A DNA stretch of 64,000 bases. It comes from Clostridia bacterium (GTDB taxonomy: Bacteria; Bacillota; Clostridia; Oscillospirales; CAG-272). The stretch is from the NCBI GenBank assembly GCA_017463865.1, contig JAFTOI010000029.1, positions 25,994-89,993 on the forward strand. The letters run 5' to 3'. The notes beneath the pieces are model-generated. The model worked only from the letters and a program-made list of their open reading frames with translations. It searched no databases and was not told the origin of the DNA. Positions 1-64,000 of this stretch are shown here, in pieces. The position numbers and the translations under genes are program-made. Numbering within the stretch: the first letter of the stretch is position 1; each line of letters begins with the position of its first letter.

Positions 1-96
1 GCTTGATCATATTGTTTCTCCTCTTCGGATCTTCAGGTGTTTATCATAATAGTACACCATTTTGCCGCGGCTTTCAAGATATTTATTGTTCTGCTA

Positions 97-125
97 TGGA
101 CATTTATTCATCTATGCGGTATAAT
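97..125 (+). promoter_or_regulatory. putative sigma-70 promoter of the DUF1848 gene
   Basis: TGGACA (97-102), 17-nt spacer, TATAAT (120-125), about 60 nt upstream of the ATG at 189. Confidence 0.4.
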
Positions 126-188
126 AAATCATATTATCCCCGCGCTGCGGGACAAATTTTAACCGCCAGCCGCAGACAAGGAGGCCCC

Positions 189-1127
189 ATGATCATCAGC
201 GCCAGCCGCCGCACCGACATCCCGGCTTACTTCGCCGACTGGTTCTTCAACCGGCTCGAGGCCGGTTTTGTTCTGGTGCGCAATCCGATGAATCCGCATC
301 AGGTCAGCCGGGTGGCGCTGACGCCCGATGTGGTCGACGGGTTCGTCTTCTGGACGAAAAATCCCGCGCCGATGCTGGGGCGGCTCGGGGCGCTGCGGAA
401 CTATCCCTTCTATTTTCAATTCACGCTCACCGCCTACGGCCGGGATGTCGAGCCCGGACTGCCCGGCAAGGGGGAGGCGCTGGTGCCAACCTTCGTGCGG
501 CTGGCCGAGGTCATCGGTCCCGAGCGGGTGATTTGGCGGTATGATCCGATCTTCCTCAGCGAAACCTACACCGCAGACTATCATCTCCGTTGGTTCGAGC
601 AGCTCACCCGGCGGCTGAGCCCGTACACGCGGCGGTGCACGATCAGCTTTCTCGACTTCTACCGGGGCACCGAAAAACGGATGGCGGGGCTAAAGCTCCT
701 CCCCTTCCCTGCCGAGGCACAGGGCGCGCTGGCACGGCGGCTGGCCGAGATCGCGCACGGGTACGGCCTCGCCGTCGACACCTGCGCCGAGGCAATGGAT
801 CTGTCGGCCTGCGGCATCGGTCACGCGCACTGCATCGACGGTGCGCTGCTCTCGCGGCTGGGCGGCGTGCCCCTGGCGGCTTCGCCCGACAAGAACCAGC
901 GCCCGGCCTGCGGCTGTGCCGAGAGCATCGACATCGGCGCCTACAACACCTGCCGAAATGGCTGCCGCTACTGCTACGCCAACTATACCCCCGCCGCCAT
1001 CGCGGCCAACGCCGCCCGGCATGACCAGCGCTCGCCGATGCTGATCGGCAAGGTGGGCGAGGGCGACCGCGTGACCGAGCGAAAAATGGCGTCGCTGCGG
1101 GTCGAACAGATAACGCTGGACATCTGA
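189..1127 (+). CDS. DUF1848 domain-containing protein (Cys-rich C-terminus)
   Basis: ORF 3..1127 trimmed to ATG 189 behind AAGGAGG; N-terminus MIISASRRTDIPAYFADWFFNRL and C-terminal CRNGCRYCYANY are typical of DUF1848. Confidence 0.8.
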   Translation: MIISASRRTDIPAYFADWFFNRLEAGFVLVRNPMNPHQVSRVALTPDVVDGFVFWTKNPAPMLGRLGALRNYPFYFQFTLTAYGRDVEPGLPGKGEALVPTFVRLAEVIGPERVIWRYDPIFLSETYTADYHLRWFEQLTRRLSPYTRRCTISFLDFYRGTEKRMAGLKLLPFPAEAQGALARRLAEIAHGYGLAVDTCAEAMDLSACGIGHAHCIDGALLSRLGGVPLAASPDKNQRPACGCAESIDIGAYNTCRNGCRYCYANYTPAAIAANAARHDQRSPMLIGKVGEGDRVTERKMASLRVEQITLDI

Positions 1128-1242
1128 TTCACCATCTGCGTGAAAAATTTTTCCGCGACGTGACCTTGTGTTTCTTCCCGCGGCGTGGTATACTGGTTTC
1201 AGAAAGAGGCGCCGCTTTCGCAGCCACGAGAGGAGAAACACC

Positions 1243-2327
1243 ATGAAACTGCAAATTGGCAGCACCATCAAGCGTCTGCGCAAGGCGCGTGACATCACGC
1301 AGGAAGAATTCGCCGAGCTGCTCGGCGTCACTTGCCAGTCGGTCAGCCGCTGGGAGAATGGCGGCTGTTACCCCGACATCGAGCTGATCCCCGCCATCGC
1401 CGGCTTTTTCGGCATCTCGGTCGACGCCCTGCTGGGCGTCGACGCGGCAGCGGAGCAGGAGAAGATCGACGGCTATCTGCGCGATTTTCAGGCAGCCATC
1501 AGCCGGGGCGAGATCGACGACTGTATTGCCATCGCCCGGGCGGGCGTGGCCGAGTTCCCGAACAGCTATGCCCTTCTGAACAAGCTGATGTACGCCCTCT
1601 TCGTTGCGGGCGACGACACCGGCAATATTGCTGAATGGAAGGAGAACATGGAGCGCTACGACGCCGAGATCGTGGCGCTGGGCGAGCGGATCATCCGCCA
1701 CTGCCCCGATCAGGCGATCCGCCTCGAGGCAACGGCACGGTTGGCCTTCCAGCACTGCGAGATGGGCCGCCGGGCGATGGGCCGCGCACTGTACGAGACC
1801 CTGCCGTCGATGAAGGCTTGCCGCGAGGCAAACATCTGGTGGGGCTGGAAGAAGACGAAAAACTCCCCCACACGCGGGCATATCTGCTTCAAAGCTACGA
1901 CCAGCTCTGCGGCGCGATGTGGAAGCTGGCCAAGCTGCTCCCGCCCGCAGATGCCCTGCGCATCCGCGAAAAGACTCAGGCACTTGAGGCGATCATTTAC
2001 GACGGCCCAACGCCCGAACGCGACTGGGGGAATGCGGATCGCCCTTTCCGCATGGCGAAAGAGCACATGCTGCTGAATCAGCCCGACGCCGCGCTGACCT
2101 GCCTGCGTCAGGCAGCTAAAGCCGCCCGCGCCTTCGACGAGCGCCCCGATGAGCAGACCCACGAATCTCTGCTGCTCGGCCAACGCACCGAGCGCCGCAC
2201 CGACTTCGAGACTGCCGACACCCGCCCGCTGCAGCACATCCTGCGCGACAAGTGGCTGGCCGATGCGGTGTTTGATCCGATCCGCGGGGATGCGGCGTTC
2301 GGCGAGATCATCGCCGGCTTGAACTGA
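1243..2327 (+). pseudogene. XRE-family HTH regulator with TPR-like C-terminal domain, disrupted by a -1 frameshift near 1841-1845
   Basis: HTH (MKLQIGSTIKRLRKARDITQEEFAELLGVTCQSVSRWENG) is in the frame of ORF 1168..2076; the C-terminal part (LEEDEKLPHTRAYLLQSYDQL...IIAGLN) continues in the frame of ORF 1635..2327; the intact paralog at 16324..17364 aligns across the junction. Confidence 0.7.
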
Positions 2328-2334
2328 ACAAAAA

Positions 2335-2366
2335 GCGAGAGGCCGTCTGCGGCCTCTCGCCTTTTC
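2335..2366. terminator. bidirectional intrinsic terminator between convergent genes
   Basis: GCGAGAGGCCG-TCT-GCGGCCTCTCGC hairpin flanked by an A-run upstream and CTTTT downstream. Confidence 0.7.
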
Positions 2367-2758
2367 TATTGTTCGCCGAACACCCGCACATCGTCAAACA
2401 TCGTGAACTTGCCATCCTCGACCACGATCGCGCTGGCACCGGACACGGTGGCGTAGACCGGCTTGCCGTGCTCGGCCAGCACGCGCCGGATCGACGCGTC
2501 CTGCTCGGCGGTATCGGTGAAGTAATCAACATTCTCCTCCGCGATGCCGTAGGCGGCAAAGCCGCCGACGATACCGGCCCAGAGGCGTCCCACACCCCGA
2601 CCGTACAGCGACGCCCAGTCCGCCGCGCACTTGACGCGACTGGCCCGGAAGGAAAAGGCAACGACCGCGACCTTGTGAGTAGGCTTGAGATAATGCGACA
2701 GCGTCAGCTGAAGCCACGGCGCGGCGATGTCGTAGCCCTCGAGCAGGATGTTGATCAT
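2366..2758 (-). CDS. hypothetical protein (130 aa)
   Basis: ORF track 2366..2758; abuts the stop of the upstream EamA gene; no confident family assignment. Confidence 0.55.
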   Translation of the reverse strand: MINILLEGYDIAAPWLQLTLSHYLKPTHKVAVVAFSFRASRVKCAADWASLYGRGVGRLWAGIVGGFAAYGIAEENVDYFTDTAEQDASIRRVLAEHGKPVYATVSGASAIVVEDGKFTMFDDVRVFGEQ

Positions 2759-2759
2759 G

Positions 2760-3638
2760 TTACCCCTCTTTCCCGTCGCTCGACGCGAAATATGTCCCCG
2801 CGATCATGATGACCAGCGCCGCCAGATACGACACCGACGGCAGTTCGCGGAAGATCAGCAGTGACAGCCCCGCGCCGATGAAAGGGGCGACGGCGTAGTA
2901 GGTACTGGTCTTAGCCGCACCGAGGTCGCGCTGGGCGTAGATGTAGAAGTAGATGCTCAGCCCATACGCCACGAAGCCGAGCAGCAGGGCGCCGAGGATC
3001 GCGCCGACCGCGGGGAGCGTCTCTCCCAGCGCCAGCGCGATGCAGAGTGCCCCCAGCCCCGAGCCGAAGCCCTTGATGACCACGATCTCGAGCGGGTTCT
3101 TCAACGAGAGCATGCGGGTGCAGTTGTTCTCGAAGCCCCAGCAGACGCATGCGGCGAGGACGAGCAGTGAGCCCCACGAAAAGGAGAGGCTGCTCACGTC
3201 CTCGAAGGAGAGGATGATACTGGACAGCGTCACCAGCGCGATGGCCAGCCAGAGCCGCCGCGAGATGGCCTCGCGAAAAACGGCCAGCGCGATGACTGAG
3301 GTGGCGACGATCTCGAAGTTGTTGAGCAGGGATGCGTTGGCGGCGGTGGTCATGGTCAGGCCGAGCATGAGGCAGATAGGAGCCGCGATGTCGAGCAGTA
3401 CCATGCCAACGGTGTAAGGCAGCTCGCGCCGGGTCAGGGGCTGCTCGCGCTCCTGCCGCCCGGCCAGCCGGCGGCCGAGGCCGAGCAAAAAGAGGCCCAG
3501 CCCCGCGCCGAGGTAGAGGAAGGCGGCCATCATGGTCGCCGGGACGTGATCGAGCAGCAGCTTGGACAGCGGCGAGTTGACGGCGTAGAGCGCCGCCGCG
3601 AGAAAGGCGAAGAAGGTCGCGCGGGTTTGGGTGTTCAT
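2760..3638 (-). CDS. EamA/DMT family transporter
   Basis: 292-aa polytopic membrane ORF; N-terminus FFAFLAAALYAVNSPLSKLLL and the two-half architecture are typical of DMT/EamA. Confidence 0.8.
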   Translation of the reverse strand: MNTQTRATFFAFLAAALYAVNSPLSKLLLDHVPATMMAAFLYLGAGLGLFLLGLGRRLAGRQEREQPLTRRELPYTVGMVLLDIAAPICLMLGLTMTTAANASLLNNFEIVATSVIALAVFREAISRRLWLAIALVTLSSIILSFEDVSSLSFSWGSLLVLAACVCWGFENNCTRMLSLKNPLEIVVIKGFGSGLGALCIALALGETLPAVGAILGALLLGFVAYGLSIYFYIYAQRDLGAAKTSTYYAVAPFIGAGLSLLIFRELPSVSYLAALVIMIAGTYFASSDGKEG

Positions 3639-3648
3639 GGATAACCGT

Positions 3649-4929
3649 TTACTTCACAAAATCAAACTCAAAATCATAGATGCGCACGCTGTCGCCGTCG
3701 GTCGCGCCGGCGTCCTCGAGCGCCTTGATGACGCCGCCCTTCTGCAGGACGCGCTGGAAGAAGGCCATCGACTCGTAGTCACCAAAGTTGACCTGGCCCA
3801 GCAGATTATACAGCCACTCGCCCTCGACGACGTAGACGCCGTCCTCGACGCGCACCTCGGTGGTGCGCTCACCGGCGTCGCTGACGGCCTGTTCGGCGGC
3901 ATCGACCTCCGACTCGTAGATGGTCAGCGGCGGGAGCAGGCGGAGGCGCTCGGCGACCAGCTGGACGAGGTCGTCGAGGTTCTGTCCGGTCGCGGCTGAG
4001 ACATAGATCAACTCGCAGCCCAGCTCGTCGACGTAGGCCTCGAAAGCGTCGAGGTCGACGGTCTCGTCGCTGTGCGAATCGAATTTGTTGGCCACGATGA
4101 TCTGCGGCCGCTCGGCCAGCGCCGGCGAATAGCGAGCCAGCTCGTGGTTGATTTGCTTGATATCCTCGACCGGGTCGCGCCCCTCGCAGCCCGAGATGTC
4201 GACGACGTGCAGCAGCAGGCGGCAGCGCTCCACGTGGCGCAGGAAGGCATGGCCGAGGCCGGCGCCGTCAGCGGCGCCCTCGATCAGCCCGGGAATGTCG
4301 GCGGCGACGAAGCCGTGCTCGTCGTTGGTGTGGACAACGCCAAGGTTGGGGGAGAGGGTAGTGAAGTGGTAGTCAGCGATCTTGGGCCGGGCCGCCGAGA
4401 TACGGGAGAGAATGGACGACTTGCCCACGTTCGGGAAGCCGATCAGGCCGACGTCGGCCCGCATCTTCAGCTCGAGGATGACCTCGCGCTCCTCGCCCTT
4501 GGTGCCGCCCTTGGCGAACATGGGCACCTGGCGGGTCGGGGTAGCGAAGTGCTTGTTGCCCCAGCCGCCGCGGCCGCCGCGGCAGCAGATGAAGTCATCG
4601 CAGTTCGACATGTCCTTGATGATCTTGCCGCTCTCAACGTCGCGTATCAGCGTTCCGGGGGGCACCAGCACGACGATGTCCTCCCCGTTTTTGCCGTGGA
4701 ACTTGCCGCCCTTGCCGTTGTCGCCCCGCTCGGCGATGAATTTGCGCTTGTAGCGGAAGGCCAACAGGGTGTTCGAGCCCTCGTCGATGCGGAAGACGAC
4801 ATTGCCGCCCCGCCCGCCGTCGCCCCCGTCGGGGCCGCCGCGCGCGACGTACTTCTCGCGGTGGAAGGACACCACGCCGTCTCCGCCGTCGCCAGCTTTG
4901 AGGTAGATTTTGACTTGATCGATAAACAT
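3649..4929 (-). CDS. obg: GTPase Obg/CgtA
   Basis: MFIDQVKIYLKAGDGGDGVVSFHREKYVARGGPDGGDGGRGGNVVF Gly-rich Obg fold, GFPNVGKSS P-loop, C-terminal OCT-like domain. Confidence 0.95.
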   Translation of the reverse strand: MFIDQVKIYLKAGDGGDGVVSFHREKYVARGGPDGGDGGRGGNVVFRIDEGSNTLLAFRYKRKFIAERGDNGKGGKFHGKNGEDIVVLVPPGTLIRDVESGKIIKDMSNCDDFICCRGGRGGWGNKHFATPTRQVPMFAKGGTKGEEREVILELKMRADVGLIGFPNVGKSSILSRISAARPKIADYHFTTLSPNLGVVHTNDEHGFVAADIPGLIEGAADGAGLGHAFLRHVERCRLLLHVVDISGCEGRDPVEDIKQINHELARYSPALAERPQIIVANKFDSHSDETVDLDAFEAYVDELGCELIYVSAATGQNLDDLVQLVAERLRLLPPLTIYESEVDAAEQAVSDAGERTTEVRVEDGVYVVEGEWLYNLLGQVNFGDYESMAFFQRVLQKGGVIKALEDAGATDGDSVRIYDFEFDFVK

Positions 4930-4965
4930 AGCAGTAACGCCCCGGTGGGGCTTCCTTTCATAAAA

Positions 4966-6879
4966 TCAGTCGGTATATGACGCTTCCTCGTCTTCGACCA
5001 GGAAGCGGATAATGCCGTCGTTCAGTTCGTTGTTTGGTACGCGCACGGGGATTGCCATCCAGTCGCGGCGGCTGCCCGCATAGGTGATGGTGGTCAGCGG
5101 CGCATTGGCAAACGCATATGAGTCGATTTTCAACAGCGAGGCAGGCAGGCTGATGGTGCTCAGCGCAGTACAGCCCGAAAAGGCCCTGCTGCCGATCTGC
5201 TTTACCCCCTCTGGCAGGCTCAGCTCGGTCAGTGACGTGCAGTCCAAAAACGCATATCCCGGGATCTCGGTCAGCCCGTCTGGCAGATCGATGCCGGCCA
5301 GTGAGGCACAGCCGGAGAAGATCGAATTTGCCAGCGCGGGCAGGTCGGCGGGGAGTGTGCAGGCGGTCAGCGCCTTGCAATCGGCAAAGGCCCACTCACC
5401 GATGGTTTCCAGCGTATCGGGCAGAATCAGCGTCTGCAGGTAGGGATTCCCCTCGAAGGCATACGGAGCAATGGCCGTGGTCGACGCCGGGAGCGTAACG
5501 TCAGCATCGCGCTTGCCGATGGGATAGCACAACAGCGTGCCGTCCGCCGTATACAGAATACCGTCATCGGCAAAATAGTGCAGATTTTCCGGGTCGACCG
5601 TGATGGCCGCCAGTGTCTGAGAAACCCAATATGCGCCATCCAGACGGCTCACCGACGCCGGAAAGTGAAGCTCGGTCAGCGCAGTGTTGGCGAAAGCGCG
5701 GTTGCCGACATCGGTCACCGTCGGCGGGAGAGAGATGGCCTGCAGAGTGGTACACCCCGCAAAAGCACCGTCATCAATGCGCACCAAACGCGGCGGCAGG
5801 TTGATTTCGGCCAGCGCAGTGCAGTTCCGAAACGCGCTATGTCCGATCACCGTCACCGATTCGGGTATGGTCACATCGGTCAGCGCGTTGCAGCCAACGA
5901 ATAAATATTCCGGCAATTCGGTAAGCCCCTCGGGCAGAACCGCGCTCTGCAGCGCGGTGCACTGGAAAAAGGCATTTCTGCCGAGCTGGGAAACGCCATC
6001 GGGCAGAACGATACTGCGCAGGGCGTCTGCACCGTAGAAGGCGTCGTCCCCCACGGTCTGCAGGCTGTCGGGAAAATCGATGGTGGTCAGCGAGCAGCTG
6101 CGGAAGGCGCCGGCGGCAATGGCCGTCACGCCATCGGGGACGGTAAAGCTGTCGCCGGGTTTGGCCGTCGGGTAGTTAAGCAGCGTTGTCCGATCGGCGG
6201 TATACAGCACACCGTCCTCGACACAAAAGGCGGAATTGCCCGCTTCGACCTCCACCGCCTGCAGGGCAGTACACCCGACAAAGGCCTGCTCGCCCAGCTG
6301 AAGCAAATTTTCAGGCAGGCATATGGCCGTCAGTGCACGGCAGTAGGAGAAAGCATTTTCTCCAATCATGCGCAGCTGTGCCGACAGACGGAGCGTACCA
6401 GTCAGCCCGCTGTAGGAAAAGGCGCAGACACCGATCTGCTCAATGCTCTCGGGCAAAGGGCAGTAGTCCAGCGATCGCGTATCGTAAAAGGCCATGTCGC
6501 CGATGGAAACAAGCCCCTCAGGCAGGCTCACCGCAGCAAGCTCCTCGCAGTGTGCGAAGGCCATCGTGCCGACATACGTCACACCCGGCTCGATCTTCAC
6601 ACGGTAGATTTCCCGCCTGCGCGAATACCACGGCGGGAAGTTTTGCTTGCCGCCGACGTCGGTCATGAAGGCATAGTCGGGCATCGCACCCTTTCCGCGG
6701 ATAGTCAGTGTGCCGGTTTGGTCGAGCTCCCATTCAAGCTCTGTTACGGGTCCGGGATCGGTCAGAACCCATGCGGTGGTCTCGGTCTCCCCGGCCCAGG
6801 GGAGCCTATCCCTGCGGCAAGCGGGGAGAAGGAGCAGCAGGGCTAAGAGAAAAAACAGCCAAACACATCTCAGCTTCAT
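4966..6879 (-). CDS. leucine-rich repeat (BspA-type) surface lipoprotein
   Basis: ORF 4966..7023 trimmed to ATG 6879 behind AGGAGG; signal peptide with lipobox (MKLRCVWLFFLLALLLLLPAC); many repeats of the type IGxxAFxxCxxLxxVxLPxxL. Confidence 0.85.
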   Translation of the reverse strand: MKLRCVWLFFLLALLLLLPACRRDRLPWAGETETTAWVLTDPGPVTELEWELDQTGTLTIRGKGAMPDYAFMTDVGGKQNFPPWYSRRREIYRVKIEPGVTYVGTMAFAHCEELAAVSLPEGLVSIGDMAFYDTRSLDYCPLPESIEQIGVCAFSYSGLTGTLRLSAQLRMIGENAFSYCRALTAICLPENLLQLGEQAFVGCTALQAVEVEAGNSAFCVEDGVLYTADRTTLLNYPTAKPGDSFTVPDGVTAIAAGAFRSCSLTTIDFPDSLQTVGDDAFYGADALRSIVLPDGVSQLGRNAFFQCTALQSAVLPEGLTELPEYLFVGCNALTDVTIPESVTVIGHSAFRNCTALAEINLPPRLVRIDDGAFAGCTTLQAISLPPTVTDVGNRAFANTALTELHFPASVSRLDGAYWVSQTLAAITVDPENLHYFADDGILYTADGTLLCYPIGKRDADVTLPASTTAIAPYAFEGNPYLQTLILPDTLETIGEWAFADCKALTACTLPADLPALANSIFSGCASLAGIDLPDGLTEIPGYAFLDCTSLTELSLPEGVKQIGSRAFSGCTALSTISLPASLLKIDSYAFANAPLTTITYAGSRRDWMAIPVRVPNNELNDGIIRFLVEDEEASYTD

Positions 6880-6889
6880 GGGGAACCTC

Positions 6890-8572
6890 CTATTCGGATT
6901 TTGTTGAGCCGAACACGATCTCGGTGCGGGACAGCACATCGTTGCCGTCGGCGATCTCGATGGCGTTCCATTGTGCCTCGGTGCCGGTGAACGTGATATG
7001 GCGAAGTGAATCGACTTCATCAAACGCTTTATTTTCGATCATGATAAGCTGATCAGTAACAAAAAGCTCTTTCAAACGATTACATTTCGCAAAAAACAAT
7101 GTCGGCAACGTCGTTACACCGGTGCCAAACATCACACCGGTCAACCTGCGGCTATCATGAAAAACTGCACTGCCAAGCGACCGCACCTGATTGGGAAGCA
7201 TAACCCATTTCAAATACTGCGAACCACCAAACGCACATTGCCCCAAGCGAACGACACCATCGGGAATCAGGTATTCATCATCCTTCTTCCCAGCTGGGTA
7301 AGCAAGCAAGGTCGAACCACCAGAGCCGAACGACCGCCCATCACCAAACAAAACACCGTCTATGGTGTAAAAATAGGGGTTAGTTTCGTCTACGGTAATC
7401 TCCCGCAAATTATCGCAATGATGGATCGCACCTTCATACACCCATGCCTTCGCTGGGATATGAAGCGTCTCCAATGCGTCACAATAGGCAAATGCATGCA
7501 ATCCGATGTGCGTGACTGCCTCGGGAATCTCGACTTCCTGTAAAGCGGTACAGCCGCAGAATAACCCGGAAGGGATTGTTTCCAGACTTGCAGGAAGTTC
7601 AACCCGTTCAAGCGAGGTACATTCATAAAAGATCCCTTCGCCGAGCGTAGTCAAGTGATCTGGCAGCTTAATCTCGACAAGCCCGGATTTTGAGAAAACC
7701 GAGTTTTGAATTTCCGCAATTGATGGGGGAAGTTCAAGTGTCCGCAATGCCGAACAGTTTTCAAACGCATAATCATCTATCGTTTCTACCCCCTCCGGAA
7801 GAAAGATTTTCTTCAACGAATCCGCATAAGCAAATGAAGCATATCCAACAATCTTTACACCTTCAGGAACAGTATACACGGTATCCGCTTTCCCGGGCGG
7901 GTAGAACACTAATTTTGTTTTATCATGATTGAACAATACCCCATCCTGTACAATAAACTGCTCATGTCCCTCCGCCAGCGTAATTGTCTCAAGATTTTCA
8001 CACCCATAAAAAGGAGAAGAATACCGGGATACTCCTGCCGGAAGATAGACTTCCCGCAGTTTGGTGCAAGCGTGAAACGCACAAACATCGAGCACAGTTA
8101 GCTGCTCGGGAAGAGGCACATTCGTTAAAGAAAAACAATAAGCGAACGCATATTGTTCGATTTCGGTCAAGCTGTCGGGCAATATAATATTTTTCAGCTT
8201 TTCGCATTTGTAAAAAGCCATCACACCGATCCGTGTTAGGCTGTTGGGCAAACTTACCGATTTTATATCCCGGCAAAAGGCAAATGCCTCATCGCCTATT
8301 TCGGTGATTCCCTCTCCGATTTCGACTGACAAGATGATCCGTTCTGCCAGAATCCACGGTGCACGTGGACCGTTTAACTCATCGTCAAATAAACTTTCGT
8401 CTTTGCGCATCTCATAATCAGGAATCGCCCCCTGACCCTCAATACGAAGATTTCCCCAAAAATCCAGCGACCAATACAACCCGTCGCCAAACTCTCCCTG
8501 CCACGAAGTCGTGCAAGCAGTCAGCGACAACAAAAGCAGCACAAGCGCAACAAGCCAAACCAACCGTCTCAT
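6890..8572 (-). CDS. leucine-rich repeat (BspA-type) surface lipoprotein, paralog
   Basis: ORF 6890..8590 trimmed to ATG 8572 behind AGGAGG; lipobox MRRLVWLVALVLLLLSLTAC; the same LRR repeat type; visibly lower G+C than its neighbours. Confidence 0.85.
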   Translation of the reverse strand: MRRLVWLVALVLLLLSLTACTTSWQGEFGDGLYWSLDFWGNLRIEGQGAIPDYEMRKDESLFDDELNGPRAPWILAERIILSVEIGEGITEIGDEAFAFCRDIKSVSLPNSLTRIGVMAFYKCEKLKNIILPDSLTEIEQYAFAYCFSLTNVPLPEQLTVLDVCAFHACTKLREVYLPAGVSRYSSPFYGCENLETITLAEGHEQFIVQDGVLFNHDKTKLVFYPPGKADTVYTVPEGVKIVGYASFAYADSLKKIFLPEGVETIDDYAFENCSALRTLELPPSIAEIQNSVFSKSGLVEIKLPDHLTTLGEGIFYECTSLERVELPASLETIPSGLFCGCTALQEVEIPEAVTHIGLHAFAYCDALETLHIPAKAWVYEGAIHHCDNLREITVDETNPYFYTIDGVLFGDGRSFGSGGSTLLAYPAGKKDDEYLIPDGVVRLGQCAFGGSQYLKWVMLPNQVRSLGSAVFHDSRRLTGVMFGTGVTTLPTLFFAKCNRLKELFVTDQLIMIENKAFDEVDSLRHITFTGTEAQWNAIEIADGNDVLSRTEIVFGSTKSE

Positions 8573-8586
8573 GGGGAACCTCCTAT

Positions 8587-9099
8587 TCAATTCGTTTGCT
8601 TCACCCGCTCCCGCCCGGTCAGACGTCCGTCGGTGAAGATCAGCCGCTCAACCACGCGGTATACCTCGGGATTGCACGGGACACGCTCGGTGTACTCATT
8701 CTCCGGCCAGAAGCGCATATTGAAATCGCGCCCGATGAGCATGGTACCACTAAAATCGGACGGGCGGACAAACCCATACCCCCACATCCGGGGATTCTCA
8801 CAGCGCGGCACCGACTCGACCGTGCAAAGCTGCACCGCCTCCACGCCGTCAATGGCCGGCAGACTGCGGAACGGACGGCGGCGGAACTCGCCCCAGATCA
8901 TATCGAGCCACAGCCGGCCGTCCTCGATGCTGTAAAAGATCGTCCGCCGCTCGCCGTCAAGGCCGAGCAGGCTGAGATCGGGGCCGAGGGGCGGGGTGGT
9001 CTCGAAGACCACAAAATCCTCGTCGGCCGTCATGTGGATCTGGCATTCGGTCCCATCAGCCAGCGTGATCGTGTGGGCGCTTTGATAGATGAGCGGCAT
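8587..9099 (-). CDS. hypothetical protein (170 aa)
   Basis: ORF track; strong RBS (AAGGAGG) upstream of ATG 9099; co-oriented between der and the LRR genes. Confidence 0.6.
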   Translation of the reverse strand: MPLIYQSAHTITLADGTECQIHMTADEDFVVFETTPPLGPDLSLLGLDGERRTIFYSIEDGRLWLDMIWGEFRRRPFRSLPAIDGVEAVQLCTVESVPRCENPRMWGYGFVRPSDFSGTMLIGRDFNMRFWPENEYTERVPCNPEVYRVVERLIFTDGRLTGRERVKQTN

Positions 9100-9110
9100 G
9101 GGTTACCTCC

Positions 9111-10448
9111 TTACTCCAGCGGCGAGGTGTCACCCTTCTCGCGGATCACGATGCGGATCGGCGTGCCGCGGAAACCAAAGGTCTCGCGGAGGCAGTTCTC
9201 GATATAGCGCCGGTACGAGAAGTGGAAAAGCTCCACGCTGTTGCAGAAAATGACGAAGGTCGGGGGCGCGACGCTGACCTGCGTCATGTAGTAGATCTTC
9301 AGGCGGCGGCCCTTGTCGGACGGCGGCTGGGTGCGGGTGGTGGCCTCGTTCAGCACGTCGTTGAGCATACCTGTAGAAATACGGGTGTTGGTCTGGTTGT
9401 GGACGTAGTTGATCTGCTCGAACAGCTTGACCACGCGCTGGCCGGTCATGGCCGAGACAAAGAGGATGGGCGCATAGGGCATGTAGGCCAGCGCCTCGCG
9501 GATGCGGTCGGTGAAGCTGTTGACCGTGTTGTTGTCCTTTTCGACCAGATCCCACTTGTTGACCACGATGATGGTCGCCTTGCCCGCCTCGTGGGCGATG
9601 CCGGCGATCTTCTCGTCCTGCTCGGTGATGCCCTCGGTGGCGTCGATCATGAGAAGGCAGACCTGCGCGCGCTCGACGGCCATGTGGGCGCGGAGGACAC
9701 TAAACTTCTCAATGCGGTCGTCCACCTTGCTCTGGCGGCGGATGCCGGCGGTGTCGATGAAGGTGTAGCGGCCGAACTCGTTGTCGACCGTCGTGTCGAT
9801 GGCGTCGCGGGTCGTGCCGGCGATGTTCGAGACAATGAGGCGATCCTCGCCGAGGATGCGGTTGATGATCGACGACTTGCCTGCGTTCGGCTTGCCGATG
9901 ACAGCGACCTTGATGCGGTCGTCTTCGGGCTCGGGCTCGACCTCGTCGGGCAGCGCGGCCACGCAGGCGTCGAGCAGGTCGCCGCTGCCGCTGCCGTGCA
10001 GCGACGACAGCGAGATGGGATCGCACGCGAAGCCCAGCTCATAGAATTCGTAGAAACCAAGCGGCGGGTCGCCGATGCGGTCACACTTGTTGACGACCGG
10101 CACCACCGGCTTGCCGCTCTTTTTGAGCATGACGGCGATGTCACGGTCGTCAGCGACCAGTCCCGCCTGAACGTCGCACATAAAGACGATCACATCAGCC
10201 GTGTCGATGGCCAGCTGGGCCTGCTCGCGCATTTTCGCCATGATGATATCCTCGGTCTTCGGCTCGATACCGCCGGTATCGATGACGACCAGCTTGCGGC
10301 CGTTCCATTCGGTCTCGCCGTAGATACGGTCACGGGTCACGCCGGGCGTGTCCTCGACGATGGCGCGGCGCTCGCCGATGAGTTTATTGAAGAGGGTGCT
10401 CTTGCCCACGTTGGGGCGCCCCACGATTGCAATGATCGGTTTTGCCAT
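9111..10448 (-). CDS. der: ribosome biogenesis GTPase Der/EngA
   Basis: Two tandem GTPase domains (GRPNVGKST and GKPNAGKSS P-loops) plus a KH-like C-terminus. Confidence 0.95.
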   Translation of the reverse strand: MAKPIIAIVGRPNVGKSTLFNKLIGERRAIVEDTPGVTRDRIYGETEWNGRKLVVIDTGGIEPKTEDIIMAKMREQAQLAIDTADVIVFMCDVQAGLVADDRDIAVMLKKSGKPVVPVVNKCDRIGDPPLGFYEFYELGFACDPISLSSLHGSGSGDLLDACVAALPDEVEPEPEDDRIKVAVIGKPNAGKSSIINRILGEDRLIVSNIAGTTRDAIDTTVDNEFGRYTFIDTAGIRRQSKVDDRIEKFSVLRAHMAVERAQVCLLMIDATEGITEQDEKIAGIAHEAGKATIIVVNKWDLVEKDNNTVNSFTDRIREALAYMPYAPILFVSAMTGQRVVKLFEQINYVHNQTNTRISTGMLNDVLNEATTRTQPPSDKGRRLKIYYMTQVSVAPPTFVIFCNSVELFHFSYRRYIENCLRETFGFRGTPIRIVIREKGDTSPLE

Positions 10449-10491
10449 GATGATTTTCCTTCCTTATATAAAATACACGGTTGCGCAATGG

Positions 10492-11817
10492 TCAGCAAGC
10501 CGGCGAATCAACGCCCAGCATCGCGGCAATCAGCTCCGCGCCCTCGTTTTTGACGAAGCGGATGGGCACGCCGAGCGTCTGCGACAGCTCGTCCGGCGTC
10601 ATGCCGCAGAGGAACAGGTCGCCCTCCGCGCGGAGGGTGACCGACGGCAGCAGTAGCTCGTCGCCCAGTTCCCTGCCCTTCAGCTGCGCCGCGAGGTCAC
10701 GCCCGGTGAGCAGCCCTGCGACGGTGATCATATCGCCGAAGAAATCGTTGTGGATGGCGATGACCTGCACGGTCAGCCCCTCGACGGCGGCCATAATGCG
10801 CTCGGCCAGCGACGACAGCGTCCCATACGCCGCCTCGCCGGTGGCGATGGTGACGGTGCGGGGCAGGCGCGCATCGGGGAGCAGATCGTCGAGGTAGTCG
10901 AGCTCGAAGTCGAACTCGTGGCAGAGCGAGGTCAGCAGCCCAACGCCGTTCTCGATCTGGCTGTACTCCTCGTAATAGGCGTCGCCGGGCAGGGGCAGGC
11001 CGGCCTTGAGGTAAAACTCATCCGAGCAGTAGAAGAGACGGGTGTCGTACTTCGCCTTACATTCAGCGGCGAAGGCATCGACCTGCGCGATCACAGCGGC
11101 GGCCTCGGCGGGCGCAAAGGGCTCAAGCGGGTAGAGCCCGTCGCGGTGCTTGGTCAGCCCCGCCGGAACGATCGACACACTGCGCAGTGCCGGCATCAGC
11201 TCGGCGAGATCGCGCATCGAGCGATCGAGCTCCGCGCCATCGTTGATCCCGCGGCAGAGCACGATCTGCCCGCAGATGGCGATTCCGGCGTCGGCGAGGC
11301 GGCGGAGGTAGCCCAGCGTCTTGCCCGCGCGCTTGTTGCCCATCATGGTGCAGCGCAGCTCGGGGTTTGTGGTGTGCACCGAGACGTTGACCGGCGAGAT
11401 GTGCATCTCGATAATGCGGTCGATGTCCCGATCGCCGAGGTTGGTCAGGGTAATATAGTTGCCGTGGAGGAAAGACAGGCGAGAGTCATCGTCCTTGAAG
11501 TAGAGCGAATCCCGCATGCCCTTCGGCAGCTGGTCGATGAAGCAGAAGATGCAGCGGTTGGCACAGCAGTGCTTGCCGTCCATCAGCGGCGTGGCGAAAT
11601 CGAGGCCGATGTCGTCATATTCGCCCTTCTGGATGGTGACCTCGACAAGCTCAGGCCCGCGGTGGAGGCCCAGCGTCACACTGCGCTCGGCGAGGTAAAA
11701 GCGGTAATCGAGCACGTCCCGGATGGCGTGCCCGTTGATCGAGAGGAGGATGTCGCCCGGCAGCACCCCGGCGCGCGCGGCGCGGGAGCGAGGCAGCACA
11801 TCGGTGATGGTGACCAT
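10492..11817 (-). CDS. DUF512 domain protein (PDZ plus radical-SAM-like)
   Basis: N-terminal PDZ-like segment (RAARAGVLPGDILLSINGHAI), CCANRCIFCFIDQ Cys cluster, and the usual position upstream of der in Clostridia. Confidence 0.8.
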   Translation of the reverse strand: MVTITDVLPRSRAARAGVLPGDILLSINGHAIRDVLDYRFYLAERSVTLGLHRGPELVEVTIQKGEYDDIGLDFATPLMDGKHCCANRCIFCFIDQLPKGMRDSLYFKDDDSRLSFLHGNYITLTNLGDRDIDRIIEMHISPVNVSVHTTNPELRCTMMGNKRAGKTLGYLRRLADAGIAICGQIVLCRGINDGAELDRSMRDLAELMPALRSVSIVPAGLTKHRDGLYPLEPFAPAEAAAVIAQVDAFAAECKAKYDTRLFYCSDEFYLKAGLPLPGDAYYEEYSQIENGVGLLTSLCHEFDFELDYLDDLLPDARLPRTVTIATGEAAYGTLSSLAERIMAAVEGLTVQVIAIHNDFFGDMITVAGLLTGRDLAAQLKGRELGDELLLPSVTLRAEGDLFLCGMTPDELSQTLGVPIRFVKNEGAELIAAMLGVDSPAC

Positions 11818-11854
11818 AGCGTGTCCTTTTCTGAAAAATGGTTAGTTACAATAT

Positions 11855-11883
11855 ATTATATCATATTATGGCGGGATTGTCAA
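11855..11883 (-). promoter_or_regulatory. sigma-70 promoter of the DUF512-der operon
   Basis: Minus strand TTGACA (11878-11883), 17 nt, TATAAT (11855-11860). Confidence 0.6.
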
Positions 11884-11961
11884 AAGAAATTGTAAATTTA
11901 TCAGTGCAAAGCGCTTTTCGAGAATTAACATTTAATGTAACACCGTGTAAATGTGCAAACC

Positions 11962-12254
11962 TTTTCGCGCTCCCGCGCGAGGAGGGAGAAAGGACCATCT
12001 CAGGCGCCGAATGTTCCCAGACTTGGCTTTGCCAAGTCACGAAGTCGGCCTTGCCAACTTCTGTTTCCCCCTCCCCCCTATCTACTTGGCTGGCGCGATC
12101 CAGCGTCAACAATAAGCCCCGCAACGTACGTTGCGGGGCAACTTTTATCTTATGCAGGAAGCTTCGGCGTAGCCAAGGAAGGTGGGTGTCCAGCGGGAGG
12201 GAAACTTCGGCGTCTGAGATGGTACCCTCCCGCTGGTCGCGCGGGAGCGCGAAA
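11962..12254. repeat. hairpin-terminated REPIN/MITE-like repeat, full-length long variant (copy A)
   Basis: Termini TTTTCGCGCTCCCGCGCGA and TCGCGCGGGAGCGCGAAA are inverted. Core CCATCTCAGGCGCCGAA (11995-12011) is matched by its reverse complement CTTCGGCGTCTGAGATGG (12205-12222). Related copies at 28931, 49071, 58204 and 60177. Confidence 0.85.
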
Positions 12255-12325
12255 GGCTCCAGGATAACTAAACTGCTGTCACCAAATCTTAAGTTCATGC
12301 CATTGCGCCCGGCTCTGCCTTCTTT

Positions 12326-13954
12326 TCAATCATCCCACATCACGGTGCAGATGCAGCCGCGCTCGTCCTCGCGCGGAGCGCGGAGACGACCTGCCTTCAT
12401 CAGCAGATACGGGATCGCGTTGTAGGGATCGTAGCTGGTGAGGTTGTGGTTCCGCTCGTTCTCGCTGACACACGCGGGGATGCGCGAGCGCATCTCGGCG
12501 ACATATCCGTGGAAGATGCGGTCGATGGCGTCGCGATCAAGGCCGGCGGCGTGCTTGTCCAACACCGCATTGACGGCGGCAATCTGATCGTGGCTGAAAT
12601 AGGGGAAGCGAAGCGCAAGCTTGCCGCCCTCGCGGGTCACAAGCCCCTTTTCAATCAGATCGGCGATCGCGCTGCTGTCAAACTCGTTCGGTGTCTCCCC
12701 CGATCGGATCAGGTCGCGGACGCGGTGCAGGCTGAGGATCTCCTGCTGTCCAAACCCGCGGTAGTCGCCGCCCCACAGCGGAATGCGCAGCTTTCGCGCA
12801 TTGATGTTGGAGGGGGTAAGATGGTAGCTCTGCATACTGAAGCGCATCGCCTTGCGCAGAAAATCGACCAACTTGTCGCCGTCCGGCTCCCGCTCGGCGG
12901 CTGCCAGCACCTCATCCCCCGGCGCGAAGGCCTTAACCCAGTGCCGCGTTCCGTCAGGACGCAGGGGGGCGCCATGCTCGAGGTGCAGGGTGCGGTTCAT
13001 GCGCGCGTCGGTGGCACCGATCTCCCGGGTCATGAAGTAGAAGAGCATATCCCAGCGCAGCATATCAGGGTCGACCTCACCGCAATAGCCGACAGCGTCG
13101 ATCTCATCCAGCGCAGCGTCGACCACGTCGAGATATGCCTCGGCGATGGGCATGGTTTTCTCCAATTGATACTTCGCGTGGGTCAGCTGATAAGACACGG
13201 TCTGGATAAAGAAATTGGTCGCGTACTTCCCCTTGGGGCTGACCGTCATGTACTCCATCGAGCACAGTGCCTCCAGCTTGTCCTCGAGGTAGACCGCCGC
13301 CACGCCCAGCGTGCGGGAGAGCTCCTCCACTGTCATCGGATTGTCGTAGCAGACATAGCAGATGTTCTGCATCAGGATATCGCGCTCCAGCGCATCGTAG
13401 ATCGAATTTTCCGCCCAGCCATAGTGTGCAATGTGCATTCTGCGCGGGCGATAAATGTTGGTTTCCTGCATTTCCATTCGCTCCTTCAAATCTGATTTTG
13501 CACGATGCAGATGCCAGCGCACCGTCGCCGCCGGAAGCCCCAGCCGCTCCGCGATCTCGTCCCCCGACAGACCGTCGTAGTAGAAGAGGATGATCGCCTC
13601 GCGCCGGGTGCGCCCAAGGTACATGACCTCCTGCCGCAGACGTGCGCACAGCTCGGCGGTGATGAAATCGCCCTCGATGTCGCTGCCGTCGCTCAGCCAT
13701 TCGAGCACCTCGTCGCCGACATTGTCCCGCTCCCGCCGCTTCGCGCGCAGCGACTTCGCCCAGACGTATCGGCAGACCTGATGGATGTAGGCATCCATAT
13801 TTTCAATGTGCTTGGCCGGGAAATCGATCCTGCACAGCGCAAGGACGATGTCCTGCGCCAGATCCTCGGCATCGTAAACCTGCTGTGTCCGGCTGTACGC
13901 GAAGCTGTAGATTTTCTTCGCATACGCCTCGACCAGCTCTTCGGTGAATTTCAT
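12326..13954 (-). CDS. sigma-70 family (ECF-like) RNA polymerase sigma factor with a C-terminal extension of about 370 aa
   Basis: ORF 12326..13975 trimmed to ATG 13954 (AGGAGG 8 nt upstream). Region 2 (DAEDLAQDIVLAL) and region 4 (LSGDEIAERLGLPAATVRWHLHRAK) motifs, followed by a long non-membrane domain. Confidence 0.8.
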   Translation of the reverse strand: MKFTEELVEAYAKKIYSFAYSRTQQVYDAEDLAQDIVLALCRIDFPAKHIENMDAYIHQVCRYVWAKSLRAKRRERDNVGDEVLEWLSDGSDIEGDFITAELCARLRQEVMYLGRTRREAIILFYYDGLSGDEIAERLGLPAATVRWHLHRAKSDLKERMEMQETNIYRPRRMHIAHYGWAENSIYDALERDILMQNICYVCYDNPMTVEELSRTLGVAAVYLEDKLEALCSMEYMTVSPKGKYATNFFIQTVSYQLTHAKYQLEKTMPIAEAYLDVVDAALDEIDAVGYCGEVDPDMLRWDMLFYFMTREIGATDARMNRTLHLEHGAPLRPDGTRHWVKAFAPGDEVLAAAEREPDGDKLVDFLRKAMRFSMQSYHLTPSNINARKLRIPLWGGDYRGFGQQEILSLHRVRDLIRSGETPNEFDSSAIADLIEKGLVTREGGKLALRFPYFSHDQIAAVNAVLDKHAAGLDRDAIDRIFHGYVAEMRSRIPACVSENERNHNLTSYDPYNAIPYLLMKAGRLRAPREDERGCICTVMWDD

Positions 13955-14023
13955 CTTGCTCGCCTCCTTCTGCATCGCTCACCCTATATGTACCGGGCGA
14001 AGCGGAATTGTTTGCGAAAATGC

Positions 14024-14060
14024 GAAAAAAATTTCCCGCGCGGCCAAAACCGCGCGGGAA
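14024..14060 (-). terminator. intrinsic terminator of the glutamine synthetase gene
   Basis: Minus strand TTCCCGCGCGG-TTTTGG-CCGCGCGGGAA followed by ATTTTTTT. Confidence 0.8.
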
Positions 14061-14066
14061 CTCGAT

Positions 14067-16163
14067 TCAGATACGGAACATCAGATCGCCGTAGGTCGGG
14101 TACGGCCAGTACTCGGCGGCGGTGAGGGTCTCCATCTCATCGACCGTCGCACGCAGCTGCTGCATGGCCGCGAGGATAACATCGCGGTAGTAAACCGCCG
14201 TCTCGAGGGCGGTGCCGCTGTGCGCGGGCACATCGGCGACAGCCGCGTCGAGGGTGTTGAGATTGGCGTAAGTCGCGTCGGTCAGCGCCGACAGGCGCTC
14301 GATGAGGTCGGTCTCATAGGCGCAGGCCAAACGGGGAGAAACCGCACGCTTGGCGGCAGCCGTCGAGGCCAGCGACGCGGTGAACTCGGCTACGGCGGGC
14401 AGAATGTCCTTCTTCGCCATCTCGGACATGGTCAGCGCCTCGATATTGATGGTCTTGGAGTAGTTCTCGAGCAGGATCTCGAGGCGGGCGTACATCTCGG
14501 TCTCGGTGAAGACATGGTGGCGGGTGAAGAGGTCGATGTTCTTGGGGTCAACAAAATGCGGCAGCGCGTCGGGCGTTGTCCGGTAGTTGCAGAGCCCGCG
14601 GCGGGCGGCCTCTTCCTGCCATGCGTCGGCATAGCCGTCGCCGTTGAAGATGATGCGCTTGTGCTCCTTGATGGTGCGGCGAATGAGCGCGTTGAGGGCG
14701 GCGTTGAAGTCGTCGGCCCCCTCCAGCTCGTCGGCGAACTCGCGCAGCGTCTCGGCAACGATGGTGTTGAGGATGATGTTCGGCTCGGCCGTCGACAGCG
14801 ACGAGCCAAGCGAGCGGAACTCGAACTTGTTGCCGGTGAAGGCGAAGGGCGAGGTGCGGTTACGGTCGGTGGTGTCCTTCGAGAAGGTGGGCAGGACGTG
14901 GACGCCGATGTCCATCTTGACCCGCTCGGTGCCGTTGTAGTCGGTGCCGCTCTCGATGGCGTCGAGGATCGCGCCCAGCTCGTCGCCGAGGAACATCGAC
15001 ACGATGGCGGGCGGTGCCTCATGCGCGCCGAGGCGGTGGTCGTTGCCGGCACTGGCGACCGAGATGCGGAGCAGATCCTGATGCTCGTCAACCGCCTTGA
15101 TGACGGCAGTGAGGAAGAGCAGGAACTGCGCGTTCTCATAGGGCGTCTTGCCGGGGTCGAGCAGATTGACACCGGTGTCGGTCGACATCGACCAGTTGTT
15201 GTGCTTGCCCGAGCCGTTGACGCCGTGGAAGGGCTTCTCATGGAGCAGGCAGACCAGCCCGTGCTTCTGCGCGACATTCTTCATGACCTCCATGGTCAGC
15301 TGGTTCTGGTCGACGGCGAGGTTGGTGGTGGTGAAGATGGGGGCCATCTCGTGCTGAGCCGGCGCGGCCTCGTTGTGCTTGGTCTTGGAAAGGATGCCCA
15401 GCTTCCACAGCTCCTCGTCCAGCTCCTTCATGTAAGCCGCGATACGGGGCTTGATGGCGCCGAAATAGTGATCGTCCATCTCCTGCCCCTTGGGCGCACG
15501 CGCGCCGAAGAGCGTGCGGCCGCAGAAGAAGAGATCCTTCCGCTGCTCCCACAGCTCGCGGTCAACGAGGAAATACTCCTGCTCGGGGCCGACGGTGGTC
15601 ACGACGCGCTTGACGCCGTCGTTGCCGAACAGCTTGATGACGCGCAGCGCCTGCTCGCCCACCGCCTCCATCGAACGAAGGAGGGGGGTCTTTTTGTCGA
15701 GAATTTCGCCGCCGTAGGAGCAGAAAATGCAGGGGATGCAGAGCGAGCCGTCCTTGATGAAGGCATACGAGGTGGGATCCCACGCGGTATAGCCGCGCGC
15801 CTCAAAGGTCGCGCGCAGGCCGCCTGACGGGAAAGAGGAAGCGTCAGGCTCGCCCTTGATGAGCTCCTTGCCCGAAAACTCCATGATGACACGGCCGTCG
15901 GAGGTGGGGGAGATGAAGCTGTCGTGCTTCTCGGCTGTGATGCCGGTCATGGGCTGGAACCAGTGCGTGTAGTGGGTCGCGCCCTTCTCGAGCGCCCAGT
16001 CCTTCATCGCGGCGGCGACGCTGTTGGCGACGGTGATGTCGAGATCCTTGCCGGCCTCAATGGTCTTGTGCAGCGATTTGTAAACATCCTTGGGCAAACG
16101 CTCGCGCATGACCTCGTCGTTGAAAACGAGACTGCCGAACAGTTCGGGAACCTTGTAAGCCAT
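14067..16163 (-). CDS. glnN: glutamine synthetase type III
   Basis: 698 aa; [32 protein letters not shown]-terminus and length are typical of GSIII. Confidence 0.9.
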
Positions 16164-16203
16164 ATGTAAACCTTTCCGCGCAGGGCGCTGAGAAATTTTA
16201 TCA

Positions 16204-16248
16204 CAAAAATAAGGCGCCGCAGCCGGGCTATGCCCAACCGCAGCGCCT
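16204..16248 (-). terminator. terminator-like hairpin in the glutamine synthetase leader
   Basis: 37-nt hairpin (17 pairs including G-U, triloop) followed by TATTTTTGTG on the minus strand; lies between the predicted promoter and the start codon. Confidence 0.55.
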
Positions 16249-16262
16249 ATGCTGTAACAGAT

Positions 16263-16291
16263 ATTATAGCAGATTGTCTGCCCTTTGTCAA
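16263..16291 (-). promoter_or_regulatory. sigma-70 promoter upstream of glutamine synthetase
   Basis: Minus strand TTGACA (16286-16291), 17 nt ending in TGC, TATAAT (16263-16268). Confidence 0.6.
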
Positions 16292-16323
16292 GGGCTATCG
16301 CGAAAAAAGTTTACAATTTCCAC

Positions 16324-17364
16324 TCAGCCGTTCAGTTTTGCCTCAACCGCCGCAAAGCGCGGGTCAGCGCGGAGCGCGTCGAATTCGCTCTTCGCCATCA
16401 GATTGCGCACCTTCTCCGTCTCAGACGTCGGACTGCTTGTCGAAACGCCCTTCCCAGCGCCCGTCTTGAAGCCGCGGAATGCCGCCGAGGTGTGCGTGTA
16501 GCTGTCGAGCTGCATATACGCCTCGAACCGCAGCGCCGCGTCAGCCGCCGTGTCAAGATGGGCGAACGCTTCCTCTGCCTCGCCCTGCCCCGCTGCGCCC
16601 TTGGCCAGCCGGCGGTGCGCCTGTCCCAACATACAATCGTAGAAGCCGTAGTCGCCATCCTCGAAAAAGAGCTCAAGCAGGGCAATGCGCTTCTTCCAGC
16701 CGATGCGATTGACCAGATGCTGGATGAGGTCGTAAGTCAGATGCTGTTCAGCCCACTTCTTTTCGTCCCCCTCCAGTACATTGGGCAGCAGAAACTCCCG
16801 CGACAGCACCATAAAGGGCATCGAACGTGCCAGCTCCTCCGCGCGCTCGCGCTTCCCCACACCGGGATAGATGAAGCACAGCGTCTGCACCGCACTGTTG
16901 CGGATCTTGTCATCGGTACAGCCCTCGAGGATCTTCTCCTTCAGCGCAATGCACTCGTCGCGGAACGCATCGCACTCCTCCTTCGTGTAGGCATCATCCT
17001 GACTCATATACCAAAGATTGTCACCCAGATCATCCATCAGCTTGAACTCGCCCGGGTACTGCTTCAGCCCCTCCCGCAGAATGGCCGCCGCCTCGGCCTT
17101 GTGGCCGAATCGCGCCTTCTCCCACGCCTCGCTGGCGATGGCGTCGATCTTCTCCTTCTTCTTCTCCACATCCACGCCCAGCAGATAGTCGGTCGTCACG
17201 CCGAACAGATTCGCCAGCGGCCCCAGCTGCATAATATCGGGCAGCGCGTCGTCCCGCTCCCAGCGGCTGATCGCCTGGGGCGAGACGCACAAATGCTCCG
17301 CCAGCGTCTCCTGCGTCATATCTGCGCCACGGCGCAGGGTCTTGATTGTCATGCCAATGCTCAT
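16324..17364 (-). CDS. XRE-family HTH regulator with TPR-like C-terminal domain (intact paralog of 1243..2327)
   Basis: ORF 16324..17382 trimmed to ATG 17364 (GGAGG upstream); HTH MTIKTLRRGADMTQETLAEHLCVSPQAISRWERDDALPD; the C-terminal part aligns to the frameshifted copy. Confidence 0.85.
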   Translation of the reverse strand: MSIGMTIKTLRRGADMTQETLAEHLCVSPQAISRWERDDALPDIMQLGPLANLFGVTTDYLLGVDVEKKKEKIDAIASEAWEKARFGHKAEAAAILREGLKQYPGEFKLMDDLGDNLWYMSQDDAYTKEECDAFRDECIALKEKILEGCTDDKIRNSAVQTLCFIYPGVGKRERAEELARSMPFMVLSREFLLPNVLEGDEKKWAEQHLTYDLIQHLVNRIGWKKRIALLELFFEDGDYGFYDCMLGQAHRRLAKGAAGQGEAEEAFAHLDTAADAALRFEAYMQLDSYTHTSAAFRGFKTGAGKGVSTSSPTSETEKVRNLMAKSEFDALRADPRFAAVEAKLNG

Positions 17365-17389
17365 GGTAAATCCTCCATGCAATAAATTC

Positions 17390-17431
17390 AGCCGGCCGGT
17401 CTGTACCTATAGTGTACCAGACCGGCCGGCT
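17390..17431. terminator. long GC hairpin ending the SPFH/Arc operon, overlapping the next promoter
   Basis: AGCCGGCCGGTCT...AGACCGGCCGGCT, 13-bp perfect outer stem, T-run on the plus side. Confidence 0.5.
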
Positions 17432-17439
17432 TTTGTCAA
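17411..17439 (-). promoter_or_regulatory. putative promoter of the XRE/TPR regulator
   Basis: Minus strand TTGACA (17434-17439), 17 nt, TACACT (17411-17416). Confidence 0.45.
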
Positions 17440-17478
17440 ACAATTGCGCAGCGAGAATAATTCTCGCTTTGGTTGGAT

Positions 17479-17682
17479 TTACTCAATATCGAGCTCGGGC
17501 GGAATGTCGATCTCCTCCCCCACATACTTCCCGTTCTTCTTCCGCTGGCGCACACATTCGGTCAGCAGATACTCAATCTGCCCGTTCACCGAGCGGAAGT
17601 CGTCCTCGGCCCAGGCGGCGATGGCGGCGTAGAGCTTGGGCGAGAGGCGCAGCGGGATCTGCTTCTTCTGGTTATCGCTCAT
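17479..17682 (-). CDS. Arc/ribbon-helix-helix-like small DNA-binding protein
   Basis: 67 aa; [35 protein letters not shown] resembles the RHH (Arc/MetJ) N-terminal strand plus helices; start lies 1 nt after the SPFH stop. Confidence 0.65.
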
Positions 17683-17683
17683 C

Positions 17684-18703
17684 TCAATACAGGCTGCCCG
17701 AGTTCACGATCGGCTGCGCGTCGCGGTTGCCGCAGAGCACGACCAACAGATTCGACACCATCGCCGCCTTGCGCTCGTCATCCAGCTGCACCGTGCCGCC
17801 CTGCTCGAGCCGCTCGAGCGCCATCTCGACCATGCCGACCGCGCCGTCGACAATCATCTTGCGCGCGTCAATGATGGCCGACGCCTGCTGCCGCTGGAGC
17901 ATGACCGCGGCGATCTCGGGGGCATAGGAGAGATTGGTGATCCGCGCCTCGATGATCTCGATGCCAGCCTCCGTGACGCGGGCCTGAATCTCGTCCCGGA
18001 TGCGGGCTGCCACGATCTCGCTCGAGCCGCGCAGACTGCCGTCATCGGCCAGCCCGTCGCCGGTCGTATCGACACCGGGCGCGACATCGTAGGGGTAGAT
18101 GCGCACAATGTTGCGCAGCGCCGTGTCGCACTGGAGCGAGAGATATTCCTTGTAATTGTCGACATTGAACACCGCCTTGGCCGTGTCGACGATGCGCCAC
18201 ATCACCGCGATGCCGATCTCGACCGGGTTGCCGAGGCAGTCATTGATCTTCTGGCGGTTATTGTTGAGGGTCATGATCTTCAGCGACAGCTTCTTGTTGA
18301 CCATCTCAACGCTGGCCGACGTACCAGCGGCCGTGAGGACAGCGTCACCGACCGACTTGACGTCGCCGCTCTGATTCAGCTTCGTCTTGGCGGCGGGGTT
18401 GACAGCAGTGCAGAAGGGATTGACGAAGTAGAAACCCTCACCCTTGAGCGTACCGACATATTTGCCGAAGAGAGTCAGCACCAGCGCCTCCTGGGGCTTC
18501 AGCACCTTCAGCCCGGGCAGCACGATCCAGCCGAGGCAAAGGTAGGCAACGCAGACGATGATCAACGTCACTCCCCAAACCGCGCCGGAATCGGCCGCAA
18601 GGCCGCCGACGATCGTCCCAGCAATGGCCACAATATGCAGCAAAATGGTAAGCAGCAGAACAGCCATACCGTTCTTGCGGCCCGATAAAATTTTTTCTTC
18701 CAT
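17684..18703 (-). CDS. SPFH/Band 7 domain membrane protein
   Basis: 339 aa; two N-terminal TM helices followed by an SPFH-type core ([24 protein letters not shown]...). Confidence 0.8.
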
Positions 18704-18733
18704 GAGGTAAGCCTCCTTATGTTTGGTATCATT

Positions 18734-18762
18734 ATGATATCATACAGATAGGCGTTTGTCAA
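18734..18762 (-). promoter_or_regulatory. sigma-70 promoter of the SPFH operon
   Basis: Minus strand TTGACA (18757-18762), 17 nt, TATCAT (18734-18739). Confidence 0.55.
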
Positions 18763-18782
18763 TAGTTATTTTGTTTTTAAGG

Positions 18783-18811
18783 AAAAAGCCGCCCAGCGGG
18801 CGGCTTTTTCT
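18783..18811 (-). terminator. intrinsic terminator after the methyltransferase gene
   Basis: AGCCGCCC-AGC-GGGCGGCT hairpin flanked by A and T runs. Confidence 0.75.
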
Positions 18812-18821
18812 TGGATGATCG

Positions 18822-19577
18822 TTATTTCGGTTTTCGGGTCAGATAGAGCGTAATGGTATCAAGCAGCTCGATGCGGTCACCCGCCTCGCGAATGGCCTGC
18901 CGCATCCCATCGAACAAACCGCGGCGATCCTCCTCCCGAAGAGCCAGATGGTCACAGTGGGTGCCGCTCATGGCCACGAATTCATCAGCAGTAAAGCCCC
19001 GCCGAGAGGTGAACTTCCGCGTCTCAAAGTCAACAAAGCCATATTCAGGTGCATTGGTGTAGCAAAAGCGCCGTGTATAGGGCTGTATGGGGTGGAAATA
19101 GGCCGCATAGGCCGCCTGAATTTTGTCATACAGCGCAGGATTCGGCGTGCGGTAGTCGGCCGAGATCTTCATCATGACCAGCACACCGCCGGGCTTCAGC
19201 AGGGACATCACCCGCGGAAAGGCTACCTCCTCGTCGATCCATTGGATAGTCGCCGCCGAATAGATGAGGTCAAACTGCACCCCCGCAAGATCGCAAGTAA
19301 CAAAGTCATCGCAGATCAGCGAAAAATTCGCCCTGTCTCCAAACTTGCGGCGCATCACCGCCGCCAAATTCTCCCCCAACTCCACGCCAAGGTATTGACA
19401 GCCTGTGTCAAGCACCGGCTCAGTCGCCTGGCCTGTGCCGGGGCCGATCTCCAGCACCCGCTTATCCGGTCCCAGCGCGGCATATTCGGCCAGCGCTGCA
19501 AACGCCTCCGAACAATACCGCGGCCGCCAGCGGTCAAACTCCTCGGGAATGGTATCAAAAATCAAACGAAATTCCAT
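18822..19577 (-). CDS. class I SAM-dependent methyltransferase
   Basis: 251 aa; motif I VLEIGPGTGQAT; good RBS (AAGGAG). Confidence 0.8.
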   Translation of the reverse strand: MEFRLIFDTIPEEFDRWRPRYCSEAFAALAEYAALGPDKRVLEIGPGTGQATEPVLDTGCQYLGVELGENLAAVMRRKFGDRANFSLICDDFVTCDLAGVQFDLIYSAATIQWIDEEVAFPRVMSLLKPGGVLVMMKISADYRTPNPALYDKIQAAYAAYFHPIQPYTRRFCYTNAPEYGFVDFETRKFTSRRGFTADEFVAMSGTHCDHLALREEDRRGLFDGMRQAIREAGDRIELLDTITLYLTRKPK

Positions 19578-19610
19578 GCGATCAGCTCCTTTTCGGCAAA
19601 ATGGGATATC

Positions 19611-19639
19611 ATTTTACCACAAAGTACTGCCGCTGTCAA
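19611..19639 (-). promoter_or_regulatory. putative promoter of the methyltransferase gene
   Basis: Minus strand TTGACA (19634-19639), 17 nt, TAAAAT (19611-19616). Confidence 0.5.
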
Positions 19640-20955
19640 GCAAAAATTTCGTCCCGCAGATACGCCCCGCTCTCGCGCAGCATGCGCTGCAGGGTGGCCA
19701 CATCGACACGACGCACCTCGCCGCCCGCGTCAACAGCCAGCGCGGCGGCGGCGCCCGCCGCCTGCCCCGTGATGAAGCAGCACGGCATGACGCGGATCGA
19801 CGCCTCCATCTGCCGGTCGGTGCCCATGCACCGCCCGGCGGTCAGCACGTTATCGAAGGACACCGGCACCAACGACCGGTAGGGAATGCCGTAGGACTCG
19901 CCCTTCTTGTAGCGCAGCTTGATGCGATACTCCTCCTCAAACCGCTTCAACTCGGCTTCATCCGTGCTCATGATGTGGATGTCCACCGGATAGCAGTAGC
20001 GGCCGATCTCATCATTGAAGTCGGCGCGGGCAAGGAAGTCATCGACCCCCAGCGTATAGTCACAGCAAATGCGCCGCGACTCGCGCACGCCCAGCATCTC
20101 GCCGGTGCCCAGCAGACGGAGATTGGCACAGCCGTCCACATACTCGCGGTAAAACCGCGCATATTCCTCCATCGACTGCCGGCCCCAGATCATCGCGTGG
20201 GTCATCGACGCCTCGTCAAGGCAGTCGGTGTCGAAGATGTGGCCGAGGTTGCCGCCGGTGTACCCGTCGGTCTTGAGGAAAAAGCCGGGCAGGTGGCGGT
20301 CGGCAAAGGTAAACACGCCGTCGTCGATCGCCTGATACAGCTTGGCCGTCACATTTCCCTTGTCAGCCCGATAGGCCTCCATATCCAGCCCCCCCCACAG
20401 CGAGCAGAGCGTCGGCGGCATGACGTCGCCATTCTCATCGCCCAGCGCGAACTCGCCCCCGGCCAGCGCCGTCAGCGTGCCGTCACCGGTGCAGTCGATG
20501 TACACCTTCGCCCGGACGGCATACATACCCCGCCGCGAGCTGAGCAGAACATAGTCGATGTGCCCGTCAGTCGCGACAGCGTCAACGACGGAGGTGAAGA
20601 ACAGCACCTGCACCCCCGCGCCGATGACCACGCGGTCGTAAGCACGCTTCAATTCCTCAGCATCAATGGGCGTCCAGTAGGTCCCGATCGGCTTGTGCTG
20701 CGACACCTGCGCGCGGATCTCGCCGCCGATGCCGGCACAGAGCTGCCGCTCGCCGTCGGTGAAGGGGGCAAAAGCCGGAACAAGCCCGGTCGTGCCTACG
20801 CCGCCGAAGGCGCCGTTGGTCTCGACGAGCAGCACCTGCCTGCCCGCCCGCGCGGCGGCGACCGCCGCCGTCACGCCCGCCGCGCCGCCGCCGACAACAA
20901 GCACGTCGGTCGTGATGCGGGTCTCGATGGATTTGGTGTAGGTGATCTGTTCCAT
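19636..20955 (-). CDS. FAD-dependent oxidoreductase
   Basis: ORF 19636..21009 trimmed to ATG 20955 (GGAGG upstream); dinucleotide-binding motif DVLVVGGGAAGVTAAVAAARAG. Confidence 0.8.
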   Translation of the reverse strand: MEQITYTKSIETRITTDVLVVGGGAAGVTAAVAAARAGRQVLLVETNGAFGGVGTTGLVPAFAPFTDGERQLCAGIGGEIRAQVSQHKPIGTYWTPIDAEELKRAYDRVVIGAGVQVLFFTSVVDAVATDGHIDYVLLSSRRGMYAVRAKVYIDCTGDGTLTALAGGEFALGDENGDVMPPTLCSLWGGLDMEAYRADKGNVTAKLYQAIDDGVFTFADRHLPGFFLKTDGYTGGNLGHIFDTDCLDEASMTHAMIWGRQSMEEYARFYREYVDGCANLRLLGTGEMLGVRESRRICCDYTLGVDDFLARADFNDEIGRYCYPVDIHIMSTDEAELKRFEEEYRIKLRYKKGESYGIPYRSLVPVSFDNVLTAGRCMGTDRQMEASIRVMPCCFITGQAAGAAAALAVDAGGEVRRVDVATLQRMLRESGAYLRDEIFA

Positions 20956-21005
20956 GTCATCCTCCGTGGGGATTTTTTCTGTTATATCGTATTTGTCGGC
21001 ACAAG

Positions 21006-22478
21006 TCAAGTCTGGAGGCCAGCAAAGGTCTCGTAAATGGTGTCCAGCGACTTCTGCACGGCCTTGTCGATGGTGCGGAAGTAGGACGCTACCTGCAGAC
21101 CGTCCGTCGTGTTGCGCACAAACATTTCCGTGATCCGGTTGCCGATGGTCTGGCTGTGCGCATAGGTGATGTCGAGCATGATGCTGCGGTTGATGATGTC
21201 GATGACTTCCATGTTCTTCTCGATGCGGGTGTATCTGTATTTCAGCGCATCCTCATAGTAAGCGGGCACGACATCCATGTAGCTGAGCGCGCCGTGGGCG
21301 TTGAGCACATCGACCGTCATTTCGGTGTTGTTGGCCGTGGTGGGGATGAAGAACATGCCCGACGCAGTGCCCATCTGCACGCGGTAGTTCTCCTGCGCCT
21401 CGTCATACTTGGGCTGGGGCAGCATAACGAAGTCACTCGACATGTCGCGCAGGCCCTCGACCGTCTCGATGGTGCCGCCCAGAATGATCGCACGGTCGTT
21501 GGTGAAGACCGGCGTCGTCACCGCGCTCTTGGTGTTGGTGAACCAGTCGCTCTTGTTGTCGAAGAGCACCGCCACCTTGTCGATCGCCGCCAGATAACGC
21601 TCGCTGGCCCCGATGAAGGTCAACTTGCCGTCGGCCTCGCGCTTCACCATATCCAGCTGGAGCGCCGTCTGGAAGCCGCGCTGCGGCACGTTCTCGAAGG
21701 CATAGCCGTAAAAGTCCTGATCGTCCATGGTGCTGTTGCCGTCGAGGTCGCGGCTGTAGCCGGTGACCATCCCGAGGAAGGCGTCCAGCGTCCACTTGCC
21801 CTCGATGACCAGATCGACCGGATCGGCCAGCCCATAGTCGCTGATCAGCTTGGTGTTGGCGTACATGACATAGGTCGTCTTGTACATCGACAGCATCGAC
21901 GAGCCAGTCAGGCTGTATAGCTTGCCCGCGACCTGAAGGTTGTCGTAGATGTCGGCCGACCACCACGGGTCGTCGAAATTGATCCCGTCGACATTGACCA
22001 GATTCTGGAACAGCCCCTCCATCGTCATGGGCATGACGATGGAGATCATGCCGTCGACAAGGTCATACGCGCCATCCTGCGCCATGATGCTGTTGCGGAT
22101 GAGGCCGGTGTAGTTCTGGCGTGCGCCCCAGTCGCCCGACTCGGCGATGTAGTTGAGGTCGACGCCGTAGGTGCTCTCAATGGTCGCGTCGCGCTCGAAC
22201 ACCGTGTCGTTGACCACCTCACCGGTGACCTCGGCGGCAAATTCGTAGCTGTGCTGGGAGGGGATGAGGATGTTGAACTGCGCGCCGCCGTAGTTGTTTT
22301 TCGGCAGCTGCTCGAAGAGGCTGGGCGCCTCGGTCTCGGGGGCGGCGGTGGTGACCTGCCCGGCGGCGGTCGTGTCGGCCGCAGGCGTACCGGCGTCGTC
22401 AGAGCAGGCGGCCAGGGCCGGGAGGCACAGCGCAGCCAGCAGCAGGGCGGCAATGGTTTTGTGCATGGTGTGTTTCAT
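21006..22478 (-). CDS. extracellular solute-binding lipoprotein (ABC-type SBP), paralog 1
   Basis: ORF 21006..22544 trimmed to ATG 22478; lipobox LCLPALAAC; long identical peptide runs with the 22587..24056 product. Confidence 0.8.
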   Translation of the reverse strand: MKHTMHKTIAALLLAALCLPALAACSDDAGTPAADTTAAGQVTTAAPETEAPSLFEQLPKNNYGGAQFNILIPSQHSYEFAAEVTGEVVNDTVFERDATIESTYGVDLNYIAESGDWGARQNYTGLIRNSIMAQDGAYDLVDGMISIVMPMTMEGLFQNLVNVDGINFDDPWWSADIYDNLQVAGKLYSLTGSSMLSMYKTTYVMYANTKLISDYGLADPVDLVIEGKWTLDAFLGMVTGYSRDLDGNSTMDDQDFYGYAFENVPQRGFQTALQLDMVKREADGKLTFIGASERYLAAIDKVAVLFDNKSDWFTNTKSAVTTPVFTNDRAIILGGTIETVEGLRDMSSDFVMLPQPKYDEAQENYRVQMGTASGMFFIPTTANNTEMTVDVLNAHGALSYMDVVPAYYEDALKYRYTRIEKNMEVIDIINRSIMLDITYAHSQTIGNRITEMFVRNTTDGLQVASYFRTIDKAVQKSLDTIYETFAGLQT

Positions 22479-22515
22479 GGGGGTATCGTCCTTTCTTCGG
22501 ATTTTTGGTATCACC

Positions 22516-22544
22516 AGTATAACACGCCGTACACACGCCGTCAA
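22516..22544 (-). promoter_or_regulatory. sigma-70 promoter of SBP paralog 1
   Basis: Minus strand TTGACG (22539-22544), 17 nt, TATACT (22516-22521). Confidence 0.55.
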
Positions 22545-22586
22545 CTTTTTTCACATGGCGCAAAAAGTTTTTTCACGATGTGAAAA

Positions 22587-24056
22587 TCAAGTCTCCATCC
22601 CGGCAAAGGTGGTGTAGATAGTATCGAGCTTGGCCTGGATCGCTTTTTCGACAGCGGCAAACTTCGAAGCAACCGGATTCGCACTGACCGTATTGCGGTA
22701 AAACAGCATCTGCACTTCATTGCCGATGGTCTGGCTGTGCGCATAGGTTACGTCGAGCATGATGCTGCGGTTGATAATGTCGATGACCTCCATATTCTTT
22801 TCCACGCGCGTATATTTGTATTTCAGTGCATCCTCATAATAAGCCGGCACAACATCCATGTAGCTGAGCGCGCCGTGCGCGTTCAGCACATCGACCGTCA
22901 TCGCAGTATTCTTGACTGTGTTCGGAATGAACAGCATGCCCGAAGCCGTGCCCATCTGGACGCGGTAATTCTCCTGCGCCTCGTCATACTTCGGCTGGGG
23001 CAGCATGACAAAATCACTCTCCATGTCACGCAGCTTCTCCACGCTCTCGATGGTCTCATTAAAGATGATGGCACGGTCATTGATAAAGATCGGCGTCGAT
23101 ACAGAATTGTTGCCGACAAACCAGTCACTCTTGTTCCCCCACAGTGCCGCCATCTGATCGACCGCAGCCAGATAACGACTGTTCGCACCGATAAAGGTCA
23201 GCTTGCCGTCGGCATCACGCGAGATGACATCCAGCTGAAGCGCCGTCTGGAAACCGCGCTGAGGAACATCCTTGAAGACATAACCATAGAAATCCTGATC
23301 GTCCATTTTGCCGTCGTTGTTGAGGTCGCGGCTGTATCCGGTGACCATCTGCAGGAAATTTTCCAGCGTCCATTTCCCCGCAAGAACAAGATCGACCGGG
23401 TCGGCCAGCCCATAGTCGGTGATCAGCTTGGTGTTGGCGTACATGACATAGGTCGTCTTGTACATCGACAGCATCGACGAGCCGGTCAAACCGTAAAGCT
23501 TGCCCGCGACATTGAGGTTGTCGTACATATCGGCCGACCACCACGGGTCGTCGAAGTTGATGCCGTCCACATCCGCAAGATTCTGGAAAAGCCCCTCCAT
23601 CGTCATGGGCATCAGGATCGAGATCATGCCGTCGACGAGATCATACGCACCGTCCTGCGCCATGATGCTGTTGCGGATCAAGCCGGTGTAGGTTTCGCGC
23701 GTCGACCACTGCCCCGATTCGGCGATGTAGTTGAGATCGACGCCGTAGGTGCTCTCGACGGTCTCGTCGCGCTTGAACAGCGCGTCGTTGACCACCTCAC
23801 CGGTTGCCTCCTCGGCAAATTCATAGCTGTGCTCGGACGGGAGCAGAATGTTGAACTGCGCGCCGCCGTAGTTGTTTTTCGGCAGCTGTTCAAAGAGCGT
23901 CGGCGCCTCGGTCTCAGGCGCGGCGGTCGTCTGCGCGGCAGGGGTGGTGTCGCCCGCCGGCGTCTTATCGCTGTCGCTGCCGCAGGCAGCCAGCGACGTG
24001 GTGAGCAGGACGGCCAGCAGCAGGCCGGAAAGCAGGTTGCGTGCAAATGGTTTCAT
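22587..24056 (-). CDS. extracellular solute-binding lipoprotein (ABC-type SBP), paralog 2
   Basis: ORF 22587..24182 trimmed to ATG 24056; lipobox LTTSLAAC; shares YGVDLNYIAESG, GLIRNSIMAQDGAYDLVDGMISI and SSMLSMYKTTYVMYANTKLI with paralog 1. Confidence 0.8.
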   Translation of the reverse strand: MKPFARNLLSGLLLAVLLTTSLAACGSDSDKTPAGDTTPAAQTTAAPETEAPTLFEQLPKNNYGGAQFNILLPSEHSYEFAEEATGEVVNDALFKRDETVESTYGVDLNYIAESGQWSTRETYTGLIRNSIMAQDGAYDLVDGMISILMPMTMEGLFQNLADVDGINFDDPWWSADMYDNLNVAGKLYGLTGSSMLSMYKTTYVMYANTKLITDYGLADPVDLVLAGKWTLENFLQMVTGYSRDLNNDGKMDDQDFYGYVFKDVPQRGFQTALQLDVISRDADGKLTFIGANSRYLAAVDQMAALWGNKSDWFVGNNSVSTPIFINDRAIIFNETIESVEKLRDMESDFVMLPQPKYDEAQENYRVQMGTASGMLFIPNTVKNTAMTVDVLNAHGALSYMDVVPAYYEDALKYKYTRVEKNMEVIDIINRSIMLDVTYAHSQTIGNEVQMLFYRNTVSANPVASKFAAVEKAIQAKLDTIYTTFAGMET

Positions 24057-24098
24057 CGTTGGATATCCTTTCTGTTTAATTTTGGGGGCTGCAGGCTC

Positions 24099-24127
24099 AG
24101 TATAGCACACCGCAATTTTGCTGTCAA
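24099..24127 (-). promoter_or_regulatory. sigma-70 promoter of SBP paralog 2
   Basis: Minus strand TTGACA (24122-24127), 17 nt ending in TGC, TATACT (24099-24104). Confidence 0.6.
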
Positions 24128-24173
24128 AAAATTTCACATCACGGCAATTCTCGTTCATATGGTGAAAATCTGC

Positions 24174-24202
24174 TTGACACACGCCAGATTTTGTGCTACA
24201 CT
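24174..24202 (+). promoter_or_regulatory. sigma-70 promoter of the IclR regulator (divergent)
   Basis: TTGACA (24174-24179), 17 nt ending in TGC, TACACT (24197-24202). Confidence 0.55.
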
Positions 24203-24221
24203 ACATCCGGGAGGGATGCAC

Positions 24222-24992
24222 ATGATCCAAAGCGTACACAAAGCCATGCAAATCCTATCGGTCATCGCCAACGCGCACAACGAACCGGTCACGCTGGGCG
24301 AGATCGCGCGGCAGACCGGCTTTCCGGGGCCGACCTGCTCCCACATTCTCGACACCCTGTGCACCGACGGCTACGCCAAGCGCGCCCCCTCGCGGGGCTA
24401 TCTGCTGGGCCCCGCCCTCTACTGCCTGACCCGCTTCGGCGGCTACGAGGCCGATTTCGTCGCCCTCTGCCACCCGGTCATGCGATGGATGGAGCGCAAC
24501 AGCAGCGCGACCGTCATCCTGTCGGTCATCGAGGGGGATCAGAAATACAACATCAGCACCCTCGACACCGAGCAGAAGCTCTTCCGCCGGCGCATCCAGA
24601 TCCGCACCGACGACATCTACCGCACCGCCGCCGGCCGCGTCCTCCTCGCGCATCTGGACGACGATGAGATCTACGCGATCTACCAGAAATACGGCCCGCC
24701 GCTCCCCGACCACTGGCCCGAGGTCACCGATTACGAATCGCTCCGTGTCGCCCTTGCGCAGATCCGCGAACAGAAGATCGTCCCCTCGCTTGGCAAAACG
24801 TGGACAGGCTTTCCGCTGTACGGCTACGCCAGCCCCCTTATGCGCAGCGGCCGATGCGTCGGCGCCATCGGGCTTGCGTACCGGCTCGACACGGTCAACG
24901 CCCAGATCGACGCCAAGACCGAAGCCAGCCTGCAGCGCATCCTGCTGCGCGGCATCAAGGAGATCGAGCGGCGTTTGAGCTACGAGGAATAA
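24222..24992 (+). CDS. IclR family transcriptional regulator
   Basis: 3' part of ORF 22737..24992 from ATG 24222 (GGGAGGG upstream); wHTH MIQSVHKAMQILSVIANAHNEPVTLGEIARQTGFPGPTCSHILDTL plus an IclR effector domain. Confidence 0.85.
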   Translation: MIQSVHKAMQILSVIANAHNEPVTLGEIARQTGFPGPTCSHILDTLCTDGYAKRAPSRGYLLGPALYCLTRFGGYEADFVALCHPVMRWMERNSSATVILSVIEGDQKYNISTLDTEQKLFRRRIQIRTDDIYRTAAGRVLLAHLDDDEIYAIYQKYGPPLPDHWPEVTDYESLRVALAQIREQKIVPSLGKTWTGFPLYGYASPLMRSGRCVGAIGLAYRLDTVNAQIDAKTEASLQRILLRGIKEIERRLSYEE

Positions 24993-25037
24993 GCCGAAAG
25001 AGAGCACGCTGAATGCGTGCTCTCTTTCGGCTTTTTA
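24992..25037. terminator. bidirectional intrinsic terminator
   Basis: AGCCGAAAGAGAGCACGC-TGAAT-GCGTGCTCTCTTTCGGCT (18-bp stem) followed by TTTTT. Confidence 0.85.
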
Positions 25038-25058
25038 CAATTTGTTCACATATTTTGT

Positions 25059-26402
25059 TCACGTTTTGTTCATATACGTCAGCGCAATCCCGCCATCTTC
25101 ATGGTAAGTCACCGCGTCGAGGTCGAGACGGAACTCGGCCGCGGCGGCGTAATATTCCTCCTTCGAGGCGAAGATCGGCTTGTAGGCCGCCTTGATGGCA
25201 CGAGCGCGGGCACCCTCGTTCGAGAGCAGCTTGCCCAGCGCCACCTCGATGCATTCGGCCGTCCGAACGCAGGCGGCATAGGGATCGACGATGCGGTAGT
25301 CATCGCCGTGCGCGGTGCCGGCCGAGCCCGATGAATGGGGGTGGATCATCGGCATCAGTGACGAGATATCGCCGGCGTCGGTCGAGCCCGACGAGCGGCG
25401 GGTGGTACTGACCACGCTGTCCGGCCCGGCCAGCTCCCGCATTGACTCGGCCATGACCTCGCCCAGCTCATCGCAGTTGTTGAGCGGGAAGTAACCAAGT
25501 CGGTCGATCAGCTTGACGCCGGCGCCCATCGCGGCGGCCGAGGCGGCCACCGCGCGGTTGATGGCACGGTTGTAGCGGCGGATGACGTCGATGTCCGCGC
25601 CCCGGACATAGGCCTCGGTCACGACCCGCTCGGGGATGGCGTTCACCGCCATGCCGCCCTCGGTGATGATGGGATGGTAGCGCACCTGGCCCTGGTCGGT
25701 GAAGGTCTCACGCAGGGCGTTGGCCGCGTTGATGGCGTTGGTCGCGGCGTAGAGGGCGTTGATGCCCTGCTGCGGCGCTCCGCCGGCGTGCGCCGATTTT
25801 CCCTGGAAGATAGCCTGTTTGACCACGCAGCCGTTGTTGCCGCGGTTGAGGTGGAGGTACTGCCCTTCCCCAAGGCCGGCGGTATGGATCATCATGGCCA
25901 TATCGACGCCGTCGAAATAGCCGCGGCGGACAAATTCCATTTTGCCGCCGAAAAATTCGATGATGCCCTGCTCACGCAGGCCCTCGCGGAAGCCCAGCTC
26001 GATCAGCTCCTCGGCCGGGACGGCCATGAAGCGAATCTTGCCGCACAGCCCATCCAGCGCGCCGGGATTGCGCATGGCGGCGGCCACGCCGACCAGCGTT
26101 GCGCACTGCGCGTTGTGCCCGCAGGCGTGGACTGCACCGGTCACGGGATCGGCGTCGGGGTGGTTGCGGCAGATGAGCGAGTCAAGCTCGCCCATGACGG
26201 CGATGGTGGGGCCGGGGCGGCCTGTATCCAGGTCGGCGTAGAAGCCGGTAATGCCGCTCGCCTCGACCGGCGTATAGCCGAGCTCGCGGAAAATGCCCAG
26301 CAGATAGGCAGTGGTCTTCACCTCGCGGAAGCCGGTCTCGGGGTTTGCCCAGATGTGGCGCTCTGCGGCGAGGACGAGGTCTTTTTGTTTGTCGGTCAGC
26401 AT
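25059..26402 (-). CDS. M20 family amidohydrolase/peptidase
   Basis: 447 aa; MGELDSL...HACGHNAQ metal-binding motifs typical of M20D amidohydrolases. Confidence 0.8.
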   Translation of the reverse strand: MLTDKQKDLVLAAERHIWANPETGFREVKTTAYLLGIFRELGYTPVEASGITGFYADLDTGRPGPTIAVMGELDSLICRNHPDADPVTGAVHACGHNAQCATLVGVAAAMRNPGALDGLCGKIRFMAVPAEELIELGFREGLREQGIIEFFGGKMEFVRRGYFDGVDMAMMIHTAGLGEGQYLHLNRGNNGCVVKQAIFQGKSAHAGGAPQQGINALYAATNAINAANALRETFTDQGQVRYHPIITEGGMAVNAIPERVVTEAYVRGADIDVIRRYNRAINRAVAASAAAMGAGVKLIDRLGYFPLNNCDELGEVMAESMRELAGPDSVVSTTRRSSGSTDAGDISSLMPMIHPHSSGSAGTAHGDDYRIVDPYAACVRTAECIEVALGKLLSNEGARARAIKAAYKPIFASKEEYYAAAAEFRLDLDAVTYHEDGGIALTYMNKT

Positions 26403-26443
26403 GGTGGTGCTCCTTTCGGTGCGCGTTGTGCAGTTCTGGGTCT

Positions 26444-26472
26444 ATTATACCCAAAATCACCGGCCGCGTCAA
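26444..26472 (-). promoter_or_regulatory. proximal sigma-70 promoter of the amidohydrolase gene
   Basis: Minus strand TTGACG (26467-26472), 17 nt, TATAAT (26444-26449), about 40 nt upstream of the ATG. Confidence 0.6.
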
Positions 26473-26482
26473 TCGGTTTCGC

Positions 26483-26751
26483 AAAAAATGCGGAGAGACG
26501 CACAGCATCTCTCCGCACAGCGGTTCTTCTTTCATGGTTCATCTGTCCAAACGAAAGTCAGCTTCTCCCGAACTCGTCAACCGTTCTCCATCTGCCTCTA
26601 TTCAACCAAGGCGTGATGCCGCTACAGCTTTCGTCCGACTTTGGTGTGCAATCGTAACAGCCAGATCGCGGGTCAATTGGTGTGGCCCATTGGCGTGCCC
26701 TCTCTTTGCATTGGCAGCTCGGTGCGTCCCTGTGACGCCCTTTTGCTTTCC
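26483..26751 (-). ncRNA. candidate small RNA or orphan leader of about 270 nt, bounded by its own promoter and terminator
   Basis: Starts after the promoter at 26758-26786; ends at GCGGAGAGA-N9-TCTCTCCGC followed by ATTTTTTG (26483-26516). No ORF with an RBS. Internal long-range helix GTCGGACGAAAG / CTTTCGTTTGGAC. Confidence 0.4.
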
Positions 26752-26757
26752 GATTAC

Positions 26758-26786
26758 AGTATAGCAGATACGCGTTCGTTTGTCAA
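26758..26786 (-). promoter_or_regulatory. sigma-70 promoter driving the candidate sRNA
   Basis: Minus strand TTGACA (26781-26786), 17 nt ending in TGC, TATACT (26758-26763). Confidence 0.6.
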
Positions 26787-26860
26787 GGGGTTCGGTGAAA
26801 TTGTTTCATCTTTGTGTGTTTGCACGATTTTCTCTTCGATTTTTGTGCATCTGTTACAAA

Positions 26861-27538
26861 TCACCCAATCGCCCGCACGATGGCCTCGCCCATGAACCTC
26901 TGCCCCTCCTCATTGGGGTGGATGCCGTCGAAGCAGAAGAGGCGTTCGCTGTTCCACAGCGCCAAAAACTCACCGCGCAGGTCGAGCAGGCGGCAGCCGC
27001 AGTCGCGCGCGATGCGCGCGATCAGCGCGGAATAGCGCTCGTGGTAGCGATAGATATGATCCTTGTCGCCCAGCCAGCGGAGGATATTGCTGGCGTCGAG
27101 GCCGCCGCGCGAGATGAAGTCGAAGTAGCGCCCGGCCACGATGGGAGGCAGCGTGACCAGCATTGGCTCGATGCCGGCGTCGGCCACAGTGGCGATCATG
27201 CCGCGCAGTTTTGTCTCAAAAAGGGGCGCGGGGGTCTTGGGATCGTGCACCGCGTCGGGCGCTTCGCTGACGGCGCGCCAGTCGAAGTCGCAGTCATTGC
27301 CGCCATATTCGATGATCGCCATATCGCCGGTGAGTCCGCGTGCAAGGTCGGCGCTCATCATGCGCTCGCCCTCGGACACCGTCGCGCCCATCCGCGAACG
27401 ATTGACGATCTCGAGCCCCAACCGTTCGCCCGCGATCGCCGCTGCCGTGGTCGGCGACAGCACGTAACGTCCCCGCGCCTCGTCGTAAACCACACCTTTC
27501 GCCACCGAGTCCCCCCATACGATCACCTTCTTTGCCAT
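26861..27538 (-). CDS. SGNH/GDSL hydrolase family protein
   Basis: ORF 26861..27556 trimmed to ATG 27538; block I VIVWGDSVAKG and block V-like FDGIHPNEEG. Confidence 0.8.
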   Translation of the reverse strand: MAKKVIVWGDSVAKGVVYDEARGRYVLSPTTAAAIAGERLGLEIVNRSRMGATVSEGERMMSADLARGLTGDMAIIEYGGNDCDFDWRAVSEAPDAVHDPKTPAPLFETKLRGMIATVADAGIEPMLVTLPPIVAGRYFDFISRGGLDASNILRWLGDKDHIYRYHERYSALIARIARDCGCRLLDLRGEFLALWNSERLFCFDGIHPNEEGQRFMGEAIVRAIG

Positions 27539-27580
27539 TTTTCGTCGTCTCCTCACTCAATCAATCTGGTTTTCGATACT

Positions 27581-27609
27581 ATTTTATCACGTTTAATAAG
27601 TATTGTCAA
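27581..27609 (-). promoter_or_regulatory. putative promoter of the SGNH hydrolase gene
   Basis: Minus strand TTGACA (27604-27609), 17 nt, TAAAAT (27581-27586). Confidence 0.5.
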
Positions 27610-27661
27610 TGGTCGTGGAGAAAAATAAACACAGTTTTCAGAAAATTCACACATCGACAAA

Positions 27662-27694
27662 AAATAAAAGCAGCCTTGCGGCTGCTTTTATTAT
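27662..27694 (-). terminator. intrinsic terminator after rplL
   Basis: GCAGCC-TTGC-GGCTGC hairpin embedded in A/T runs on both sides. Confidence 0.75.
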
Positions 27695-27742
27695 TGACCC
27701 GAAAGACAGACTTTAATCGGCAATTCGAAGATGGGAAGTCAA

Positions 27743-28120
27743 TTACTTCAGCTCGACAGAAGCGCCAGCCTCTTCCAGCTTCTTCTTGATCTCCTCTGCC
27801 TCGTCCTTGGAAGCGCCTTCCTTGACAGGCTTCGGAGCGCCCTCGACGAGTTCCTTTGCGTCCTTCAGGCCGAGACCGGTGATCTCGCGGACAACCTTGA
27901 TAACGTCGAGCTTCTTTGCGCCAAAGCTTGCGAGGATGACGTCGAACTCGGTCTTCTCCTCAGCAGCAGCAGCGGGAGCAGCGCCGCCAACAGCGACAGC
28001 AGCAACGGGAGCAGCGGAAACGCCGAACTCCTCCTCGAGAGCCTTTACGAGGTCGGAGAGCTCAAGAATGGTAAGGGTTTTGATCTGATCAAGGATCGCA
28101 GTGGTCTTTTCAGTAGCCAT
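27743..28120 (-). CDS. rplL: 50S ribosomal protein L7/L12
   Basis: [37 protein letters not shown]...[12 protein letters not shown]. Confidence 0.97.
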
Positions 28121-28190
28121 GATAATATCCTCCTGTGTAAATTCAAATTTTGGTCAGGCAGATGCCTGTAATGTGGGTGCAGGGCGGGAT

Positions 28191-28718
28191 TTACGCCTCT
28201 GCGGGAGCCTCGGCAGCGTCGCCGCCGTTCTCCTTGTCGATCTTGGCCTGGAGCACATAAGCCAGACCGTAGAGCGAAGACTGAAGGCTTCCGAGCATCT
28301 TTGCAATGAGAACTTCCTTGGACGGGATCTCAGCGAGCTCAATGACGGTCTTCTGGTCGACGACGGCGCCGTCGAGGAAGCCGGCCAGGATCTGGAAGGA
28401 CTCAACCTTCTCCGCGTACTCCTTGAGTACCTTTGCGGGAGCGATCGGATCCTCTGCGCTGATGGCGATAGCGGTCATACCGGACAGGTACTGCTTCATC
28501 TCGCCGAAGCCAACCTCGTCGCAGGCGCGGCCGGTCATGGTGTTCTTAACGACCATGTAGTCAACGCCGGCTGCACGGAGAGCAGCACGCATTTTGGTAT
28601 CATCCTCGACCGTAATGCCCTGGTAGTTGACGAGTACACCGGAAGCGGCGTTCTTCATCTTGTCAGCCAGTTCGGCAACGGCCTTCTGCTTTTGTTCGAG
28701 AATAACTTTGCTGGGCAT
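28191..28718 (-). CDS. rplJ: 50S ribosomal protein L10
   Basis: ORF 28191..28790 trimmed to ATG 28718; MPSKVILEQKQKAVAELADKMKNAASGVLVNYQGITVEDDTKMR. Confidence 0.95.
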   Translation of the reverse strand: MPSKVILEQKQKAVAELADKMKNAASGVLVNYQGITVEDDTKMRAALRAAGVDYMVVKNTMTGRACDEVGFGEMKQYLSGMTAIAISAEDPIAPAKVLKEYAEKVESFQILAGFLDGAVVDQKTVIELAEIPSKEVLIAKMLGSLQSSLYGLAYVLQAKIDKENGGDAAEAPAEA

Positions 28719-28871
28719 GAATTTCACCTCCCATGTGAAAATAAAAAATCTTTCTTCCGTGGACAAGCCACCGCCGAAGAAAGACGTCAAGACAGAATAT
28801 TGGTCATGAATCGTCGCCCCTCGGCAGGAAAGCTTGCGCTTTTACCGGAACCTGCTGTCTTAGGATTAACA
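28719..28871 (-). promoter_or_regulatory. rplJ 5' leader (probable L10 autoregulatory leader)
   Basis: Untranslated leader of about 150 nt between the promoter and the rplJ start. Position matches the L10-leader arrangement known in Firmicutes; structure not verified here. Confidence 0.45.
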
Positions 28872-28877
28872 GTTTAA

Positions 28878-28906
28878 ATTATAGCACATTCGAGACTGGT
28901 TGTCAA
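28878..28906 (-). promoter_or_regulatory. sigma-70 promoter of rplJ-rplL
   Basis: Minus strand TTGACA (28901-28906), 17 nt ending in TGC, TATAAT (28878-28883). Confidence 0.65.
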
Positions 28907-28930
28907 GAGTTTTTTGAAAGTTTTTCAAAC

Positions 28931-29014
28931 TTTTTTCGTGCTCCCGCACGAGGCGGGGAAAGGACCATCTCAAACGCCGAAGTTCCTTTCCCCGCCGCCT
29001 CTATCTCCTTGGCT
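28931..29014. repeat. REPIN/MITE-like repeat, truncated left-arm copy (copy C)
   Basis: TTTTTTCGTGCTCCCGCACGA terminus, then hairpin GGCGGGGAAAGGA-[CCATCTCAAACGCCGAAGT]-TCCTTTCCCCGCC, then CTATCTCCTTGGCT, where homology stops at the thiT stop codon. Confidence 0.8.
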
Positions 29015-29675
29015 AAGCCTCCACGCGGCAGACGGTGATCTGCGGCAGCTGGGCGACGACTGCGGCGATGAGGGTGGTGACAATGATCTCGGGGATCATG
29101 TACATGCCGTTGTAAACGATCGAGTAGACGACCGACAGCGACGCGCCCGAAAAGGTGCCAAGGATGGCCTCGCCGAAGGCGCCCTGCTCGGAGAAGAACC
29201 ACTCGGCCCAAGTGCCGAAGAAGATGGCGCCCGAGACGATATGCGCCAGATAGCGCAGCGACAGGGCGACGACACAGCCGAGGCAGAGGGCAGGGGTTTT
29301 GCTCAGTTTTTTACGGAAAATGCCGCCGAGGCCGAGGACGGTGTAGGCGATGATGTAGTCGATGAGGATGACGAGCAGGGCATAACCGAGCGCCATGTAG
29401 CTGTCGCTGGACGGCAGGAAGAAGCTGGCGACGGTCGAGTGGCCCATCAGCATCTGCAGGACGGCGTAGACGAAGCCGGCGAACAGCCCCCACCGCGTAC
29501 CGAACATATAGGCGACGATGACGATGGGCAGCATGCTGGCCACGGTAAATCCGCCGCCAAAGGCCTGGTTAAGGAAGGGGATGAACTGGCAGAGCAGCGC
29601 CAGCACGCAGGCAACGGCCAGCATCATGGCGGTCAGGATCAGCCGCTGTGTTTTGGTTTTCTTCAAAGAAAACAC
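29013..29675 (-). CDS. thiT: energy-coupling factor thiamine transporter S component ThiT
   Basis: 220-aa, 6-TM protein resembling ThiT; directly preceded by a TPP riboswitch. Confidence 0.75.
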   Translation of the reverse strand: MFSLKKTKTQRLILTAMMLAVACVLALLCQFIPFLNQAFGGGFTVASMLPIVIVAYMFGTRWGLFAGFVYAVLQMLMGHSTVASFFLPSSDSYMALGYALLVILIDYIIAYTVLGLGGIFRKKLSKTPALCLGCVVALSLRYLAHIVSGAIFFGTWAEWFFSEQGAFGEAILGTFSGASLSVVYSIVYNGMYMIPEIIVTTLIAAVVAQLPQITVCRVEA

Positions 29676-29683
29676 CTCCGAAT

Positions 29684-29711
29684 GAAAAATCGCACGGGAA
29701 ATACCCGTGCG
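29684..29711 (-). terminator. TPP riboswitch expression-platform terminator
   Basis: Minus strand CGCACGGGTATTTCCCGTGCG followed by ATTTTTC. Confidence 0.75.
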
Positions 29712-29739
29712 GTTCGTATCGAAGGCAACATGCTTCCGT

Positions 29740-29830
29740 CAAAACTCCCTACGCCGGTATTATCCGAATCAGGTTAAAGGGTTCGGGCGGCGCCCGTCTC
29801 AGCCGATTGCTCAGCACCCCTGTTTGTTCT
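29740..29830 (-). promoter_or_regulatory. TPP (THI-box) riboswitch
   Basis: Minus strand AGGGGTGCTGAGCAATCGGCTGAGACGGG...ACCCTTTAACCTGATTCGGATAATACCGGCGTAGGGAG matches the THI element consensus (CTGAGA, ACCTGAT, GGATAATGCCAGCGTAGGGA-like). Confidence 0.9.
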
Positions 29831-29851
29831 TCACTTCTCGTGCGTGGCTTT

Positions 29852-29880
29852 AGTATAGCACGCACGCCGGCGTTTGTCAA
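29852..29880 (-). promoter_or_regulatory. sigma-70 promoter of the riboswitch-thiT unit
   Basis: Minus strand TTGACA (29875-29880), 17 nt ending in TGC, TATACT (29852-29857). Confidence 0.65.
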
Positions 29881-29910
29881 GGCAAAATCTGCGGTTGTGC
29901 AAAAAATGCG

Positions 29911-29939
29911 TTTACATCCTTGCGGTTTTATGGTATGAT
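29911..29939 (+). promoter_or_regulatory. putative promoter of the PHP/exonuclease operon
   Basis: TTTACA (29911-29916), 17 nt, TATGAT (29934-29939). Confidence 0.5.
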
Positions 29940-29971
29940 AAAGGTATCAATTCCAACCTTTCGGAGGCCAT

Positions 29972-30655
29972 ATGTTCAAGACCGAAACTCACCTGCACAC
30001 ATCCGAGGTCAGCGGCTGCGGCAAGCTGACGGCGGCGGAGATGGTCGCGCGTTATCACGCTGCCGGCTATCGGACGATTTTTGTCACCGATCATTTTCAG
30101 CAGAAGACCATCAACAAATGGATCGAGGCCCGGGGCGAGATGACCTGGGCGGAGATCATCGCGCACTTCAAGACCGGCTGGGCGGCAGCAAAAGCGGCGG
30201 GCGAACCGCTGGGGATGACCGTTCTCCTCTCGGCTGAGCTGCGGCTGAACGAATCGCGTAACCACTATCTGCTCTACGGCGAGCTGGATGATGCCTTTTT
30301 CCTCGATCGCCCCGATATGCTCGAGCTGTCCATCGCCGACTTCCACGCCTACGCAGCCTCGCGCGGCGTGATCGTCGTGCAGGCGCACCCGCTGCGCGAC
30401 GGCAAGAATCTGCCCACGCCGAAGCATGTCGACGGGATGGAGATTTACAATCCCAACCCGCGTCACGTCAACTTTGACGATGCCGTCGAGGCCATTGCGC
30501 GTTTCCACGGTCTGCCGATGACCGGTGGTTCGGATGCGCACCGTCCCGAGGATGTCGCCGGCTCGGGGGTGCTGACGGCTGAACCGATCTTGACGCCAGC
30601 CGACTATGTCGGCGCCCTCCTCAGCGGCGGGCTCGAGATTATCCGCGCCGAATGA
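29972..30655 (+). CDS. PHP domain-containing phosphoesterase
   Basis: 227 aa; MFKTETHLHTSEVSGCG...FVTDHF...VQAHP...GGSDAH His/Asp motifs of the PHP fold. Confidence 0.8.
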   Translation: MFKTETHLHTSEVSGCGKLTAAEMVARYHAAGYRTIFVTDHFQQKTINKWIEARGEMTWAEIIAHFKTGWAAAKAAGEPLGMTVLLSAELRLNESRNHYLLYGELDDAFFLDRPDMLELSIADFHAYAASRGVIVVQAHPLRDGKNLPTPKHVDGMEIYNPNPRHVNFDDAVEAIARFHGLPMTGGSDAHRPEDVAGSGVLTAEPILTPADYVGALLSGGLEIIRAE

Positions 30656-31506
30656 ACACGACCGCAATGACGCCGCGCTTTCTCTTCATCGACGGCAGCA
30701 ACCTGCTCTTCCAGATGTTCTACGGCATGCCGGCGCGCATCACCGGCCCCGGCGGACGGCCGATTCAGGGCACGCTTGGCTTTGTGGGGGCACTGTTGAA
30801 GATCATCCGTCTGTGTGCACCGACGCATGTCGCCGCCATCTTCGACGGCGAGCATGAGAACCCGCGTGCGGCGCTCGATCCCGACTACAAGGCTAACCGC
30901 CCCGATTACAGCGGCGTCCCCGCCGACGAGCTGCCCTTTTCTCAGCTGCCCGACATCTGCGCCGCACTCGACTGCCTCGGCATCCCGCATGCTGAAACGA
31001 CCGACTGCGAGACCGACGACGTGCTTGCCGCCTACGCACGCGCTTGCCCCGGCGAGGTCGTCCTCGCCTCCTTCGACAGCGATTACTTCCAGCTCATCAC
31101 AGACCGCGTCTCGGTGCTGCGTTACCGGGGCGAGAAGACGGTCATCTGCACGCCCGCCACCATCCGTGACAAGTTCGGCATCGAGCCGGGGCAGTACGCC
31201 GATTTCAAGGCGCTGGTGGGCGACAATTCCGACAACATCCGGGGAGCGGAGAAGGTTGGTCCCAAGACGGCCGCCGCGCTGCTCGGGCAGTTCGGCACGC
31301 TCGAGGGCATTCTCGACCGCGCCGGCGAGATCGCACGCCCTGCGATCCGGGCGAGCATCCTCCGGGATGCTGACCGGCTGCGGCGGAATCTCGCCCTCAT
31401 CCGCCTTGACATCACTGCAGCGCTGCCCTTCCCGCCCGACGCCCTCGTCTACACCGACCAGGGGCTGACCACCACCGACGTTCTGAGGAGGATCGGCCTG
31501 AAATGA
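30652..31506 (+). CDS. 5'-3' exonuclease (FEN/Pol I N-terminal domain family)
   Basis: FLFIDGSNLLFQ, DPDYKANR, SFDSDYFQL and H3TH GDNSDNIRGAEKVGPKTAAALL motifs; ATGA overlap with the PHP gene. Confidence 0.85.
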   Translation: MNTTAMTPRFLFIDGSNLLFQMFYGMPARITGPGGRPIQGTLGFVGALLKIIRLCAPTHVAAIFDGEHENPRAALDPDYKANRPDYSGVPADELPFSQLPDICAALDCLGIPHAETTDCETDDVLAAYARACPGEVVLASFDSDYFQLITDRVSVLRYRGEKTVICTPATIRDKFGIEPGQYADFKALVGDNSDNIRGAEKVGPKTAAALLGQFGTLEGILDRAGEIARPAIRASILRDADRLRRNLALIRLDITAALPFPPDALVYTDQGLTTTDVLRRIGLK

Positions 31507-32564
31507 CCACCATCGACCGCGCCGTTGACTTCATTCTGACCCACGGCGCGCCCAATCTGCGCTATCGCATCCGCCGGGAGGTGCTGGGCACCCCTGCCGA
31601 CGCCCCCGAGATGCGCGCACTGCAGGAGGTGATCCTGCGTCTGCCCCGGGTAAAGAAGGCCTTCGCCTGCCAGCGGGAGGACGGCTTTTTCGGCCGTGTC
31701 CTGCACGGCGTTCCCTTCGATGCCTTTGACTCGACAGTTGATCTGCTCAAACGACATGGCGTCGAATTGACCGACCCGCACCTGACCGCCGCCGGCGAGG
31801 CGCTCATCCGCTGGCCGGAGGCCGACTATCCGCGCGATCACTTTTACAAAGCCGGAAATGCTATGGACGAGCACGGGCGCGGCGGTTTCCGCGCAATCAT
31901 CGCCGACCAACTGGTCGAGCTGGGAGCCGACGAGGCCACACCGCAGGTGCGGGACGAGATTAACCGCGCCCTCGCCGCTTTCGCCGGTTCACTTGCCCAC
32001 ACGAGCATCGACGATTTCTCCCGCCCCGCCGCCTTCCGCGGGCAGCCCTGCCGGTACTACATCAAGGGTGCTCCCTTCCCGGCGGCGAATCACGTCAGCC
32101 TGCTCGCGAAGACGCTGCCGTGGCGGACAGCGGCAAATCTCGCCATGGTGCGCCGCGCGTACGCACACTGCCGCGCGCTGATGCGGGGCTATGCCGGCGG
32201 TGTGATCTACGTCAACTGCGGCCACTTCGTCGGCCCCTTCAACTATCCGTGGAACGCCGAGCCGCAACCCCTCACCCTGCGCGGCTTCGATGCGCACCCG
32301 ATCGACTTCGCGTGGTTCATGAAAGGGCTTTCATCGGCCTCGACGACCTATCCAACCTTCGGCGAGGACGATCCATACCTTGCCGAAGCACTGCGCGAAT
32401 GGCTGGCTGACAACAGCTTTGCTGACCGGCTCACCGACGAGCAGCTGCGCATGTTCAAGCAGTACGCCGCCCTCGAGCCGGCCTGGCGCAGGCGGGAGAG
32501 CCTGCTCTGCGACCTGTATTTTCCGCTGGTGATTGGACTGACGCGGGGAGGGGTATACAAATGA
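31503..32564 (+). CDS. hypothetical protein, paralog pair member 1 (possible alpha/alpha-toroid fold)
   Basis: 353 aa; ATGA overlap with the exonuclease gene; aligns end to end with the next ORF; QREDGFFG resembles a prenyltransferase/cyclase QW-type motif. Confidence 0.7.
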   Translation: MTTIDRAVDFILTHGAPNLRYRIRREVLGTPADAPEMRALQEVILRLPRVKKAFACQREDGFFGRVLHGVPFDAFDSTVDLLKRHGVELTDPHLTAAGEALIRWPEADYPRDHFYKAGNAMDEHGRGGFRAIIADQLVELGADEATPQVRDEINRALAAFAGSLAHTSIDDFSRPAAFRGQPCRYYIKGAPFPAANHVSLLAKTLPWRTAANLAMVRRAYAHCRALMRGYAGGVIYVNCGHFVGPFNYPWNAEPQPLTLRGFDAHPIDFAWFMKGLSSASTTYPTFGEDDPYLAEALREWLADNSFADRLTDEQLRMFKQYAALEPAWRRRESLLCDLYFPLVIGLTRGGVYK

Positions 32565-33613
32565 AGAAAAAAATGATCGACTTTCTGCTCGCTCAGGCCT
32601 CGGCGTCGATCCGCTTGCGGGTGCGGCGGGACATCCTGCGCGATCTCACGCCCGCTGAGGAGACCGCACTGCAGACCGAGATCCTCGGCGAAAAAATCCC
32701 CCGCCACATCGCCGATCACCGCCAGCCGAACGGCTGGATCGGCCTCGGCTTCCACGGCTCGAGCAAGCGCGCCGGGCAGTACGACAATCAAGAGACGGCG
32801 GTCAAATACATGGGCGAGAAGGGCCTGCGCGGCACGCCCCTGCTCAACGGCGCCATCGACGCCTTCATGTCCACGCCGCTGACCGATCCCATCTACGAGA
32901 CCGGCGGTCGTCTCTACAGCGAGTTCGAGATCCCCGCCTTTGGGCAGGGCATCATCCGCGCGGCCTGCGTCGCGCGGGCGGGCTACGCCGGCGAGGCCGA
33001 TATCGCACCGCAGGTGCAGGTCGCACTCGAGTCTTTCCGCCGCGTCACCGAGGTCGACTCGATCCTCGACGTCAGCCGCCCAGGCAAAGCCTGCCGCCTC
33101 TTCAACGCCGGCGAGCGCTGGCCCTGCCGCTATCATCTCGAAATTTTCGCCTTCACCAACAGCTGGCGCACGCCCGGCAATATCGCCATGCTGGCCGACG
33201 CCTTCACCTGCCTCATGCGCGCCGACCGGCCCGAGATCGCACAAACGCCCGTCGCCTGCTGGGTCGGCCACGCCGTCGGCCCGCTGTGGTACATGAACGA
33301 AGGCTGGTCGGTCTCGACGGGTGCGACCAACCTGCCTGCCCCCGACGGCGTGCGGCGGGTCAATTTTGAGAAGGTGGAGTGGCTCTGTCGCTGCGGGCTG
33401 TATCCGTATCTGCCTGTGCTGCGGGAGGAGGTCGAGTTCATCACTGCACATATCCGCGACGGGGTGTGCAGTGTGCCATTTTATGAGAACGAGTTCCGCG
33501 GTTGGGGGCCGTATGCCGGTCTGCAGCTTGAACCCGACTGGCGCAGGTCGGTGCGGCGGGATTGTGACGTGACGTTCCGGACGCTGACGATCCTGCAAAA
33601 CGTCGGGGAATGA
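32561..33613 (+). CDS. hypothetical protein, paralog pair member 2
   Basis: 350 aa; ATGA overlap with the previous ORF; shared motifs (IRLRVRRDIL versus LRYRIRREVL, WRTPGNIAML versus WRTAANLAMV, LEPDWRR versus LEPAWRR). Confidence 0.7.
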   Translation: MKKKMIDFLLAQASASIRLRVRRDILRDLTPAEETALQTEILGEKIPRHIADHRQPNGWIGLGFHGSSKRAGQYDNQETAVKYMGEKGLRGTPLLNGAIDAFMSTPLTDPIYETGGRLYSEFEIPAFGQGIIRAACVARAGYAGEADIAPQVQVALESFRRVTEVDSILDVSRPGKACRLFNAGERWPCRYHLEIFAFTNSWRTPGNIAMLADAFTCLMRADRPEIAQTPVACWVGHAVGPLWYMNEGWSVSTGATNLPAPDGVRRVNFEKVEWLCRCGLYPYLPVLREEVEFITAHIRDGVCSVPFYENEFRGWGPYAGLQLEPDWRRSVRRDCDVTFRTLTILQNVGE

Positions 33614-33641
33614 AAAAAGCACGCCAATGGCGTGCTTTTCG
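33613..33641. terminator. bidirectional intrinsic terminator
   Basis: AAAAAAGCACGCC-AA-TGGCGTGCTTTTC. Confidence 0.8.
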
Positions 33642-33642
33642 C

Positions 33643-34107
33643 TTAGTCGGTCTCTTCGGGATCGCCCGGATTCTCGTTGCCGAGGTAGGTGCGGTATGGC
33701 TTTCCGGCGGCGTAGTTCATGATCTGCCGGCGCAGGCGGGACGGGTACAGCGGCTGGCGGTTCAGCGTCGCGATGTCGAGCCATTCCAGCCCGATCTGGT
33801 TGGTGTCGGCATGGCGATCAGCATCGGGAAGCTCGCCGAGGTAATCGCAGGCAAAAACGAGGTCGACGCGGTGGGTGCGCTCGCCCCGCAAGCCCTCGAT
33901 GACGAACAGCAGTTCCCCGCAGGCGACGCGGAGGCCGGTTTCCTCCGCGACCTCACGGCAGACGGCATCGGGCAGCAGCTCATCCCCGTCCTGTCCACCG
34001 CCGGGCATGATGTAGAACTCGCAGTCTTCGTCGCGCAGACGGAGGGCAAGCATCTTTCCGTCGCGGATGACAAGGGCTTTGGCGGAGTTTCGGATCGGTT
34101 TGGGCAT
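33643..34107 (-). CDS. NUDIX hydrolase
   Basis: 154 aa; Nudix box GGGQDGDELLPDAVCREVAEETGL. Confidence 0.85.
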   Translation of the reverse strand: MPKPIRNSAKALVIRDGKMLALRLRDEDCEFYIMPGGGQDGDELLPDAVCREVAEETGLRVACGELLFVIEGLRGERTHRVDLVFACDYLGELPDADRHADTNQIGLEWLDIATLNRQPLYPSRLRRQIMNYAAGKPYRTYLGNENPGDPEETD

Positions 34108-34129
34108 GAGATCACCTCACACAAAGAGG

Positions 34130-34157
34130 TAAAAAGCGCACACCTACGGTGTGCGCT
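34130..34157 (-). terminator. intrinsic terminator of the tRNA operon
   Basis: Minus strand AGCGCACACC-GTA-GGTGTGCGCT followed by TTTTT. Confidence 0.8.
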
Positions 34158-34164
34158 TTTTGTG

Positions 34165-34240
34165 TGGAGCGGATTACGGGGCTCGAACCCGCCACCTCGA
34201 CCTTGGCAAGGTCGCGCTCTACCAAATGAGCTAAATCCGC
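34165..34240 (-). tRNA. tRNA-Gly (GCC)
   Basis: Reverse complement GCGGATTTAGCTCATTTGGTAGAGCGCGACCTTGCCAAGGTCGAGG...GGGTTCGAGCCCC...CCA; anticodon loop TTGCCAA. Confidence 0.9.
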
Positions 34241-34244
34241 AAAG

Positions 34245-34321
34245 TGGCGACCCGAAGGGGACTCGAACCCCTGACCTCTAGCGTGACAGGCTAGCGTTCT
34301 AACCAACTGAACTACCGGGCC
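34245..34321 (-). tRNA. tRNA-Asp (GTC)
   Basis: Reverse complement GGCCCGGTAGTTCAGTTGGTTAGAACGCTAGCCTGTCACGCTAG...GGTTCGAGTCC...GCCA. Confidence 0.9.
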
Positions 34322-34326
34322 AAATA

Positions 34327-34402
34327 TGGAGCGGATTACGGGGCTCGAACCCGCCACCTCGACCTTGGCAAGGTCGCGCTCTACCAAATGAGCTAAATCC
34401 GC
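34327..34402 (-). tRNA. tRNA-Gly (GCC), identical copy 2
   Basis: Same sequence as 34165..34240. Confidence 0.9.
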
Positions 34403-34433
34403 ATAGGGTTGGGAGAGGATTTATCCTCTCCCA

Positions 34434-34508
<75 letters not shown>

Positions 34509-34598
34509 ATGGGGAAGACGAGGACCCAGCAAGCAAATGTTTACTGCGTCCTCGTCGTTGCCGCCCGCTTTGCCATCGACGGGCATGCTTGGAAATTA

Positions 34599-34674
34599 TG
34601 GAGCGGATTACGGGGCTCGAACCCGCCACCTCGACCTTGGCAAGGTCGCGCTCTACCAAATGAGCTAAATCCGC
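34599..34674 (-). tRNA. tRNA-Gly (GCC), identical copy 3
   Basis: Same sequence as 34165..34240. Confidence 0.9.
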
Positions 34675-34676
34675 AG

Positions 34677-34752
34677 TGGTGCCTCCGGTCGGAATCGAAC
34701 CAACGACACGGGGATTTTCAGTCCCCTGCTCTACCAACTGAGCTACAGAGGC
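34677..34752 (-). tRNA. tRNA-Phe (GAA)
   Basis: Reverse complement GCCTCTGTAGCTCAGTTGGTAGAGCAGGGGACTGAAAATCCCCGTGTCGTTGGTTCGATTCCGACCGGAGGCACCA. Confidence 0.9.
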
Positions 34753-34756
34753 AAAA

Positions 34757-34833
34757 TGGCGACCCGAAGGGGACTCGAACCCCTGACCTCTAGCGTGACA
34801 GGCTAGCGTTCTAACCAACTGAACTACCGGGCC
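34757..34833 (-). tRNA. tRNA-Asp (GTC), identical copy 2
   Basis: Same sequence as 34245..34321. Confidence 0.9.
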
Positions 34834-34836
34834 GAA

Positions 34837-34912
34837 TGGTGGGAACAACAGGGCTCGAACCTGTGACCCTCTGCTTGTAAGGCAGATGCTCTCCCAGCTG
34901 AGCTATGCTCCC
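34837..34912 (-). tRNA. tRNA-Val (TAC)
   Basis: Reverse complement GGGAGCATAGCTCAGCTGGGAGAGCATCTGCCTTACAAGCAGAGGGTCACAGGTTCGAGCCCTGTTGTTCCCACCA. Confidence 0.9.
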
Positions 34913-34950
34913 ATCGGCTGTCGCGAGCGATGCACCTCACAACGTCCTAT

Positions 34951-34979
34951 ATTCTACCACATCTCTTCGCGTTTGTCAA
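34951..34979 (-). promoter_or_regulatory. tRNA operon promoter P1
   Basis: Minus strand TTGACA (34974-34979), 17 nt, TAGAAT (34951-34956); A/T-rich UP-like tract upstream. Confidence 0.6.
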
Positions 34980-35056
34980 GTACTTTTTGCAAATTTCTCA
35001 AGATTTTTTCCTGATCAATCTGCGCCGCACTGCTCCGCGAACGGGAGAACAGCAAT

Positions 35057-35085
35057 ATTATATCAGATCACGCCGCGTTTGTCAA
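35057..35085 (-). promoter_or_regulatory. tRNA operon promoter P2 (tandem upstream)
   Basis: Minus strand TTGACA (35080-35085), 17 nt, TATAAT (35057-35062). Confidence 0.55.
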
Positions 35086-35198
35086 GGGGTTTTGCAATCT
35101 TTTTTCACAGATGCCGTGTGAAATTCGACACATGTCCTGCCTGTCCCGATTGGGCATTATGCCCAAAAACGAAACTCTACATTTGTAAAATAAATCAC

Positions 35199-35227
35199 TT
35201 GACAATTGTAGAGCAATCTGCTATACT
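35199..35227 (+). promoter_or_regulatory. promoter of the blaI/blaR1-like operon with an overlapping TACA/TGTA operator
   Basis: TTGACA (35199-35204), 17 nt ending in TGC, TATACT (35222-35227); inverted repeat CTCTACATTTGT (35176-35187) / ACAATTGTAGAG (35202-35213). Confidence 0.65.
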
Positions 35228-35271
35228 GTTATCAGACACCAAGGCCGCGCGCCGACACATGGAGGTACATC

Positions 35272-35685
35272 ATGAAACAAGCATCCGAAAACTTCATCAA
35301 GCTTCCCGAATCTGAGCTGCGCCTGATGCAGGCCGTCTGGGCGCTGCACGCGGCGGGCGAGCCGGACATCACCGCCGCCGCCCTGATGGCGGCAGACGAA
35401 GGCCTCGCCCGGCTCAAGCTGACCACTGTGCTGACCCTCATCACCCGCCTGGCAGGCCGCGGGTTCCTCGCCATCGAGAAGCGCGGGCGGGCGAACTGCT
35501 ACACCCCGCTCGTCTCGGAGGCTGACTATAAGGCCCAAGCCGCCGCCGAGTTCATCGCTTCTGTCTATGAAAGCAGGCCGGGGAATCTGCTCTCGGCACT
35601 GGTGAACGGCGGCCTGCTCAGCGACGAGGAGATTGAGGAGCTGCGCGCCGTGCTGGCGCAGGAGGCGAAGGGAGACCGGTCATGA
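35272..35685 (+). CDS. BlaI/MecI/CopY family transcriptional repressor
   Basis: 137 aa; LPESELRLMQAVWA...LTTVLTLITRLAGRGFLAIEKRGRANCYTPLVS winged-helix signature. Confidence 0.85.
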   Translation: MKQASENFIKLPESELRLMQAVWALHAAGEPDITAAALMAADEGLARLKLTTVLTLITRLAGRGFLAIEKRGRANCYTPLVSEADYKAQAAAEFIASVYESRPGNLLSALVNGGLLSDEEIEELRAVLAQEAKGDRS

Positions 35686-37511
35686 ACGGTTTTCTCCTTT
35701 CCCTGCTCGCCCTCACGCACGTTCTGACCGTCTGCGGCGGGGCGGCACTGCTCTTTCGCCTGACGCGCGCCGGGCGCTGCGGGCGGCTGATGAGCGCAGT
35801 CTGGACGATCGTCCTTCTGCTCGCGCTGATCCCACTGCGGCTGCCCGAGGCGTGGCTGCCGATGTCCCTCTTCGGCGAAACGGGGAGCGACGCGCTGATC
35901 GAGCTGTCGCCGACCGTCATCACGGCGCCGCCCGCCGCCGAAGCGAGCGAGGGACAGTTCACGGTGATCGAGCATCCAGCCGAACCCGCACAGCCGGTGC
36001 AGATCATCGAGGCCCCCGCCGGACGGTCGGCCATCCCGGTCGGGCCGATCCTCTTCGCCGTGTGGCTCGGCGGCGCGGCGGTGATGCTCATGCTCTCGCT
36101 CCGGCGCAGTCGACAGCTGAGCACGACGCTGCGCACCTGCTCCATCCCCTGTGAGGATGACGAAACGCTGGCCGTCTTCGTCGACCTCGCCCACCGCACC
36201 GGGCTCCGCCGGCTGCCCGAGCTGCGCGTCCTCGACGCCGGCATCCCCATTCCCCCCTGCACGGCAGGCTTTTTCGCCCCCTGCGTCTACCTGCCGGCAG
36301 AGCTGCCAACGGCGCAGGTCAGCCGCGCCGCCATCCTCGCGCATGAGCTCTGCCATATCCGCCGCCGCGACATCTGGCGCAAGCTCTTCGCCCTCGCCGT
36401 CTGCTCAGCGCACTGGTTCAATCCCCTCGCGCATGTGATTCTGCCCCGCGTGTACGAGGATCTTGAGCCGGCCTGCGACCGTGATGCACTTCGGCTGCTG
36501 GGCGGCGAGCCCGCCCGCATCGGCTACATGCAGACTCTGCTCGAGGTGGCGGCTCAGCTGACCGTGTGGCAGCGCGACACCCTCGTGCTTGGCCTTGGCA
36601 GCCAGAAACAACAAATTGAAAGGAGATTTACCAGTATGAAGAAAACCCGTCTGAACAAGCTCTATGCCGCACTCGCCCTGCTGCTCGTCTGCGCGATGGC
36701 GCTCGGCGCGGCTGTTATTTTCACCGCCTGCACGCCGATCGAAGCAGCGGCAGATCCGCGCGATGCGCTGACGCCCCTGACCGAGCGGATCGTGCGCTAT
36801 CAGTACGACCTCGCGCCCGGGGATGAGATCACCCTCGAGATGCTGGAGGGGATCACGTCGCTGAAGCTGTCGGTGGCATCGGTCGATACAAACATTGAGA
36901 CACTGCTAACGGAAGCGATGGAGCAAGATGGTATCTTAACCCTTGAAATGATGGAACTGCCCGCCGACTCCTCCGATAGCTTGATCGCATCAATGAAAAA
37001 TTTTGTAGCCGACTGTAACGATGCATCGGCCAGACGCGCCTCACAGCGCATCGAACTCGGCGAGGTACTCGAAGAAAAGACCTTTGTCTCCTTCAATGTT
37101 AACTACGCAAATGCCGCAGAGGGCAGCTACGAGGCACTGATCGGCACAAGCGAAACCTTCCGGTTTATACCGAAACATTTCTTTGAGACCACCATTCGCG
37201 CACAAATCACCGATGATTGGACGCAAAAAAAGGTTATGGCATACTATACTCTCAAGGATTATGCCGACATGGAGACTGAACGCGCCAAAGCCGAACTACT
37301 TGCCATGTTCCCCGGCATTGACAAACATCCTACTTATATTGGCGACCCATTCACTACTACCTGTGACCATCTGACCATCTACTACCACTTCTACGAATAT
37401 GGCATCCTTGCCCCCCAGCTGCTCGACTCGACCACCATCGACACCGCGCAGTTTGCTGTCTTCCCCAACCTCACGACCCTCGAACTGGTCGGCCTGACCG
37501 AAGCAAAATAA
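35682..37511 (+). CDS. M56 family (BlaR1-like) membrane metallopeptidase/sensor
   Basis: 609 aa; N-terminal TM segments, HELCHIRRRD zinc motif, ATGA overlap with the repressor gene. Confidence 0.8.
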   Translation: MNGFLLSLLALTHVLTVCGGAALLFRLTRAGRCGRLMSAVWTIVLLLALIPLRLPEAWLPMSLFGETGSDALIELSPTVITAPPAAEASEGQFTVIEHPAEPAQPVQIIEAPAGRSAIPVGPILFAVWLGGAAVMLMLSLRRSRQLSTTLRTCSIPCEDDETLAVFVDLAHRTGLRRLPELRVLDAGIPIPPCTAGFFAPCVYLPAELPTAQVSRAAILAHELCHIRRRDIWRKLFALAVCSAHWFNPLAHVILPRVYEDLEPACDRDALRLLGGEPARIGYMQTLLEVAAQLTVWQRDTLVLGLGSQKQQIERRFTSMKKTRLNKLYAALALLLVCAMALGAAVIFTACTPIEAAADPRDALTPLTERIVRYQYDLAPGDEITLEMLEGITSLKLSVASVDTNIETLLTEAMEQDGILTLEMMELPADSSDSLIASMKNFVADCNDASARRASQRIELGEVLEEKTFVSFNVNYANAAEGSYEALIGTSETFRFIPKHFFETTIRAQITDDWTQKKVMAYYTLKDYADMETERAKAELLAMFPGIDKHPTYIGDPFTTTCDHLTIYYHFYEYGILAPQLLDSTTIDTAQFAVFPNLTTLELVGLTEAK

Positions 37512-37524
37512 CCGCATCCCCACC

Positions 37525-37562
37525 GGGGGAGACCGAAAATCGGTCTCCCCCTCTTGCTTTTG
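37525..37562 (+). terminator. intrinsic terminator after the BlaR1-like gene
   Basis: GGGGGAGACCG-AAAA-TCGGTCTCCCCC followed by TCTTGCTTTTG. Confidence 0.7.
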
Positions 37563-37582
37563 CCGCGAAAAAAGAGTATACT
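37554..37582 (+). promoter_or_regulatory. putative promoter of the YibE/F gene
   Basis: TTGCTT (37554-37559), 17 nt, TATACT (37577-37582). Confidence 0.4.
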
Positions 37583-37612
37583 ATAGGAAAACCACAAAAA
37601 GGAAGTCCCATC

Positions 37613-38824
37613 ATGCGCAACATAAATTGGAAGGAACCCGCCCGCACCGCCGCTCTCGTTCTGGCTGCCGTCCTCGTGCTTTGGGCGCTGTCGGCCATCG
37701 CGTCGGTCGGCCGCGCTGAGCGGGTGCCCAACGACGCCTACACCACCGGTCGCGTCGTCGAGATTCTCACCCGCGACGAGGTCTACTACGGCGAGGACAA
37801 CAGCATGCGCGACCTCACCCTCGCCTTCACCGTCGACCTCGGCGGCGAGACGGTCACCGCCACCCAGACCATCAGCGACGGCGTCATCGCCGGCGACCGC
37901 CGCGAGGTAGAGCCGGGCGACCGCATCACCCTGATGAACAACGCCGTGGGCGACACCGCCAACTATGTCTTCACCGGCTACGTCCGCACCGACGCCTTGA
38001 TCGGGCTCGGTATCGTCTTCGTGCTGGCCATGCTCATCTTCGGCCGGGGCAAGGGGCTGATGGCCATGATTGCCCTCGTGCTGACCTGTGCGGCCGTCTT
38101 CGGCTGCTTTATCCCCGCCGTGCTGGCCGGGCGGAACATCTACCTGTGGACCTTCATCATCTGCGCCTACATCACGGTCTTCACCCTGCTGCTGATCGGC
38201 GCTGCCGGCCGCAAGAGCCTCGCCGCCATCATCGGCTGCCTTGGCGGCACTGTCGTCGCGGCCATCGTCATGGCCGTGACCGACCTTTTCCTGCACATGA
38301 CCGGCTTTCTCGACGAAAACACCGCCTTTCTGCTCTACCTCGATACGCCTGCCCCCATCGACCTGCGCGCTCTGCTCTACGCCGCCGTGCTGATCGGTGC
38401 CCTCGGGGCTGTCATGGACGTCTCGGTCGACATCTCGTCCTCGCTGCACGAGATCGCCGCCAAGGTTGAGTGCGCCACCTTCGGCTCGCTGCTCCGCTCG
38501 GGCATCACCATCGGCCGCGATCTCATCGGCACCATGTCGAACACCCTCATCCTCGCCTACATCGGCAGCTCGATCTCCACCGTCCTGCTGGTCGCCGGCG
38601 GCAGCGGGACGTCGCTCTTCTACATTTTAAATCAGGAGCGCATCGTCTTCGAGATCCTGCAGGCGCTGGTGGGCAGCTTCGGCATCCTGTCAGCCCTGCC
38701 GCTCACCGCCGCCGTCTCCGCCCTGCTCTTCGGCCACCGCGCCGAGGTGCGCGACGAATACGCCGAGCTGCTCGAGGCGGCAGAAAAGGAGGAAGATCAT
38801 GCCAACCGTTCTTCGCGTCCGTGA
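37613..38824 (+). CDS. YibE/F family membrane protein
   Basis: 403 aa; N-terminal TM plus an extracytoplasmic segment, followed by a polytopic core typical of YibE/F. Confidence 0.75.
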   Translation: MRNINWKEPARTAALVLAAVLVLWALSAIASVGRAERVPNDAYTTGRVVEILTRDEVYYGEDNSMRDLTLAFTVDLGGETVTATQTISDGVIAGDRREVEPGDRITLMNNAVGDTANYVFTGYVRTDALIGLGIVFVLAMLIFGRGKGLMAMIALVLTCAAVFGCFIPAVLAGRNIYLWTFIICAYITVFTLLLIGAAGRKSLAAIIGCLGGTVVAAIVMAVTDLFLHMTGFLDENTAFLLYLDTPAPIDLRALLYAAVLIGALGAVMDVSVDISSSLHEIAAKVECATFGSLLRSGITIGRDLIGTMSNTLILAYIGSSISTVLLVAGGSGTSLFYILNQERIVFEILQALVGSFGILSALPLTAAVSALLFGHRAEVRDEYAELLEAAEKEEDHANRSSRP

Positions 38825-39254
38825 CGATCCCGCGCTGTCCGACACCGCCATCGCCTACATCCAGTCCCGCTGGGCCAGTGACGCCAGCCGCCCGGTCTAC
38901 CGCGACTGCATCACCCACAGCCTCACCACCGCCGCGCCCCTGCCGCGGTGGTATCTGCTCGCCGAAGGGGAGCGCATCCTCGGCTGCGCAGGGCTGATCA
39001 CCAACGATTTCATCAGCCGCATGGATCTCTGGCCCTGGCTCTGTGCCCTCTACGTCGAGCCGGAGGCACGCGGACATGCCTGGGGCGCGATGCTGATCGA
39101 AGCCGCGAAAGCGGACGCCCGCGCCGGCGGGTTTGACGCGCTATACCTCTGCACCGATCATGTGGGCTACTACGAGCACTACGGTTTCGCCTACATCGGC
39201 GACGGCTACCACCCCTGGGGCGAAACATCGCGGATATATCGGTGCACCCTCTAA
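38799..39254 (+). CDS. GNAT family N-acetyltransferase
   Basis: 151 aa; [21 protein letters not shown] acetyl-CoA-binding motif; AAGGAGG RBS; 26-nt overlap with the upstream gene. Confidence 0.8.
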
Positions 39255-39344
39255 AAGGCTCCCTCCCCGAGGGAGGCTTCGTGCAAGTAAACACGCCTTT
39301 GCAAAAAAATCCGCAAAATTTGCCTGAAATTTATCAAATAACCC

Positions 39345-39373
39345 TTGATAAAATCCGCAATTTATGGTATATT
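39345..39373 (+). promoter_or_regulatory. putative promoter of pgk-tpiA
   Basis: TTGATA (39345-39350), 17 nt, TATATT (39368-39373). Confidence 0.5.
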
Positions 39374-39415
39374 AAAGAGTGGAAAAAATATCTTTTCAGA
39401 AAGGAAATTTTCGCC

Positions 39416-40618
39416 ATGTACAACAAGAAAAACATCGAAGACATTGCCGTTGCCGGCAAGCGCGTCCTCGTCCGCTGCGACTTCAACGTCCCGCTCAAGG
39501 ACGGCAAGATCACCAGTGACAAGCGCATCGTCGAGGCTCTGCCCACCATCAAGTATCTGCTGGGCCAGGGCGCCAAGGTCATCCTCTGCTCCCACATGGG
39601 CAAGCCGAAGGGTGAAGTCAACCCCAAGTATTCCCTCGCTCCCGTTGCCGCTCGTCTGACCGAGCTGCTCGGCCAGGAGGTCGCCCTCTGCGCCGACACC
39701 ATCGGTCCCGACGCCAAGGCTAAGGCAGCTGCTCTGGCTGACGGTCAGGCTATCCTGCTTGAGAACACCCGTTTCGACGCCCGTGAGGAGAAGAACGATC
39801 CCGAGTTTGCCAAGGAGCTGGCTTCCCTTGCTGAGATCTTCGTCAACGACGCATTCGGCGCCGCTCACCGCGCACACGGCTCGACCGCAGGCGTTGCACA
39901 GCACGGCGGTCTGCCCGCTGTCTGCGGCTACCTGATCCAGAAGGAGATCGGCGTCATGGGCAAGGCTCTGTCCGATCCTGCACGTCCTTTTGTTGCCATC
40001 CTCGGCGGCGCAAAGGTCGCTGACAAGCTCAACGTCATCGACAACCTGCTCTCCAAGGTCGACACTCTCATCATCGGCGGCGGTATGGCTTACACCTTCC
40101 TCGCAGCCAAGGGCTACAGCATCGGCAAGTCCCTCTTCGACGAGACCAAGCTCGACTACTGCCGCGACATGATGGCCAAGGCTGAGCAGAAGGGCGTCAA
40201 CCTGCTTCTCCCCGTTGACACCGTCGTTGCCGCATCCTTCCCGGATCCGATCGACGCTGCCATCGCCGTTGAGACCGTCGACGCTGACAAGATCCCCGCA
40301 GACAAGATGGGCCTCGACATCGGCGCCAAGACCCGCGAGCTCTTCGCCAACGCAGTCAAGAGCGCCAAGACCGTTGTCTGGAACGGCCCGATGGGCGTGT
40401 TCGAGAACCCGACTCTGGCAGAGGGAACCATCGCTGTTGCCCGCGCACTTGCTGAGTCCGACGCCATCACCATCGTCGGCGGCGGTGACTCCGCAGCCGC
40501 CTGCGAGCAGCTCGGCTTCGCAGACCGCATCACCCACATCTCCACCGGCGGCGGCGCATCCCTCGAGTTCCTCGAAGGCCGCACCCTGCCCGGCATCGAC
40601 TGCCTGGAGAATAAGTAA
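39416..40618 (+). CDS. pgk: phosphoglycerate kinase
   Basis: ORF 39242..40618 trimmed to ATG 39416; [38 protein letters not shown] and GGGDSAAA motifs. Confidence 0.95.
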
Positions 40619-40647
40619 AAGCCCCTGGGGCTTTGCCCCAGACCCCA

Positions 40648-40679
40648 GTTAAGACCCTTTTTGTAAAAAGGGTCTTAAC
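40648..40679. repeat. perfect 15-bp-arm palindrome in the pgk-tpiA spacer
   Basis: GTTAAGACCCTTTTT-GT-AAAAAGGGTCTTAAC. Confidence 0.8.
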
Positions 40680-40729
40680 AATCTCGAAAAACTTCCCAAC
40701 AAATTTCTTTTTGAAGGAGTATCTTACCC

Positions 40730-41497
40730 ATGAATCCTGCTAAGAGACGCACCGTTATTGCGGGCAACTGGAAGATGAACATGACCCCCATCGAGGCTGC
40801 TGCTCTCGTTCGCGAGGTCGCTCCCCTGGTTGCAGGCAAGGACAACTGTGACATCGTATTCTGCGCACCCTACGTTGACATTGCCGCCGCTCAGGCTGCT
40901 GCCGAGGGCACCAACATCAAGATCGGCGCCGAGAATGTCCACTTTGCTGAGTCGGGCGCTTACACCGGTGAAATTTCCGCCAAGATGCTGACCGCCTGCG
41001 GCGTCGAGTACGTTATCGTCGGCCACAGCGAGCGCCGTCAGTACTTCGGCGAGACCGATGAGACCGTCAACCTCCGCACCAAGGCTGCCATCGCCGCCGG
41101 CATGAAGGTCATCCTCTGCCTGGGCGAGGTCAAGGAGCAGCGTCTGGCCGGCATCACCGACGAGGTCGTTGCCATGCAGACCAAGCTCGACCTGGCTGAC
41201 ATCACGGCTGAGCAGCTGAAGCAGATCATCATTGCCTACGAGCCCGTTTGGGCCATCGGCACCGGCCTGACCGCTACCCCCGAGCAGGCTGAGGAGACCT
41301 GCGCCGTCATCCGCGCGACCCTCGCCAAGCTCTACGGCGCAGAGGTTGCCGAGACCGTCACCATCCAGTACGGCGGCTCGATGAACGACAAGAACGCAGC
41401 TGAGCTGCTGGCTAAGCCCAACGTCGACGGCGGCCTCATTGGCGGCGCGTCGCTCAAGGCTGGCGCATTCGCAGCAATCGTTGACGCTGCACAGTAA
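40730..41497 (+). CDS. tpiA: triosephosphate isomerase
   Basis: 255 aa; AGNWKMN, VGHSERR and AYEPVWAIGTG motifs. Confidence 0.95.
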   Translation: MNPAKRRTVIAGNWKMNMTPIEAAALVREVAPLVAGKDNCDIVFCAPYVDIAAAQAAAEGTNIKIGAENVHFAESGAYTGEISAKMLTACGVEYVIVGHSERRQYFGETDETVNLRTKAAIAAGMKVILCLGEVKEQRLAGITDEVVAMQTKLDLADITAEQLKQIIIAYEPVWAIGTGLTATPEQAEETCAVIRATLAKLYGAEVAETVTIQYGGSMNDKNAAELLAKPNVDGGLIGGASLKAGAFAAIVDAAQ

Positions 41498-41511
41498 CGC
41501 ACGAACCAACA

Positions 41512-41548
41512 TAAAAATGACGCTGTCCGCGGACAGCGTCATTTTTTA
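41512..41548. terminator. bidirectional intrinsic terminator after tpiA
   Basis: AAAAATGACGCTGTCC-GC-GGACAGCGTCATTTTTT. Confidence 0.85.
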
Positions 41549-42076
41549 TTTCACACGCCAGTACACCTCGTGATCGCGTTCCATCAGGCCGAACGCGATC
41601 AGCTCGCGGCGCAGGAAGCAATAGTCCTCGTGCCAGCGGGTAAGGATCTCGTTGACCTCGGGCTCGGTGTAGGTGCGGCCGGGCTCAAATTCCTCGGCGA
41701 GGCGCGCGCAGATGATCTCGCGCTTCTTGCGCTGGGTCGGGATTGACACCAGCCGCCCGCCGGCGATGAAGCTGTCATACACCTTCTGCCGATAGGCGCT
41801 GTCGTCGTCGAGCGCATCATCGACGACGAGGTAGTCGATGATTGGCGCCTCCAGCTGCTCGCGGTTGACCGAGTAGATCATGTAAAACTGCGCCCGCGAG
41901 CAGCGCACCAGCCCCGCTTCCTCCAGCTTTTTGAGGTGGTGGCTGATCGTTCCCGGCGTCAGCGACAGCTTCTCGGCCAGCAGCTCGACATAGCTGTCAC
42001 TGCGGCAGAGCAGGCTCATGATGGCGAACCGCGTCGGGTCGCCGAGGCATTTGAAGATGCTGACCGCGTTGCTCAT
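41546..42076 (-). CDS. ArsR family regulator with a DUF2087-like C-terminal domain
   Basis: 176 aa; IFKCLGDPTRFAIMSLL...GTISHHLKKLEEAGLV HTH, then a C-terminal YTEPEVNEIL...DYCFLRRELI domain. Confidence 0.8.
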   Translation of the reverse strand: MSNAVSIFKCLGDPTRFAIMSLLCRSDSYVELLAEKLSLTPGTISHHLKKLEEAGLVRCSRAQFYMIYSVNREQLEAPIIDYLVVDDALDDDSAYRQKVYDSFIAGGRLVSIPTQRKKREIICARLAEEFEPGRTYTEPEVNEILTRWHEDYCFLRRELIAFGLMERDHEVYWRVK

Positions 42077-42579
42077 ACGGCTACCTCGCAGGCGACACAG
42101 CCGTTCTCACGCCACCAAGCCTGCCACGCGGTGAGGATATCCCCCAGCACGCCGCAGATCACCTGCGCCTCGAAGCGGGCGTTGGCCGACGCACCGTCGG
42201 GTGCGTCGAGCACAGCCTTGCGCTTGTCGTAGAAGGTTTCCTTGATAAACCCAAACGCGAAAGCGTAAGTGCGGAAGCTCCCCTGCCCGTCCTCATCCAG
42301 CGCGCGGTAGGCCGCCTCGCAGCCGCGAAACCAGGGGAATTCGCGGAAGATGCGGCGCTCGTACATGGCCACGCTTCCACCGCCCCCTACAAAGGCGGTA
42401 CCGCCCCGAGCGGGCATCTGCGCAAACGCTGCCGCATGTGACGCCATCTGCCGCGCAATGGTCAGAGCCTTGCGCTCGGTCTTCGCCGTGGGATCGAGTG
42501 CGGCGATCTGTGCGTCAAATTCGTCCACCCTCACCTGTGCGATCTCGGTGAGGGCATTTGCTGTTTCAAATGTATTCAT
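42073..42579 (-). CDS. hypothetical protein (168 aa)
   Basis: ORF track; AAGGAGG RBS; ATGA overlap with the downstream ArsR-like gene. Confidence 0.6.
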   Translation of the reverse strand: MNTFETANALTEIAQVRVDEFDAQIAALDPTAKTERKALTIARQMASHAAAFAQMPARGGTAFVGGGGSVAMYERRIFREFPWFRGCEAAYRALDEDGQGSFRTYAFAFGFIKETFYDKRKAVLDAPDGASANARFEAQVICGVLGDILTAWQAWWRENGCVACEVAV

Positions 42580-42603
42580 GGCTTTCGCCTCCTTTCAAGT
42601 ATT

Positions 42604-42632
42604 ATTATACACATCAAATCACTATTTGTCAA
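42604..42632 (-). promoter_or_regulatory. sigma-70 promoter of the hypothetical/ArsR pair
   Basis: Minus strand TTGACA (42627-42632), 17 nt, TATAAT (42604-42609). Confidence 0.6.
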
Positions 42633-42666
42633 GCAGTTTTTTGATATTTGTCAAATCATTTTCAGC

Positions 42667-42697
42667 AAAAAAGAAAGCCCTCAGCAGAGGGCTTTCT
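42667..42697 (-). terminator. intrinsic terminator after the surface protein gene
   Basis: Minus strand GAAAGCCCTC-TGCT-GAGGGCTTTC followed by TTTTTT. Confidence 0.8.
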
Positions 42698-42709
42698 CTC
42701 ATTTTACTG

Positions 42710-43906
42710 TTATCTTGCGCGCTTCTTCATGAAGACGCAGGCTGCGACTGCCATCAGGCCGGCCATTGCGAAGATCATGCCGTTGTCGGCAGTGCTCGGC
42801 GTTGCGGCGGGAGCAGTGGTGACAGCGGGTGCTGCGGTCGTGGTCGGTGCGGCGGTCGTGGTCGGTGCGGCCGTCGTAGTGGGCGCTGCGGTGGTTTCAG
42901 CGGCAGCGAAGTTGATCTCGGCGGTACGCATGATGCGGTCGCCCAGGCTGAGGTAGTTGGCCTCAACGGTGTAGATACGGTTGCCGGCGACGACTGCGTA
43001 CGGATAGTAGGAGTTCATCTCGCCGCTGGCGTCCTTAATGGTCGAAACGATCTTCAGGGTAGCCTTGTCGATGACATAGACCTCAGTCTTGCCCTTGGTG
43101 TTGTTGGTGCAGATAAGGTAATCCTTGTAGATGTCGACACCGTACATGCCGTCGATCTGGTTCGACTGCGTGACAGTCTTGCCATCAGCGGTGAGCTGCA
43201 TCAGGTATACCTTCTTGTCGGACTTGGTAGCAGCGAGGTAGATCACACCCTGGTCATCAACGGCCAGATAGTTGCCCTCGGTGATGTCCAGCTTGGTCAG
43301 ATCCATATAGCCCTTGTTGTCGCCGAACGCGGTGTTGAGCGTGGGGTTATTGACATCAGTGACATCGTAGCAGTAGATGCGGTCGGTGTCATAGTTGACA
43401 ACGAAGTAGAGATAGTAGCGGTCGCCGATCTTGGACACATAGGTGCCGTTGACACCGACCTTGCCGTCGATCTCGATCTTCTCAGAGTGGACTTCCTTCA
43501 TGGTCTCCAGCTCGATGATGGCAAAATAAACCGCACCCTTGTTTGCGTTGTTGGCGATACCGCCGTAAACGTAGCCGCGGTCATCAATGGCAACACCCTT
43601 GACATAGGAGATCAGGCCGTCCTCTTCCTTGTGCTGGTAGCTGGCAACATTGACGTTCTTCTCAACGTCGATCTTCTCGAGCGTCGACTGGCCCTTCGGG
43701 TTCAGCACGCCGCCGAGGATGTACTTGCCGTCTTCGGTCACATCAAAGCCGCGCATGTGCATGGCGCCCAGGTCACCGGTAGCAAACAGATGATGCTCCT
43801 CCAGAGCGAGACCTTGCCAGACCGAGTCCATCGAACCGGCGCTGACCGGCAGAGCCGTCATCGCGATCAGCAGGACGGCGCAAAGCAGTACAGAAAGTTT
43901 CTTCAT
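42710..43906 (-). CDS. secreted, cell-surface-anchored protein with a Thr/Ala/Pro repeat linker
   Basis: ORF 42710..44011 trimmed to ATG 43906; signal peptide MKKLSVLLCAVLLIAMTALPVSA; C-terminus (TTAAP)x4 ...PSTADNGMIFAMAGLMAVAACVFMKKRAR. Confidence 0.75.
   Translation of the reverse strand: MKKLSVLLCAVLLIAMTALPVSAGSMDSVWQGLALEEHHLFATGDLGAMHMRGFDVTEDGKYILGGVLNPKGQSTLEKIDVEKNVNVASYQHKEEDGLISYVKGVAIDDRGYVYGGIANNANKGAVYFAIIELETMKEVHSEKIEIDGKVGVNGTYVSKIGDRYYLYFVVNYDTDRIYCYDVTDVNNPTLNTAFGDNKGYMDLTKLDITEGNYLAVDDQGVIYLAATKSDKKVYLMQLTADGKTVTQSNQIDGMYGVDIYKDYLICTNNTKGKTEVYVIDKATLKIVSTIKDASGEMNSYYPYAVVAGNRIYTVEANYLSLGDRIMRTAEINFAAAETTAAPTTTAAPTTTAAPTTTAAPAVTTAPAATPSTADNGMIFAMAGLMAVAACVFMKKRAR
42828..42893. 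repeat. 15-bp tandem coding repeat (TTAAP units)
   Basis: Four near-identical 15-nt units GGTGC(N)GCGGTCGTG inside the 3' end of the surface protein gene. Confidence 0.8.
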
Positions 43907-43982
43907 AAAAGTCTTCCTTCCCTTCATTTTTTCCGCAGCGGCCGCATATATGCTCGACAGCCGATTCGCGGTTACACCATCA

Positions 43983-44011
43983 ATTGTAACCATCTCCCGC
44001 AAAAAAGTCAA
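43983..44011 (-). promoter_or_regulatory. putative promoter of the surface protein gene
   Basis: Minus strand TTGACT (44006-44011), 17 nt, TACAAT (43983-43988). Confidence 0.5.
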
Positions 44012-44084
44012 GGGCTTCCGGCGTACATTATTTATTTTTTAAGCAATCACATCAGATTTTTTAACGTTTTTACCCGTCTTTCAT

Positions 44085-44117
44085 AAAAAAGAAGAGGAGC
44101 CCGTAAAGGCTCCTCTT
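44085..44117 (-). terminator. intrinsic terminator of the GldA/F/G-like ABC operon
   Basis: Minus strand AAGAGGAGCC-loop-GGCTCCTCTT followed by CTTTTTT. Confidence 0.8.
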
Positions 44118-44127
44118 GGCAAAACGA

Positions 44128-45645
44128 TCAATACTTCGCGTCCGAATTGACCGCCTCATCGCGGGTGATGCGATCGGCATCGGCGATGATCTTGTCCGCC
44201 ATCGAGCAAAGGATGTAGAACTGGCCCTCGCCGTTGATGGTCAGGTACGAGCGGCGCTCGGTATAGGGGTAGAATTTGTATTCCAGCGTCGTCGACTCGG
44301 TGACGATGGTCAGGGTCAGCTGGCAGTTTTCCGGGGTAGCCAGCTTCGCCATCTCGTCCTCGGTCATGGGCATGTCGCCCTCAATGGAGGCCGTCAGCAG
44401 GGTCTTGTAGAACTGGCGGAAGTTGGGCACATCAGGCTTGCGGCCGTTGGACTTCTGCGTAACGACCAGCTCCTGACCCTTGCCCTCGAGCAGATAGGTC
44501 TCGCTGAAGCTGGGGGACTCGACGCGGATCTCCTTAACATAGTCGATGTTGCGCTGGAAGATGGGCGCATCGACCCAGTCGATGAAGCTCCAGGTCAGGA
44601 AATCCCAGTCAGAGCCGGCGACCTCGATGATCTGATTGAACAGCGCCGAGGCCACATAATAGTTGCCCGATGCGTTGCGTTCGCTGATGAGCAGCATGTT
44701 TTCGATCGTACCCAGGTCGGGGTCGGGATACTCATAATAGATCGAGTAGGCGGGGTTGTCGAGGCCGTACTGGGCAGCCGCCTCGTCGGTGATGCCCAGC
44801 TTGACACAGCGGACAGGCGTCGACGAGTAGAAGGTCTGCAGCACCGTGTCATAGCCGGTGGAGGAGACGTTGTACCCCTCGGGCTCGAGCATGCGGTAGA
44901 CCTGGTTGCTGTACTCACCCGCGCGCTCCTCCTCGGAGTTGTAGCCGATGGCGATGCGCACCTCCTCGCCCTGCATGAGGACGAAGTTATCGACCATGAA
45001 GTAGCTGTTCATGCTCATCGGCCAGCAAGCCATGGGGGTGACCATGTCCTCGATGGGGGCGAGGATGGTCTTGGCAAGGTCAGTGTTGAGGACATAGACC
45101 TCATTGCGGCCGGCATACTTGGCGTAGTAGCCGCCCTCGGTGACCAGCGGGTAGCCGATGTAGACGGTGTGCTCGACGCCGGACGTCGTGGTCAGCTTGT
45201 ACCATGACGGCTCCCAGACGGTGCCGTCCTCCTGCGTGAGCTTGACCAGGCCGTACTCCTCCATCGAGATGGGGTTGTCGACCTTGGCCATCGACAGGGT
45301 GTAGCCCGACGAGACAACGAGGGAAGACATCAGCTCCTGGTCATAGGAGATCCCCTCGAAGCCCTTGATCTGGAAGTTGTCGTCGGCGTCGCGGTAGAAA
45401 GTGTAGGTGCCGTAGCTGTTGTGCACCTCGATGGAACGGATATTCGCCTTTTCGGTGTGCTCGAACATCAGGATGCGGTCGTTGAAGCCGACCACCTCAC
45501 CCGGCGCGTCGGTCTCGCGCGGCTCGGTCGTCTCCTCCGGCTCGACCCGGTCAACGATCGGCTTGACCACCACAAAGTAGCCGGCGATCAGCACCGCGAA
45601 GAGCACCGCGAGAACGATAATGATGATTTTCTGCTTTTTGATCAT
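44128..45645 (-). CDS. DUF4340 domain-containing protein
   Basis: ORF 44128..45678 trimmed to ATG 45645; single N-terminal TM (MIKKQKIIIIVLAVLFAVLIAGYFVV); usual position downstream of a GldG-like gene. Confidence 0.7.
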   Translation of the reverse strand: MIKKQKIIIIVLAVLFAVLIAGYFVVVKPIVDRVEPEETTEPRETDAPGEVVGFNDRILMFEHTEKANIRSIEVHNSYGTYTFYRDADDNFQIKGFEGISYDQELMSSLVVSSGYTLSMAKVDNPISMEEYGLVKLTQEDGTVWEPSWYKLTTTSGVEHTVYIGYPLVTEGGYYAKYAGRNEVYVLNTDLAKTILAPIEDMVTPMACWPMSMNSYFMVDNFVLMQGEEVRIAIGYNSEEERAGEYSNQVYRMLEPEGYNVSSTGYDTVLQTFYSSTPVRCVKLGITDEAAAQYGLDNPAYSIYYEYPDPDLGTIENMLLISERNASGNYYVASALFNQIIEVAGSDWDFLTWSFIDWVDAPIFQRNIDYVKEIRVESPSFSETYLLEGKGQELVVTQKSNGRKPDVPNFRQFYKTLLTASIEGDMPMTEDEMAKLATPENCQLTLTIVTESTTLEYKFYPYTERRSYLTINGEGQFYILCSMADKIIADADRITRDEAVNSDAKY

Positions 45646-45678
45646 GCTTGTCAGCCTTTCTTGCTTGCCTGCAAGCAC

Positions 45679-47181
45679 TTACGCATACTTGCGGCGGATG
45701 ATGACGTACAGACCGACACCAAAGGCGATCACAGCGGGGACAACGGTCAGGACGACGGTATAGGTGTTTGCATCGGCGGTGGTCAGGCCCTCAATCTCGA
45801 CCTGTGCAAAAGGCTTGCGTTTGATATCGGAGGGAACCTTCTCCTTACCGACCGAGCGGAAGGTCGCATACAGCAGCTCGCCGTTGCCGTAGGTGTTGGA
45901 CTGCAGCAGATTTGCCGTTGCATACTCGGTGGAGGGGCAGACCACAACATAAGACTGGAAGGTCTCGTTGTTGATGACCTGGGTCTCCGAGGTGATGGTC
46001 ATCAGGTTATAGGGTTCGATCTCAGTGGCCGAGCTGACCGCCTTACCGTTGGCGTAAGCCTGTGCGGTGGGGGCGGAGGTGAAGATGCTCGAGATCTCAC
46101 GCGAAACGCCGTTGGAGTAGTAAGCACCAGCCGAGCTGTAGCCGTCGGCAAGGGTGATGTGACCGGTGTTGTCGAAGATGGTCTTAGGCGGAACAGCGCG
46201 AGTCTCGCGCAGCTCCTGATGGATAGAGGCACCAAGCGTCTCACCGGTGGTGTAGGTACCGATGATGGCGTAGCCGTCGGTCGCCACCGAGTTCTCGGTG
46301 TCACGAACCAGCTCGCGGTTGACCACGACGCCCCACTCCTCGAGGTACTCCTCAAAGTTGGGCATAGCGGGCGTGTCGGGATTCATGAAGACCATCATCG
46401 AGTTGTTGCCGTCGAGGAACTTGTCGATCTTCTCGATCTCGGAGACATCGGAGACGCCGTCCTTGACCTGGAAGTCGGTCTGCGGGTTGTAGACGACCAG
46501 CAGGCGGCAGTCCTCGGGGATCTCTTCCTTGGTCAGATCGATCCACTGCATGGTATAGCCGGCGTCACCGATCATCTGGAGCAGCTCATAGTCGTAGAAG
46601 CCCTCACCGTGGGTGTTGGTGATGCAGGCGATGGGAGAATCGGCCTGGGTGACCGAAAGAATGGTCGAGACGAACTTGCGCTCGCCGCTGTAGGCCCAGG
46701 GCTCGGTCGACTCGGTGTCGGAGAAGGTATAGAAGGCCTGCACGCTCAGCACACGGAACTCGGTGCCGCTCTCGACGATGACCGAGTAGGTCTTGATCGA
46801 GGAGCCTGCCATGGTGTACTTCTGCACAGCCGAGCGGTTGTTGATGATGTTGATGGTCTCAACCGAGATGTTGGGCATGCGCTCCTCGAACTGCAGCGCG
46901 GTGTTGTAGACAATGCGCTGCATCTCTGTCCCCTCAAGGGTATCGGGGTCGGAGCAGAAGATGATCTTGACGTCCTTGTCGACATCCTCAAGGGCAGCCC
47001 AGGTGGCGTCAGAGACGGTGTACAGCTCCTCGCTGGTCATGTCGATATACCACATGAACTTCTGCGCGAGGGCCGTGAAAATGACGTTGAAGATAATAAC
47101 AGCGGCGATGAAGAAGCAGGTCAGCACCACCGAAACGCTGCCGTAACGGAACTTACGGGAGTGCATAAACGAACGGTTCAT
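45679..47181 (-). CDS. GldG-like ABC-transporter-associated protein
   Basis: 500 aa; N- and C-terminal TM anchors around a large extracytoplasmic domain; follows an ABC-2 permease. Confidence 0.7.
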   Translation of the reverse strand: MNRSFMHSRKFRYGSVSVVLTCFFIAAVIIFNVIFTALAQKFMWYIDMTSEELYTVSDATWAALEDVDKDVKIIFCSDPDTLEGTEMQRIVYNTALQFEERMPNISVETINIINNRSAVQKYTMAGSSIKTYSVIVESGTEFRVLSVQAFYTFSDTESTEPWAYSGERKFVSTILSVTQADSPIACITNTHGEGFYDYELLQMIGDAGYTMQWIDLTKEEIPEDCRLLVVYNPQTDFQVKDGVSDVSEIEKIDKFLDGNNSMMVFMNPDTPAMPNFEEYLEEWGVVVNRELVRDTENSVATDGYAIIGTYTTGETLGASIHQELRETRAVPPKTIFDNTGHITLADGYSSAGAYYSNGVSREISSIFTSAPTAQAYANGKAVSSATEIEPYNLMTITSETQVINNETFQSYVVVCPSTEYATANLLQSNTYGNGELLYATFRSVGKEKVPSDIKRKPFAQVEIEGLTTADANTYTVVLTVVPAVIAFGVGLYVIIRRKYA

Positions 47182-47201
47182 ATTCAGTTACACTCCTTTC
47201 A

Positions 47202-47954
47202 TCAACCCCAGCGGCGCTTTTCGTAAACGCGGATGGTGAGAAAAACAAAGACGGCGGAAATGGATAAGTAATAGACCAGCGCATTGAAGTCAAAGATGCC
47301 GTAGCCGAAGTTGGCGAAGCGGTCGAGGACCGAGAACCAGCTGATGATGAAGCGAACGACATAGTTGTCAATGATGCTGTTGAGGGCACCGACAAGGATC
47401 ATGGCCAGGATGATCGCCATAGTCGAGACAGCGGCGACCAGCTGATTTTCGGTCAGGGCCGAAATGAAGACACCCACCGAGATGAAGGCCATGCCGATGA
47501 GCAGGACACCAACAAGGTTGCCGACAATGATGGCCGTGTTGGGACCGAGCTTCGAGGTGATCTCGGCGTATTCGTCGGCGGCACGGGCTTCGTCAGCCAG
47601 CTTATAGAGAGGATAGAAATTGATGCAGGAAACGAGCACAGTACCGGCGAACATGGTGAAGGCCGCGAGGAACTTTGCCATGACCATACCGGTGATTGTG
47701 ACGGGAGCAGTGAGCAGCAATTGCTCGGTGCGCAGCTTGCGCTCCTCGGAGAAGAGCTTCATGGTGAGCAGCGGGATCAGCACCACCAGGGCACAGATCA
47801 TGATGGTGAAGTAGAGTGAGACTTCGTAGCTCTGCATCTGCAGCGTGGTGAAGCAGCAGACGAAAGCCGAGATGGCCAGAAACACCGCGATGTAGACATA
47901 GCCGATCGCGTTGATGAAATAGGAGCGCATCTCTTTTTTGTAGATCGCAAACAT
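47202..47954 (-). CDS. ABC-2 type transporter permease (GldF-like)
   Basis: 250 aa; six TM segments; MFAIYKKEMRSYFINAIGYVYIAVFL. Confidence 0.8.
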   Translation of the reverse strand: MFAIYKKEMRSYFINAIGYVYIAVFLAISAFVCCFTTLQMQSYEVSLYFTIMICALVVLIPLLTMKLFSEERKLRTEQLLLTAPVTITGMVMAKFLAAFTMFAGTVLVSCINFYPLYKLADEARAADEYAEITSKLGPNTAIIVGNLVGVLLIGMAFISVGVFISALTENQLVAAVSTMAIILAMILVGALNSIIDNYVVRFIISWFSVLDRFANFGYGIFDFNALVYYLSISAVFVFLTIRVYEKRRWG

Positions 47955-47978
47955 TTCGTTTTTTCCTTTCCTTTTCGT

Positions 47979-49031
47979 TTAGGCTTCAGTGTCGGGCTTG
48001 TCCTCTTCGGTGCGGGACTGCTTTTCGGCAGTCGACTGCATGACCGACTGGGCGACCTTCTTCTCGACGCTGACGCGGCCGCGGGTCTTCTTCTTCTCCT
48101 CGCTGGTGTCGACGATGGTGATGAAGATGTCCTCGAGGCTCATGCCGAGGGCTTCGAGACCGATCATCGGCCAATTCTTCTCGGCCAGGGTGTAGAAGAG
48201 GTTCTTGCGGATATCAACGCCGACCTCGCTCTCGATCATGTAGGTATAGGCGTCGCCGTCGCGCTCGGCCAGGGCCTCGGCGTAGACGATGCCGGGCTTA
48301 GACTTGAGCATGGCGAGCACCTCGCGCTGCGGGCCGGCGATCTTGACGTTGAAGCGGCGCTTGCTCTCAACGGCGCGGGTGATGTTCTCGGTCAGCTCGT
48401 CCGCGACGATCTTACCCTTGTTGATGATAACAATGCGATCGCAGACGGCCTGCACCTCCTGCAGGATGTGGGTCGAGAGGATAACGGTATGGTCGCGGCC
48501 AAGGTTGCGGATGAGGTTGCGGATCTCGATGATCTGCTTGGGGTCAAGGCCGACGGTCGGCTCGTCAAAGATGATGACCTTCGGGTTGCCGATCAGGGCC
48601 TGCGCGATGCCGACGCGCTGGCGGTAACCCTTGGAGAGGTTGCGGATGACGCGCTTGCGCACATCGGTGATCTTGACAACCTCGCAGATCTCGGCGAGGT
48701 GCTTCTCGCGGTTGAGGGTGCAGTTCTTGAGGTCATAGCCGAAGTTCAGGTACTCGTCGACAGTCATGTCGAGGTAGAGGGGGGGCTGCTCGGGCAGGAA
48801 GCCGATGAGCTTCTTGGCCTCCAGCGGGTTCTCGAGGACATCGAGGCCGCCGACGGTGACCGTGCCGGACGTGGCCGACAGATACCCGGTGAGGATATTC
48901 ATGGTCGTGGACTTGCCCGCGCCGTTCGGCCCGAGGAACCCGACAATCTCGCCCTCACCGACCGAGAAGCTGATGTCGTCCACGGCATAATTTGCACCGT
49001 AACGCTTGATCAGGTGGTCGATTTTAATCAT
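47979..49031 (-). CDS. ABC transporter ATP-binding protein (GldA-like)
   Basis: Walker A GPNGAGKST, signature LSKGYRQR, Walker B VIIFDEPTVGLD; acidic and basic C-terminal tail. Confidence 0.9.
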   Translation of the reverse strand: MIKIDHLIKRYGANYAVDDISFSVGEGEIVGFLGPNGAGKSTTMNILTGYLSATSGTVTVGGLDVLENPLEAKKLIGFLPEQPPLYLDMTVDEYLNFGYDLKNCTLNREKHLAEICEVVKITDVRKRVIRNLSKGYRQRVGIAQALIGNPKVIIFDEPTVGLDPKQIIEIRNLIRNLGRDHTVILSTHILQEVQAVCDRIVIINKGKIVADELTENITRAVESKRRFNVKIAGPQREVLAMLKSKPGIVYAEALAERDGDAYTYMIESEVGVDIRKNLFYTLAEKNWPMIGLEALGMSLEDIFITIVDTSEEKKKTRGRVSVEKKVAQSVMQSTAEKQSRTEEDKPDTEA

Positions 49032-49070
49032 AATCGCAATCCTTTCTGAATTGAATCAAAGTAATAAATC

Positions 49071-49145
49071 GGGAAACTTCGGCGTCTGATGATGGTAGCT
49101 GTGGCCAATGGCCAGAGCGCTCCGACTCGCGCGGGAGCGCGAAAA
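49071..49145. repeat. REPIN/MITE-like repeat, solo right-arm fragment (copy E)
   Basis: GGGAAACTTCGGCGTCTGA(T)GATGGTA ... CTCGCGCGGGAGCGCGAAAA matches the right arm and terminus of copies A and D. Confidence 0.7.
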
Positions 49146-49263
49146 CCGTCAGCAAACGCATTGATGCGTATTGTACATTGTACCACAAAATCTTGAATAA
49201 TCCGTGAACATCTGCCGCCATTATACCGTACAAAGGTGACGGATGTGTGATTTTTTTGTGTGA

Positions 49264-50634
49264 TTATGCGCAATCTTGGATGATGGGCGCATCATTTCCG
49301 ATGGGTTTGATGACCTGCCGGTAGGTTTGCACGAAAAAGATGATACAGCAGACCAGCGACGCGAGCTCGGCGATGGGAAAGGCGAACCAGACGGCGTCGA
49401 GAATGCCTGTCCGGGCAAGGAGCCACGCGACAGGGAGCAGGACGACCAGCTGGCGGGCGATGGAGACGGTCATCGACAAAAATCCGCGGCCGAGGGCCTG
49501 AAGGGTGGACGTAATGGTGATGCTGAAGGCCGCGATGGGGAAATGGATCGAGATGATCCGCAGAGCGGGGATGCCGATGCCAAGCATGTTTTCGCTGGCG
49601 TTGAACATGAGCAGCAGCTGGCCGGGGATGATCTGCATCAGAAGGACGCCCAAGAGCATAAACCCAAGCGCAATGTAAGCGGCGTAGCGGATGACAGCGA
49701 TCATGCGGCTGCGATTGCGTGCGCCGTAGTTGTAGCTGAGGATGGGCACCATGCTGTTCGAGACACCGAAGTTGGGCATAAAAATGAAGGACTGGAGCTT
49801 GAAGTAAGCGCCGAAAACGGTGGCGGCGGTCTCGGTGAAGCCGATGAGGATCTTGTTCATGCAGAAGGTCATGACCGAGCCGATGGAGGCCATGACGATC
49901 GACGGGAAGCCGATGGAGTAGATCCGCTTGATGGTGGCCAGCCGCGGGCGGAAGCGGCGGAAGTCGAGCCTGATCTCGCGATTGAAGCGGGCATTGAGCC
50001 AGATACCGGCGATGGCGGCGATAATCTGGCCGATGACGGTGGCGATGGCTGCGCCGGCGACGCCCATATCAAAGGTGAAGATGAAGAGGGGGTCAAGGAT
50101 GATATTCAGCACCGCGCCGATGCCCTGGGTGTACATACTCAGCACCGTGCGGCCGGTGGCCTGCATCAGCTTTTCGAAGATGAGTTGGACAAAGAGTCCG
50201 AAGGAGAAGACGGTGACGATGAACATGTAATCGGTGCCGCCCTCGACGATCTCGGCGACGTCGGTCTGAACGGTAAAGAACACGCGCGAGCCGAACAGGC
50301 CGAGGATGAGAAACAGGACATAGCTGAGCGCGGCGAGGAAGCAGCCGTGCTCGGCAAGGCGGTTGGCCTCCTTCTGATTTTTCTCGCCCAGCGCGCGGGA
50401 GAGCAGCGCGCTGACACCAACGCCAGTGCCGGTGCCGACGGCGATCATCAGGTTCTGGATGGGGAAAGCGAGGGAGACAGCGGTTAGCGCGTTCTCGCTG
50501 ATGCGGGAGACGTAGATGCTGTCGACGATGTTGTAGAGCGCCTGAACGAGCATCGACACGATCATGGGCAGCGCCATGGTGACGAGCAGGCGGAAAACAG
50601 GCTGTGTACCCATCTTGTTTTCGGTTTGGTTCAT
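49264..50634 (-). CDS. MATE family efflux transporter
   Basis: ORF 49264..50667 trimmed to ATG 50634; LLVTMALPMIVSMLVQALYNIVDSIYVSRI and 12 TM segments. Confidence 0.85.
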   Translation of the reverse strand: MNQTENKMGTQPVFRLLVTMALPMIVSMLVQALYNIVDSIYVSRISENALTAVSLAFPIQNLMIAVGTGTGVGVSALLSRALGEKNQKEANRLAEHGCFLAALSYVLFLILGLFGSRVFFTVQTDVAEIVEGGTDYMFIVTVFSFGLFVQLIFEKLMQATGRTVLSMYTQGIGAVLNIILDPLFIFTFDMGVAGAAIATVIGQIIAAIAGIWLNARFNREIRLDFRRFRPRLATIKRIYSIGFPSIVMASIGSVMTFCMNKILIGFTETAATVFGAYFKLQSFIFMPNFGVSNSMVPILSYNYGARNRSRMIAVIRYAAYIALGFMLLGVLLMQIIPGQLLLMFNASENMLGIGIPALRIISIHFPIAAFSITITSTLQALGRGFLSMTVSIARQLVVLLPVAWLLARTGILDAVWFAFPIAELASLVCCIIFFVQTYRQVIKPIGNDAPIIQDCA

Positions 50635-50681
50635 GAAACACCTCGGAAATGCAATTTTGCCGAACAAGCGGCAGACAGTTT

Positions 50682-50710
50682 AGTATATCATATTTCCCGA
50701 CGATATGCAA
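50682..50710 (-). promoter_or_regulatory. putative promoter of the MATE gene
   Basis: Minus strand TTGCAT (50705-50710), 17 nt, TATACT (50682-50687). Confidence 0.45.
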
Positions 50711-50713
50711 CAG

Positions 50714-50753
50714 CAAAAAGAAGGAATTCCGCAAGTTTTTGCGGAATTCCTTC
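50714..50753 (-). terminator. intrinsic terminator of the MerR unit
   Basis: GAAGGAATTCCGC-loop-GCGGAATTCCTTC followed by TTTTTG on the minus strand. Confidence 0.8.
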
Positions 50754-50754
50754 T

Positions 50755-51240
50755 TCAATTAATAAAATCATCTTTTTTCCACACCCCGCGCGCTTCGCGC
50801 TCCAACTGTCGTTTGCGCTCAGCCTCTTCCTCGGCATAGCGCGCAGCCGCCATTTTGCGGATCGACCATGCACCCGCAATGCATGCCGCGCCAAGCCCAA
50901 GCATCAGGACAAGCACCGCAAGAAGGATCTTGGCGAGATCGGGAAGGCAGAAGATGAGAAACACCTCCGGTACAGCAGCGACCACATAGGTCAGCCCGCG
51001 GTAACGATAGAGAACGACCCGCTCAGCGTATGGAATATCCGCATCGCTTGTGTGGAGCATTTCCCGCCCGCTGTCAGCAAAGCGCAGGTCAGTGAGGCTG
51101 AAGTACAGGATAAATACCACGGCTGCCAGCGGAACAACAGAGGCTACACTGATATGCAGGATCGCACCGCTGGTCGCGGGGATGAGCGCAGCCAGCCCGA
51201 CGGCAAGGACGGCAGAAACGATGATGCTGATCTTCTTCAT
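50755..51240 (-). CDS. hypothetical membrane protein (161 aa)
   Basis: Four predicted TM segments plus a charged C-terminal tail; start lies 3 nt after the upstream stop. Confidence 0.6.
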   Translation of the reverse strand: MKKISIIVSAVLAVGLAALIPATSGAILHISVASVVPLAAVVFILYFSLTDLRFADSGREMLHTSDADIPYAERVVLYRYRGLTYVVAAVPEVFLIFCLPDLAKILLAVLVLMLGLGAACIAGAWSIRKMAAARYAEEEAERKRQLEREARGVWKKDDFIN

Positions 51241-51243
51241 CCC

Positions 51244-51483
51244 TCACCCCTCCCCACTCTGATCGTGCGACGGATAGCAGACGCTCTTTTTGCCGCAGTG
51301 CAGACAGCGCAGGGCAATGTCATCGCCCACATGGAAAGCTAAGAAAGCCTTCCACCACCTTGACCGGAAGGTCTTCCCGCACGCCGGGCAGACATAGCGG
51401 GTCGAGGACAGCACCCGCGCGGAGCAGGCCACGCAAACGGCGCCGATGAGCAGGCCGAGCAGGGGCTCGAGCAATATATCCAT
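51244..51483 (-). CDS. small membrane-anchored zinc-ribbon protein
   Basis: ORF 51244..51522 trimmed to ATG 51483 (GGAGG upstream); one TM segment followed by CPACG...CLHCG. Confidence 0.55.
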   Translation of the reverse strand: MDILLEPLLGLLIGAVCVACSARVLSSTRYVCPACGKTFRSRWWKAFLAFHVGDDIALRCLHCGKKSVCYPSHDQSGEG

Positions 51484-51497
51484 GATGCACCTCCGTG

Positions 51498-52172
51498 TCA
51501 GATCTCGTAATATCCCATCCACAAGCCGTCGATTATGCCGCGGTGAAAAACGAACCGGATCTTCAGCCCCAGCCGCGTATAGCGGACATACTGCTCCACC
51601 ACGCGCGGGGATTCCGCGTCGTGCGCAAGCCGGTCATAGGCGACGAACTCGCCCAGCGGCTCCAGCGTGTCGGCGCGCACCACTGTGTAGGCGTCGCGCG
51701 GCATGTAGGCGGTCAGCTTCGGCCCGAGATGGCGGTACAGCGCCTCGGTGTCGCCCTCGACCACGGAGCGGGCACGGCGGGCGGCGATCTCGTCGTTCTG
51801 CGGCGACGGCACGTCAGGGGTGCGCACGTCCTGCGCGTAAAGGTCGTCCCCCGCCTCGAGGACGGCCAGTGCGTCGGTCAGCAGCTGAATCTCGCGGCGT
51901 CTGGTCTCGATGGAGGCAATGATCTCGGCTCGTCTTGCCAGCACAGCCTGGCGAAGATCGCCGTCCCGATGCTGCAGTGCGGCAATCGCCTTGACCGGGA
52001 GACCGAGGGCGCGCAGGGCCAGAACGCGGCGGATCTGCTCGAGCTGGGCGTCGGTGTATTGCCGGCGGGCGGAATCGGTTTTGGTGCTGGTGATGAGGCC
52101 CTTTTCCTCATAAAAGCGCAGGGTGCGCGAGGTCGTGCCGAGAAGCCCGCAGACCTCGTGGATGTCGTGCAT
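51498..52172 (-). CDS. MerR family transcriptional regulator
   Basis: ORF 51498..52181 (GTG) trimmed to ATG 52172 (GAGGTG upstream); HTH IHEVCGLLGTTSRTLRFYEEKGLI. Confidence 0.85.
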   Translation of the reverse strand: MHDIHEVCGLLGTTSRTLRFYEEKGLITSTKTDSARRQYTDAQLEQIRRVLALRALGLPVKAIAALQHRDGDLRQAVLARRAEIIASIETRRREIQLLTDALAVLEAGDDLYAQDVRTPDVPSPQNDEIAARRARSVVEGDTEALYRHLGPKLTAYMPRDAYTVVRADTLEPLGEFVAYDRLAHDAESPRVVEQYVRYTRLGLKIRFVFHRGIIDGLWMGYYEI

Positions 52173-52190
52173 GGTGTTCACCTCGAGGAT

Positions 52191-52221
52191 ATTATACCAC
52201 TTGACGTTACGTCAATGTCAA
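52191..52221 (-). promoter_or_regulatory. MerR-type promoter with a 19-nt spacer and an operator palindrome
   Basis: Minus strand TTGACA (52216-52221), 19-nt spacer containing TTGACGT-A-ACGTCAA (52201-52215), TATAAT (52191-52196). Confidence 0.7.
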
Positions 52222-52255
52222 GGGCTTCTGCGAAATTTTTCCGCGCGCCCTTACA

Positions 52256-54298
52256 CTAGAAGCTCACCCGCCGCATGCGGTCGATCACCGCCCGCAGCTC
52301 GTATTTGCGCGGCAGATCAAGGAACCGCGCACAGGTGGTGAAGTAGCTCGTCCAGACGCAGTCGAGCCCCTCTTCGGCAATGCGGGCGTACAGGGCATCA
52401 ATGGCGGCGTCGAGGTCGACGACCCGATCTCGGTTGGCCAGCATCAGGGCGCGGAGCATGAAACCGATGGCATCAAGCTGACGCGGGGTGACGATGTCGT
52501 GCAGGCCGCGAACATCGACCCGCTCGTCGCCGATGAAGACGAAGCCCATGTCCGACACGGTCAGCCTCTCACTGCCGCTTCCGGCGGGGTAGGAGGTGAA
52601 GCCCTCGCCGTGCAGACGGCGGGCTTGCGCCCAGTCGGCGGGTGCGGGGCAGTCGGGCACGGCGGCGGTGCAGATTTCCCGCGCACGGTCGGTGACGTCG
52701 TGGATGCGATAATCCTCCATGAGGTAGATGCGGTCGGCGACGGCGAGGTACTCGCCGCTGCCGCCGATGACGAGGACGGTGGAAATGCCCCGCCCGCTGA
52801 GCTCCAGCACCCGGTCGGTGAAGGGGGTGATCGGTTCGCGCTCGATCAGGGCCTTCATCATGCGGTCGCGGATCATGAAGTTGGTGGCACTGCGGTCCTC
52901 GTCGATGAGCAGCAGCCGCGCACCGCCGTCGACCGCCTCCATGATGTTCGCCGCCTGAGAAGTCGAGCCGGAGGCGTGATCGGTGGAAAAGTGCGCCGTA
53001 TCCCCGCCCGGCAGCCACTTGATGAAGGGCGAAATGTTGACATTTTTGACACTGCGCCCGTCCTCGGCTGAAATGGTGACGGCACTCTCGTCGGTGATGC
53101 ACAGCTCGCGGCCGTCCCCTGCCGCGTGGTCGTAGATGCCGGCCGAGATGGCGTCGAGCAGGGTCGATTTGCCCGAATAGCCGCCGCCCGTGATAACCGT
53201 CACGCCCCGGTGGATACCCATCCCGCGCAGGCCGCAGACCTCGATCTCGTCACCCGGCGTCGATTCGAAGGGGATCGCACTCTCCATCGGCATGTCGGTG
53301 CCCTTGGCGCGGGGGAGGATGCTGCCATTGGCGAGGAAGGCGCAGTAATCGCTTGTCTTCAGCCACGCGCGGATGGCCGCCTGCCGCTCAGCCAGCGCCA
53401 GCGCGCGCCCGAGCGCCGCGCCGTCGAACTGCGCGATGAACAGCTCCACCGCCTCAGGCAGGTCGCGGCAGAGCATCTGAATGGCCCGCCGCAGCTTGCG
53501 GTGAGGCAGCTGCACCTGCATCCGGATGCAGAGGCACATCTGCGGCGGCCGTTCGACGCCGTCGTCAAGGAGGTAGACGGTCGCCCCTGCGCCGTTTTCG
53601 TAATCCTTCTGCGGGCAGAGGGCGAAGTAAGCCGTATTGCGCACAAGCACCTCGCCGCCCGGGCGGCAGAGGTAGTATTTGCCGTTCTCGCTGTCGGGGC
53701 GGGAGCGGTTGTACAGCGCCTCGTTGAGGGTATCGATATAGGGAGAGAAGGCGCGCAGACAGTGGTCAGCGGCGGCCGCGGTGCATGCTTCAGGCAGGAC
53801 GCCCAGCGCGTCAGCGGGGATCTGCCAGGTCAGCGTCGGCTTATCCTGCGCCAACTTGTTCGTCGTCGAGACGGTAACCGAAAGGTCATCGTACCAGTAG
53901 GTGGGGTCGTATTGCTCCTCGGCGAAGTCGCCGGGGTTGCCGTAGGTGTGCGGCGGAATGATGATCTTCCCTTCGTACATCGCTTTGTAAGTGGTCGTGT
54001 TGTTCTCAAGTCCCAGCAAATAGTGTTTGAGTCGCTTCATCGGCATTCCTCCATTCGGTTGGTTCAGGAAAAGTTCGGCGGGGATGCGGACGGTCACCGT
54101 CGGGCAGCCCTGCGCCAGCTTATGCGAGCGTTCGAAGTGATAGGCGATATCCGCATCCGCCCAGTAGGTCGGCTCATACGCGCCCCACGGCTCGCCATGC
54201 GGCGGGTGGATGGAGATTGCGCCCTCGTAGAGTGCGGTGTAGGTCTGGGTGGTCGGCTCCATACCGAGCAGAAAGTGTTTGAGTCGTTTCAGAAGCAT
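52256..54298 (-). CDS. ABC-class ATPase (PF09818-like) with a duplicated N-terminal domain
   Basis: 680-aa ORF; Walker A GGGYSGKST and Walker B LLLIDEDRSATN. Residues 1-86 and 87-170 are tandem homologs. An internal start at 54040 has a better-spaced GGAGG. Confidence 0.75.
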   Translation of the reverse strand: MLLKRLKHFLLGMEPTTQTYTALYEGAISIHPPHGEPWGAYEPTYWADADIAYHFERSHKLAQGCPTVTVRIPAELFLNQPNGGMPMKRLKHYLLGLENNTTTYKAMYEGKIIIPPHTYGNPGDFAEEQYDPTYWYDDLSVTVSTTNKLAQDKPTLTWQIPADALGVLPEACTAAAADHCLRAFSPYIDTLNEALYNRSRPDSENGKYYLCRPGGEVLVRNTAYFALCPQKDYENGAGATVYLLDDGVERPPQMCLCIRMQVQLPHRKLRRAIQMLCRDLPEAVELFIAQFDGAALGRALALAERQAAIRAWLKTSDYCAFLANGSILPRAKGTDMPMESAIPFESTPGDEIEVCGLRGMGIHRGVTVITGGGYSGKSTLLDAISAGIYDHAAGDGRELCITDESAVTISAEDGRSVKNVNISPFIKWLPGGDTAHFSTDHASGSTSQAANIMEAVDGGARLLLIDEDRSATNFMIRDRMMKALIEREPITPFTDRVLELSGRGISTVLVIGGSGEYLAVADRIYLMEDYRIHDVTDRAREICTAAVPDCPAPADWAQARRLHGEGFTSYPAGSGSERLTVSDMGFVFIGDERVDVRGLHDIVTPRQLDAIGFMLRALMLANRDRVVDLDAAIDALYARIAEEGLDCVWTSYFTTCARFLDLPRKYELRAVIDRMRRVSF

Positions 54299-54338
54299 TC
54301 CTCCAGTCGTATTGATGTTGCAGGTTTCGTTTTGCGCA

Positions 54339-54526
54339 TAAAAAATCCCCCCTCTCGCGTCCGAGAAGGGGGATCAAACCAACAAAAAACGCACCCTCTC
54401 GGATGCGTAACGTCGCGGATCAACAGGCATAGGGCGGGGATCAGAGCGTACCCCCACGGCGATCGGTCGGACATCCGAATATGAACATGAGTTTCATGTC
54501 GATCGCCTCCTTTGGCTGAAGATTCT
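54339..54526 (-). promoter_or_regulatory. leader region: 18-codon sORF followed by two tandem intrinsic terminators
   Basis: sORF 54497..54441 (MKLMFIFGCPTDRRGGTL) behind AAAGGAGG with 8-nt spacing. T1 CGCATCC-GAGA-GGGTGCG + TTTTTTG (54384-54407). T2 CCCCCTTCTCG-GACG-CGAGAGGGGGG + ATTTTTTA (54339-54372). Confidence 0.55.
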
Positions 54527-54532
54527 GGGGAT

Positions 54533-54561
54533 AGGATAGCATAAATTTGCACATTTGTCAA
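54533..54561 (-). promoter_or_regulatory. sigma-70 promoter of the leader/ABC-class ATPase unit
   Basis: Minus strand TTGACA (54556-54561), 17 nt ending in TGC, TATCCT (54533-54538). Confidence 0.55.
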
Positions 54562-54611
54562 GAGATTTGCACAAAATATTTTACCTGCACGCAACAGTTG
54601 TTTGCGAAGGC

Positions 54612-54641
54612 TTGACATGCAGTCATATGATGTGATACAAT
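54612..54641 (+). promoter_or_regulatory. promoter of the membrane protein/MutS-like operon
   Basis: TTGACA (54612-54617), 18 nt, TACAAT (54636-54641). Confidence 0.5.
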
Positions 54642-54668
54642 AAAAACAGACAACATTTGGAGGTGCCT

Positions 54669-55253
54669 ATGGCCGTCTATCTCACCATCGCCGCCGTCGC
54701 GGCACTGATCTTCGCCTATCCCCACATCCGCATCTTTGTCAAGCGCATCTCGCTCGCCCTCCGCCTGCGCCGTTTCTGCCGCAAGCATGGCGTGACAATG
54801 ACCCCATCGAACCCGCTGTGGTTCCTCGCATCGAAGCGCAGCACCCACCCCGCGCTCTTCCTTGAAACAGCCACGCACGCCTGGGCGATTGCCCTCTTCT
54901 CAGTCCCCAAGCGGGCCAGCACCCTCATCCTCAGCGACAACGGCACCTATCAGATCGAGACCTATCTGACGCTCATCAACGTCCTGACCGTCACCTACCA
55001 CTTCCACAACCGTCCCCGCCCCTTAGCCGAGGTCAACTACTACACCGGAGCCCCCGACCGCGTGTGGGTGAAGCACTTCACCCCCGTCACGCTGGTCAAT
55101 CCCGGCTGTCTCGGCATGAAGGCCAACCTGCACGGCCGCGCAGAGCTCCTCGGCAACGGCGACACCTTCGGCGGCGCCGTCTGGTGCTCCTTCGACCGCC
55201 TGCGGAGCATGATCGAATTTGCACTCGACCGCGAAGCCGGTCGGGTAGAATAG
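54669..55253 (+). CDS. hypothetical N-terminally membrane-anchored protein (194 aa)
   Basis: ORF 54657..55253 (TTG) trimmed to ATG 54669 behind GGAGG; one TM segment (AVYLTIAAVAALIFAYP) followed by a soluble domain. Confidence 0.65.
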   Translation: MAVYLTIAAVAALIFAYPHIRIFVKRISLALRLRRFCRKHGVTMTPSNPLWFLASKRSTHPALFLETATHAWAIALFSVPKRASTLILSDNGTYQIETYLTLINVLTVTYHFHNRPRPLAEVNYYTGAPDRVWVKHFTPVTLVNPGCLGMKANLHGRAELLGNGDTFGGAVWCSFDRLRSMIEFALDREAGRVE

Positions 55254-55262
55254 GAGGCCCCA

Positions 55263-56732
55263 ATGTCCCCTTCCCTGCTCTGGCTCGACGAGATCGCCGC
55301 CCATCCCGCCGTCGAGCGGCATGTCTTCGTCGACTGCGGCCTCGCCGCCGTGCTGCCCGGCGCGGCGGTCGATGTGCTGTCCCATCTCTGCACGCACGAC
55401 GAGATCATCATGCGGCAGGCCGTTTTCGCGCACCTGCGCGACGCGGCGGCCGCGCCCCGCTTCGCGGCCCTCTCCGACGCCCTCGACCGCCTCTCGGCGG
55501 CGCATCATGCCTGGGTCAACGCAGCGACAGCCGCCGAACGGCTGTTCCTGCGCGCGGCACTGCTGCGCCGATATACCGAGGTCTATCCGCTGATGCTCGC
55601 CCTCACGCGGGATGGCCTGCTGACGGCGTCACACACGGCCTTCTGGCCGGCGCGCGAGGATGAATTTGCGGCACTCACCGCCGCGCTGGAGGGGATCACG
55701 GCAAGCCTCGCCGTTCTGTCAACATCCACCCTCACCTGGAGCGAGAAGGACGGCGCCGCCCTGATGGCGCCGTCCGACACCGAGCGCGCTATCTCCGTCC
55801 GTGCCGCCGCCTGCGCGGCGGCACTCGGGATCGAGCTGCCCGCTGAAAAGCCCTCGCCCATGCGGCTGGACGCGCCTTTCTCGGACGCGATCCTCGCCCT
55901 GCATGCCGACACGGCGGCATCGCTCGAGGCGGCCCTTGCCGCTTTTGATACCCTGCCCATTCTTGACCTGCTCACCTGCCGCGATGAGCTCTATTTCTGT
56001 GCCTCGATCAGCGCCCTGCTCGACCGCGCCGCCGCGCGCGGCTTCGCCGTGACGATGCCGACTGTTGCCGACGCGCCCACCTTCGACGCCGACGCCCTCT
56101 GTGACCTCACCCTCCTCGCGACCGACGCGCAGATCATCCCCAACGACGCGCGCTTCGCCCCGGGAAAACGCTTCTTCTTCCTCACCGGCGCGAACGGGGG
56201 CGGCAAAACGACCTATCTGCGCACCGTCGTCGGCAATCTGCTCCTTTTCCTCGGCGGCTGTCCCATCGTCGCCGCGCGGGCGTCGATTTATCCGTGGCGC
56301 GCCGTCGCCACCCACTTCCCGGCTGACGAGCAGTTCTCGGGCACCGGCCGCTTTGTCGACGAGCAGAACCGCTCTGCCGCCCTGCGCGCCGAAGCCGACC
56401 GCGTGGGCGGGCGGGACTGCTTCTTCTGCTTCAACGAGACCTTCTCGGGCACCGACCGCCAGAAGGGCCTGACCCACACCGTCGAGCTCGCGCAGGCGCT
56501 GGCCGGCGCAGGCGTTGCCGGGCTGTTCGTCACCCACTTCCACGAGGTCAGCGAGGCCGGCCTGCCCATGCTCTGCACCGTCGTCGACCGCGACGACGAA
56601 AACCGCCGCACCTACAAGATCGTCGAACAGTCGGGCATCGGCTCGTCCTACGCCCGCGATGTCCTGCGCAAGTACCGCCTCGACGCGGCGTCCCTCGCCG
56701 CGCGGCTGGCTGAGAAGGAGGGCGCGCGATGA
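55263..56732 (+). CDS. MutS-related ATPase (domain III/V only), paralog A
   Basis: 489 aa; Walker A LTGANGGGKTTYLR, FNETFSGTD Walker B-like, VTHFHEV. No mismatch-binding or Smr domain recognisable. Confidence 0.75.
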   Translation: MSPSLLWLDEIAAHPAVERHVFVDCGLAAVLPGAAVDVLSHLCTHDEIIMRQAVFAHLRDAAAAPRFAALSDALDRLSAAHHAWVNAATAAERLFLRAALLRRYTEVYPLMLALTRDGLLTASHTAFWPAREDEFAALTAALEGITASLAVLSTSTLTWSEKDGAALMAPSDTERAISVRAAACAAALGIELPAEKPSPMRLDAPFSDAILALHADTAASLEAALAAFDTLPILDLLTCRDELYFCASISALLDRAAARGFAVTMPTVADAPTFDADALCDLTLLATDAQIIPNDARFAPGKRFFFLTGANGGGKTTYLRTVVGNLLLFLGGCPIVAARASIYPWRAVATHFPADEQFSGTGRFVDEQNRSAALRAEADRVGGRDCFFCFNETFSGTDRQKGLTHTVELAQALAGAGVAGLFVTHFHEVSEAGLPMLCTVVDRDDENRRTYKIVEQSGIGSSYARDVLRKYRLDAASLAARLAEKEGAR

Positions 56733-58198
56733 CCCACAGCTTGCTCTACGCCCCCGGGCGCGTCCCCGAAGCCGCACCCCGCGCCGATGAATCGATCCTC
56801 ACCGCCCTCTCGCTCGACCGGGCGCTCACTATCATCCTCCCCGACGTGGGCGAACGCCGCTATGTCTCAGCCCTCCTCGCCGCCCCCCTCTCCGATGCAG
56901 GCGACATCACCTACCGCCAGGCCGTCATGCGCAATTTCCTCGATCATCCCGCCATGCTGCCCGCGTGGCAGACGCTCTTCGGGCGGTTGCTCGAGCTGCG
57001 CCGCGCTTACGAAGAAGACCGCCGCCAGCGCATCAGCGCGACGGCACGGGCGCGGGAGGCCGCCCTCTTCGGTGAGGCGAAGTCGCGGTTGCAGATGGCC
57101 GCGCTGACGCTGAAGCGGCTCCTGCTCCTCATCGGCGAGATGCACGAGCGGCTGTCGGGCTATCCCGTCTCGGCCGAGGGACTGCGCACCGTCACCGCCC
57201 GCCTCGCCGACCTTGCCCGCGCCGAGGCGACAGCCGAGCTGATCGAGCGCTGCGGCATGCTGACCGACCTCAGCTCGTTTGCCAGCTACCGCTTCGCCCT
57301 CGCCATCGACGCCGACGGGCGCATCACCGGGCGCACCTACCTCGACCGCGCCGATAAGCCTACGCAGGCGGCAGAGCCGCCCCGCCGCCGCTTCTTCGCC
57401 CCTCGCAAAACCGAGGAAACCGCACCGCGCAAGGTCACGATCGACGCCGCCTTCCCCGCCCTGCGCCGCCAGCTGATCGGGCAGGGGCTGACCGAGGCCG
57501 CCCTCACCCTCGAGCGCATCTGCTCGGCCCTCTTCGCCGAGCTCTGCCCTCTGGCCCGGGAGCTGATCTTCTACGCCGCCGGCGTCCGCTTCGCCGCCTG
57601 CTTTGCCGAGCGCGGCCTGCCCACCGCTCTGCCCGTCATCGCCGATGACGGCACGATCAGCGGCACCGGCCTGTACGATCCGTTTCTTGCCGCCACCATG
57701 CTGGGCGGCGGCGCGATCATCCCGAACGACTTCACCATGCCCGGCGACACCCCCGGCGTGCTCGTCACCGGCGCAAACAACAGCGGCAAGACCGTCTTCC
57801 TGCGCTCGGTCGGCAGCGCGATCCTGCTGGGGCAGGCCGGCTTCCCGGTCTGCGCGGCGTCCACCGTGATCACGCCGGTGCGGACAGTGACAAGCGTCTT
57901 CGCCGCCGCCGAGAAGGCCGACGGCGTGGGCAGCGAAGCCGGCCGCTTCGAGGAAGAGGTGCGCCTGCTCAGCGACGCCGTCGACCGCGCCGCGCCGGGC
58001 GAGCTAATCCTGCTCAACGAGCCCTTCCAAACCACCGCCTACGGCGAGGGCGCGGAGGGACTGGCGGCCATCCTGCGCTATCTGCAGGCGCGCGGCACGC
58101 GCTGGGTGCTGGTGACGCACCTCGACGCGCTCCCGCCACTGGTGGGCGGCGCACTGCGGATGGTGAGCCGGGAGGATCATCGAGTGGTGGCGATATGA
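56729..58198 (+). CDS. MutS-related ATPase (domain III/V only), paralog B
   Basis: 489 aa; Walker A VTGANNSGKTVFLR, LLNEPFQTT Walker B-like, VTHLDAL; ATGA overlap with paralog A. Confidence 0.75.
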   Translation: MTHSLLYAPGRVPEAAPRADESILTALSLDRALTIILPDVGERRYVSALLAAPLSDAGDITYRQAVMRNFLDHPAMLPAWQTLFGRLLELRRAYEEDRRQRISATARAREAALFGEAKSRLQMAALTLKRLLLLIGEMHERLSGYPVSAEGLRTVTARLADLARAEATAELIERCGMLTDLSSFASYRFALAIDADGRITGRTYLDRADKPTQAAEPPRRRFFAPRKTEETAPRKVTIDAAFPALRRQLIGQGLTEAALTLERICSALFAELCPLARELIFYAAGVRFAACFAERGLPTALPVIADDGTISGTGLYDPFLAATMLGGGAIIPNDFTMPGDTPGVLVTGANNSGKTVFLRSVGSAILLGQAGFPVCAASTVITPVRTVTSVFAAAEKADGVGSEAGRFEEEVRLLSDAVDRAAPGELILLNEPFQTTAYGEGAEGLAAILRYLQARGTRWVLVTHLDALPPLVGGALRMVSREDHRVVAI

Positions 58199-58203
58199 AC
58201 GCA

Positions 58204-58476
58204 ATTCCGCGCTTCCGCGCGGGGAGGGGGAAAGGACCATCTCAGACGCCGAATGTTCCCAGACTTGGCTTCGCCAAGTCACGAAGTCGGCCTTGCCGAC
58301 TTCTGTTTCCCCCTCTTGCCGCCTCCGGCGGCAATTCACGCCCTATCTCCTTGGCTGGGCGCGCCAGCCCATAGCAAAATCAGCCCCGAAACATACGTTT
58401 CGGGGCAATTTCAGTATGTGACGCTGGAACTTCGGCGTAGCCAAGAAAGGTGGGTGTCCAGCGGGAGGGCGAAAAA
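58204..58476. repeat. REPIN/MITE-like repeat, long variant with a deleted right arm (copy B)
   Basis: Collinear with copy A from the left terminus through GTCCAGCGGGAGGG, then jumps directly to CGAAAAAG. The loop and 3' arm of the right hairpin are missing. Confidence 0.8.
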
Positions 58477-58545
58477 GTCTGCACAGCAGAATGGTTATGG
58501 TGAAACCCTAAAATACATGCCATTGCATACATCAAAGCGTTTCTT

Positions 58546-58785
58546 TTATTCTTCATACAGCGGCTTCGGCTGATCCACAAGTCCGAGCAGATAATCGACG
58601 GACAGATTGTAGTGCTTGGCCAAAATGATATATTTATCCACCCCCATCATCTGCTTACCGGTCTCCCACTTGCTGATCTGCTGGGAGGTGGTTTTCAGCA
58701 GGACAGCGACATCCTCCTGAGAAAGATAATGGGCTTTTCTTGCGCGCTGTAAATAATTCGGGTACGTCTTTTCGGGAGAGCTCAC
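58546..58785 (-). CDS. XRE family small HTH repressor (module 1)
   Basis: 79 aa; GTG start behind AAGGAGG; LSQEDVAVLLKTTSQQISKWETGKQMMGVDKYIILAKHYNLSVDYLLGLVDQPKPLYE; AT-rich. Confidence 0.8.
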   Translation of the reverse strand: MSSPEKTYPNYLQRARKAHYLSQEDVAVLLKTTSQQISKWETGKQMMGVDKYIILAKHYNLSVDYLLGLVDQPKPLYEE

Positions 58786-58842
58786 ACAGCTGTCCTCCTT
58801 TGATGGAATTTTTCAATTTTTTTACGAATATTGAAAAAGGAC

Positions 58843-58871
58843 TTGACAACCACCTCATAAGGTGATATAAT
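58843..58871 (+). promoter_or_regulatory. divergent consensus promoter with XRE-type operator repeats (module 1)
   Basis: TTGACA (58843-58848), 17 nt, TATAAT (58866-58871). CACCTCATAAGGTGA (58851-58865) and TCACCTTATAGGATGC (58886-58901) are inverted. Confidence 0.6.
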
Positions 58872-59063
58872 GCAAATACAAAATATCACCTTATAGGATG
58901 CGATTTATGGAAATCATTTACTTCTTCTTGAGATTTATTTTTCTGCATCGAATGCATCTGGCAAAAGCGAATCATAAGCGTATAAAGGCCGCGATCCTCT
59001 GCCAAAGACGGCCTTCAACACACACATTGGATAGTGTTTGACACGCAGGAATTTACAATTTGT

Positions 59064-60107
59064 TCACACATTCCAGATCGGGTTGCCGATGGCGATGCGC
59101 AGGTCGCGCGACACATCAAACACCTCGGCACGATAGAATGCCGCATCCTCGGTGTCGAAGGCGATATAGTTCGGCTCCTCACAGCTGATGGGCTGGCTGT
59201 GGACGACGCCCTTGTCGGTGAGGATGTCCACGCGGTATTCGTGGTCGGTGATCTTCACCGTGCGGTGGAAGTCGCTGACACCCAGCACCAGGCGCTGGCC
59301 GGCGAGGGCACAGCGGCCGCCCATGCGGGTATCGCCGACGCACATGCGCATGCCGACCGGGCCGCAGGTGAAGTCGCCCACGCGGAGGTGGGGCAGGTAG
59401 GCTGCGTCGGCGTGGGCTTCGGCGTAGAGGGTGGTCAGCGCGGTGTCCTCGCAGCACTTGTGGCCGTCGCCGCCGGCGCAGGCCCAGACGCGCTTGCCCG
59501 CGGCGAGGAGGTCGGTCCAGAGGATGTAGTTTTTCTCGGTGTGGCGGCTGGTGATGCTGCGGTAGAAGACCTCGAGGCCTGTCTCGTCGCGGAACCAGTA
59601 TTCCAGCGGGTCGTCGGCCTGCATCTGCTGCTTGGGGTGGGGGTGGACGAAGAAGCCGCCGCGGGCACGGACGGCGTCGATGAGTTCGCCGAAGCGGGCG
59701 CGGGTGAAGTGGGGGTAGTTGAAGTGCCCCTCGGGGCCGCCGGTGAAGCCGTACTCGGGGAAGGCGGCGAGGAGATCTTCGAGCGGCTCGGGGCTGTCGA
59801 AGATCATGTTATAGTGGACGGACTTATCGGTGGCGTTGCTGTCGTCGATGATAGTGCCGGGCTCGGTGCCGCAGATGAAGAGGCCGTCCTGCCACTCGGG
59901 AAGGTACATGTGGCGCACCTGCTTATGGTCGAGGATGGCGGCGAAGTCCATTTTGAGGGCTTCGAGGGCGCCCGTCCAGTGGGCGAGGGTGCGCTTGCCG
60001 TCGCTGGTGCCGCCGGTGTCGGCGTGGTCGTGGAGCTCGCCGTGGAAGGGCTGGCGGCCGGCGTAGAGGGTATCGAGATGAAGGATGTCTTGTTCGGTAG
60101 CGGGCAT
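59064..60107 (-). CDS. PHP/CehA-McbA-like metallohydrolase family protein
   Basis: 347 aa; HGELHDHADTGGTSDGK N-terminal His motif; AAGGAGG RBS. Confidence 0.65.
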   Translation of the reverse strand: MPATEQDILHLDTLYAGRQPFHGELHDHADTGGTSDGKRTLAHWTGALEALKMDFAAILDHKQVRHMYLPEWQDGLFICGTEPGTIIDDSNATDKSVHYNMIFDSPEPLEDLLAAFPEYGFTGGPEGHFNYPHFTRARFGELIDAVRARGGFFVHPHPKQQMQADDPLEYWFRDETGLEVFYRSITSRHTEKNYILWTDLLAAGKRVWACAGGDGHKCCEDTALTTLYAEAHADAAYLPHLRVGDFTCGPVGMRMCVGDTRMGGRCALAGQRLVLGVSDFHRTVKITDHEYRVDILTDKGVVHSQPISCEEPNYIAFDTEDAAFYRAEVFDVSRDLRIAIGNPIWNV

Positions 60108-60136
60108 GGTGTGGCCTCCTTTGGTGTGTTGACACC

Positions 60137-60165
60137 ATTATAGCCGATGGCGGGCGGATTTGCAA
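60137..60165 (-). promoter_or_regulatory. putative promoter of the PHP-like gene
   Basis: Minus strand TTGCAA (60160-60165), 17 nt, TATAAT (60137-60142). Confidence 0.5.
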
Positions 60166-60176
60166 GGGGTTTGGGG

Positions 60177-60399
60177 ATTTTTTCGCGCTTCTGCGCGAAA
60201 GAGGGCGGGGAGGAACCATCTCAGACGCCGAAGTTTCCTCCCCGCCCTCTTCCCGCCTGTCGGCGGGAATTCACCCACCCCACCTCCTTGGCTGGGCGTT
60301 GCCACCCCTCCAGCCAAGGAGAGTGGGTGTCCAGAGGGCGGGAAACTTCGGCGTTTGAGATGGTTCCCGCCCTCTGGTCGCGCGGGAGCGCGAAAAAAA
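60177..60399. repeat. REPIN/MITE-like repeat, compact complete variant (copy D)
   Basis: Left hairpin 60201-60249 with loop CCATCTCAGACGCCGAAGT. Hairpins 60250-60269 and 60272-60329. Right hairpin 60331-60377 with loop ACTTCGGCGTTTGAGATGG. Terminal GC hairpins at both ends. Confidence 0.85.
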
Positions 60400-60406
60400 T
60401 TTATTT

Positions 60407-60631
60407 TTAGCTATTTTCATAAAGAGGTTTCGGCTCATCGACAAGACCAGTCAGATAATCCAATGACAAATTGTAATATTTCGCTAATATAATATATTTA
60501 TCAATTCCCATCTTCTGCGCACCTCTTTCCCATTTAGCAACTTGCTGTCTCGATGTATGCAAAAGATTTGCTATATCCGTCTGCGCAAGATCATGATCTT
60601 CTCTTATCTCTTTTAACCGATTCAATTCCAT
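60407..60631 (-). CDS. XRE family small HTH repressor (module 2)
   Basis: 74 aa; AGGAGG RBS; LAQTDIANLLHTSRQQVAKWERGAQKMGIDKYIILAKYYNLSLDYLTGLVDEPKPLYE; clear paralog of 58546..58785. Confidence 0.85.
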   Translation of the reverse strand: MELNRLKEIREDHDLAQTDIANLLHTSRQQVAKWERGAQKMGIDKYIILAKYYNLSLDYLTGLVDEPKPLYENS

Positions 60632-60688
60632 TCTTACTTCCTCCTATCCTTATCGTAAATATTATACCATGAACTTTAAAAGATGCAC

Positions 60689-60717
60689 TTGACATGTGCC
60701 TTAAAACATGCTATAAT
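60689..60717 (+). promoter_or_regulatory. divergent consensus promoter with XRE-type operator repeats (module 2)
   Basis: TTGACA (60689-60694), 17 nt ending in TGC, TATAAT (60712-60717); repeats GTGCCTTAAAACATGC (60696-60711) and GTGCCTTATAAGATGC (60728-60743). Confidence 0.65.
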
Positions 60718-60898
60718 ATTTTCCAAAGTGCCTTATAAGATGCTCAAATTGCAGCTAATATGAAAAAAATGTTAGAAAACACAGGTTATTTCCACACAAA
60801 ATATAGTCATCTGATAAGGTGCATTTCACCACTACCCTTTAATATTTTTGTTATCCTTATTAAAGGTCAATTGATTTTCAAAATCCAAGGAGGAACAC

Positions 60899-61162
60899 AT
60901 GAAAAAGACACTTTACGACCTATGGTATTCATACATCTGCCAAGCCGGCGATCAGGTGAATGACGAGCAAAGCGCCCTGCTGGACGATGTCGTCCGATAC
61001 GGCGAGGCGCTGCGCGGGGAGCTGAGTGCGGCACAGGAGGAGACCTTTCTGCATTACGAGGATGCCGTCATTGCCCTCAACGCCGTCGTTGAGCGCGAGG
61101 CCTTCTTCAAGGGGATCCGATTCACCGCGTCCTTTCTGCTCGAAGCCCTCTACTGCGGCTGA
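60899..61162 (+). CDS. small helical hypothetical protein (87 aa), cargo of XRE module 2
   Basis: AAGGAGG RBS, 5-nt spacing; MKKTLYDLWYSYICQAGDQVNDEQSALLDDV...; followed by a strong hairpin. Confidence 0.7.
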   Translation: MKKTLYDLWYSYICQAGDQVNDEQSALLDDVVRYGEALRGELSAAQEETFLHYEDAVIALNAVVEREAFFKGIRFTASFLLEALYCG

Positions 61163-61163
61163 C

Positions 61164-61197
61164 AGAAAAGGTTCCCGCTCTCGCGGAAACCTTTTCT
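61164..61197. terminator. terminator-like hairpin between convergent genes
   Basis: AGAAAAGGTT(C)CCGC-TCTC-GCGG(A)AACCTTTTCT, 14 pairs. Confidence 0.55.
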
Positions 61198-61272
61198 GCG
61201 CTAACCACTTCATTCAGGAAAGCTTTTTGCGGATTCTTAGGGGCCCTTTTCTTGGAAAAGACCACAAGGTCT

Positions 61273-62070
61273 TCAATCGTGCAGCCCGCGCTCCTTGAGG
61301 TAGTTGATGGCCCATGCCGGGTCGTTCGCCGTGAACAGCACCGCGCCGTTCTCGATTGCGCCAGCATAGGACGACTCCGACTCCTTGGAGTAGTACACCC
61401 ACGGCTCGACGCCGCACTTGCGCGCGAAGTCGAACCACTTCTTGTCCACCACCGGCTGCGCGCTCGTGCCGAACAGGCAGATGCAGTAGGCGTAGTCCCA
61501 CGCGAACCGCTTCTGATCCTTGCCCATCAGCTCGAGCGGGTAATAGCCGTGGATGCGGATACGGTGGTCGTACTTTTGGTCGATGTACTCGTTCAGCTCG
61601 CCGCTCCAGGTGTTGATGACCGAGCGGTCGGTGATGCCGTATTCGTCCATCATGGCGATGGCTTTATCTGCCGAGCGGAAGGCGAAGTCGCCCGTGTCGG
61701 CGGGGTAGTCCTTGAACTCGACGTTGAAGAGCATGTTCGGGTAGTCGCGGAAGAACTCAAGGAACTCACGGAAGGTCGGCACCTGCTCGCCGGCGAACTC
61801 CGCGCCCTTCCACGAGCCGGCGTCCAGCGTCTTCATCTCGGCCAGGGTCTTGGTACAGATCAGCCCGCGCCCGTTGGTCGTGCGGTCGACCTTGTGGTCG
61901 TGCATAAGGATGATCTCGCCGTCGGCCGTCATATGCAGGTCGATCTCGACCATGTCGATGGGCAGCTCGACCGCCGAACGGAAAGCCGCCATCGTGTTCT
62001 CGGGGAAGTAGCGCGAGTTGCCGCGGTGCGCGGCGACCGCGATCTTGTTGCGGTAGGCTAAGGGTTTCAT
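61273..62070 (-). CDS. glycerophosphodiester phosphodiesterase family protein
   Basis: ORF 61273..62187 trimmed to ATG 62070; AHRGNSRYFPENTMAAFRSAVELPIDMVEIDLHMTADGEIILMHD. Confidence 0.85.
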   Translation of the reverse strand: MKPLAYRNKIAVAAHRGNSRYFPENTMAAFRSAVELPIDMVEIDLHMTADGEIILMHDHKVDRTTNGRGLICTKTLAEMKTLDAGSWKGAEFAGEQVPTFREFLEFFRDYPNMLFNVEFKDYPADTGDFAFRSADKAIAMMDEYGITDRSVINTWSGELNEYIDQKYDHRIRIHGYYPLELMGKDQKRFAWDYAYCICLFGTSAQPVVDKKWFDFARKCGVEPWVYYSKESESSYAGAIENGAVLFTANDPAWAINYLKERGLHD

Positions 62071-62149
62071 GATGTGTGTCCTTTCTGCGTTTTGATTTGG
62101 GGAAGATAGTATGTGCGAGTGTGTCAGGGAAGAAACAAATGCGGGGCTC

Positions 62150-62278
62150 CACCTCATCCGCCCCCTACGGGGCCACCTTCCCCTCAAGGGGAAGGCTTAC
62201 TTTGGTTCGCGGTTGCTTTGAGCCTTCCCCTCAAGGGGAAGGTGGCTTGGCCGCCCTGCGGCCAAGCCGGATGAGGTG
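62150..62278. repeat. nested-palindrome intergenic element (distinct family)
   Basis: Outer stem CACCTCATCCG / CGGATGAGGTG encloses GCCCC-CTAC-GGGGC, two copies of CCTTCCCC-TCAA-GGGGAAGG (mutually inverted 24-nt arms) and CTTGGCCG-CCCTG-CGGCCAAG. Confidence 0.8.
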
Positions 62279-62296
62279 TCCCACACTGATGTAGAT

Positions 62297-63319
62297 TCAC
62301 AGGCAAACCGCCTCGACGCGCATCCCGCCGTCCACCGCCAGCGTGATGAGCGTCCCGCCCACCTGCTCGGGCTGGTAGTAGGTGCAGCGCCCGGTCTTGA
62401 CGCCCCAGACCAGCTTCACGCCGCGGTGGTCGATGCAGGCGCTGTTGTTGTGCTGGTGCCCGACGAACATGCCCGCCGTCCCCAGCCGGCGCGCTGTCTC
62501 AAAGAAGGCATTGTCGGGGTCAAGGCGGTCGCTGAAGTGCTCGATCACGCGGCCGTAATCGCCCGGCGCGTTAGCCAGCATCGGCACGCCCTTTTCGTAG
62601 CCGTACTTCTCGCGGCAGGCGACGGCAAAGGCATGGATGGGGATGTGGTAGAAGGCCAGCGATGGCACAGGTCTGCCCGCTGCCGCGTGGACGGCCTCCA
62701 GCGTCTGCGCATACCACGCAACCTGATCGGGATAGATCCCCTCAGCCTGCATGATGCAGTCAATGTCGCGGTTGTTCTCGCGGATGCCCTCCTCGGGTGC
62801 CCACGGGTTTCCCACCGGGTGACAGCCGTTCGAGTCGAGCAGCATCAGCACCCAGGCAGGGACGCCATCCCGGGTCAGGGTGATGCTGTAGTTGCAGTTG
62901 CCGGTGACCGTTCCCCTGGCAAAGCGACAGTGCTTCGCCCCCAGAAACTGCGCGATCTGCCAGCGCACGCCCATATCGCTCTCGTTGTCGTGGTTGCCGA
63001 AGACGGGCGCCCACGGGATGCCGAAGGAGTCCATCAGCTCGACCAGCTCCAACTGAAGCCGGCCGGTGTCGTCGAACTCGCCGTAGACGTTGTCGCCAGT
63101 CAGTACGATCACATCCGGCCGCGTCTGCGCGACCAGCTCGCGGACATAGCGGTAGGTGCGGGTCTCCATCTCGGGCTCGCCGTCCTTGAAGTAGGCGCCC
63201 TTGATCTGCCGGTCGCGGGTCGGGTTGCGGGTGGCGGTCAGGTCGATGGTCTGCATGTCGGTCAGCTGCAGGATGCGGATAGGCTCGCGGGCCGGGAAAT
63301 CAAGCGTAAAATCGGTCAT
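62297..63319 (-). CDS. metallophosphoesterase
   Basis: 340 aa; LQLTDMQ, GDNVYG, FGNHDNE and GHQHNN calcineurin-like motifs. Confidence 0.85.
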   Translation of the reverse strand: MTDFTLDFPAREPIRILQLTDMQTIDLTATRNPTRDRQIKGAYFKDGEPEMETRTYRYVRELVAQTRPDVIVLTGDNVYGEFDDTGRLQLELVELMDSFGIPWAPVFGNHDNESDMGVRWQIAQFLGAKHCRFARGTVTGNCNYSITLTRDGVPAWVLMLLDSNGCHPVGNPWAPEEGIRENNRDIDCIMQAEGIYPDQVAWYAQTLEAVHAAAGRPVPSLAFYHIPIHAFAVACREKYGYEKGVPMLANAPGDYGRVIEHFSDRLDPDNAFFETARRLGTAGMFVGHQHNNSACIDHRGVKLVWGVKTGRCTYYQPEQVGGTLITLAVDGGMRVEAVCL

Positions 63320-63327
63320 GGCGCGCC

Positions 63328-63999
63328 TCAGCGATAAATCAGCCGCTGTGCGTCTGCGTCGAGGACAGCCTCACGGCCGATGGGCAGGATGGCACTGTGC
63401 TCGCCGTGGCCGAAGTCGTCGCAGTAGACGACGGGGATATTGTGCCGCTCGCCGATGCGGCCGAGCATGCCGAGCAGAACGTCATTGCGGGTGTCGGCGT
63501 AATTGCCGAAGACCAGACCCCGGACGCAGGGCCAGAGCCGGCTCTGCTGCATGTGGGAGAGGAACATGCTCACCAGCCGCACACTGCCGAACTTCTCGTG
63601 ATCCTCGATGAAGAGCAGATAGTCGCGGTCGAGCGGCAGGGGATACTGCGGACTGCCCTGGAGCAGGGCGAAGTTCCAGTTGTAGCCGCCGATCAGTGTG
63701 CCCTTGCCGACGCCGCCGTGGAGGGTATACCACTTGCTGGCGTGCACCAGCTCAGCCGCGTCACGGCGGACGAGATGGGAGAGAAACATCTCCCGGGCGT
63801 AGTCGGTGGGTGTCACCATATGGCGCGGCGCCATGCCGTAGTAGGGGCAGACTCCGGTATGTGCGTAGATGGCGTTGAGGATCGACGTGCCGTCGCTGTA
63901 ACTGAGGAAGATCTTCGGGTCGCGCGCGATGGCGGCGTAGTCGATGGACGAAAGCAGGTCGATGCTCCCCTCGCCGCCGCCGAAAAAGATCATGCGCAC
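63328..63999 (-). CDS. LD-carboxypeptidase (peptidase S66) family protein, N-terminus beyond the window edge
   Basis: FGGGEGSIDLL...FLSYSDGTSILNAIY (Ser nucleophile context) ...DFGHGEH; the ORF runs off the window end. Confidence 0.75.
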   Translation of the reverse strand: MRMIFFGGGEGSIDLLSSIDYAAIARDPKIFLSYSDGTSILNAIYAHTGVCPYYGMAPRHMVTPTDYAREMFLSHLVRRDAAELVHASKWYTLHGGVGKGTLIGGYNWNFALLQGSPQYPLPLDRDYLLFIEDHEKFGSVRLVSMFLSHMQQSRLWPCVRGLVFGNYADTRNDVLLGMLGRIGERHNIPVVYCDDFGHGEHSAILPIGREAVLDADAQRLIYR

Positions 64000-64000
64000 C

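Follow-up and report, generated by a model that had tools for sequence, protein, structure and literature searches.

The window, i.e., the whole 64-kb stretch of DNA analyzed here (64,000 nt of a contig from a Clostridia bacterium of the order Oscillospirales), contains five copies of one non-coding repeat family, designated A to E and ranging from 76 to 293 bp. Each copy has a stop codon 6-120 nt upstream of it: A lies between a sigma-like gene and a perfect promoter, B between thiT and the promoter of the L10 leader, C after a MatE gene, D between two convergent genes, and E between a small HTH gene and a promoter. The copies and their components are the following:

11962-12254, unstranded: element A, a full-length doublet of 293 nt with two inverted modules and small GC cap hairpins
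11965-11980, plus strand: left terminal hairpin of A, TCGCGC-TCCC-GCGCGA, preceded by a T run
11979-12093, plus strand: left module of A (covariance model 47.4 bits, E 5e-12), with CTACTTGGCT as its tail
12116-12139, unstranded: central perfect palindrome of A, GCCCCGCAACGTACGTTGCGGGGC, which is terminator-like in both directions, each strand having a T-rich tail
12169-12238, minus strand: right module of A in the canonical form (covariance model 76.1 bits, E 2e-20)
12237-12252, plus strand: right terminal hairpin of A, TCGCGC-GGGA-GCGCGA, followed by an A run
28931-29019, plus strand: element B, a left-half element with a T run, a hairpin (28936-28951) and a module (28949-29016; 82.1 bits)
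49071-49146, minus strand: element C, a degenerate right half whose loop (49075-49096) has a 1-nt insertion (15.4 bits, partial match)
58205-58476, unstranded: element D, a doublet with a left module (58221-58358) and a central terminator-like palindrome (58383-58406)
60178-60399, unstranded: element E, a short full doublet with modules at 60200-60295 (plus strand, 74.3 bits) and 60310-60379 (minus strand, 83.0 bits)

Comparison of the window with itself revealed inverted ends in element A, with arms of 56 nt and 82% pairing, and in element E, with arms of 37 nt and 86%. Independent gut-metagenome contigs stop or change partner at positions 11958-11961 and 12254; thus, 11962-12254 are the true ends of the repeat. 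The 293-bp element with inverted hairpin termini proposed in the original prediction is thereby confirmed, and two of its internal features proved to be real: the 12-bp stem CCAGCGGGAGGG/CCCTCCCGCTGG around the right core and the perfect palindrome CCCCGCAACGTACGTTGCGGGG. The predicted hairpin GACTTGGC/GCCAAGTC is also present, except that its loop comprises 3 nt. The loop and the 3' arm of the left module are separated by a 47-nt insert of two small hairpins (12020-12038 and 12041-12061). Folded as a single strand, element A forms one long branched hairpin at -174 kcal/mol over its whole length, compared with -109 +/- 5 kcal/mol for shuffled sequences (z -12.1), and its opposite strand folds about equally well (z -11.2).

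All five copies that had been predicted exist, but they differ in build: B is a left half only, C is a degenerate right half with a terminal hairpin at 49127-49142 and an A run alongside, and D is full length except that the loop is deleted from the unit on its right (58430-58476). Element E has both terminal hairpins (60181-60200 and 60378-60393) and no central terminator. The core was expected on the plus strand at the left of every copy; this is wrong for C, where it lies on the minus strand and carries the insertion. When up to three mismatches are allowed, the core CCATCTCAGGCGCCGAA is matched 7 times in the window vs 0.45 expected, including a chance match within a gene at 52947, and the terminal hairpin TTTTCGCGCTCCCGCGCGA has 8 matches vs 0.08 expected, including a chance match within a gene at 55423. 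In the self-comparison, the window copies are 90-94% alike (94% for the repeat family D8), so that any activity of the family is old. No target-site duplication was found at A, D and E, where the longest match between the flanks (4-6 nt) equals the background, and no word is common to the flanks of the window copies.

The open reading frames that overlap the copies differ in frame and strand, and the stems covary (see below), in agreement with the predicted conservation at the level of nucleotides and structure rather than of protein. Public gene calls include a 185-aa ORF without a Pfam match that crosses element A (L325, 1893-2450, corresponding to positions ~11868-12425 of the window); the repeat is poor in stops, and this protein is spurious as a result. 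The reverse strand has an SD-like AAGGAG, and the loop contains an ATG, but a small gene on that strand was rejected, as frames and stops differ between the copies.

The building block of the family is a module of ~70 nt with a stem of 10-17 bp, formed by a purine-rich 5' arm and a pyrimidine-rich 3' arm. The sequence of the stem varies between copies, even inside one genome, yet its pairing is kept. The top of the module is near-invariant, CCATCTCARRCGCCGAAG(T/G), and is followed downstream by a C-rich linker and the word YCCTTGGCT, i.e., (T/C)CCTTGGCT; 104 of 128 units have CCTTGGCT at a distance of no more than 75 nt. What the original prediction took for an 18-nt loop is a short inner helix, CCAUC/GAAGK, that is conserved together with its A.A mismatch and closes a 9-nt apical loop, UCARRCGCC. 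The loop variants CCGAC...GTCGG, CCCC...GGGG and TGATC...GAACA (rare) preserve the pairing of the inner helix.

Several lines of evidence indicate that the pairing is real. Among 94 distinct units, the 13-bp stem is paired at 85.5% vs 65.6% in shuffled sequences, with 309 double-change cells vs 107 and a covariation score of 0.63 vs at most 0.31 in slid registers. The covariance model built from 47 units yielded 132 matches, on which the pairing pattern of the stem is the same. The inner helix was left out of this model, and hence its 5 compensatory cells among the 132 matches were not fitted to it. Variation of the loop is confined to purine-purine changes, and the columns of a proposed GCCGA/UUGGC pseudoknot hardly vary. 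The comparison of G.U with A.C mispairs in the stems, meant to tell the strands apart, gave 8 vs 4 internal cases, no clear preference. Covariation in DNA palindromes can come from templated quasi-palindrome correction, without selection; since palindromes can self-correct by templated repair in this way, covariation alone is no proof of function.

The small hairpin that caps the modules in the window was also considered as a constant 5' neighbor of the module. This is not supported, as a small hairpin is found there in 69 of 125 cases vs 60 in shuffled sequences. In an unrelated metagenome contig (L331, 2770-2830), two small hairpins of the form TTTCGCGC-loop-GCGCGA follow each other, which suggests that the cap hairpin can be regarded as a separate repeat module.

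The module is widespread among uncultured gut bacteria. When one genome per species was scanned with CCATCTCARRCGCCGAAG, at least 115 loci were obtained, and ~96 of the loci listed belong to at least 45 species-level MAGs assigned to Clostridia, Eubacteriales, Oscillospiraceae, and Candidatus Flemingiibacterium. The MAGs bearing the module come from the guts of humans, horses, deer, sheep, goats, and buffaloes, and many of the matches are at contig ends. As judged by codon-model gene calls, 119 of 128 units (~93%) are intergenic. The covariance model detects 6 full units and 1 partial unit in the 64-kb window and 145 matches in 600 kb of unit-bearing loci, compared with 1 weak match in 508 kb around the DUF512 gene at the orthologous loci of 80 related species; thus, the abundance of the module is patchy and genome-specific. 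ORF clustering in the 96 loci revealed no recurrent gene near the units, the largest cluster being ABC ATPases, and genes between distant inverted units are housekeeping genes.

Element A is absent from relatives with 81-88% amino-acid identity. Within the species of the window, the spacing of A, B, D, and E is identical in every independently assembled contig with identical flanking proteins; these four copies are fixed within the species, and strain polymorphism was not found among the sampled strains. The window copies are thus lineage-specific additions, and their fixation, their 90-94% likeness and their absence in relatives look like the result of an old burst in the lineage of the window rather than of current activity. 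Metagenome contigs, searched for an empty site at nucleotide resolution, yielded none: they break at the repeat, or, in one relative, show a replacement of 1845 nt that is unrelated.

The family did not match any described one. In Rfam, all copies are below the gathering threshold, and element A at E <=10 gives only noise, in line with the earlier remark that the sequence was not recognized as any described family; likewise, no description was found in the literature on MITEs, IS1182, REPIN/RAYT, and Clostridia. Collections of plasmids and phages contain no match to the module. In the scan of viral contigs, one contig has true units and the rest are chance matches to the loop only. This contig (L383) carries modules at both ends (1-90 and 13911-13974) and a third one inside (10547-10639), and probably derives from a module-rich genome, either as a piece of its chromosome or as a prophage. 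In a MAG from the Hadza gut (L098, 1-7200), doublets are located inside longer, partly tandem repeats of ~440 nt or more, four of them in 8 kb.

The position of the window copies after stop codons has a parallel elsewhere, where solo units favor gene 3' ends on both sides: the upstream gene is on the same strand in 47 vs 33 cases, and the downstream gene is on the opposite strand in 45 vs 20. The most informative site is the thiT-rplJ intergenic region. The order of these genes is kept in two relatives (ThiT 87-88% identity), in which the stop codon of thiT is followed by a canonical hairpin with a T run, next by an A/T-rich stretch, which is conserved, and finally by the L10 promoter with its -35 box. 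The window lacks the terminator of the relatives and has half-element B in its place. The tail of B provides the stop codon of thiT (29013-29015, minus strand): ThiT ends in CRVEK-TAA in the relatives vs CRVEA-TAG in the window, the TAG overlapping CCTTGGCT. The A run that follows the cap hairpin of B is ancestral sequence. A terminator scan found no terminator-like site left at B, and transcripts of thiT may read into the L10 promoter region. Element B lies between two regulatory units, namely, a TPP riboswitch ahead of thiT (29729-29831, minus strand) and the L10 leader ahead of rplJ (28734-28882, minus strand).

The central palindromes of A and D are homologous and scan as terminators, on both strands in A and on the minus strand in D; thus, these two copies bring their own terminator, whereas B and E do not. 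A GC-rich hairpin followed by a T run occurs in the window copies only in these palindromes (12116-12139 and 58383-58406). In the modules and the cap hairpins, the T run precedes the hairpin instead of following it. Since a homologous copy exists in D, a reading of the central palindrome of A as the terminator originally targeted was rejected.

Perfect TTGACA-17-TATAAT promoters with a TG extension are present in many intergenic regions of the window, e.g., at 11883-11855 (minus strand), 28906-28878 (minus strand), and 58843-58871 (plus strand). They are alike enough to register as the repeat families D4-D6.

In other species, the module is linked to IS1182-family elements. MITEs of 140 bp that contain one module were found in MAGs RGIG3995, RGIG6466, RGIG4024, SIG672, LOHA32, and others; their ends, TCAGWSTGWAGACAAA...TTTGTCTWCAGWCTGA, are at fixed distances from the module loop, and of 128 units about 16 have TCAGWSTGWAGACAAA ends on either side. 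Ends of the TCAGWSTGWAGACAAA type also bound elements of 1.57-1.67 kb in many Firmicutes; the protein they encode (477 aa, DUF772 and DDE domains) scores 461 bits on the NCBIfam IS1182-family model NF033551 (cut-off 270). Direct repeats of 17-33 nt flank six of the seven complete MITEs that bear the module, and seven full-length IS1182-type elements have direct repeats at their flanks as well, the overall range including the MITEs being 16-36 nt. In both groups, each repeat is a whole terminator-like hairpin, with an A run before the left copy and a T run after the right one; among 438 control pairs, the longest word in common is 10 nt. These data fit published work on IS1272, a member of the IS1182 family, whose targets are terminator hairpins that share no fixed sequence and that can be replaced with no duplication arising (PMC5678879, PMC4923244).

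Full-length IS1182-family elements with hairpin duplications of 16-36 bp are found in L232 (1-1650), L241 (3632-5298), L215 (5053-6640), L243, L244, L262, L234, and L261, and have a hairpin with a T run of their own just inside the left end. Paired IS1182-type ends separated by 19-45 nt occur in L203 (220-253), L210 (2088-2131), L225 (1912-1971), and L299 (7708-7759), and may be minimal MITEs or excision footprints.

The link is confined to the MITEs of other species. In the window, the TCAGWSTGWAGACAAA ends have no match at up to one mismatch, the IS1182 transposase is found neither there nor in the 600 kb of unit-bearing loci, and the full-length IS1182 elements lack the module. The metagenome scan with the terminal hairpin for an autonomous element sharing the ends of the window copies gave two matches, one by chance and the other a different small-hairpin repeat. 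The module is thus a cargo common to different vehicles, the IS1182-type MITEs and the end-less doublets.

Taken together, these observations make it likely that the family is a mobile repeat colonizing terminator sites. We lean towards the more specific reading that it is a non-autonomous, palindromic, MITE-like doublet, representing an undescribed family of uncultured gut Oscillospirales and other Clostridia, which is placed at terminator sites by a hairpin-targeting transposase encoded elsewhere. The full element in the genome of the window consists of two inverted modules with a small GC cap hairpin each, to which A and D add a central bidirectional terminator-like palindrome. In the proposed mechanism, a transposase acting in trans and recognizing hairpin (terminator) targets would have placed the copies. 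The IS1182 family would be the best candidate for the mobilizer, because the module is a cargo of 140-bp MITEs with IS1182-type ends and because IS1182 is known to duplicate or replace terminator hairpins; that enzymes of the IS1182 type moved the particular form seen in the window is possible and rather doubtful. The invariant loop and tail most likely bind a protein or a nucleic acid that recognizes the folded single strand. A point against this reading is that a simple transposase site would not usually have a loop that is invariant in so many species.

This invariance also leads to a second, unlikely explanation, in which the 70-nt module is a new functional structured motif (RNA or folded single-stranded DNA) kept by selection in dozens of Oscillospirales species and riding different vehicles. 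Such a motif could serve as the handle of an undescribed mobilization system, or could rewire the 3' ends of transcripts at the replaced terminators.

Origins and nick sites of HUH (Rep) enzymes typically combine a conserved loop with a stem that covaries, and the conserved loop on a variable stem in the module fits this. One may consider a REPIN/RAYT-like or other HUH system, in which the folded module is the site recognized and cleaved by a single-copy Y1/HUH endonuclease that is encoded elsewhere and spreads the doublets via single-stranded DNA. The inverted doublets of hairpin units in the window, their lack of target duplication, and the genome-specific abundance of the module would all be expected. 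However, no Y1/HUH gene was found in the 64-kb window, no gene recurs near the units in the 96 loci, and units of ~70 nt with a conserved top of 18-19 nt do not resemble REPs of 20-40 nt with a 5' GTAG. Moreover, a subset of the units is packaged between DDE-type inverted ends with hairpin duplications. We regard this system as improbable for the family.

The same low probability is given to a functional structured RNA of 3' untranslated regions, i.e., a 3'-end stabilizer, a processing site, or a terminator or antiterminator, that is selected and hitch-hikes on mobile DNA. Its working parts would be the loop and the CCUUGGCU tail, possibly joined via the GCCGA/UUGGC pseudoknot. Consistent with such a role are the invariance of the loop and the tail in at least 45 species while the stems covary, the preservation of CCTTGGCT within 75 nt in most units, the location of units directly after stop codons, the restriction of loop changes to purine-purine ones, and the retention of the module as cargo in different vehicles. 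An RNA would nevertheless be expected to have a preferred orientation relative to the upstream gene, and none is seen (47 of 80 forward units and 45 of 65 reverse units follow a gene); the units are missing at the orthologous sites of close relatives, Rfam has no match, and the pseudoknot columns are nearly invariant and hence uninformative. Chance similarity or an assembly artefact limited to the contig, for which the metagenomic source of the assembly is the sole argument, can be dismissed: the match statistics of the core and the terminal hairpin exclude chance, the same loci with their elements were assembled independently in several samples, and the family is present in at least 45 other assemblies, so that confinement of the copies to the window is refuted.

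The hairpin-targeting, MITE-like reading places the family next to several known systems. The window copies are shorter than 500 bp, have no coding capacity and are lineage-specific, as MITEs are, and A and E bear terminal inverted repeats, but A, D and E lack the target duplication. IS1182 elements and MITEs, including the staphylococcal IS1272, likewise target hairpins or terminators 3' of genes, with the hairpin duplicated or replaced; correspondingly, B replaces a terminator and all five copies follow stop codons, and the IS1182 MITEs of other species carry the 70-nt module of the window family as cargo. Unlike them, the window elements have structured inverted ends of 56 nt instead of TCAGWSTGWAGACAAA ends, and no transposase nearby.

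REPINs mobilized by RAYT are also inverted hairpin doublets that fold as a long hairpin, are intergenic, often follow genes, and have neither target duplications nor an adjacent mobilizer. The inverted doublet is present in A, D, and E, whereas the short REP with a GTAG-like tetranucleotide is not: the units are longer (~70 nt plus the cap hairpin), conservation falls on the hairpin top and the downstream word rather than on a 5' GTAG, no RAYT is seen in the window, and some copies lie between DDE-type ends. In IS200/IS605 PATEs, subterminal hairpins are on the same strand and insertion occurs 3' of a fixed tetra- or pentanucleotide, whereas the window ends are reverse complements of each other without a shared word in the flanks. 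With ends that are inverted repeats proper and no Y1 gene seen, the PATE reading is unsupported. Thus, the MITE/REPIN-like assignment of the original prediction holds for the non-coding, multi-copy build, but nothing specific to REPIN/RAYT or IS200/IS605 PATEs was found. The window was correctly said to contain no transposase, RAYT, or integrase: transposase, integrase, and Y1 genes were not found there. The sole mobilizing system that can be linked to the module is an IS1182-family DDE transposase, in other species.

BOX elements of pneumococcus, BIMEs of E. coli, and Correia and ERIC elements are similarly modular, with optional hairpins, a central palindrome, half copies, and a location between genes, and they share with the window family a potential effect on transcription termination or mRNA ends. 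The window family has no sequence relation to them, its hosts are uncultured Oscillospirales, and its core spans many species, whereas these elements are confined to a genus or family. Its kind of element (MITE/REPIN-like) is known, the family itself being new; what sets it apart is the near-invariance of the module across species and vehicles and the direct evidence that a terminator was replaced. The ~70-nt module in dozens of species, the terminator positions, and the bidirectional terminator-like palindrome of A and D go beyond the original prediction.

The family bears on annotation and gene expression in several respects. Its repeats break assemblies of uncultured gut Clostridia and are turned into spurious proteins by gene callers, so that a family model aids annotation. 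Where repeats replace terminators wholesale, some of them with a terminator of their own, read-through between neighboring genes may change, for example from thiT towards the L10 operon. A module that is near-invariant in different vehicles and many species is a candidate for a new structure recognized by protein or RNA, and the whole-hairpin duplications of 16-36 bp at IS1182-type elements are a clean signature of structure-directed target choice.

The window contains other repeated sequences. A second, unrelated palindromic repeat is located at 62150-62290, with arms at 62172-62197 and 62221-62246 (GCCACCTTCCCCTCAAGGGGAAGGCT) and outer arms CACCTCATCCG.../...CGGATGAGGTG; its metagenome word depth reaches 447x, and its inner hairpin also occurs in L115, L141, and L321. 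A tRNA array of eight genes (34168-34912, minus strand) includes near-identical tandem copies. Two pairs of tandem paralogs were also observed: two 489-aa MutS domain V proteins whose genes overlap by 4 nt (55263-58198, plus strand), and two proteins of ~510-530 aa with 300-nt stretches that are 79-88% identical (21006-24182, minus strand).

Follow-up and report, generated by a model that had tools for sequence, protein, structure and literature searches.

Positions 60177–60399 of the 64,000-nt stretch of DNA analyzed here (the window) contain 223 nt in which two non-coding repeat copies lie back to back, and which we term copy D. It consists of two copies of one asymmetric module of ~95 nt, inverted tail to tail. 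On one strand the module has the order homopurine arm, invariant 19-nt loop, homopyrimidine arm, short turn or optional hairpin, third strand and the sequence TCCTTGGCT. The third strand is a pyrimidine tract that mirrors the 3′ arm, and it lies directly 5′ of the invariant TCCTTGGCT. The component parts of copy D are as follows.

60178–60199, + strand: outer end of the left module; T-run and small GC hairpin CGCGC-TTCT-GCGCG
60199–60215, + strand: purine 5′ arm of the left module, AAGAGGGCGGGGAGGAA; Watson-Crick purine strand of the proposed triplex
60216–60234, + strand: invariant 19-nt loop of the left module, CCATCTCAGACGCCGAAGT; GCC(G)AAG within it is a possible pairing partner of CTTGGC in the tail
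60235–60251, + strand: pyrimidine 3′ arm of the left module, TTCCTCCCCGCCCTCTT
60250–60269, + strand: optional small hairpin TTCCCGCC-TGTC-GGCGGGAA, inserted at the turn from the 3′ arm to the third strand
60272–60287, + strand: third strand of the left module, CACCCACCCCACCTCC; complementary to the purine arm in parallel orientation, with an A facing A-T pairs as well as the C-G inversion
60285–60295, + strand: invariant tail of the left module, TCCTTGGCTGG
60296–60309, no strand: central spacer between the two tails
60310–60330, − strand: tail TCCTTGGCTGG and third strand ACACCCACTCTCC of the right module
60331–60377, − strand: hairpin of the right module; purine arm CCAGAGGGCGGGAA, loop CCATCTCAAACGCCGAAGT (60345–60363), pyrimidine arm TTCCCGCCCTCTGG
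60378–60399, − strand: outer end of the right module; small GC hairpin CGCGC-TCCC-GCGCG and T-run (A-run on the + strand)

The outer end of the right module stops 8 nt from the stop codon of an HTH gene (60407–60631, − strand). Read in the sequence, the left hairpin is formed by GAGGGCGGGGAGGAA (60201–60215) and TTCCTCCCCGCCCTC (60235–60249) on either side of the loop, and the right hairpin by CCAGAGGGCGGGAA (60331–60344), the loop ACTTCGGCGTTTGAGATGG (60345–60363) and TTCCCGCCCTCTGG (60364–60377). The latter scores 70.2 bits with model R1. A long central stem pairs 60273–60295 with 60310–60330, and when copy D is folded whole it forms a single long hairpin.

The initial annotation of this DNA had described hairpins with covarying stems and 19-nt loops in 60177–60399, and all four of the sequence parts that it listed lie there. 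It had taken them for one symmetric structure. The arrangement is instead an inverted duplication joined tail to tail, and the supposed third stem is two tails (third strand plus TCCTTGGCTGG) that face each other. The two loops are indeed mutual reverse complements apart from one G/A position, but this follows trivially from the inversion of the two modules. A kissing interaction between them had also been suggested. Most copies outside the window, and copy B within it, are single modules without a partner loop, and therefore kissing cannot be the conserved function. The purine/pyrimidine asymmetry of the stems and the mirror-related third strand, which are the most telling features of the fold, had escaped attention.

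The window holds seven copies of the module together with one decayed remnant. Allowing up to three mismatches the loop motif occurs six times (11995+, 12204−, 28965+, 58237+, 60216+ and 60345−), compared with 0.02 occurrences expected from shuffles, and a decayed seventh loop motif is found at 49075–49096 (−). The copies other than D are as follows.

11961–12256: copy A, a long inverted pair; left loop 11995–12013, right loop 12204–12222
28928–29016, + strand: copy B, a single module; loop 28965–28983, tail 29005–29014
49070–49144, − strand: decayed remnant; small hairpin and loop variant ACCATCATCAGACGCCGAAGTT, without arms and without tail
58205–58475: copy C, ~90% identical to copy A, with an extra hairpin at the turn

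The left module of copy A is a type-2 variant, with two hairpins inserted into the 3′ arm, while a 48-nt loss between CGGGAG direct repeats has removed the loop and the outer parts from the right module of copy C. The spacer between the tails of both A and C is ~80 nt, including a bidirectional terminator-like hairpin that lies at 12116–12139 in the center of copy A. A scan for intrinsic terminators found none in D and only this separate central hairpin in A. The module was rejected as an intrinsic terminator, there being no T-run after the hairpin on either strand. A TTTCGCGCnnnnGCGCGA hairpin is found upstream of every module in the source genome (10 matches, compared with 1.66 expected), and the turn is occupied by hairpins of different sequence in copy C and in L019, L057, L058 and L089. 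All four loci in the window lie either between convergent genes or at the 3′ end of a gene and ahead of the promoter that follows, and some modules begin within 7–10 nt of a stop codon. The tail of copy B overlaps the stop codon of a gene at 29013–29675 (−). Copy B adjoins the rplJ promoter and L10 leader, and is antisense relative to both flanking genes.

The module is a dispersed non-coding repeat that is conserved in gut Oscillospiraceae and related Clostridia, and is present hundreds of times in their MAGs and in metagenomes. A search with the loop pattern gave at least 116 genome loci and at least 120 metagenome loci. About 70 of the 116 genome loci listed are hairpin modules in gut Clostridia MAGs, and the remainder are chance matches in other phyla. 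None of the fetched loci was conspecific with the window; the best matches among them, at 79–80% identity, were to a chromosome of Oscillospiraceae and to a Clostridia MAG from horse gut. BLAST of phage and plasmid collections with copy D gave no match, and of six matches in viral contigs one contains real modules (L123) and five are chance matches within a coding region. Many metagenome contigs end inside the loop, and contigs are 2 to 20 times as deep at the element as in the flanks. The element is a repeat of gut Oscillospiraceae MAGs that is very abundant, lacks annotation and breaks assemblies, and a covariance model for it would improve the annotation of these genomes. At gathering score, neither the modules of the window nor those of 17 further loci matched an Rfam 15 family. 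When the E-value was relaxed, copies D and A matched only generic miRNA-hairpin models, far below threshold. A literature search with six loop strings returned no paper, and keyword searches gave the BoxC/TMECO paper as the only precedent.

The copies are intergenic, and convergent gene contexts are enriched among them. Single modules are found in both orientations, and inverted pairs are known at L023, L045, L072 and L090 in addition to D, A and C. For single modules the G-rich strand is weakly favored in the sense direction of the neighboring genes (65 versus 43 genes, p = 0.04), and in co-directional contexts the orientation bias is 9 versus 4 or 11 versus 3, based on crude gene calls. We clustered ORFs of ≥100 aa within 3 kb, and of 50–160 aa within 600 nt, of 92 modules. 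No recurrent protein family was found, and the only ORFs that clustered were those running through the repeat itself. The same neighborhoods contained no HUH/Y1, RAYT-like or other loop-binding candidate gene beside any copy and no transposase, nor was there a module copy with an internal coding gene. The genes lying between divergent module pairs at L131 and L171 encode galactokinase, an MBL-fold protein, DeoC, FtsW and RecD2.

The genomic setting bears upon one alternative, that the module is an independent small-RNA gene or a riboswitch-like cis-regulatory leader of the downstream gene. The region lying ~35 nt upstream of the copies in low-GC MAGs is conserved and vaguely promoter-like, in agreement with such a role. 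However, this motif recurs inverted downstream, and is thus the arm of an inverted repeat rather than a promoter. Moreover, the window copies have no conserved promoter upstream, the neighbors are unrelated housekeeping genes, and just 3–5 of 21–25 single modules lie upstream of a gene of the same orientation at a divergent site. A small-RNA gene or leader is therefore very improbable.

We examined covariation in the stem using 51 distinct hairpins, taken from the window and 47 other loci, that were collected by the loop pattern with the requirement that 9 of the 10 inner pairs be paired. The fraction of paired cells is 90.8%, compared with 68.2% in shuffles, although because of this selection both the percentage paired and the invariance of the loop are partly built in. 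That does not apply to double-sided changes. These are present in 227 cells, compared with 69.6 ± 9.0 in shuffles and at most 44 in slid controls, and 15 of the 16 stem pairs covary. The inner 12 pairs comprise 321 G-C, 238 A-T, 27 C-G, 2 T-A, 4 G-T or T-G and 9 A-C, so that wobble pairs are nearly absent at ~1%. Across the copies ~91% of positions in the 5′ arm are purine. Wobble asymmetry was tried as a means of choosing the strand and gave no preference, with G-T counts of 4 and 7, A-C counts of 9 and 4, plus one C-A.

A less biased check on conservation of the loop is to anchor the count on the tail. There are 84 TCCTTGGCT sites in Clostridia loci; the exact 18-nt loop core is found upstream of 59, and a core with a one-base difference upstream of 10. 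The stem is free to vary while the fold is kept, and the loop is nearly invariant across many species. The compensatory differences noted in the initial annotation are correct, both between the copy at 28952 and the left hairpin of D (pairs 2, 4 and 6) and between the right hairpins of A and D (two swapped pairs). Its conclusion that selection acts upon a folded single-stranded form, rather than a duplication simply decaying, is upheld by stems that covary across genomes, by a third segment that does likewise, and by orthologous loci that change in a coordinated manner.

The third strand covaries with the stem in a parallel register, such that G-C pairs face C, and A-T pairs face T or A. The mirror score of the third strand with the stem of its own copy is 14.5. 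Permuted pairings give 11.16 ± 0.31, and none of 10,000 reaches 14.5. The relationship is specific to register, with a 63.7% match at offset +1 compared with 38–49% at other offsets. In total the third strand matches at 419 of 611 positions, compared with 303 ± 9.9 when permuted (maximum 346 in 5000). Pair counting over named columns gives covariation of 0.511 versus 0.273 and 0.300 versus 0.202; neither value is reached in 500 shuffles, and slid controls are lower than the true register. The result was replicated with 34 new distinct copies, giving a 67.0% match compared with at most 46.8%, and 296 matches in 442 positions compared with 213 ± 8.1. A direct-repeat control is flat (11.2 versus 10.6), and this rules out a third strand that is Watson-Crick paired with the purine arm.

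The same behavior can be seen in a single pair of orthologous loci. L015 and L104 have flanks that are 86–92% identical, and one position has changed from a C-G pair with a third-strand A to an A-T pair with a third-strand T. Stem and third strand are shown to covary jointly in the register of a triple helix. Judged from the sequences, this pattern of covariation corresponds to an intrastrand triple-helix design. The order and polarity of the blocks would allow Watson-Crick plus (reverse) Hoogsteen pairing, in class III on the loop strand or class I on its complement.

The base code is informative about the motif. G-C pairs face C in 80% of cases and A-T pairs face T in 61%, while 14% of G-C pairs face a third-strand T that fits neither triplex motif. 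Third-strand A is found opposite 57 of 213 A-T pairs and 15 of 38 C-G pairs, but only 4 of 349 G-C pairs. On the complementary strand the corresponding triplets are T.A-T and T.C-G. Around 83% of triplets are canonical under the purine motif (complementary strand), compared with 73% under the pyrimidine motif. In addition, the GCC(G)AAG part of the loop may pair with CTTGGC in the tail as a pseudoknot. Both partners are nearly invariant, and the rare variants comprise three wobble-compatible and three disruptive changes. The partner sequences reappear as local hairpins in variants, as CTTGGC-TTT-GCCAAG in type-2 copies and as CCTTGGCT-ACGCCGAAGTT in A-right, C-right and L020.

Could a tetraplex be the selected fold? 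There are at least four G-tracts on the complementary strand (third strand plus arm), and four C-tracts on the loop strand, that might form a G-quadruplex or i-motif respectively. The stems are G-rich, and many copies have GGGG-N-GGGG in mirror arrangement (L068, L057). Yet copies that are A-rich and G-poor keep the relationship, with A-runs matched by T-runs (L021, L076), and a tetraplex requires neither Watson-Crick complementarity of the arms nor mirroring position by position. We give this explanation hardly any weight.

The module might also be an ordinary MITE or REP-like selfish palindrome that forms no triplex. Its arms would be kept by hairpin-templated repair, template switching or gene conversion, and the third-strand relationship would be a by-product of polypyrimidine composition. 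Several properties are those of a mobile repeat. Copies D, A and C are bounded by long terminal inverted repeats, inverted CAGAGTGTCGACAAAAG motifs are found on both sides of the module in RGIG and LOHA MAGs, and copies A and C retain ~90% identity while lying 46 kb apart. Truncated and nested copies exist, and near-identical copies are present within some genomes (L011, L028). Template switching, however, generates inverted repeats and not a mirror (parallel-complement) repeat, and the third-strand signal is register-specific with a flat direct-repeat control, is replicated on independent copies and changes in coordination between orthologues. No direct repeat that could be a target-site duplication flanks A, C or D, there is no transposase nearby or copy with an internal coding gene, and the plasmid and phage collections lack the element. 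A loop that is invariant across species combined with freely varying stems is the opposite of a terminal inverted repeat recognized as a duplex. A search of related strains gave no clean empty site for copy D, and the joints seen ran between different repeat copies. We consider the explanation without a triplex improbable.

A role as RNA is possible, though we think it rather unlikely. The strand containing CCAUCUCARACGCCGAAGU would be transcribed by read-through out of adjacent genes, and would fold into an H-type pseudoknot comprising the hairpin and pairing of the loop GCC(G)AAG with the tail CUUGGC, the long strand that connects them occupying the major groove as a pyrimidine-motif triple helix (C+.G-C and U.A-U). 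Its function might be 3′-end protection, processing or termination, in the manner of REP stabilizers or the ENE, and inverted pairs would serve transcripts in both directions. The order purine, pyrimidine, Hoogsteen pyrimidine is class III, which is able to form in RNA (PMC4666352). The predominance of C opposite G-C and of T opposite A-T agrees with the pyrimidine motif, as do the location at gene 3′ ends and the enrichment at convergent sites with a role at transcript ends, and the recurrence of the tail and loop partners as local hairpins is in keeping with their pairing. The element is covered by contigs of three RNA-labeled runs (unstranded), but its depth relative to the flanks is no higher than in DNA runs. 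Moreover, four to five adjacent C+.G-C triplets would be unfavorable at neutral pH, and the 27–33% of A-U pairs that face A do not form a pyrimidine-motif triplet. For an RNA helix that covaries, a wobble frequency of ~1% is very low. Antisense is the commoner orientation of single modules relative to adjacent genes, copy B being antisense to both of its own, and the module has neither a U-tract following the structure, nor a conserved promoter, nor an Rfam match. If the RNA explanation is correct, the module would be a bacterial counterpart of the ENE-type triple-helix stability elements.

Our tentative preference, held at a little below even confidence, is for a model in which the G-rich strand, as single-stranded DNA, forms a REP-like structure and presents the loop to a protein. 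The module would fold into an intrastrand triplex-hairpin when single-stranded, which might occur in the lagging-strand template, in the non-template strand of a transcription bubble or in an extruded cruciform. The complementary, G-rich strand would be the most likely one to fold, giving a purine-motif triplex of class I (G.G-C, A.A-T and T.A-T) capped by pairing of AGCCAAG with the loop sequence CTTCGGC. This would leave ~11 invariant loop bases exposed as the putative recognition site of a conserved trans-acting protein. Selection on the fold would keep the copies intact. In its behavior the family resembles REP/BIME and BoxC/PIT elements, being very abundant and located as single modules or inverted doublets in intergenic positions at gene ends, and spreading sometimes as composite units (copies A and C). 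The structure might be used for mobilization and homogenization by a RAYT-like enzyme, or for a host function such as polymerase pausing at gene ends. At gene ends the element may influence termination, mRNA ends or local rearrangement.

The G-rich DNA strand is favored because of the triplets formed by third-strand A, the published rules for triplex formation, the scarcity of wobble pairs, the lack of a conserved promoter and the weak excess in orientation. It has been reported that RNA does not form purine-motif triplexes, and runs of C+.G-C require low pH (PMC4666352). The preference for the purine motif is tentative, as it stems from one class of triplet together with these literature rules. 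A number of observations count against the DNA model. A loop of 19 nt disfavors cruciform extrusion from duplex DNA, the G-C pairs with third-strand T lie outside both motifs, and G-runs on the G-rich strand could form quadruplexes. The bias in orientation is weak, no candidate for a loop-binding enzyme is found near any copy, and the coverage by RNA-labeled contigs makes read-through transcription, and with it a role as RNA, possible.

A stronger form of the proposal is that a triple helix of 12–16 triplets is the selected core of a REP-like system in gut Clostridia, its stem and Hoogsteen strand having evolved together at hundreds of loci, and that it acts as a rigid scaffold presenting the invariant 19-nt loop to a loop-specific enzyme. 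This is speculative, and we regard it as possible rather than probable. If true, this would be the first family, as far as we have found, in which an intramolecular triple helix in cells is attested by three-way covariation and not just by the potential of the sequence.

Several known systems share features with the module. The hairpin origins and nick sites of HUH enzymes (in CRESS-DNA viruses and rolling-circle plasmids) and integron attC sites have a conserved sequence in or beside a hairpin, the stem of which is free in sequence but must pair, and are substrates as folded single-stranded DNA. These are single-copy, with short loops and no third strand, and lie beside a Rep or integrase gene, whereas no such gene lies beside the modules. 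Among RNA species there are triple-helix pseudoknots in the SAM-II, SAM-V and preQ1-II riboswitches, telomerase RNA and ENE/MALAT1. Like the module they have a strand in the major groove of a helix followed by a second helix, and they use a pyrimidine-motif base code. They contain 3–10 triples, mostly U.A-U, and are single-copy cis elements associated with defined genes. The module in contrast has 12–16 G-rich positions, hundreds of copies in either orientation, A opposite A-T pairs, and no match in Rfam.

Bacterial MITEs such as Correia/NEMIS, RUP, BOX and ERIC resemble the module family in being small, non-coding and intergenic, with terminal inverted repeats, long hairpins as RNA, and terminators as in copies A and C. 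The basic unit here is a single asymmetric module rather than a pair of terminal inverted repeats, however, and such repeats are absent from single modules like copy B. No parental IS or target-site duplication was found, and covariation of stem and third strand indicates a constraint on the fold rather than on duplex ends. REP, BIME and REPIN elements are short extragenic palindromes present in hundreds of copies at gene ends, and the associated RAYT (TnpA-REP) is a Y1 HUH enzyme whose gene typically has the repeats on either side. REPs are 20–40 nt long; their 5′ GTAG is conserved and their stem sequence is specific to the species, and they are presumed to act as folded single strands recognized by an enzyme in trans. 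Both families occur singly, as inverted doublets and as mosaics with other hairpin motifs, and their copies evolve as a population. The module differs in its length of ~95 nt, a conserved loop shared across species, a third strand, the lack of a GTAG foot and the lack of a RAYT-like gene within 3 kb of any of the 92 modules.

The closest known kind is the BoxC/PIT/TMECO group of intrastrand triplex repeats of enterobacteria and cyanobacteria (Hoyne et al. 2000; Holder et al. 2015, PMC4666352). These are intergenic without strand bias, sometimes occur as inverted pairs, and form a triplex in vitro (PMC4666352), although in vivo DMS footprinting of TMECO did not support stable triplex formation. 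Both families have three consecutive homopurine or homopyrimidine blocks on one strand that are capable of forming a triplex, and both are dispersed and intergenic, with no link to gene function, no strong strand bias and some inverted pairs. BoxC/PIT/TMECO repeats are not found on phages, plasmids or transposons, and the module likewise has no match in plasmid and phage collections and no transposase nearby.

The two families differ in architecture. TMECO belongs to class II (Y-R-RH); its 9-nt stems are highly conserved in sequence, and its loops of 3–6 nt less so. The module belongs to class III when read on the loop strand and to class I on the G-rich strand, with variable stems of 12–17 positions and a nearly invariant first loop of 19 nt. 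Its 9-nt tail is invariant and may pair with the loop, and the turn can accommodate additional hairpins. Its block order, 19-nt loop and variable stems do not match the TMECO consensus CCCTCNCCC-N3-6-GGGNGAGGG-N3-GGGNGAGGG. Published searches for triplex repeats allowed loops of 0–10 nt (Hoyne et al.) or 1–6 nt (ITxF), which excludes a loop of 19 nt (PMC4666352). The role of intrastrand triplexes in bacteria has been open since the description of BoxC/PIT, and those repeats are too conserved for their evolution to inform on the fold (PMC4666352). The module family is the opposite case, with a fold that is retained while the sequence varies freely, and the covariation evidence lacking for TMECO is present. 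Its hundreds of combinations of stem and third strand make up a natural mutational series that follows a code of G-C with C, A-T with T or A, and C-G with A. Given a free sequence and a kept fold, the question of the triplex is directly testable in this family.

The repeat unit was defined from an alignment of copies A, C and D of the window and from the sequence around 130 loop matches in other genomes. It is an asymmetric module with the order purine-rich 5' arm, 19-nt loop, pyrimidine 3' arm, C/T-rich stretch and invariant TCCTTGGCT(G) tail; in the window genome a T-run and a small GC hairpin precede the 5' arm. Allowing up to three mismatches, six occurrences of the loop motif were found where 0.02 are expected in the window, and these fall into four loci, A to D, all at gene ends.

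Repeat copies and nearby features in the window. The parts of copy D were read in the sequence; the L10 leader, riboswitch and tRNA genes are from Rfam and ARAGORN annotation.
11961-12256: copy A, between stop codon 12326 and a perfect promoter at 11883-11855 (-)
12116-12139: central bidirectional terminator-like hairpin of the composite unit (copy A)
28734-28882: L10 leader
28928-29016: copy B, single module; tail overlaps the stop codon of gene 29013-29675 (-); adjoins the rplJ promoter and L10 leader
29729-29831: TPP riboswitch, upstream of the membrane-protein gene 29013-29675 (-)
34165-34912: cluster of eight tRNA genes
49070-49144 (-): decayed fifth copy, retaining small hairpin TTTCGCGCTCCCGCGCGA and loop variant ACCATCATCAGACGCCGAAGTT
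58205-58475: copy C, between convergent genes ending at 58198 and 58546
60177-60399: copy D, between stop codon 60407 and promoter 60165-60137 (-)
60178-60198 and 60378-60398: outer ends of D, T-run and small GC hairpin CGCGC-nnnn-GCGCG
60201-60249: left hairpin of D, GAGGGCGGGGAGGAA / loop CCATCTCAGACGCCGAAGT / TTCCTCCCCGCCCTC
60250-60269: small hairpin of D, TTCCCGCC-TGTC-GGCGGGAA
60273-60295 paired with 60310-60330: long central stem of D
60331-60377: right hairpin of D, CCAGAGGGCGGGAA / loop ACTTCGGCGTTTGAGATGG / TTCCCGCCCTCTGG

The initial annotation described copy D as four parts, and this matches the sequence exactly. Judged from the alignment, however, D shows two asymmetric modules joined tail to tail as an inverted pair. 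The long stem does pair, but it is two module tails facing each other rather than a separate part. The two loops are indeed complementary, solely as a consequence of the inversion. Loop-loop pairing was ruled out as a conserved feature, since the module stands alone in copy B and in most copies elsewhere. Folded over its full length as RNA, D gives one long hairpin of -168 kcal/mol (z = -16). Copies A and C are composite units, ~90% identical, each with a left type-2 module (two hairpins inside the 3' arm), a central hairpin and a right module. The right module of C (58462-58475, compared with 12196-12250 in A) lacks 48 nt, which took in the loop, the outer arm and the greater part of the small hairpin. 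The lost stretch lies between direct repeats of CGGGAG, as a deletion by strand slippage would. The decayed copy has lost the purine arm, pyrimidine arm and tail. It sits just upstream of a gene start near 49031, and the related locus L002 has no module at the matching place.

Stem covariation was examined in 51 distinct hairpins of 16 + 19 + 16 nt (alignment A2). Double-sided changes occur at 15 of the 16 stem pairs and fill 227 cells; column shuffles gave 69.6 ± 9.0 such cells and slid controls no more than 44. Paired cells amount to 90.8% (68.2% in shuffles), although selection of the set by loop pattern and pairing at nine of ten inner pairs partly builds in this percentage and the constancy of the loop, but not the double-sided changes. 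Copies found by covariance model instead of exact pattern have loops differing by 1-3 bases, and among 84 TCCTTGGCT tails in Clostridia loci the exact loop core lies upstream in 59, and is one base off in 10. The inner 12 pairs comprise 321 G-C, 238 A-T, 27 C-G and 2 T-A. The 5' arm is ~91% purine, and wobble pairs are nearly missing (4 G-T or T-G and 9 A-C, of 612). These two properties go beyond those of an ordinary hairpin.

The C/T-rich stretch before TTGGCT is the complement of the purine arm read in the same direction, and thus a mirror image of the 3' arm. Local alignment of each arm with its own tail scored 14.5, compared with 11.16 ± 0.31 on permutation (0 of 10000 reach 14.5); a direct-repeat control gave 11.2 compared with 10.6. 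Without gaps, arm and third strand match at 63.7% of positions at offset +1 and 38-49% at other offsets, the +1 matches being 419/611 compared with 303 ± 9.9 permuted (maximum 346 of 5000). Pair counting found columns 11-14 paired with 63-66 in 73.9% (57.0 ± 1.8 expected), with a covariation score of 0.511 compared with 0.273 (0/500 reach it; slid ≤0.32); for columns 7-10 with 59-62 the values are 84.6% (73.5 ± 1.3) and 0.300 compared with 0.202 (0/500). The result was replicated in 34 new distinct metagenome copies, with 67.0% at offset +1 and at most 46.8% elsewhere (296/442 matches compared with 213 ± 8.1 permuted). A base code emerges: stem G-C faces third-strand C (80%) or T (14%), A-T faces T (61%) or A (27%), and the inversion C-G most often faces A. 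The window copies follow it, the D-left arm AAGAGGGCGGGGAGGAA facing third strand TTCACCCACCCCACCTCC. At one position of the orthologous loci L015 and L104 (flanks 86-92% identical), C-G with third-strand A in the first corresponds to A-T with third-strand T in the second. The turn between 3' arm and third strand is the exact site at which variable hairpins have been inserted in D-left (60250-60269), copy C, L019, L057, L058 and L089.

Intramolecular triplexes classically have the order purine, loop, pyrimidine, turn, pyrimidine seen in the module, and no polymerase-based process is known to produce mirror repeats. We therefore read the three-way covariation as evidence that selection acts on a triple-helical fold, and the module would actually form such a triplex. 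The main inference of the initial annotation, selection on a folded form, is thus borne out by stem and third-strand covariation together, the latter adding a stronger and unexpected layer.

Folding of the loop strand would give a class III pyrimidine-motif triplex (C+.G-C, T/U.A-T), and that of the complementary G-rich strand a class I purine-motif triplex (G.G-C, A.A-T, T.A-T), following published nomenclature and triplet rules (PMC4666352). Third-strand A shows high specificity, facing 57/213 A-T, 15/38 C-G and 4/349 G-C pairs, with the same trend in the 34-copy replication set. On the G-rich strand this A reads as T.A-T and T.C-G, so that ~83% of triplets are canonical compared with 73% for the pyrimidine motif. 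C+.G-C runs of four or five triplets require low pH, and RNA reportedly does not form purine-motif triplexes (PMC4666352); both points lean towards G-rich single-stranded DNA. So do the scarcity of wobble pairs in the 51-hairpin and replication sets and the lack of a promoter or U-tract for the module in the window copies scanned. A 'promoter-like' motif upstream of low-GC copies recurs inverted downstream of the module. The G-rich strand is in the sense of neighbouring genes in weak excess (65 compared with 43 genes, p = 0.04; 9 compared with 4, or 11 compared with 3, in co-directional contexts), and would then in most cases serve as lagging-strand template and as non-template strand. On these several points, none decisive, we lean towards folding of the G-rich strand as single-stranded DNA, and infer DNA rather than RNA as the folding form. 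RNA-labelled runs do include contigs that cover the element; these carry no strand information, and their ratio of element to flank does not exceed that of DNA runs.

The tail CTTGGC is complementary to loop GCC(G)AAG with one bulged G, and a loop-tail pseudoknot is possible on this basis. If formed, this helix would lie stacked on the stem at the point reached by the third strand, leaving ~11 invariant loop bases unpaired; the loop may be recognized by a protein. Both partners are nearly invariant, and rare variants are compatible in three cases and disruptive in three. Type-2 copies have a CTTGGC-TTT-GCCAAG hairpin beside the loop, and in A-right (12171-12195 (-)), C-right (58425-58448 (-)) and L020 (2170-2195) a second copy of the 3' half of the loop immediately follows the tail, giving a local CCTTGGCT-ACGCCGAAGTT hairpin. 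Such juxtaposition of both partners is circumstantial support for the proposed helix.

A scan of one genome per species with the pattern CCATCTCARRCGCCGAA gave at least 116 loci. About 70 of the 116 listed are real hairpin modules, in MAGs labelled Clostridia, Eubacteriales, Oscillospiraceae, Ruminococcaceae and Candidatus Flemingiibacterium from human, horse, deer, sheep and goat gut; the remainder are chance matches in coding regions of unrelated phyla. Metagenomes gave at least 120 loci, and a large share of these contigs (L127-L246) start or stop inside the loop or a few bases from it, the signature of a high-copy repeat. The repeat is thus a frequent assembly breakpoint in gut metagenomes. 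Contig depth at the element in DNA runs is 2- to 20-fold that of the flanks, and local density is ~1 module per 4-10 kb (window, L131, L171). The window belongs to an uncultured gut bacterium, and its best matches among the loci compared are an Oscillospiraceae chromosome and a horse-gut Clostridia MAG, at 79-80% identity. No match for the repeat was found in Rfam 15, the phage and plasmid collections searched, or full-text literature searched by sequence.

Neighbouring genes across loci are unrelated and housekeeping, and no transposase or other recurrent protein was found near the modules. Paralogous HTH genes (58546-58785 (-) and 60407-60631 (-)) each end beside a right-hand module. The segment 58189-59062, between a MutS-domain gene and a 347-aa gene, carries copy C along with a small HTH gene of XRE type; in ~91% identical relatives (contigs, runs X18 and X25) it is replaced by 772-1339 unrelated bases, so this repeat-bounded region varies between strains. 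A different palindromic element lies at 62172-62246, between two - strand ORFs; its two arms of 26 nt are separated by 23 nt, show 92% complementarity and are each a hairpin in their own right (CCTTCCCCTCAAGGGGAAGG). Near-identical copies within some genomes (A/C; L011/L028) indicate recent spread, and the retention of orthologous copies with coordinated changes indicates that the module has long persisted under constraint. Truncated and nested copies exist. In L023 (4905-4990 (-)) and L123 (13880-13974) a purine arm and CCATCTCAGAC(R)CC run directly into a second module that is complete; in L023 both arms of a large inverted repeat (~650 nt) have this arrangement.

Some MAGs have the module within mosaics that also contain a second hairpin family of conserved loop (..CAAGTATTTG..) and inverted CAGAGTGTCGACAAAAG motifs, an arrangement that, in deer and other gut MAGs, recalls BIMEs by analogy. 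The second family (L027, L032, L058, L060, L073, L099) has a conserved loop-proximal core ..GNCAAGTATTTGNC.. and a covarying outer stem, and often flanks the module on both sides, adjoining the inverted motifs (e.g. L060, about 3270-3300 and 3470-3495). The module family behaves like REP/BIME/REPIN elements but does not show the sequence features that define them, and no RAYT was found near module copies. Its paired form has terminal inverted repeats like a MITE, but neither target duplication nor parental IS was found.

Among described repeats the nearest are the BoxC/PIT/TMECO intrastrand triplex repeats of enterobacteria and cyanobacteria. Like the module family these are intergenic, have no functional link to their neighbours, show no strong strand bias and sometimes occur as inverted pairs. 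Their triplex formed in vitro while that of the module is predicted from covariation, and their in vivo footprints were negative. The block order differs (class I/III for the module, class II for BoxC/PIT/TMECO), as do stem length and stem variability, and only the module family has an invariant 19-nt loop, an invariant tail and covariation. Published triplex-repeat searches set the upper limit of loop length at 6 or 10 nt (PMC4666352), and therefore excluded it. Membership of TMECO, REP or any Rfam family was rejected, and we would file the module family as allied to the intrastrand-triplex and REP-like repeats.
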